A stretch of 20,000 bases of DNA, taken from an uncultured virus (IMG/VR IMGVR_UViG_3300030104_006454). Lineage: Duplodnaviria > Heunggongvirae > Uroviricota > Caudoviricetes > Crassvirales. This document shows positions 1 to 20,000 of this stretch, in pieces; within the stretch, counting starts at the first letter, position 1, and each line of letters begins with the position of its first letter. Position numbers and translations under genes: made by a program. The notes under the pieces were generated by a model. It worked only from the letters and a program-made list of their open reading frames with translations, did no database searches and was not told the origin of the DNA. The stretch covers positions 45,947 through 65,946 of IMG/VR virus record IMGVR_UViG_3300030104_006454; one strand, written 5' to 3'.

Positions 1-421
1 AATCTTCTAAACTACCACCAGTCTCTTCCATAAAGTCCATTAACTTTTGCACATTTTCAGGTATTGCTTTGCCAGTTTCCTCAGCTTGTTCTATAGCCTC
101 AACTACTTCTTCAGCTAACTCTTCTGTTTTTTCTTTAACCTCTTCTTCAGTAATTTCTTCTAATACTGGGGTTTCTTCTTGTGCTTGCTCTTCCGACTGT
201 ACTTCTTCTTGTTTTTCTGTGGGCTCGGCATTATTAGGCTCTGCAGCCACTCCCTCGTCGACAAGGTTATCTTCTTTAATTTCATTTTCTTCTGGTTTTG
301 GTGGTTTACTTAAATCTACTTTGGTAACTTCGTTATCTTGTTTTGCTTGTTTAAGATCAACTTTTGTTACGTTGTCTTTAGCAGCCTTTTCGACTACTTC
401 TTCTTTTTTCTTTTTTGCCAT
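1..421 (-). CDS. Acidic protein, probable capsid scaffolding protein (N-terminal part; runs off window)
   Basis: Not in ORF track. ATG at 421-419 gives MAKKKKEEVVEKAAKDNVTKVDLKQ...EEVVEAIEQAEETGKAIPENVQKLMDFMEETGGSLED, open to base 1. Very Glu-rich and directly downstream of the portal gene. Confidence 0.6.
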   Translation of the reverse strand, partial: MAKKKKEEVVEKAAKDNVTKVDLKQAKQDNEVTKVDLSKPPKPEENEIKEDNLVDEGVAAEPNNAEPTEKQEEVQSEEQAQEETPVLEEITEEEVKEKTEELAEEVVEAIEQAEETGKAIPENVQKLMDFMEETGGSLED

Positions 422-449
422 AATATAATATAATAATAATTAATAATTG

Positions 450-2870
450 TTATCTAGGATCAAACGCACCTAAATCAAACCCGCCGCCTATACTATCATT
501 ACCTGCGGATTCAAAGTTTTTAGGTGCTTTATCACTTTTTCTTTGGTCAATTAACTCGCTTTGTTGAGTCGCTTGAATTCTTGTTCTTTCGTCTTTACGA
601 TCTTCTTTTTGTTTTTCTTTATCACTTACAGTTTGATTGTCTAGTTTTCTAAGCTCCATGTTATACTGAAACTCTTGTTCCATCAATTCTTTTTTCAACG
701 CACCTTCTGCTTGAAGTTTTTGCAGACTTAACTGCATTTCTATTTGAGCTAAATTTGCTTTTGACTGCACAATTGCATCATTTTTTTGTATTTCTGCTTG
801 AGCAGCAACTTGTTGTGTCTGTGCATTAGCGTTTGCTTGAGCTTGTATGTTTCTTTCGTTTATTTCTTGATCTTTTTCTTGTTTTTTTCTACGTCTTATT
901 TTAAGAAGTTGATTAGCTAATTTTAAATTTTTAATTTCTCTAAGATCAATAGCGTCTTCAAGGTCTATAGTTTGTTGAGCTAAAGCAACTTGGATATTAT
1001 TTTCTAATAATGCTTTCTCCTCTTCGTCTGGTTGTAATTGTAAAAATATACCAAAATCATACAAATGTAAATTCCTCATTTCATCAAGAGTAGCTACATT
1101 ATGAGCTCCTATTTGCTGTATAAATGCATCAGCTGTTGGAGAGTACTCTATAATATCAGATATTCTTAATGACAAACATTCCGCTATACTAGAAGTTAGA
1201 TATAATCCAGACTGTAATATGTGTCTTGTTGCTGTGTTACTATTTGCAGCCGCAAGTTTTTGTACACCTACTAAAGCATTTTTATCTGGCATGCTACCAT
1301 CTCTAGCTTCGTTTAGCCCGGTTGTATCTCTTATCATTTGTAAATAATAATTATAATTACCAATAAGTGATTGTAACTTTGCACCTCCAGATCCTGATTG
1401 TATTTCTTGAATAGGCACTTTACCTGGATTCATTTCACCCTCTGAAGTAAATGATCTACCAATAACAGATCCAGTTTGGAAGAACATGTTTAAAGCTTCT
1501 TGCGGGCTATAATTTGTTCCATTACCAAGATCTATTTCAGCTAAACCATCAGCATCTAAATAAACACCATCTGGTACCATTCTAGCTAAAACTTGTTGAA
1601 TTTTTAAATGAGTTAATTGTATCATATCAGCAAAACCTGTAACACGTCTTACTAGGCTTTCTATTTTGCCTTTATACATTCTAGGGGCAACAATAGCATA
1701 ATTCATTTTTACTTTTGTAAAATCACTTTTAGGTCTCATCATGTTTTTAACCATTCCCCATTGAAGCAGTTTGTTTGTACCTAATATTAAAGCACCTTCA
1801 TATAACGTTTCTATACTTCTTTGTAATCTAGAATAATCAGCTGCTTCAGCTGGAGGGTTAAAAGTGTCATCTTTTTCAATTACTTTTTCAGCTCCACTAC
1901 CAACTTCTTTTACTTTATAAACCTCGTTCATATAAGTTTTATAATTAAAATATAAAACTTGAACTTTATTGTTGTCTATTTTATTGCTATAGTTAGAAGA
2001 GTGACGAGAATTACTTTGGTGGTAATTGTTATTTGTTATTATCTCTTCTAAGTCCTCGCTATCTAAATGTGGGAATTGTTTTGCTAGTTCATTTACAGGC
2101 ACATTTTTAACCTCACCTACATAGTATATATCATCAAAATAAGGCGATTCAGTATAAGAGTAAACTAAATCAGCAGGATCAACATAATTTATAGTAACAC
2201 CCTCTGAGGTATTAAAGTCAGTTTTAACAGCCCCAATACCTAGTACAGTTAGATCGTAATAAAATTGTTTTTTAATTAATTCATATTTATTACCTTCAAA
2301 TAAAACATTTAACGCTTGTTCTTGCGCTATTTCTGTAGCCTGCTTATAAGTAAGCTGCATGTGTAAAGCTAGCTCTTCTTCATTTGCTGGCAATGTATTT
2401 TGGTCTGAATTAGAAAGATCAACACCAAGCTCACTCCCAACGAAATCATTAAAACCTTTCATTTCTATATCTTGCAACAAAGCCTCCATATATTCTGTTC
2501 TCTGAGAAACTCCGTAAGGATCTTGAGAATAAGCTTTTATATCATACATACGTTCAGCTAACCCATTAACAACTATGTCTACAAACTTAGGTATAATAGG
2601 CACTGGTGTCCAGTCTAAATTAAGATAGGACAAATCACCGTTTATAGATAACTCGTCCTTGTATTTTTGTATAGACTGTTCGCCTCTAGCGTAAAGCCTT
2701 AATTCGTGAAAATTATTTTGATTTGAATCGTATCTCGTACCTCGATTATCATTATTAAACCATTCTGTTTCTATTGCTTTAGCAACTTTTAAACCATAGT
2801 CGTAGCTAAGCTTTTCAGCGTCGCTAACAACTTGACTTGGAAAATAATTTTTTATAACAGACTCTGCCAT
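450..2870 (-). CDS. Phage portal protein
   Basis: 806 aa, immediately downstream of TerL, with a long Q/A/E-rich coiled-coil C-terminus. Call rests on size, position and composition. Confidence 0.8.
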   Translation of the reverse strand: MAESVIKNYFPSQVVSDAEKLSYDYGLKVAKAIETEWFNNDNRGTRYDSNQNNFHELRLYARGEQSIQKYKDELSINGDLSYLNLDWTPVPIIPKFVDIVVNGLAERMYDIKAYSQDPYGVSQRTEYMEALLQDIEMKGFNDFVGSELGVDLSNSDQNTLPANEEELALHMQLTYKQATEIAQEQALNVLFEGNKYELIKKQFYYDLTVLGIGAVKTDFNTSEGVTINYVDPADLVYSYTESPYFDDIYYVGEVKNVPVNELAKQFPHLDSEDLEEIITNNNYHQSNSRHSSNYSNKIDNNKVQVLYFNYKTYMNEVYKVKEVGSGAEKVIEKDDTFNPPAEAADYSRLQRSIETLYEGALILGTNKLLQWGMVKNMMRPKSDFTKVKMNYAIVAPRMYKGKIESLVRRVTGFADMIQLTHLKIQQVLARMVPDGVYLDADGLAEIDLGNGTNYSPQEALNMFFQTGSVIGRSFTSEGEMNPGKVPIQEIQSGSGGAKLQSLIGNYNYYLQMIRDTTGLNEARDGSMPDKNALVGVQKLAAANSNTATRHILQSGLYLTSSIAECLSLRISDIIEYSPTADAFIQQIGAHNVATLDEMRNLHLYDFGIFLQLQPDEEEKALLENNIQVALAQQTIDLEDAIDLREIKNLKLANQLLKIRRRKKQEKDQEINERNIQAQANANAQTQQVAAQAEIQKNDAIVQSKANLAQIEMQLSLQKLQAEGALKKELMEQEFQYNMELRKLDNQTVSDKEKQKEDRKDERTRIQATQQSELIDQRKSDKAPKNFESAGNDSIGGGFDLGAFDPR

Positions 2871-2872
2871 AT

Positions 2873-5086
2873 TTATTTTTTAATTAGTTTAGAAGTATTA
2901 CCACTATTTGCATATTTAGCAATACTTAAGTTTAGTTTAGGTTTTTGTACTGGTGCATTTGGTCTGTATAAATGTCTATTGTTTGCCATTATTGCTAATC
3001 CTGAACTAATAGAAGCATCATGTTTTGTTCTTTTGTTTATATCAAATTTAGCCCAATCATTTAATAACTCATTAAAATAACAGCTACCAATACTACCATC
3101 TTGTTGTAAACCCACGTGATTTTGTATATACATTTCTATAGCTGCAGCGTGGGCTTGTTTTATATCTTCACTTGAGTTAGGCATACCACCTATTTCTTTT
3201 TCTGCTACAGATAATTTGTTCCATATTTTATCAGGTCTATTCATACTATAACCTCTATAACCTCTACGCCTTAAATAGTACAATAACCTTGGTTTATTAT
3301 TCTCTGCAAGTAATGGCATACCATAAAATACTAACGCCATTAAAACATCTTCAAAAAATATTTCTGCAGTCTGCGGTCTTGCTAAGTATTCTAAAAAAAA
3401 TTGGTTAGCTGGCGCATCTTCCATTGAAAACCTAGTTAATCCATGTAACGCTCCTTTAGATCCTTGACCATCAACAGTACCACTAATATCGTAACTGTCA
3501 CAGCCAAACGCACCGATGTGCTCGTTACCTGGGTATCGTATTCCATTTTTTATTATAATTTTATTTTGTATTTCAACAGGTGGTGTCCAACTTATTTTAA
3601 ATCTACCTTTTTGATCTGGGTAAAATATTACTTTAGAATCTTTAACACCATTAACCCATTGAAAATTACCCTTAGTAATACCTAGTGTTCTAGACATTTC
3701 TTCATTGTAATCTATTTGTTCGTATATTTTTACTAAGTTAAATATACTATTTTTTGTTTCATCTCTAAACGCATGTTCAGTAGTTCTTGGAAACTGTCTG
3801 TAAAATTCGTTTAACGCATCTTGATCGCCTTTTAAGCCATCAGCTTCATTTTGCCAATTGTCTATTACACCTACGTCTATTAACTCTCCGTATGGGTCGA
3901 AGACATCATGGTCTGGACTATCAAATACTGGAATTCCGTACTCATCAATAAATCCTTCGTAATTCCACTCCATAGGGATAAAGAGAGAATACAAGCCAGA
4001 CGCTGTTTGTCCATTTCTGTTTCGTTTATTAACGTCTGACGCGTTATATAGTTTTTTAAAGTTTTCTCCACCTTTATCTAATGAGTTTGATGTTGAGCCC
4101 ATCATACATTTACCTATAATTCTACTACCTAATCGTAAACATGTTTTTGTAACTCGCCAGTTGTTTAATATATTATCGGGTCTTTCCCACTTACCACTTT
4201 CATCATGTACTAATAATTGAAGCTTTTCTCCGTCATAACTGTTATCACCTGTATTTTTCCAATCAATAGTAGTATCAAGTCCAGCCAAGTCTTCCTGCTG
4301 TTCGTTTGTAGTAATCTTTTTACGCGTAAACTTACTTGCAGGAACCCTATAAGCAAGCTCAGACTTAGGCCTGTCCATACCGTCTTGTATCGGTTTAAAA
4401 AAGAACGGGTAGTTAATTGATATTGGAACCACCTTGTCTGTAAACATTTTTTTAGCATCAGCACCTGTTTTAGATAATATACCAAATCTTGCATCGCTTG
4501 ATATTGTAGCTTGATTTACTGTTTCTGCTGAAGACATAAAAGAAAAACCAGATCGTCTGTTTTTAAGGTAGCACATACCATAACATCTTTTATCTGCTTT
4601 GCAAGCCTCCCAAAATATATAAAACAACCTGTTAGCTTCTCTAAAGTCTGGCGCACCTACATCTATTTTACTCCATTGCAAGTACATATAATGCGTGCCT
4701 GTTATATATGTTGGTGTACCATTGTTGTTAAACCAAAAGCCATTATCTCTTCTATTAAACTCTTCATCTATGTAATCAAACCATTTAGCTTTATTTTCTT
4801 CAGGATAAGCTCTCCAGTCAAATATGTTTTTAAGTCTACTTAATTCTTTTGGATATTCAAACTGTTTCCATTTTTTTTCTTTGTTGCTATACACACTACG
4901 CTCTTTCGGTAGCGCTATATGAAAATTTTGTATTTCATATATATCACCTATTTCACCAGTTTTAGATATGACTACAATATCATGTTCTTTATTATAACCA
5001 TACTTCCACTTTTTACCTTTATTAAGTCTACTTATAGTAGTCTTTTTTATAGGTTCTACAACATTATATAAATTTTGCTTATACAT
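2873..5086 (-). CDS. terL: Terminase large subunit
   Basis: 737 aa. Walker-A-like YLKNRRSGFS, Walker B LLVHDESGK, coupling motif MMGST, and RNase H-like nuclease acidic motifs (FGCDSYD, LAENN, KHDASIS). Confidence 0.9.
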   Translation of the reverse strand: MYKQNLYNVVEPIKKTTISRLNKGKKWKYGYNKEHDIVVISKTGEIGDIYEIQNFHIALPKERSVYSNKEKKWKQFEYPKELSRLKNIFDWRAYPEENKAKWFDYIDEEFNRRDNGFWFNNNGTPTYITGTHYMYLQWSKIDVGAPDFREANRLFYIFWEACKADKRCYGMCYLKNRRSGFSFMSSAETVNQATISSDARFGILSKTGADAKKMFTDKVVPISINYPFFFKPIQDGMDRPKSELAYRVPASKFTRKKITTNEQQEDLAGLDTTIDWKNTGDNSYDGEKLQLLVHDESGKWERPDNILNNWRVTKTCLRLGSRIIGKCMMGSTSNSLDKGGENFKKLYNASDVNKRNRNGQTASGLYSLFIPMEWNYEGFIDEYGIPVFDSPDHDVFDPYGELIDVGVIDNWQNEADGLKGDQDALNEFYRQFPRTTEHAFRDETKNSIFNLVKIYEQIDYNEEMSRTLGITKGNFQWVNGVKDSKVIFYPDQKGRFKISWTPPVEIQNKIIIKNGIRYPGNEHIGAFGCDSYDISGTVDGQGSKGALHGLTRFSMEDAPANQFFLEYLARPQTAEIFFEDVLMALVFYGMPLLAENNKPRLLYYLRRRGYRGYSMNRPDKIWNKLSVAEKEIGGMPNSSEDIKQAHAAAIEMYIQNHVGLQQDGSIGSCYFNELLNDWAKFDINKRTKHDASISSGLAIMANNRHLYRPNAPVQKPKLNLSIAKYANSGNTSKLIKK

Positions 5087-5358
5087 TACTTTGATCTACC
5101 TTCTGCAAAGCCTTTAAAAACTTTAACTTCTGTTTTGTTTTCTTTACCTTCTAATATGTTTTCTTCTTCTTGTATACGGTTGAGAATTTCAAATGCATCA
5201 AATATAGCTAGCTTTTTAGTAGCCGCAGCATTTTTAAGTCTGTCAGCTGATATATCATCATCACTATCAACTATAGGTTCTTTAGCAACTTTAATTAACT
5301 CATCAACTGCTTTGTGCCCAGCCTGGATTATACTCTTCTTCGTTTCCTTGATATTCAT
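5086..5358 (-). CDS. Probable terminase small subunit (start re-assigned to MNIKETKK)
   Basis: Small helical protein whose stop abuts the terL ATG (TAATG). ATG at 5358 preferred over 5406 because of its AT-rich leader and shorter overlap with the upstream gene. Confidence 0.55.
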   Translation of the reverse strand: MNIKETKKSIIQAGHKAVDELIKVAKEPIVDSDDDISADRLKNAAATKKLAIFDAFEILNRIQEEENILEGKENKTEVKVFKGFAEGRSK

Positions 5359-5917
5359 ATTTAATTGTAATAAATTTTGATAGTAGTCTATATAATTTTT
5401 GTCCATCTACAATAAACTCATATTCTGAACTTGGTCTAAATCCTATTAAGTCACCTTCATTAACCGTACCGTCTGTGTACTTAACAACACCCATCAAAGG
5501 CTGTTCTTTATCAGTATTTAATTTATTTATAGATTTTATTGGTGTTACAAAACAATAACCTTTCATTGCCTGCCACTTTCTACTGTGATAACTAAATATA
5601 GCTTTTGGTTTATGTAAAAATATTTGATCTGGCTGCACTAAATAACTATCTTCATCAATATAAGCTCTACTGTTTTTTTCTATACCGTATTGGTTGTGCC
5701 ATCTTCTAAAAACATTATGATGTACAATTACAGTATCACCAACTTTTATTTCTGTTTCACCTACAGTTGGTATTGCTTTTACTATAGCTTCTCTGCTAAC
5801 GTATTGATGATTAAATATTTCAGTATTAACTATAAGTTCTTTGCCGTCTATTTTTTTTGTATTGTTGTATCTTGATTTTACAGGCGTTACAACAAAGTTG
5901 TAAACCGCTTTCATCAA
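5303..5917 (-). CDS. GroES-like protein with apparently two tandem co-chaperonin-type domains
   Basis: N-half KAVYNFVVTP...AIVKAIP...IKVGDTVIVHH and C-half QAMKGYCFVTP...MGVVKY...VNEGDLIGF...EFIVDGQKLYRL each resemble the GroES beta-barrel pattern. Confidence 0.6.
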   Translation of the reverse strand: MMKAVYNFVVTPVKSRYNNTKKIDGKELIVNTEIFNHQYVSREAIVKAIPTVGETEIKVGDTVIVHHNVFRRWHNQYGIEKNSRAYIDEDSYLVQPDQIFLHKPKAIFSYHSRKWQAMKGYCFVTPIKSINKLNTDKEQPLMGVVKYTDGTVNEGDLIGFRPSSEYEFIVDGQKLYRLLSKFITIKYEYQGNEEEYNPGWAQSS

Positions 5918-6135
5918 TACTGTAAGTTATATTCTACAGATACAGCCATATTTTTATTAAAGTCTTTCCAAGGTAATACGTCTTTATCTTTTTTAATATA
6001 TACGCTGTACTTGTCGTCTTCTTCTAATATATCGCAGATAGTATGACCACCATACACCTCTTGCCCAACGGCATAGTGCATGGCATCATTTTTATAGTCT
6101 TTGCCTATAGATATTTTACGAATTAGCTTCGACAT
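5914..6135 (-). CDS. Hypothetical phage protein
   Basis: 73 aa, ATGA-coupled to the next gene. Confidence 0.75.
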   Translation of the reverse strand: MSKLIRKISIGKDYKNDAMHYAVGQEVYGGHTICDILEEDDKYSVYIKKDKDVLPWKDFNKNMAVSVEYNLQY

Positions 6136-6388
6136 CGTAGTTTATTTCTCCTGTTTGTATGTTAATATTTACTTTACCATACTCTTTTTCTAGTGCAACT
6201 TGTTCTTCTTGTAAAGACTCTTGAAGTTGACTAACTTGATGACATAACATATGTTTTCTAGATTCCATTCTACCTAGTTCCATTTGCATATTGTTAATAG
6301 GTGAAATTATATCTTGAATAGCTTTTAGTTGCTCATCAGTAATATTTGTAGGTTTAAGGTCTACTACCTTTTCTTTCTTTTTTGCCAT
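6116..6388 (-). CDS. Small coiled-coil phage protein
   Basis: 90 aa, heptad-rich helix followed by YGKVNINIQTGEI; AT-rich leader AATTAAATAAAATG. Confidence 0.7.
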   Translation of the reverse strand: MAKKKEKVVDLKPTNITDEQLKAIQDIISPINNMQMELGRMESRKHMLCHQVSQLQESLQEEQVALEKEYGKVNINIQTGEINYDVEANS

Positions 6389-6418
6389 TTTATTTAATTT
6401 AAGTTAATTTAATTTGTT

Positions 6419-6799
6419 TTATTTTCCTATATAAGCTATCATAGCTCCCGCACCTCCACTTTTAATTTCAGCACTAGTCCATCTTCCATAAATTGTTAAA
6501 CCTGCTGGAAAAGTATTGCTACCATCTACTATAACACCACCACCACCACTAATAGCAGTTTCAGATCCTACAGAAACGTTGTGAGCAGCAACATCTGTAC
6601 CAATATGCTCATAATCAGCGTCAGAAGTATCACCCGTTAAACCACCAGCGTTAGTTCCAAGTGTTTCGAGTTGAGTGTTTGCTACGAAAGTTATAGCTAT
6701 AAAAACCTTATTTGTCGGAGGAGTTATTCTTCCATCTGCAGAGTCTGCAAAAACAGATCCCATAACCCCTAATTCGTTTCTACCTGGTATATATCCCAT
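6419..6799 (-). CDS. Hypothetical beta-rich protein, probably structural
   Basis: 126 aa, G/T/S/A-rich, ends TFPAGLTIYGRWT...MIAYIGK. Confidence 0.65.
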   Translation of the reverse strand: MGYIPGRNELGVMGSVFADSADGRITPPTNKVFIAITFVANTQLETLGTNAGGLTGDTSDADYEHIGTDVAAHNVSVGSETAISGGGGVIVDGSNTFPAGLTIYGRWTSAEIKSGGAGAMIAYIGK

Positions 6800-6803
6800 A
6801 ATT

Positions 6804-7190
6804 TTATTTTTTTACTTTTTCTAGTGATCTACCGCCAAAATAAGCACCGATCACAGTTATTAATACTAATTGCAAAAGATCTACATACGAGTCTTTTACA
6901 TTGAATTTTAAAAAGCCAGCGTCTATAAATATTAATAACATTGTACATATTACTAAAAATATTAACACTAGCGGTCTTATATTTTTACTTAGCCATGAGT
7001 CTGAGTTCATGTCTAACTTCCACCTTTCAGTTACTTGTTTTTGCATCTCAGCTTCGTAACCCATTATCATATCTTTTATTTTAGCTTCTGCGGCTAGTTT
7101 TTCTTCTTTAGTTGTAGTTAAGTTATCTAACACTCCACCTACATTTTTAACTAACTCACTAGCTCCTGCTGAAAATATTTTACTTAACAT
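6804..7190 (-). CDS. Holin-like membrane protein (GTA 3TM-holin type)
   Basis: DSWLSKNIRPL, then two hydrophobic segments and GAYFGGRSLEK, a pattern typical of this family. Confidence 0.75.
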   Translation of the reverse strand: MLSKIFSAGASELVKNVGGVLDNLTTTKEEKLAAEAKIKDMIMGYEAEMQKQVTERWKLDMNSDSWLSKNIRPLVLIFLVICTMLLIFIDAGFLKFNVKDSYVDLLQLVLITVIGAYFGGRSLEKVKK

Positions 7191-7208
7191 TTGTATTTGT
7201 TTTTATTT

Positions 7209-7628
7209 TTAAATAGCTCCGTAGTTTGCATCTTTTTCCCAAGGAAAATTTCCACCAGCTTCAGTCCATTTACCATCTACTTTAATCATATCTTTACCGT
7301 TTCTAGTTTCCCTAGGATATGTTACGCCATCGTATTTTACAAAGTTGTCACCATATTCTAGTTTGCCAGTACGCATTTGTGTAGCGTGTACCATTTCGTG
7401 GTTTACAACTTGTCTTTCTTCAAAACTACCTGGTTGTATTTTATTACTTATGTATATACTACCGTCCATATTAGCCTCACCCATAATACCTTCGCTTAAT
7501 GGTTTTCTAATAACAGGTGTTCCAGGTACTGATGCATCACTACCAGCCTCTTGATGAAATCGCATTTTTTTACGTACTTCACCACCAACAGCATAATTAC
7601 CTTTTTCTGATCCTAATTTAAATCCCAT
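7209..7628 (-). CDS. Putative zincin-like metallopeptidase
   Basis: HEMVH (HExxH) motif after GSIYIS strand, with a downstream PWEKDA glutamate as candidate third ligand. Confidence 0.6.
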   Translation of the reverse strand: MGFKLGSEKGNYAVGGEVRKKMRFHQEAGSDASVPGTPVIRKPLSEGIMGEANMDGSIYISNKIQPGSFEERQVVNHEMVHATQMRTGKLEYGDNFVKYDGVTYPRETRNGKDMIKVDGKWTEAGGNFPWEKDANYGAI

Positions 7629-7750
7629 TATTTTTTACCAGGTTTATAACAACTACCTTTAGCACCTTTTTTAGTACCCGGCTTTCTTACATAACCAGCT
7701 TTTGTCCAGCACCTTAATGGTGTTTTCATTTTAAATGGCCCTTTTTTCAT
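7628..7750 (-). CDS. Small basic Cys-containing protein (40 aa)
   Basis: Not in track. MKKGPFKMKTPLRCWTKAGYVRKPGTKKGAKGSCYKPGKK; TAATG-coupled on both sides. Confidence 0.75.
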   Translation of the reverse strand: MKKGPFKMKTPLRCWTKAGYVRKPGTKKGAKGSCYKPGKK

Positions 7751-7923
7751 TATTGAGAATCTTTTAAATCTTTTTCACTAGGTGCACCTTTACTACCAGG
7801 TTTTCTCATTTTTTCACCAGAACCAGCTTTTATTCTTTTTCTTTTTGCATGAATATTATCCCATAAACCTCTTTTGCCTTTTAAAGGTGATTTCATTTTA
7901 AATGGTCCTTGTTTTGATTTCAT
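7750..7923 (-). CDS. Small basic protein (57 aa)
   Basis: Not in track. MKSKQGPFKMKSPLKGKRGLWDNIHAKRKRIKAGSGEKMRKPGSKGAPSEKDLKDSQ; TAATG-coupled on both sides. Confidence 0.8.
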   Translation of the reverse strand: MKSKQGPFKMKSPLKGKRGLWDNIHAKRKRIKAGSGEKMRKPGSKGAPSEKDLKDSQ

Positions 7924-8231
7924 TATTTTTTCTTCATTTTAGTTACAGATTTCTTTTTCATTGCCATAGCTGATTTCTTCTTCATTGTCATAGCTGATTT
8001 CTTTTTCATTGCCATAGCTGATTTTTTCTTCATTTTAACTGCAGCATCTTTTTGAGCTTTTGTTTTATATGTTTTACCTGCGTAAGTAAAAGATCCTTCA
8101 CCAGCGTTAGCCGCTTTTTTTGCTGCGTATGTAAAATTTTTAGCAGGTGATTTTTTCTTCATAGTCATTGCAGATTTTTTCTTCATAGTCATTGCAGACT
8201 TTTTTTTCATTTTAGCTGGTGCTTTTTTCAT
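7923..8231 (-). CDS. Lys/Met/Ala-rich histone-H1-like protein, copy A
   Basis: MKKKSAM(T/A) octapeptide repeats flanking a small core (FTYAAKKAANAGEGSFTYAGKTYKT). Confidence 0.75.
   Translation of the reverse strand: MKKAPAKMKKKSAMTMKKKSAMTMKKKSPAKNFTYAAKKAANAGEGSFTYAGKTYKTKAQKDAAVKMKKKSAMAMKKKSAMTMKKKSAMAMKKKSVTKMKKK
7948..8033. repeat. 24-nt coding tandem repeat (~3.5 copies; ~2.5 more at ~8149-8210)
   Basis: Unit gatttctttttcattgccatagct and variants, encoding the MKKKSAMA period. Confidence 0.85.
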
Positions 8232-8233
8232 TG

Positions 8234-8764
8234 TTATTTTCTTGTATTATTGTACATTAATTTACCTAATTCATCGCCTTCTTTACTATCTGACAAATAG
8301 TGGGCATGAGCGACTCTCCTACTATATGAAATATTTTTACCTGTTTGTAAAAACGCAGATTTTGCTTTTGGATATTTATCTGCTAACAATAACGCTATGC
8401 CTGTGCCTTGAACAGAATGTCCTGAAGGATATGATGGTGTTTGCATAGACTTTAAAATTATTGCATCTAACTTTTTATCTAACTCGTAAGGTCTTTTTCT
8501 ATTATGATGTTTTTTTAAATCCAATATTATTGGGGCTGATTTTTCTATAAAATTAGCAGCAATACTTTTATCATAATCTTTTACATTATTATCTTTAGCT
8601 GTTTTGGAAAAAGCAGATTCTATGTTGTCAAACTTTTTTACAAAAGATTTGTTTAAAGGTATTTTTCTAAGTTCATTTAACTCTGTGTGAGTTGTATAAC
8701 TACCGTCACTTGGTGGTTTGTTTTTTTTAAATGCGCTTATATCAGCTTCTTTTAACATTTCCAT
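8234..8764 (-). CDS. PAP2 / acid phosphatase-vanadium haloperoxidase superfamily protein, copy A
   Basis: All three signature motifs: KKHHNRKRP, YPSGHS, SRRVAHAHYLSD. No transmembrane segment or signal peptide visible. Confidence 0.85.
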   Translation of the reverse strand: MEMLKEADISAFKKNKPPSDGSYTTHTELNELRKIPLNKSFVKKFDNIESAFSKTAKDNNVKDYDKSIAANFIEKSAPIILDLKKHHNRKRPYELDKKLDAIILKSMQTPSYPSGHSVQGTGIALLLADKYPKAKSAFLQTGKNISYSRRVAHAHYLSDSKEGDELGKLMYNNTRK

Positions 8765-9087
8765 TTTCTTCTAGCTATATCATTTGGACAATCGCCATTT
8801 TTATCTGGATTTTTACATTTTTTAATACCAGCAGATCTAGCACAATAACTTTTTTTACGTGGACCTCCACCTGGTTGAGGTGGTCTTACTTTTTTACCAG
8901 GGTTTTCTCTATTGTATTTGTCTCTATCTTTTTGTGTCCAACTAGTATGTGGTTTTACTCTATCAAAAAGAGGTGAACCTGTGTTTCTTCTACGTCCACA
9001 ACTAGTAATAGGATAAGGATGGTTCATACTTAAAGTAAAACCTTCCGCTTTTGGAAACATATTATTTTGTCTTTTTGATCCAGGCAT
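8752..9087 (-). CDS. Small basic phage protein (possibly DUF6321-like)
   Basis: C-terminal RKKSYCARSAG...ARRKWKC pattern recalled from marine phage proteins; family name tentative. Confidence 0.6.
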   Translation of the reverse strand: MPGSKRQNNMFPKAEGFTLSMNHPYPITSCGRRRNTGSPLFDRVKPHTSWTQKDRDKYNRENPGKKVRPPQPGGGPRKKSYCARSAGIKKCKNPDKNGDCPNDIARRKWKC

Positions 9088-9528
9088 TTATCTATTTTTA
9101 TCTTTAATCATATCATCTATAGCTTTGTTATAAACTTTATCTGTATATGATTTGTTATTATAGAATATGCTACGCTCTGATGTAGGCATGTCTTCTTCGC
9201 CTAATAATATACGGTATATTCTATTTATTAATTGTTTACATCTATATGATGTTTTGTATACACTATACTTAATAGTAGTGCGATTTCTATGTCTCCAAAC
9301 ATCTATCCAACCATCTTGTCTAAGCCTGTCCCACCTGGCTTTGTCCCAAGAAAATGTGTATACTCCGTCCATGAAATCTTTTCGTGTGAATCTTCCTTCA
9401 CAATCTAAATAAAATAAAAGTTCTAAGTCTGCGTCTAAAATACCGTAAGTCTTACAAGCCCACTTTCTAGTGAGCCTGTAATACTTAAGTATATTCATAT
9501 CACGCAAATCTTGCGCGGATAATCTCAA
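9088..9528 (-). CDS. Putative winged-helix DNA-binding protein
   Basis: YGILDADLELLFYL...FTRKDF...WDRLRQDGWIDVW...SVYKTS resembles MarR-like wHTH topology. Confidence 0.55.
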   Translation of the reverse strand: MRLSAQDLRDMNILKYYRLTRKWACKTYGILDADLELLFYLDCEGRFTRKDFMDGVYTFSWDKARWDRLRQDGWIDVWRHRNRTTIKYSVYKTSYRCKQLINRIYRILLGEEDMPTSERSIFYNNKSYTDKVYNKAIDDMIKDKNR

Positions 9529-9534
9529 TTGCTA

Positions 9535-10230
9535 TTAGTAACTAGCAACTTTAGCATCTACAAGATCTGTTATTCCTAAACCAGGAGCACAGTACTTGCC
9601 TTCCATTAAGTCAATAACTACTTGAACCTTGTGATCTTTATCAGCATTAATACAATCGTTGATACCAGCCATTAAAGCTGTAAACTTACCGTCAGCGTGA
9701 GTTACTGTAAAAGTATCATCATTATCAGTACCTTTTAAAGCGTTGAAATGAAGAACTGTAGTAGTTCCATTTGTTGCAGAACCTCCAATAAATCTATCAG
9801 CAGGGTACACAGAAGCTTGCTCTAAACCAAAGTGATTTGTAGCGAAGTTTACAGTTACAATATCACCAGCTGCTAAAGTATAACCGTTAGCAGTGTCAAT
9901 ATTAGCACCAGAACCAGAACCACTTGCTGGTTCAATTCTTAACTTACTATCTGTAATATCAACAGCATCTCCCAGGTCTAAAGTTGTAACAGTGCCAGCA
10001 CTAACAGCACTGTAATTACTACCAATGTTAGAGTTAGAGCCTGCCGATGTAACAGTTACAGAAACAAATTCAGTATCGCTATCAATATCATCACTACCTA
10101 CACCAGTTATAGTCATAAATGATGTAGCTGAACCTTGATCTATATTTGCCCAGTTACTTACGTTTGTACTAGTTATAGTAAATGATTGTGATAAAGGTCT
10201 TTCTTTTCTAAAATATAATAAATTCGCCAT
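9535..10230 (-). CDS. Paralog family member 3 with inserted beta-rich domain, probably a virion protein
   Basis: NLLYF...SVYPADRFIG...HADGKFTALMAGI matches the two upstream genes; ~120-aa T/S/G/D-rich insertion. Confidence 0.7.
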   Translation of the reverse strand: MANLLYFRKERPLSQSFTITSTNVSNWANIDQGSATSFMTITGVGSDDIDSDTEFVSVTVTSAGSNSNIGSNYSAVSAGTVTTLDLGDAVDITDSKLRIEPASGSGSGANIDTANGYTLAAGDIVTVNFATNHFGLEQASVYPADRFIGGSATNGTTTVLHFNALKGTDNDDTFTVTHADGKFTALMAGINDCINADKDHKVQVVIDLMEGKYCAPGLGITDLVDAKVASY

Positions 10231-10589
10231 TAGTCTTGAGTTGTTATAGTTAATGCAGTAACACCAGATAAACCTGTTGCTGATATTGCACCTTCGTTAG
10301 CTGGTAGATTAGTGTTTAAATCTACAACAACTGTGAAGTTATTCGTGTTATTTCTTGATCCGCTCATTAAAGAAGCTAGTTCATCAGCTAATTCCTTGAA
10401 CTTACCAGCACCGTGAGTAATTAAGCATCCATCTCCTACAGTTTCAGTACCATCTTTTGGCATGAAAAATATTTCAGAAGTAGTGTTTGTTAAAGGCACC
10501 ATTCCTAAAAAGTGACTAGCAGGATATAAAGCCGCATCTCCGGAAGCATCGTTTTGCCCATCATTGGCAAAGTATAAATAGTTTTCCAT
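10230..10589 (-). CDS. Paralog family member 2
   Basis: NYLYF...ALYPASHFLG...HGAGKFKELADEL...VVVDL. Confidence 0.75.
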   Translation of the reverse strand: MENYLYFANDGQNDASGDAALYPASHFLGMVPLTNTTSEIFFMPKDGTETVGDGCLITHGAGKFKELADELASLMSGSRNNTNNFTVVVDLNTNLPANEGAISATGLSGVTALTITTQD

Positions 10590-10601
10590 TTTTTAATTAT
10601 T

Positions 10602-10937
10602 TTAAGAGACAGCCGTTACTTCGGTGATGTCTGGGTGAATAAATTTACCGGTTAACGTGTTTGCAACAACAACGTGTTTACCAGCTTTGTTTGGTCTCAT
10701 AGCGTTTGCTAGTGCTTGACATACTCTTTTAAATCCTAAACCATCATTATCATTGATAGCTAGAACTACTTTGTCAGCGTCTGACGTCCCTTCACTTACT
10801 TGGAAGAAAACCTCAACGTCTGTACCGTCAGTAGTGTCAACACCTAAAAACCTATGTGCAGGAACAACAATAGCATTAGAAGCGTCATCGACAAATTCTA
10901 GCATAGTGCTGTTACCTTTTTTTAAATCTGTTTTCAT
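10602..10937 (-). CDS. Paralog family member 1
   Basis: MLEF...IVVPAHRFLG...VFF...DKVVL...GFKRVCQALA. Confidence 0.7.
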   Translation of the reverse strand: MKTDLKKGNSTMLEFVDDASNAIVVPAHRFLGVDTTDGTDVEVFFQVSEGTSDADKVVLAINDNDGLGFKRVCQALANAMRPNKAGKHVVVANTLTGKFIHPDITEVTAVS

Positions 10938-10999
10938 GTTTTTTACTTTAAATTAATAATTTGTTTTTGTTTTTTAGTTTAAGGTTTTGGGTTTGGGGT

Positions 11000-11260
11000 T
11001 TAGGCATCAATTAATACCACATCGCCTGAGCGAATAACGTGGTATAATGTTTCTTTGTACTGAACTCCGTGTCCAGCATGTTTATCATAATAAACAACAT
11101 CTTTGTCGCTTATTCCTTCTACAAGGTTACCAGTTGATATTACGTTAGCCTTTATATACCTATTGTCCGCATCAACGTCTTCAGTTAATATAAGTCCACC
11201 AACTTTCTTTGGCCCTTGTTTTATTTTTTGTACTATTATATAATTATTGACTGCTTGCAT
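11000..11260 (-). CDS. groES: Co-chaperonin GroES (phage-encoded)
   Basis: 86 aa, mobile-loop KVGGLIL, VISTG, DVVYY, VIRSGDVV; overlaps the groEL 3' end. Confidence 0.85.
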   Translation of the reverse strand: MQAVNNYIIVQKIKQGPKKVGGLILTEDVDADNRYIKANVISTGNLVEGISDKDVVYYDKHAGHGVQYKETLYHVIRSGDVVLIDA

Positions 11261-12812
11261 CGCCTCTCATGTTTGAAATTATACAATCAGCGGATATAAT
11301 AGTAGTTACAACACTTACCGCATTTTTAAGTGCTGACTTAGTAACAAGTACTGGATCTATAATACCGTGTTTAATCATTTCATATGTATTTCCATTTGTT
11401 ACATCTATTCCCTTACCGTTTGTAGGTTCTACCGCTTCAATTATACCAGCATTATCTAATATAGTTTGGTAAGGTGCTTTTATAGCATTAAGTAGTATTT
11501 CTTCACCCCATCCATTTGGCTTTATTTCTTGAGCAGCATTTAACAGTGCAATACCACCGCCTGGCACTATGCCTTCTTTTAAAGCAGCTTTAGTAGCATA
11601 TATTGCATCTTCAACTCTGTCTTTCTTTTCTTTAAGCTCTACCTTAGACGCTGCACCTACACGCACCATACCTACTTTACCTGACAACATTGCAAGACGA
11701 TCTTGTATTTTTTTCTTTAAAAACGGGTTTTTTTCGTTTTTTATAGCTTTTTTAACATTTTCTATGCGTTCTGTAAGATCTTCGCTAATGTCTATAGTAG
11801 TAATTACAGTATTTTTGTCATTTGTAACAGCTTTATCAGCTTTTCCAAGGCAATCAACAGTAATTAAGTCCATATCATCACCTAATTCTTCATTTATTAC
11901 CGTAGCTCCGGTTAAAAATGCTAAATCTTGAACTGTATCTTGCTTAGTTGGGCCAAAACCTGGTAGATCTACAATGTTTACCTTAATATTACCCTTAACT
12001 TTGTTCATCATAAGGGCTGATTTTAGTTGAGTATCAACATGTGCAACAATAAGTAACTCTTTTTTGTTCTTTATAACATGTTCTAGTATCGGTTGTATTT
12101 TACGTATGTTAGGTATTTCACTACCTACAATCAAAACTAGCGGTTCTTCAAGTACACACTCGTGTTTATCAGTATCTGTAACAAAATGTGGTGATGTTAA
12201 ACCACAGTCAAACTGCACACCGTCAACAATATCAACGTAAGTTTCTTCAGTTCCAGAACCTTCCATGAAAACTACACCATCTTTACCTACTTTATTGTAT
12301 GCATCAGCAATAATCATGCCTAAAGTTCGATCATTATTGCAGCTTATACTGCTAATGTCCTCAAGCATGCTGCCTTCAACGTCTATAGCTATATTTGTAA
12401 GGTATGTATTTACTTTTTCAAGTGCTGAGCTTATACCTTGTTTAATAAATCTAGTAGAAAGTTCTGCATACTGCTCTTTTTGTACTTCTTTTATCAGTGC
12501 TTCAGCAAGGACAGTAGCTGTAGTAGTACCGTCACCTGCTTCTTTCACTGTGTTTTTAGCAGCTTCTTTAATAAGTGTAGCGCCGAGGTTTTCAACCGGG
12601 TCATATAAGACTACGGATTCTGCTACCGTTACACCATCTTTTGTTATGACCGGGTTGCCTCTAGCATCTTCGTATATTACACACTTACCAGATGCTCCTA
12701 GAGTAGACTTCACTGCTTTTGCTAATTTGTCTACACCCGTAATTATTTTACTTTTAGCTTTTTCACCAAAGTTTAGCTCTTTGATAAGTTCGCTGGGTTG
12801 GTTATATTCCAT
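11244..12812 (-). CDS. groEL: Chaperonin GroEL (phage-encoded)
   Basis: VITKDGVTVA, AGDGTTTATVLA, PGFG, EKKDRVEDA, EGIVPGGG, GIIDP motifs; no GGM tail. Confidence 0.95.
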   Translation of the reverse strand: MEYNQPSELIKELNFGEKAKSKIITGVDKLAKAVKSTLGASGKCVIYEDARGNPVITKDGVTVAESVVLYDPVENLGATLIKEAAKNTVKEAGDGTTTATVLAEALIKEVQKEQYAELSTRFIKQGISSALEKVNTYLTNIAIDVEGSMLEDISSISCNNDRTLGMIIADAYNKVGKDGVVFMEGSGTEETYVDIVDGVQFDCGLTSPHFVTDTDKHECVLEEPLVLIVGSEIPNIRKIQPILEHVIKNKKELLIVAHVDTQLKSALMMNKVKGNIKVNIVDLPGFGPTKQDTVQDLAFLTGATVINEELGDDMDLITVDCLGKADKAVTNDKNTVITTIDISEDLTERIENVKKAIKNEKNPFLKKKIQDRLAMLSGKVGMVRVGAASKVELKEKKDRVEDAIYATKAALKEGIVPGGGIALLNAAQEIKPNGWGEEILLNAIKAPYQTILDNAGIIEAVEPTNGKGIDVTNGNTYEMIKHGIIDPVLVTKSALKNAVSVVTTIISADCIISNMRGDASSQ

Positions 12813-12838
12813 TTAATTAAATTTAATTTGATTGTATA

Positions 12839-13132
12839 CTATTTGAATGTTTTGATTACCTTAGGACCTTTAGTTGCTTCTAGCTTTTTAGCAAAGTGAT
12901 CGATGCTTCCATCAATTGCAGCTTCAGCTCCTTCTACAGTTTCACGCCTAGTAACATCTGTCCACTCGTTATCTGTATCTGGGTTTAAACATTCAGTTTG
13001 GAAAAATCCATTAGGCAGTTGGGTTATCCTCCAATTAGCTTTATTAGCTAAATGGTTCCACTGTTTAATTTCTTTTTCACTTGGTTTTTGGTTGCTAGTA
13101 TATGTACTAGTCTTGTAATATAAGTATGTCAT
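12839..13132 (-). CDS. Hypothetical phage protein
   Basis: 97 aa, same strand and codon style as neighbours. Confidence 0.75.
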   Translation of the reverse strand: MTYLYYKTSTYTSNQKPSEKEIKQWNHLANKANWRITQLPNGFFQTECLNPDTDNEWTDVTRRETVEGAEAAIDGSIDHFAKKLEATKGPKVIKTFK

Positions 13133-13171
13133 TGGTTTTATTTTGGTTAATACTTGGTATAGGGTGTTTCC

Positions 13172-13435
13172 CTATTTCTTTTTCTTCATCTTTGCAGCTG
13201 ATTTCATTTTCATTTGCATAGCTGAAGCTTTTTTCATCATAGCAACTGATTTTTTCATCATTGCCATAGATTCTTTTTTCATTTTCATAGCTGATTTTTT
13301 CATTGCAGCAGGTGATTTGTCAACAATAGCTTTAAACTTAGGATTATTATCTAGCTTGCCAGCTTTAGAAGCTGCTTTTAAACCTTTATTTAATTTAGCT
13401 GGAGTTTTTTTCATTTTAGCAGGTGCTTTTTTCAT
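13172..13435 (-). CDS. Lys/Met/Ala-rich histone-H1-like protein, copy B
   Basis: Identical start MKKAPAKMKK to copy A and MKKSAM-type repeats, but a different central core (LNKGLKAASKAGKLDNNPKFKAIVD). Confidence 0.75.
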   Translation of the reverse strand: MKKAPAKMKKTPAKLNKGLKAASKAGKLDNNPKFKAIVDKSPAAMKKSAMKMKKESMAMMKKSVAMMKKASAMQMKMKSAAKMKKKK

Positions 13436-13436
13436 T

Positions 13437-13967
13437 TTACGTTTTATTTTTAATATGTTTATACATTGAGTTACCTAATTGTTCGCCCATCTTACTGTCT
13501 GACTTATAGTGAGCACGGGCAACTCTACGACTATAAGATATGTTTTCTCCTGTTTTAGCAAAAGCTGATTTTGCTTTAAGATATTTATCACCTAACACCT
13601 TTGCTATTAATATACCTTGAACAGAATGTCCAGAAGGATATGATGGCGTCTTCATTGAAGCCATTTCGTAGTTAGGTAAATTTTTATCTAAATCTTTAGG
13701 TCTTGGTCTATTGTGATACTTCTTTAGTTTTAGTATTACAGGTGCAGACTCTTTTATTAACTTTGCTGCAACACTTTTATCGTAATTTTTTATATTATTA
13801 TCTTTTGCGGTTTTTGCAAACGCAGATTCTATATTGTCAAACTTCTTTACAAAGTCTTTTTTTAAAGGTATTTTTTTAAGCTCGTTTATTTCTGTACGAG
13901 TAGTGTAACCACTATTAGCTGGTGGCTTCATTTTTTTAAACGGTCCTATGTCAAAATCTTTAAACAT
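13437..13967 (-). CDS. PAP2 / acid phosphatase-vanadium haloperoxidase superfamily protein, copy B
   Basis: KKYHNRPRP, YPSGHS, SRRVARAHYKSD; aligns without gaps to copy A. Confidence 0.85.
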   Translation of the reverse strand: MFKDFDIGPFKKMKPPANSGYTTRTEINELKKIPLKKDFVKKFDNIESAFAKTAKDNNIKNYDKSVAAKLIKESAPVILKLKKYHNRPRPKDLDKNLPNYEMASMKTPSYPSGHSVQGILIAKVLGDKYLKAKSAFAKTGENISYSRRVARAHYKSDSKMGEQLGNSMYKHIKNKT

Positions 13968-14299
13968 TATCTTGGACCTACACCAGGTGCTTTAAAAAAG
14001 TTTTTAATAGATTCCATGTAATTACTAGCAGTCTCAAAAACAGGTTTCATACCAAACATAGATCTAGTTCTATTACTTTGTTCTGGGCTCATGCCAAAAG
14101 GTTTTGAAAGCCTCTCTCTTTGTTTTTCGTATTCTGCTCTTTTTTGGTCTAAACTCTTTGTTAACTCTTTATCGTCATGCTTAACTGGAGATTCATCACC
14201 AAACCCACTAAAACCTTTCATTAGAAATGGCCCTTTACCTTTTGGCACAAACTTGCCTCCAATCTTATTATACATAGTTTTTTTTGACCTTTTTTTCAT
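13967..14299 (-). CDS. Basic hypothetical protein
   Basis: 110 aa, contains KGPFLMKGFSGFGDESPVK; TAATG-coupled to PAP2 copy B. Confidence 0.7.
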   Translation of the reverse strand: MKKRSKKTMYNKIGGKFVPKGKGPFLMKGFSGFGDESPVKHDDKELTKSLDQKRAEYEKQRERLSKPFGMSPEQSNRTRSMFGMKPVFETASNYMESIKNFFKAPGVGPR

Positions 14300-14310
14300 G
14301 TCTTTTATTT

Positions 14311-14583
14311 TTATATTTTATACTTCTTTTTACCTTCTTGTCGTGTCCCTTTACCACCATTACCCCTATTTGCTCTAATTGACTTAAATTTACTGTCTTT
14401 ATGATCGTAATCTTTACCAGCTATATTCTTACCTTCTTTAATAGCTTTTCTACGTTTTACTTGATTATCTGCTTTCTTAGCTTTTCTACCTTCAGTCATA
14501 GCCATAGCTTTATCTCTAATAGCTTTTCTTTTTGCAGCAGATGCAGACAGTTTTTGTTTAGTTACTTTAATAGGTGAATTCAT
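14311..14583 (-). CDS. Small basic protein with degenerate HNH-like segment
   Basis: GKDYDHK...SIRANRG resembles a shortened phage HNH motif; first gene of the minus-strand block. Confidence 0.55.
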   Translation of the reverse strand: MNSPIKVTKQKLSASAAKRKAIRDKAMAMTEGRKAKKADNQVKRRKAIKEGKNIAGKDYDHKDSKFKSIRANRGNGGKGTRQEGKKKYKI

Positions 14584-14865
14584 AATCTTATTATTACATA
14601 GTTAATAGCAAATTTAAAATGTGGACAATAGGGTGTTACTAGATAACTATAATAGGCTAATGTCCTAAAAAAATGACATTACAAATATTGGGGTGTAGTG
14701 TTGCCCCACTATACTCGTTTTTGTTTTGTAAAATAAAAGTCAAATTGTTAAAGCGGGCCCCCCTCGTTGTTTTGCGTTTATACGATTTTTTTTTACATTT
14801 TATATTTTATTTTTTTTTTACTAAATATTTCGCATTTTATTTTTTACATATTATATTTACATTTT
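14584..14865. other. Divergent intergenic control region / strand switch
   Basis: Gene orientation flips here. Contains inverted repeat TAATGTC-N10-GACATTA (14658-14681), GC patches (14690-14714, 14754-14767) and a T-rich tract. Confidence 0.7.
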
Positions 14866-14899
14866 TACAAACTAAATACGACTACATATGGATAATATA
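14866..14899 (+). promoter_or_regulatory. Conserved bipartite motif copy 1 (putative early promoter)
   Basis: TACAAACTAAATACGA-ctacatat-GGATAATATA. Confidence 0.75.
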
Positions 14900-14992
14900 A
14901 TTGTAAAAAGAAATTAATAAAATGAATTACACTAACACACTTCGCGCAATACATACACACTAAAAATAATAACTAAATAATAATATTACTTT

Positions 14993-15026
14993 TACAATGT
15001 AAATACGAGACAATGTGGATAATATA
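14993..15026 (+). promoter_or_regulatory. Motif copy 2
   Basis: TACAATGTAAATACGA-gacaatgt-GGATAATATA. Confidence 0.75.
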
Positions 15027-15063
15027 AATACAAAAACAAAGTTAAACTAAATAAATAAAAATT

Positions 15064-15285
15064 ATGAAATTAAATTCTAAAAGATTTGTAATCAGAAAAT
15101 CACTAATCGGTAAAAATGCAGTAATAACAGTAAACTTCACAAATGGCAAAACTGCCACTTATAATCACGACAAAGTGTTTGAAGTAATGAAAGATAAACT
15201 AGAACAAATGCCATGTTTTATCAAGTACAAAAGCTATACTGCTTCTAACAATGTGCCACTCGTTGCAAGAGAAATCTGCGAGTAG
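15064..15285 (+). CDS. Hypothetical early protein
   Basis: 73 aa behind motif copy 2, A-rich leader. Confidence 0.8.
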   Translation: MKLNSKRFVIRKSLIGKNAVITVNFTNGKTATYNHDKVFEVMKDKLEQMPCFIKYKSYTASNNVPLVAREICE

Positions 15286-15339
15286 TAATACAAAGTCGAG
15301 TTAGTTCCACTTGTTCCCTCGTATAATCAAATATGAATG

Positions 15340-15388
15340 AGTAATGTAGTCATGGTGCCGAGGTGGGTTCGATTCCCACGCTATAACT
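15340..15388 (+). ncRNA. tRNA-like element (T-arm plus acceptor-like stem, no D or anticodon arm)
   Basis: GTGGG-TTCGATT-CCCAC (15363-15379); TGTAGT (15345-50) can pair with GCTATA (15380-85) using G-U pairs. Confidence 0.45.
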
Positions 15389-15400
15389 AAAATAATTAAT

Positions 15401-15592
15401 ATGAATAAAGTAAAACAACATATAAATAACGCAAAGCGTTTTAGACAAGAAAACTATAAACCACTAATTGAGTACATCAATTGGAGTGAAATCACTAAAG
15501 ATTATAACTTAAAAACAGGCGATTTAAACTACACTGATTACAACAAATTAGAATTAATATTAGATAATTTTGTTAAAAGTAATACAAAATAA
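15401..15592 (+). CDS. Hypothetical early protein
   Basis: 63 aa; stop codon lies within motif copy 3. Confidence 0.7.
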   Translation: MNKVKQHINNAKRFRQENYKPLIEYINWSEITKDYNLKTGDLNYTDYNKLELILDNFVKSNTK

Positions 15593-15616
15593 ACACGAAC
15601 ACTAATGGATAATATA
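15583..15616 (+). promoter_or_regulatory. Motif copy 3
   Basis: TACAAAATAAACACGA-acactaat-GGATAATATA. Confidence 0.75.
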
Positions 15617-15629
15617 ATAAATTAAACAA

Positions 15630-15782
15630 ATGATATACGAGCACGAAATAACTTTTAACGATCACTCAATACAATACTTAACTTCAACAACTAATTATCT
15701 AAATGACGAAGATAAAGAGTTTCTCGAAGCGCTCGATGTCGACTTGTCAACAATTAAATTAATAAATACTTATAAATTATGA
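15630..15782 (+). CDS. Small acidic hypothetical protein (50 aa)
   Basis: Not in track. MIYEHEITFNDHSIQYLTSTTNYLNDEDKEFLEALDVDLSTIKLINTYKL; starts 13 nt after motif copy 3. Confidence 0.65.
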   Translation: MIYEHEITFNDHSIQYLTSTTNYLNDEDKEFLEALDVDLSTIKLINTYKL

Positions 15783-15904
15783 TAATAAGAAAAGTAGCAG
15801 GATTATGGATAGTGCAACGTCAGCACTCACAGCAAATAGTATTTTCACACAAAAGCAGAATGACGTGTTATGAGTGGATATTTAAATCAGTACACTATGC
15901 ATAA
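15779..15904 (+). CDS. Small hypothetical protein (41 aa)
   Basis: MIIRKVAGLWIVQRQHSQQIVFSHKSRMTCYEWIFKSVHYA; ATGA overlap with the upstream ORF. Confidence 0.55.
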   Translation: MIIRKVAGLWIVQRQHSQQIVFSHKSRMTCYEWIFKSVHYA

Positions 15905-15989
15905 AGTAGCAAAAATACTACTAGATATAGTAGCAATAGGATGGTTAGTATTTGTAATTGTAGCAATAGTAACAATAATTACAAACTAA
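15897..15989 (+). CDS. Single-pass membrane micropeptide (30 aa)
   Basis: MHKVAKILLDIVAIGWLVFVIVAIVTIITN; stop lies within motif copy 4. Confidence 0.55.
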   Translation: MHKVAKILLDIVAIGWLVFVIVAIVTIITN

Positions 15990-16013
15990 ATACGAATTAA
16001 GTCGGATAATATA
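15980..16013 (+). promoter_or_regulatory. Motif copy 4
   Basis: TACAAACTAAATACGA-attaagtc-GGATAATATA. Confidence 0.75.
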
Positions 16014-16020
16014 TATAAAT

Positions 16021-16212
16021 ATGAATATGAAAACAAACATAAACACTTTAAACTACAACGAAAAAACTAAAACACTAATTTTAAACAAAATAAAATACAA
16101 AGGCTATGAAATTTGCGAACTACCTGCAAACTTTGGTTGTATTGAATTTAACGAAAAACCAGGAATTAGTGAATGGATTAACTACAAAGGTCTAACATTT
16201 ATACAAGAATAA
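16021..16212 (+). CDS. Hypothetical early protein
   Basis: 63 aa directly behind motif copy 4. Confidence 0.7.
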   Translation: MNMKTNINTLNYNEKTKTLILNKIKYKGYEICELPANFGCIEFNEKPGISEWINYKGLTFIQE

Positions 16213-16214
16213 TT

Positions 16215-16475
16215 ATGAAAAAAAACAAGTATAAACTAACAATTACAGAAGCACACAGTGATCTACTCAAAGTAGAAATGACAGACAAGTATTGTAACTA
16301 CTGCTGTGTATACGAACCAAGTATTGAAGACGCACTAGCGTATGCAGGTTACTGGTTTGCTGAAACTGAAGCAAGACGCGAGTCAAATCAAACTCACGCA
16401 AAAGCAGTAATGGAAATGAATAAACTAGATAAAGAAGCTGGTATACTAACTGGCAACTATGATGGATTAGATTAA
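16215..16475 (+). CDS. Hypothetical early protein
   Basis: 86 aa, operon spacing. Confidence 0.75.
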   Translation: MKKNKYKLTITEAHSDLLKVEMTDKYCNYCCVYEPSIEDALAYAGYWFAETEARRESNQTHAKAVMEMNKLDKEAGILTGNYDGLD

Positions 16476-16485
16476 AATAATAAAT

Positions 16486-17061
16486 ATGAAAGAAAATAAT
16501 AAATGGAAGTATCAAGGCGATAGCAGGTACGAGAAAATATATGAGAAAATGCAACTACTTGGTATACAAGACGTTACCACAGATAGGCAACACAAGAATG
16601 GTACAATAGTTTGGCGATTACCAATCAAAAATAATTGGCCAAGACAAAACGCTAGTTTCATTGAAGTAGCTAGTATGAAAACAGGTTATGTACGTAATCA
16701 GAATAGTGGTTATAGTAACTATCAACTCAATAAAAGATGTGAAAACGAGCCGGAGTATTTTAAACTACCTAATGGTGATTATAGAAAATTTACAACTCGT
16801 GGTTGTGTACTAATACCAATAGAAATTGATAGATTAGAGTATTTAATAAAGTATTGTGTTAAAAACTATTACATTAAAAATGCTAATCAAGTGCCAAATG
16901 GCGAGTTCTATCCAAAGTGGATGTATGATAATGCTAAAGAAAATGCAGACTTTCATGAGAAAAGATCTGATGAGTACATGAATAAGTTTGCTAATGTAGC
17001 ACCTGATGGTACAAAAGAAGTAACATTAATAATAGATGGCCATAAATATAAAGTAATATGA
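16486..17061 (+). CDS. Hypothetical protein
   Basis: 191 aa, no recognised motif. Confidence 0.8.
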   Translation: MKENNKWKYQGDSRYEKIYEKMQLLGIQDVTTDRQHKNGTIVWRLPIKNNWPRQNASFIEVASMKTGYVRNQNSGYSNYQLNKRCENEPEYFKLPNGDYRKFTTRGCVLIPIEIDRLEYLIKYCVKNYYIKNANQVPNGEFYPKWMYDNAKENADFHEKRSDEYMNKFANVAPDGTKEVTLIIDGHKYKVI

Positions 17062-17198
17062 GTAAGAAAAGAAAACTAAACAGCAAGAATCCAAAGTATA
17101 TGGACAAAAGCCTAGTAACCGAAAAGAAGGTTATAAGAAAAGAATTAATTAATAATGTAAAAGGCGTTAAAATAAACGCAGTATGGTATGAAAAATAA
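17058..17198 (+). CDS. Small basic hypothetical protein (46 aa)
   Basis: Not in track. MSKKRKLNSKNPKYMDKSLVTEKKVIRKELINNVKGVKINAVWYEK; ATGA overlap fills the gap exactly. Confidence 0.7.
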   Translation: MSKKRKLNSKNPKYMDKSLVTEKKVIRKELINNVKGVKINAVWYEK

Positions 17199-17394
17199 TA
17201 GACTAAAAACAATGAACTGTATAACAGTGTTAGATTTTGAAGTGGGAAAAGTGTTTCAATACAATATAGGTAAAGATCACTTATGCTGGAACCCTGAATA
17301 TGAGAGATGTGAGCAATTCTTAACAGGTGAAGGACACAATTTAAGTAACATAAACTGGATGGTACATAGTAATGAGGAAATAATTACAAATTAA
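17188..17394 (+). CDS. Hypothetical protein
   Basis: 68 aa; stop lies within motif copy 5. Confidence 0.7.
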   Translation: MKNNRLKTMNCITVLDFEVGKVFQYNIGKDHLCWNPEYERCEQFLTGEGHNLSNINWMVHSNEEIITN

Positions 17395-17418
17395 ATACGA
17401 TTGCTATTGGATAATATA
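17385..17418 (+). promoter_or_regulatory. Motif copy 5
   Basis: TACAAATTAAATACGA-ttgctatt-GGATAATATA. Confidence 0.75.
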
Positions 17419-17433
17419 TACAAATAACGATAT

Positions 17434-17643
17434 ATGATTTGTAAATGTAAAAATATAATACCACCTGGCAGAGTTAAACTTGGCTTTAGTACGTGTGTAA
17501 ACTGTTCAACAGTAGAAGCATATGGTTGCGCACCACTAATAAACCACAAAACCGGCAATTCTATTCAGATAATGTCAAGCAGTGACGCTGCTCGTATTGC
17601 CAAGTTAACTCGACGCAGGGGTTATGGAACAATGTTGGCTTAA
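17434..17643 (+). CDS. C4 zinc-finger protein, TraR/DksA-finger-like
   Basis: CKC...IPPGRVKLGFSTCVNCS resembles the C-x-IP-x2-R-x-CV-x-C pattern of DksA/TraR fingers; basic C-terminus (TRRRGYG). Confidence 0.6.
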   Translation: MICKCKNIIPPGRVKLGFSTCVNCSTVEAYGCAPLINHKTGNSIQIMSSSDAARIAKLTRRRGYGTMLA

Positions 17644-17657
17644 CTTTGTTTTCAAAA

Positions 17658-17909
17658 CGTGTGGAAGAACAAAGATCAGGTTAATTCTTGAGCCACACGG
17701 ACATGTAGAGGCTTGGGTGGTTGCGCGTAAGGCGAGTAGAGACAGTATCTAAGAACAGTTACAGCTTGAAATAATAGTGTACGACTGAGACGACAGTATC
17801 TCATCTTACTTACATGGCAGAACGGCAGGATAAAGCAAAATGTTCGTAAGTCTGTAAGTTCTTTATGAGTACGCAGAACAAGAACCACGCCTGCCCTCCC
17901 TCTTCATGT
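17658..17909 (+). ncRNA. Candidate structured non-coding RNA of unknown class
   Basis: GC-enriched intergenic stretch with at least 10 mutually compatible helices and a 6-bp pseudoknot pairing (see findings). Confidence 0.7.
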
Positions 17910-17943
17910 TACAAACTAAATACGATAATAGAAGGATAATATA
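17910..17943 (+). promoter_or_regulatory. Motif copy 6
   Basis: TACAAACTAAATACGA-taatagaa-GGATAATATA. Confidence 0.75.
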
Positions 17944-17958
17944 ATAAAATTAAATCAA

Positions 17959-18237
17959 ATGAAATTAACAAGTAAAAAAGTAAAACAATATATGGCGTGG
18001 AGAACTGATGAAGAGCTCACGCATTGCCCTAATGCTATTGCTGCGGCTTGCAATGATATGTACGAAGAGTACAGGCATAATGAGTTTCTTAAAATAACAG
18101 CAAAAGATTTTATGAAGCTATTATTCTTTAACGACCCAATAGTCGGTATGAATACACATAGCTATGGCTTTCACACAGCACAGGGTAGGCACATTATTAA
18201 CACTTTACAAAATAAATATTATGAGTACAAAAACTAA
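17959..18237 (+). CDS. Hypothetical protein
   Basis: 92 aa behind motif copy 6. Confidence 0.75.
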   Translation: MKLTSKKVKQYMAWRTDEELTHCPNAIAAACNDMYEEYRHNEFLKITAKDFMKLLFFNDPIVGMNTHSYGFHTAQGRHIINTLQNKYYEYKN

Positions 18238-18481
18238 ATTACCTAAATGGTTTAAAGGCGCTTGCTACGATGAAGGTAGCACAGTAAAAAATCCGTTCAG
18301 CGGAGAAGAATATGAATTAAATAATGTAGAACTTTCTATGTACGACTTTATAATAGGTAGTCAGATGGTGTTTGAAATGGCACCACAAACTGTTACGCCT
18401 GGCAAAGTTAGAGACTTTCAAAAAGGTCTTGACTGGTTCAGAAAAAACAATACTGACGCTTATTTTGTTTTACTAGATTAA
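18221..18481 (+). CDS. Hypothetical phage protein (start re-assigned to MSTKTKLPKWF)
   Basis: In-frame ATG at 18221 has an AT-rich leader and reduces the overlap with the upstream gene. Confidence 0.75.
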   Translation: MSTKTKLPKWFKGACYDEGSTVKNPFSGEEYELNNVELSMYDFIIGSQMVFEMAPQTVTPGKVRDFQKGLDWFRKNNTDAYFVLLD

Positions 18482-18491
18482 AATAAATAAT

Positions 18492-18662
18492 ATGGAAAAT
18501 ATAACACAAGATGAATTTAACGCTTACGAAGACGTAAGAGAATCAGGCATAACTAATATGTTTGACGTGAGTACTGTATCAGACTATTCAGGTTTGAGCA
18601 GAGACAAAATAATAACTATAATGAAGTCTTACGAGACACTATTCAACAAATATGGCCACTAG
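18492..18662 (+). CDS. Small protein, DUF5049-like (56 aa)
   Basis: Not in track. MENITQDEFNAYEDVRESGITNMFDVSTVSDYSGLSRDKIITIMKSYETLFNKYGH; the RxSGxTNMFD motif is recalled from DUF5049. Confidence 0.65.
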   Translation: MENITQDEFNAYEDVRESGITNMFDVSTVSDYSGLSRDKIITIMKSYETLFNKYGH

Positions 18663-19047
18663 ATCAGCAATAAGATTTGCTACACGTAAAGAAGGTGTAT
18701 CGTTCAACGAACTACCTGAAAATATAAACGCACAGTTCTATGCGCACTGGGACGGTTACCCATCACACAGAGGTGTAGAAATAGCTGAATCATTACTTCA
18801 TGGTCACAAGATTGAAGGCTGGGAAGTAGAAGATTTAGAACACAGGCATACTGACCTTGAGTTTATATACTATGTGTGGCAAGTAAAAGGCAAAGAAACT
18901 TGGATTAGTATATTTGAGCGCAGTGACTACAGCGAAGAGTCTTGGCATCTAGATTATGATGAAAAAGATGCTTTCAAATGTATATTTGTAGGTAAACCTA
19001 CAGATTTAATAGATAAATACAAACTAAATACGAACGAAGAAGGATAA
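18652..19047 (+). CDS. Conserved phage hypothetical protein (YxHxDGYP type)
   Basis: MATRS...FYAHWDGYP...EFIYYV; stop lies within motif copy 7. Confidence 0.75.
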   Translation: MATRSAIRFATRKEGVSFNELPENINAQFYAHWDGYPSHRGVEIAESLLHGHKIEGWEVEDLEHRHTDLEFIYYVWQVKGKETWISIFERSDYSEESWHLDYDEKDAFKCIFVGKPTDLIDKYKLNTNEEG

Positions 19048-19051
19048 TATA
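19018..19051 (+). promoter_or_regulatory. Motif copy 7
   Basis: TACAAACTAAATACGA-acgaagaa-GGATAATATA. Confidence 0.75.
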
Positions 19052-19054
19052 TAT

Positions 19055-19333
19055 ATGACTGATGAATTTTTAGACAAACTAGCTGACAAATTGTTAGACA
19101 AACTGTTAGAAAAATGTTCACAACCTGAATGGCATGTGCGAAGATCAGATGACTTTGTTAATAACTTATCAGGCATAATAGCTTTTAAAGAAAATGAAGA
19201 AGAACGTATGCTCGGTGAAATGTCTAAACTAATGACACTCATGGTAATGTACGAAGAAAAAGGTGATCAAGACAAAGCTAACTTAATGCAAGAAAAAGTA
19301 GACGAGATAAATAAAAAATTAAATAACAGATGA
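19055..19333 (+). CDS. Helical hypothetical protein
   Basis: 92 aa, ATGA-coupled to the ligase gene. Confidence 0.75.
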   Translation: MTDEFLDKLADKLLDKLLEKCSQPEWHVRRSDDFVNNLSGIIAFKENEEERMLGEMSKLMTLMVMYEEKGDQDKANLMQEKVDEINKKLNNR

Positions 19334-20000
19334 TGAGAAAAAAACCAATGCTAGCATACCCTGTTAGCGATAAACCAATAAACTATACTAAGCCTACGTT
19401 TATACAACCAAAGCTTGACGGCGTGAGATGTCTTATACAATACGAAGGCAGCGAAGCTAGTGGCTACGAAAGCGTTGTAGCATACTCACGTACAGGTAAA
19501 GTATGGCAAAACATTAATCACATACTAGCGTCGCTAATACCTTTTTTCAAAAAATACCCAGATGTAATACTCGATGGCGAGTTGTATAATCACAAATTTA
19601 AAGACGACTTTGAGTCTATAATATCTATGGTCAGAAAAACAAAACCAACAGACGAGGACAGATCTATATCACGTAAGAACGTACAGTTTCATTGTTACGA
19701 TATAGTTGATGAGACTATGCCATTTGAACAGCGTAATAAGTTTATTCTGTCTGCAGTATACAACAACTACGACTATGTACGTGTACTACCTTGTCAACAA
19801 GTTACTAGCGACGACAACGCTAAAAAAATACACAAACTAAACCTCGATGCAGGTTTCGAAGGCTCTATTGTACGTACTAATGATACGTATCAATGTAAGC
19901 GTTCACATAATCTACGTAAATTCAAAGACTTCAGCGATGCCGAAGCTACGATCGTAGGTTATCTAGATGGTAAAGGCAAAAGGACTGGCACGCTTGGCAA
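19330..20000 (+). CDS. lig: ATP-dependent DNA ligase (partial, runs off window)
   Basis: Not in track. MMRKKPMLA...QPKLDGVR (motif I), YSRTGK, ILDGELY (III), FHCYDI (IIIa), FEGSIVR (IV), LRKFKDF (V). Confidence 0.93.
   Translation, partial: MMRKKPMLAYPVSDKPINYTKPTFIQPKLDGVRCLIQYEGSEASGYESVVAYSRTGKVWQNINHILASLIPFFKKYPDVILDGELYNHKFKDDFESIISMVRKTKPTDEDRSISRKNVQFHCYDIVDETMPFEQRNKFILSAVYNNYDYVRVLPCQQVTSDDNAKKIHKLNLDAGFEGSIVRTNDTYQCKRSHNLRKFKDFSDAEATIVGYLDGKGKRTGTLG

What the first reader, a model, noticed from the sequence alone, without database searches (positions are those of the whole stretch)
17658..17909. Unannotated ~250-nt multi-helix, pseudoknotted RNA candidate with twin GACAGUA loops
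Seen in sequence: a 5' hairpin (CGTGTGG 17658-64/CCACACG 17693-99; AAGAA 17665-69/TTCTT 17685-89), then a nested domain: ACATG 17701-05/CATGT 17905-09; AGAGG 17707-11/CCTCT 17899-903; GTGGTT 17717-22/AACCAC 17883-88; GCGTA 17725-29/TACGC 17870-74; AGAAC 17752-56/GTTCT 17858-62; TTACAG 17759-64/CTGTAA 17852-57; ACTTAC 17808-13/GTAAGT 17846-51; GAAC 17820-23/GTTC 17842-45. The innermost loop GGCAGG (17824-29) is the exact complement of CCTGCC (17890-95) in the outer internal loop, giving a long-range pseudoknot. Two separate hairpins display the same loop: TAGA-gacagta-TCTA (17737-51) and TGAGA-cgacagta-TCTCA (17786-803). The region is GC-rich in an AT-rich genome and ends one base before motif copy 6. 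I do not recognise it as tRNA, tmRNA, RNase P, 6S, an intron or a small ribozyme. Inference: a possibly novel phage ncRNA, such as a ribozyme, a protein sponge or an anti-defence decoy, with the repeated loops as binding sites.
Basis: partly seen in the sequence, partly recalled or inferred. Interest (0 to 1): 0.9.

Follow-up and report, generated by a model that had tools for sequence, protein, structure and literature searches.

The report
New pseudoknot RNA in marine phages
The flagged gap between two early phage genes holds one copy of a conserved, pseudoknotted small RNA that matches no described RNA family, occurs in many uncultured marine phages, and has no known function yet.

Summary
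Only part of the proposed fold is conserved.

**Conserved core.** From 92 distinct copies in phage and marine metagenome contigs I derive a core of about 60 nt:
- a closing stem P1 that covaries strongly;
- an invariant helix P2 (GUGGU/ACCAC);
- a crossing helix P3 (GGCAGG/CCUGCC) that covaries at two pairs;
- invariant joining strands (AAC, AUAAAGC).

**Variable parts.** Two loops carry interchangeable hairpin modules. The window's copy has a 102-nt and a 48-nt insert. The twin GACAGUA hairpins sit in the first insert and are rare.

**Where it is and is not found.**
- No Rfam 15 family matches.
- No match in 50,697 deposited phage records.
- No true copy turned up in two pattern scans of 185,579 prokaryote genomes.
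- There is one copy in this phage, which is related to Flavobacterium and Cellulophaga podophages.

**Context.** The RNA follows a stop codon. In other phages it directly precedes a promoter-like motif, a U tract, a tRNA or a tRNA-like element.

**Reading.** This is a real, undescribed phage RNA class (about 0.9). Its mechanism is unproven. I favour a discrete RNA with paired ends whose invariant pseudoknot binds a partner (0.4). The main rivals are a conditional terminator and a ribozyme.

The parts
17658..17699 (+). 5' hairpin module (CGUGUGG...CCACACG closing stem around GGAAGAACAAAGAUC...). It lies outside P1 in this phage.
   Evidence: Sequence read. The same module (GGAAGNACAAAGAUC) sits inside insert 1 in 4 relatives and inside insert 2 in 2 relatives of 92, with different closing pairs (GCGG/CCGC, GUGG/CCAC, AAGG/CCUU).
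17701..17711 (+). P1, 5' strand (ACAUG-U-AGAGG).
   Evidence: Pairs with 17899-17909. A closing helix of 5-9 bp is present in 38 of 38 instances, with 22 different strand pairs. 5 of 6 P1 pairs show changes on both sides.
17715..17722 (+). P2, 5' strand: GGGUGGUU, of which GUGGUU pairs.
   Evidence: GUGGU is invariant. The collecting patterns demanded it (GGTGGT or GGTAGT, GTGGT); the five model-found type-2 copies were not selected for it and carry it too. It is complementary to ACCAC at 17884-88. There is no covariation (5 of 6 pairs never vary).
17723..17823 (+). Insert 1 (about 100 nt). Base helices GC/GC and GUAAG/CUUAC enclose an internal loop and three hairpins, two of which carry GACAGUA loops (17737-51 and 17786-803). 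It ends in the conserved AAC (17821-23).
   Evidence: RNAalifold on 14 relatives gives GUGAG/CUCAC, with the window's GUAAG/CUUAC as a compensatory change, and a covarying closing helix of the variable part. Insert 1 is 3-6 nt long in 24 of 92 copies and 20-142 nt in 68.
17824..17829 (+). P3, 5' strand (GGCAGG).
   Evidence: Pairs with CCUGCC at 17890-95. Variants AGUAGG/CCUACU, UGUAGG/CCUAC(G/A) and AGCAGG/CCUGCU keep the pairing. 2 of 6 pairs change on both sides.
17830..17836 (+). Invariant joining strand AUAAAGC.
   Evidence: AUAAAG is identical in all copies, but the collecting patterns demanded it. AUAAAGC stands in 37 of 38 first-set copies (L055 reads AUAAAGU). The five model-found type-2 copies were not selected for it and carry it.
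17837..17882 (+). Insert 2 / P4: a local hairpin, GUUCGUA 17842-48 with UAC-GCA-GAAC 17870-79.
   Evidence: L219 has the same hairpin type next to a 5-nt insert 1. 79 of 89 inserts of 20 nt or more fold as one closed domain.
17883..17895 (+). P2 3' strand AACCAC, one purine (G 17889), then P3 3' strand CCUGCC.
   Evidence: The purine is A in 86 and G in 6 of 92 copies.
17899..17909 (+). P1, 3' strand (CCUCU-UC-AUGU).
   Evidence: It is followed directly by the promoter-like motif copy at 17904-17958.

Best explanation
The gap holds one member of an undescribed family of small structured RNAs of marine phages that appear, from their relatives, to infect Flavobacteriia.

**Shown.**
- The conserved heart is about 60 nt. 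A closing stem P1 brings the two ends together.
- Inside it lie an invariant helix P2 (GUGGU with ACCAC) and a helix P3 (GGCAGG with CCUGCC). They cross each other as a pseudoknot.
- The two helices are linked by invariant single strands (AAC, AUAAAGC and one purine).
- Two loops accept interchangeable hairpin modules. This phage's copy carries a 102-nt module group (with the twin GACAGUA hairpins) and a 48-nt hairpin, plus an extra hairpin 5' of P1.
- The RNA lies on the gene strand, just after a stop codon, at the end of a one-gene early unit.

**Inferred.**
- It is made as the 3' part of that transcript, or in other phages from its own promoter, and persists as a discrete RNA with paired ends.
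- In most relatives P1 plus a U tract also ends transcription.
- The invariant pseudoknot is a binding surface for a conserved partner, either a host or phage protein or a small ligand. The swappable hairpins are accessory.
For: **Family and structure.**
- 73 related loci were fetched through the upstream 69-aa gene. Conserved blocks were seen.
- There are 38 and then 92 distinct copies.
- P1 forms in 38 of 38 copies, with 22 different strand pairs.
- On a 26-sequence alignment, 97.4% of cells pair against 91.2% in shuffles (0 of 500 shuffles reach it). The covariation score is 0.165 against 0.066 (0 of 500). Slid controls pair at 37-50%.
- P3 variants keep the pairing.

**Strand.** All 30 model hits in loci oriented by the 69-aa gene lie on the gene strand.

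**Context.**
- 36 of 92 copies start just behind one conserved gene end (..TGGTAYRARTAA, which I read as codons ending in a stop); in the copies I read by eye the gap is 0-8 nt.
- 55 of 92 copies have U4 after P1.
- L093 and L082 have a host-type promoter-like sequence directly upstream of a minimal copy.
- Three phage groups that carry the RNA share no neighbouring protein within 3 kb. This points to an RNA that works independently of any adjacent gene.

**Sequence constraint beyond pairing.** GUGGU, AUAAAG and ACCAC are identical in all 92 copies, but the collecting patterns demanded them. The five model-found type-2 copies were not selected for them and carry them too.

**Distribution.**
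- There is one copy in this 65.9-kb phage.
- No true copy was found in 185,579 prokaryote genomes by two patterns.
- Short contigs from RNA libraries hold relatives of the core. This is weak evidence, because DNA can be present in such libraries.
Against: - No partner is identified and no experiment exists.
- P2 never varies, so the data neither support nor refute its pairing.
- In 12 of 92 copies (the GUCAGG type) the two outer P3 pairs are not standard, which leaves only 4 bp.
- With a single nucleotide between P2 and P3 on the 3' strand, the two helices cannot stack end to end in the usual way. The 3D arrangement is therefore unclear (inference).
- Minimum-energy folding is no better than shuffles for the window and for 7 of 8 shorter relatives. 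The program cannot score pseudoknots.
- The window's own copy has no U tract.
- The alignment used for the pair counts was fitted to P1 and P3.
Confidence: 0.4

Rival explanations
1. Conditional terminator (riboswitch-like). The pseudoknot core is an aptamer embedded in the terminator stem P1. A ligand or factor that stabilises the core closes P1 and stops transcription before the next unit. Without it the polymerase reads through.
For: - The core is invariant, the closing stem varies, and optional hairpins are tolerated, as in aptamers.
- P1 is followed by U4 in 55 of 92 copies.
- In L093 and L082 the order is promoter-like sequence, RNA, 50-nt spacer, ORF.
- Register-shifted alternative pairings of GGUG with CRCC, and of GGG with CCC, compete with P2 and P3 (folds).
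Against: - Downstream genes differ among phage groups.
- The next gene usually has its own promoter-like motif.
- 27 of 92 copies, including the window, have no U tract.
- No alternative structure competing with P1 itself was found.
Confidence: 0.2
2. Self-cleaving ribozyme or other RNA-processing element. It separates the upstream mRNA from what follows, for instance a tRNA or tRNA-like RNA, and helps to mature it.
For: - The form is that of a small pseudoknotted core closed by P1, with many fixed nucleotides and two optional stems. That this is the general form of small self-cleaving ribozymes is recalled, not tested.
- 10 of 92 copies are followed within 6 nt by a tRNA (5 copies) or a tRNA-like element (5 copies).
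- L207 has a tRNA 3' end (T arm and acceptor strand, read by eye) about 8 nt upstream of the RNA; ARAGORN calls no tRNA at that place.
Against: - No Rfam ribozyme model matches, even at E up to 10, on the window or on minimal copies.
- The helix order does not fit HDV-like ribozymes.
- No conserved nucleotide lies outside P1 where an end-cleaving ribozyme would cut.
- Most copies, the window's included, are not next to a tRNA.
Confidence: 0.15
3. A decorated intrinsic terminator or selfish RNA cassette. The phages' usual terminator stem (ACGAGG...CCUCGUUUU) has acquired ornate loop inserts that spread by recombination and have no further role.
For: - Plain hairpins with the same stem and U tract follow the RNA in 11 of 92 loci.
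- Modules move between positions and phages.
- The RNA sits behind different genes.
Against: - GUGGU, AUAAAGC and ACCAC are the same in copies with quite different P1 stems and unrelated neighbouring genes: the L093 and L082 type, the L157 type and type 2. A loop without function would drift. Part of this identity was imposed by the search patterns.
- P3 is kept by compensatory changes.
Confidence: 0.1
4. One reading: a single ~250-nt nested multi-helix domain in which insert 1 pairs with insert 2 over about 26 bp, and the twin GACAGUA loops are the functional binding sites.
For: All the segments are complementary in the window. Part of this fold appears in the minimum-energy structure.
Against: - L328 has the window's insert 1 (one substitution) with an unrelated insert 2. 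L219 has the window-type insert 2 with a 5-nt insert 1.
- L055 and L064 have the conserved end of insert 1 but an insert 2 of only 5-6 nt.
- GACAGTATC occurs in the inserts of 3 of 92 copies.
- z = -0.37.
Confidence: 0.05
5. A DNA-level element, for example a single-strand initiation signal or origin, or a recombination site. The stems would form in single-stranded DNA.
For: In the L198 and L199 phages the element lies in a replication module, between a small SSB-like gene and genes with DnaA-type and winged HTH domains. AT-rich DNA follows it.
Against: - It lies on the strand of the neighbouring genes wherever this was checked: 30 of 30 hits in loci oriented by the 69-aa gene, and in the ORF lists of 8 further loci.
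- It has promoter-like sequences upstream and U tracts or tRNAs downstream.
- G-U pairs are accepted in P1 and P3. In DNA these would be G-T mismatches.
Confidence: 0.05

Closest known systems
Small pseudoknot aptamers of riboswitches, and the 'terminator-embedded aptamer' idea of the HMP-PP (thiS) riboswitch (recalled from the literature, not read here)
   Same: A compact pseudoknot with invariant joining strands, a variable closing stem, and a tolerated embedded hairpin. In most copies the closing stem is followed by a U tract, so the conserved core sits inside a terminator-like stem.
   Different: No Rfam riboswitch model matches. There is no constant downstream gene family. It is found only in phage contigs. 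No ligand is known.
Small self-cleaving ribozymes (twister, pistol, hatchet, hammerhead, HDV-like including the phage 'theta' ribozymes next to tRNAs; recalled)
   Same: Similar size, a closing stem P1, crossing helices, optional peripheral stems, and occurrence in phage genomes, sometimes directly beside tRNAs.
   Different: No model matches at E up to 10. The helix order is P1-P2-P3-P2'-P3'-P1' with 1 nt between P2' and P3', which fits neither HDV-like nor twister topology as I recall them. Cleavage is untested.
Orphan stable RNAs of phage tRNA regions (T4 RNAs C and D; ROOL and GOLLD, which often lie near tRNAs in phages or prophages; abstract of 10.1101/2024.12.08.627333 seen in a search listing, the rest recalled)
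   Same: Phage-borne, of unknown function, linked to tRNA genes in part of the copies, and ornate with variable decoration.
   Different: Much smaller core. No Rfam match to ROOL or GOLLD. Different host range (marine Flavobacteriia-type phages).
Candidate structured RNAs of IMG/VR (Fremin et al. 2023, PMC10690425; passages read)
   Same: The same data source and the same kind of object: 8,495 unnamed covariation-supported candidates, 29-151 nt long.
   Different: I could not establish whether this motif is among them. Six supplementary files held no match to three core strings, and three files, two of them too large to unpack, could not be searched.

Membership tests
Any Rfam 15 family (4,227 models) | A match to the family covariance model at its gathering score | tested here: not met
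   0 matches in the whole window. At E up to 10 there were only 4 chance snoRNA or lncRNA hits, best E 0.92. On five short relatives none of 4 weak hits lay on the motif itself.
tRNA / tmRNA | Cloverleaf, or a tRNA-like domain with a tag reading frame, as found by ARAGORN | tested here: not met
   0 genes in the window. In relatives the tRNAs lie beside the element, not within it.
Twister / pistol / hatchet / hammerhead ribozymes | Match to the family model | tested here: not met
   No hit at E up to 10.
Twister / pistol / hatchet / hammerhead ribozymes | Self-cleavage | not testable with these tools
   Cleavage needs a bench assay on an in vitro transcript.
HDV-like ribozymes | Nested double pseudoknot with helix order P1, P2, P3 hairpin, P1', P4 hairpin, P2', and a catalytic C in the strand before P2' (definition recalled) | tested here: not met
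   The order here is P1, P2, (insert), P3, (insert), P2', one purine, P3', P1'. There is no room for a P4 or a joining strand between P2' and P3'. No Rfam hit.
T-box leader | Stem I with specifier loop, plus an antiterminator whose bulge pairs with the tRNA NCCA end (recalled) | tested here: not met
   No Rfam T-box hit. Only a short likeness exists: P2 contains UGGU paired to ACCA. That is a lead from memory, not a test.
Intrinsic terminator | A G+C-rich stem directly followed by a U tract | tested here: not met
   The window copy has no U tract after P1 (CCUCUUCAUGUUACAAAC). Among 92 copies, 55 have U4, 10 have U3 and 27 have none. The scan for simple terminators does not list it.
H-type pseudoknot | Two helices whose strands interleave, each supported as a pairing | tested here: inconclusive
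   P3 is supported: 2 of 6 pairs change on both sides and 99.4% of cells pair. P2 is fully complementary but never varies.
Riboswitch (generic) | Conserved aptamer in a fixed position upstream of a functionally coherent gene set | tested here: not met
   The neighbouring genes differ among three phage groups.
Riboswitch (generic) | Ligand binding | not testable with these tools
   Binding needs in-line probing or a comparable bench assay with candidate ligands.

The most novel reading that the evidence does not exclude
The core is a new class of catalytic or sensing RNA carried by marine Flavobacteriia phages. It could be a self-cleaving or processing ribozyme. It could also be a sensor that controls read-through, of a small molecule or of a tRNA 3' end, since P2 pairs UGGU with ACCA. 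It would work within an RNA-only gene island that also holds tRNAs, an uncalled tRNA-like element and a second conserved RNA module that can nest inside it.
Probability: 0.3. Interest if true: 0.9.

Novelty: categorically new. Interest (0 to 1): 0.75.

Why it matters
Phage non-coding RNAs with conserved tertiary-type cores are rare, and several known ones turned out to be ribozymes, riboswitches or large RNA assemblies. This one has these features:
- It is abundant in marine samples: 92 distinct copies from only a few capped scans.
- It is restricted to phages.
- It has a very tightly conserved 60-nt pseudoknot.
- It shows an unusual modular exchange of peripheral hairpins between two insertion sites.
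- It is linked in part of the copies to tRNAs and to a tRNA-like element.

It gives a small (58-nt minimal form), directly testable object for RNA biochemistry. It also gives a handle on early gene expression or host takeover in phages of Flavobacteriia, a major group of marine bacteria. If it is only a decorated terminator, it still documents how terminator loops can carry conserved cargo.

Tried and rejected
- **Coding reading.** ORFs 17624-17752 (+, 42 aa) and 17676-17888 (-, 70 aa) overlap the region. They have no PHROG match, and relatives differ by inserts of arbitrary length. Rejected.
- **Known RNA families.** Five Rfam searches gave nothing except tRNAs and one T-arm fragment.
- **Cultured phages.**
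  - blastn of the window region found nothing.
  - blastn of a 107-nt relative gave five 20-23-nt chance hits.
  - Model R2 run on MW202828.1 and on Flavobacterium phage elemoE gave one 18-bit hit, which I take to be chance: it has none of the core blocks, though I did not look up its annotation.
- **Host genomes.** The first pattern gave 0 hits. The second gave 4 hits in MAGs that match only the typed part of the pattern and lack P1 and P2. The one I read looks like coding sequence.
- **Own phage promoter before the RNA.** The conserved upstream sequence reads as the end of a gene (..TGGTAYRARTAA), so I dropped this idea. The host-type promoter reading for L093 and L082 rests on a recalled consensus.
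- **tmRNA reading of the type-2 island.** ARAGORN and Rfam do not support it.
- **RNA-library contigs.**
  - They show relatives of the core and of the upstream gene but cannot show ends, strand or level.
  - Parts without cover mean nothing.
  - Small word shares in runs that I did not lay are no evidence.
- **Supplement search of PMC10690425.** No match in 6 files. Three files could not be searched.
- **Literature string search.** Only unrelated primer hits.
- **Earlier findings of this scan.** Nothing.
- **MAFFT alignment A3.** It split P2 in rows with a short insert 1 and was not used for counts.
Full report
**Setting.**
- The window is the last 20 kb of a 65,946-nt IMG/VR virus record.
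- It encodes a portal, a large terminase, GroES- and GroEL-like proteins and a DNA ligase.
- The terminase finds 87 deposited phages: Flavobacterium 68, Cellulophaga 15, Tenacibaculum 2, Maribacter 1, unnamed 1. The best identity is 63%. The host is therefore most likely a member of the Flavobacteriia. This is an inference.
- The finding lies in a 315-nt gap between a 69-aa ORF (17434-17643) and a 92-aa ORF (17959-18237), both on the + strand.
- The region belongs to a block of small early genes. Each is preceded by a repeated promoter-like motif, of which 7 copies were found.

**Check of the observation.**
- The region has G+C of 0.42-0.45, against about 0.22-0.39 around it.
- It ends at motif copy 6.
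- Thermodynamic folding of 17645-17915 is no better than shuffled sequence: z = -0.37 on the + strand and -1.06 on the - strand.
- ARAGORN finds no tRNA or tmRNA.
- Rfam finds nothing at gathering scores in the whole window, and only four chance hits at E up to 10.
- The two overlapping short ORFs have no PHROG match.

**Relatives.**
- The 69-aa protein brought in 73 related IMG/VR loci.
- blastn and a motif search showed that the middle of the region is variable, but three blocks are nearly identical in some 25 loci: GGGUGGU; AAC-GGCAGG-AUAAAGC; and AACCAC-R-CCUGCC followed by a strand complementary to the sequence before GGGUGGU.
- Further copies came from these sources:
  - a two-block scan of IMG/VR: 12 loci;
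  - a covariance model built from 8 short copies: 38 hits in 82 sources;
  - a matching IMG/VR scan: 39 loci, with 27 model hits in 26 of them.
- After removing duplicates I hold 92 distinct copies: 37 from IMG/VR (the window's own among them) and 55 from metagenomes. They are 58 to 279 nt long, with a median of 150.
- Copies that lacked enough flank to define P1 were dropped before this count.

**Anatomy of the family**.
- The order of elements is: P1 5' strand; 0-6 nt; (G)GGUGGU; insert 1; AAC or AAU; P3 5' strand; AUAAAGC; insert 2; (A)ACCAC; one purine (A in 86 copies, G in 6); P3 3' strand; 0-6 nt; P1 3' strand.
- Insert 1 is 3-6 nt in 24 copies and 20-142 nt in 68 copies.
- Insert 2 is 5-6 nt in 3 copies and 25-107 nt in 89 copies.
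- **P1.**
  - It forms 5-9 bp in 38 of 38 copies of the first set, with 22 different strand pairs.
  - Examples are CGAGGU/ACCUCG, AGAGG/CCUCU in the window, GAGAGU/ACUCUC, AGGUU/AACCU, AAAGG/CCUUU, GAGGCG/CGCCUC, GUGAAC/GUUCAC and AGAGACU/AGUCUCU.
- **P3.**
  - It is GGCAGG/CCUGCC in 64 of 92 copies.
  - The variants AGUAGG/CCUACU, UGUAGG/CCUAC(G or A), AGCAGG/CCUGCU, GGCAGG/CCUGCU or CCUGUC, and GGUAGG/CCUGCC keep the pairing through compensatory or wobble changes.
  - In 12 copies (GUCAGG with CCUGCA, CCUGCG or CCUGCC) the outer two pairs are not standard.
- **P2** (GUGGU/ACCAC) never varies.
- **Formal counts.** On a model-made alignment of 26 copies with a short insert 1:
  - 97.4% of cells pair, against 91.2% in shuffles (0 of 500 shuffles reach it);
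  - 7 pairs change on both sides (1 of 500);
  - the covariation score is 0.165 against 0.066 (0 of 500);
  - sliding the partner columns gives 37-50% pairing;
  - 5 of 6 P1 pairs and 2 of 6 P3 pairs show double changes, and 0 of 6 P2 pairs do.
  - This alignment was fitted to P1 and P3, which favours them.
- P2 and P3 interleave, so the core is a pseudoknot closed by P1.
- Only one nucleotide separates the 3' strands of P2 and P3, so the two helices cannot stack in the classical way. This is an inference.

**What the window's copy looks like.**
- P1: 17701-11 with 17899-909.
- P2: 17717-22 with 17883-88.
- P3: 17824-29 with 17890-95.
- AUAAAGC: 17830-36.
- Insert 1: 17723-17823.
- Insert 2: 17837-82.
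- An additional hairpin (17658-99) lies 5' of P1.

**The inserts are independent modules.**
- RNAalifold on 14 copies with the same type of insert 1 finds a base of GC/GC and GUGAG/CUCAC. The window's GUAAG/CUUAC is a compensatory change. It also finds a strongly covarying helix that closes the variable part.
- 58 of 68 long insert-1 sequences and 79 of 89 long insert-2 sequences fold as single closed domains.
- L328 is identical to the window from P1 through insert 1 (one substitution) and again from P2' to P1', but carries an unrelated insert 2.
- L219 has the window-type insert 2 next to a 5-nt insert 1.
- L055 and L064 keep the conserved end of insert 1 with an insert 2 of 5-6 nt.
- The same hairpin modules occur in insert 1 in some phages and in insert 2 in others:

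| Module | Insert 1 | Insert 2 |
|---|---|---|
| GGAAGNACAAAGAUC (the window's 5' hairpin) | 4 | 2 |
| CCGAAACUCGG | 1 | 16 |
| GAGGUUCUUAGYCCUCC | 1 | 9 |
| GACAGUAUC | 2 | 1 |

**Context.**
- All 30 model hits in loci oriented by the 69-aa gene lie on the gene strand.
- 36 of 92 copies begin just behind one conserved gene end (0-8 nt in the copies I read by eye), and 9 begin after another.
- In the window the RNA follows the 69-aa gene after the extra hairpin.
- After P1, 55 of 92 copies have U4, 10 have U3 and 27 (the window among them) have none.
- What follows P1 varies:
  - the promoter-like motif of the next gene in at least 25 copies;
  - a second plain hairpin with the same stem consensus and a U tract in 11;
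  - a tRNA within 6 nt in 5, of which 4 are tRNA-Asp(GUC), and ARAGORN shows two more such loci, L313 and L247;
  - a tRNA-like element in 5;
  - another conserved RNA-like element in several more.
- L093 and L082 belong to a different phage group, with a replication module containing DnaA-type and winged HTH domains. In these a minimal copy is preceded by a sequence that fits the Bacteroidota promoter consensus as I recall it, and is followed about 50 nt later by an ORF.
- Three phage groups carrying the RNA share no protein within about 3 kb.
- This phage has one copy. L371 has two in tandem.

**Distribution.**
- No match in 50,697 deposited phage records.
- None in two cultured or deposited relatives searched whole with the model.
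- No true copy in one genome for each of 185,579 prokaryote species by two patterns.
- The sequencing-run index lists 20 runs that hold part of the stretch; 18 of them are labelled marine metagenome. The shares of the runs that I did not lay are small or untested.
- Short contigs of four RNA libraries hold relatives of the core and of the upstream gene. This does not prove transcription.

**Interpretation.**
- That this is a real, conserved, structured RNA family I hold at about 0.9.
- What it does is not shown.
- I favour a discrete RNA with paired ends, whose invariant pseudoknot is a binding surface for a conserved partner and whose P1 often doubles as a terminator (0.4). The reasons are:
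  - the sequence constraint exceeds what pairing needs;
  - the element is independent of neighbouring genes;
  - it occurs both as a 3' end element and, apparently, as its own gene;
  - the peripheral hairpins are freely exchanged.
- The rivals are:

| Rival | Confidence |
|---|---|
| Conditional terminator with an embedded aptamer | 0.2 |
| Self-cleaving or processing RNA linked to tRNA maturation | 0.15 |
| Decorated terminator without further role | 0.1 |
| A DNA-level signal | 0.05 |

- P2 pairs UGGU with ACCA, which recalls the pairing of a T-box bulge with a tRNA 3' end. This is a resemblance from memory. Rfam's T-box model does not match, and I treat it only as a lead.

**Novelty.**
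- No Rfam 15 family matches.
- A text search for four core strings in about 8.4 million papers and preprints found only unrelated primers.
- Two keyword searches gave no description of it.
- A 2023 catalogue of 8,495 unnamed IMG/VR candidates (PMC10690425, passages read) may contain it. Its large supplementary files could not be searched.

Noticed in passing
window 14860-14914, 14987-15041, 15577-15631, 15974-16028, 17379-17433, 17904-17958, 19012-19066 (+): There are seven copies of a promoter-like motif (TACAAAcTAAATACGA, 8 nt, GGATAATATA) in front of the small early ORFs. The spacing does not fit a sigma-70 promoter or the Bacteroidota consensus as I recall it. A phage-specific promoter is likely.
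   Followed up: partly
L069 4881-4967; also L049, L017, L052, L060 directly after the RNA, and L371 about 545-600: A tRNA-like element sits here. It has a 7-bp acceptor stem that covaries (CAGCUUG/CAAGCUG, CAGCACG/CGUGCUG, UAACUAG/CUAGUUA), a T arm with GGUUCGAUUCC, a conserved CUGACGAG before the T arm, and a variable central hairpin in place of the D and anticodon arms. ARAGORN does not call it. Rfam sees only the T arm.
   Followed up: partly
L028, L045, L227, L262, L300, L324 just downstream of the RNA; nested at window 17723-17819: A second conserved RNA-like element (GCGCGAGACGUGUA ... AUCUUACUCGC) occurs free-standing next to the core RNA. In 21 of 92 copies a nested form of it makes up the base of insert 1. 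No Rfam match.
   Followed up: partly
L137, L278, L327, L268, L271, 60-250 nt downstream of the RNA: Further G+C-rich, apparently structured non-coding sequence (GUCUCAACAAAGGGCAUACUGGCGAAAGC... and ...AAGUCCGUCGGUGGGUAGUAACCC...) follows the RNA and its terminator. These phages seem to carry a non-coding RNA island. No Rfam match.
   Followed up: partly
L371 73-219 and 331-421: One IMG/VR contig holds two tandem copies of the core RNA, of different subtypes.
   Followed up: partly
window 5303-5917 and 11244-12812 (-): The phage encodes GroES-like and GroEL-like proteins (PHROG E = 1.7e-17 and 3.5e-133).
   Followed up: no
window 19330-19998 (+): The DNA ligase gene runs off the end of the window, which is also the end of the record. 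The record is therefore probably circularly permuted or slightly incomplete, despite the 100% completeness estimate.
   Followed up: no
window 17741-17763 and 17792-17814: There is a local 23-nt direct repeat at 74% identity (GACAGTATCT...ACA). It shows that the two GACAGUA hairpins arose by duplication within insert 1.
   Followed up: partly
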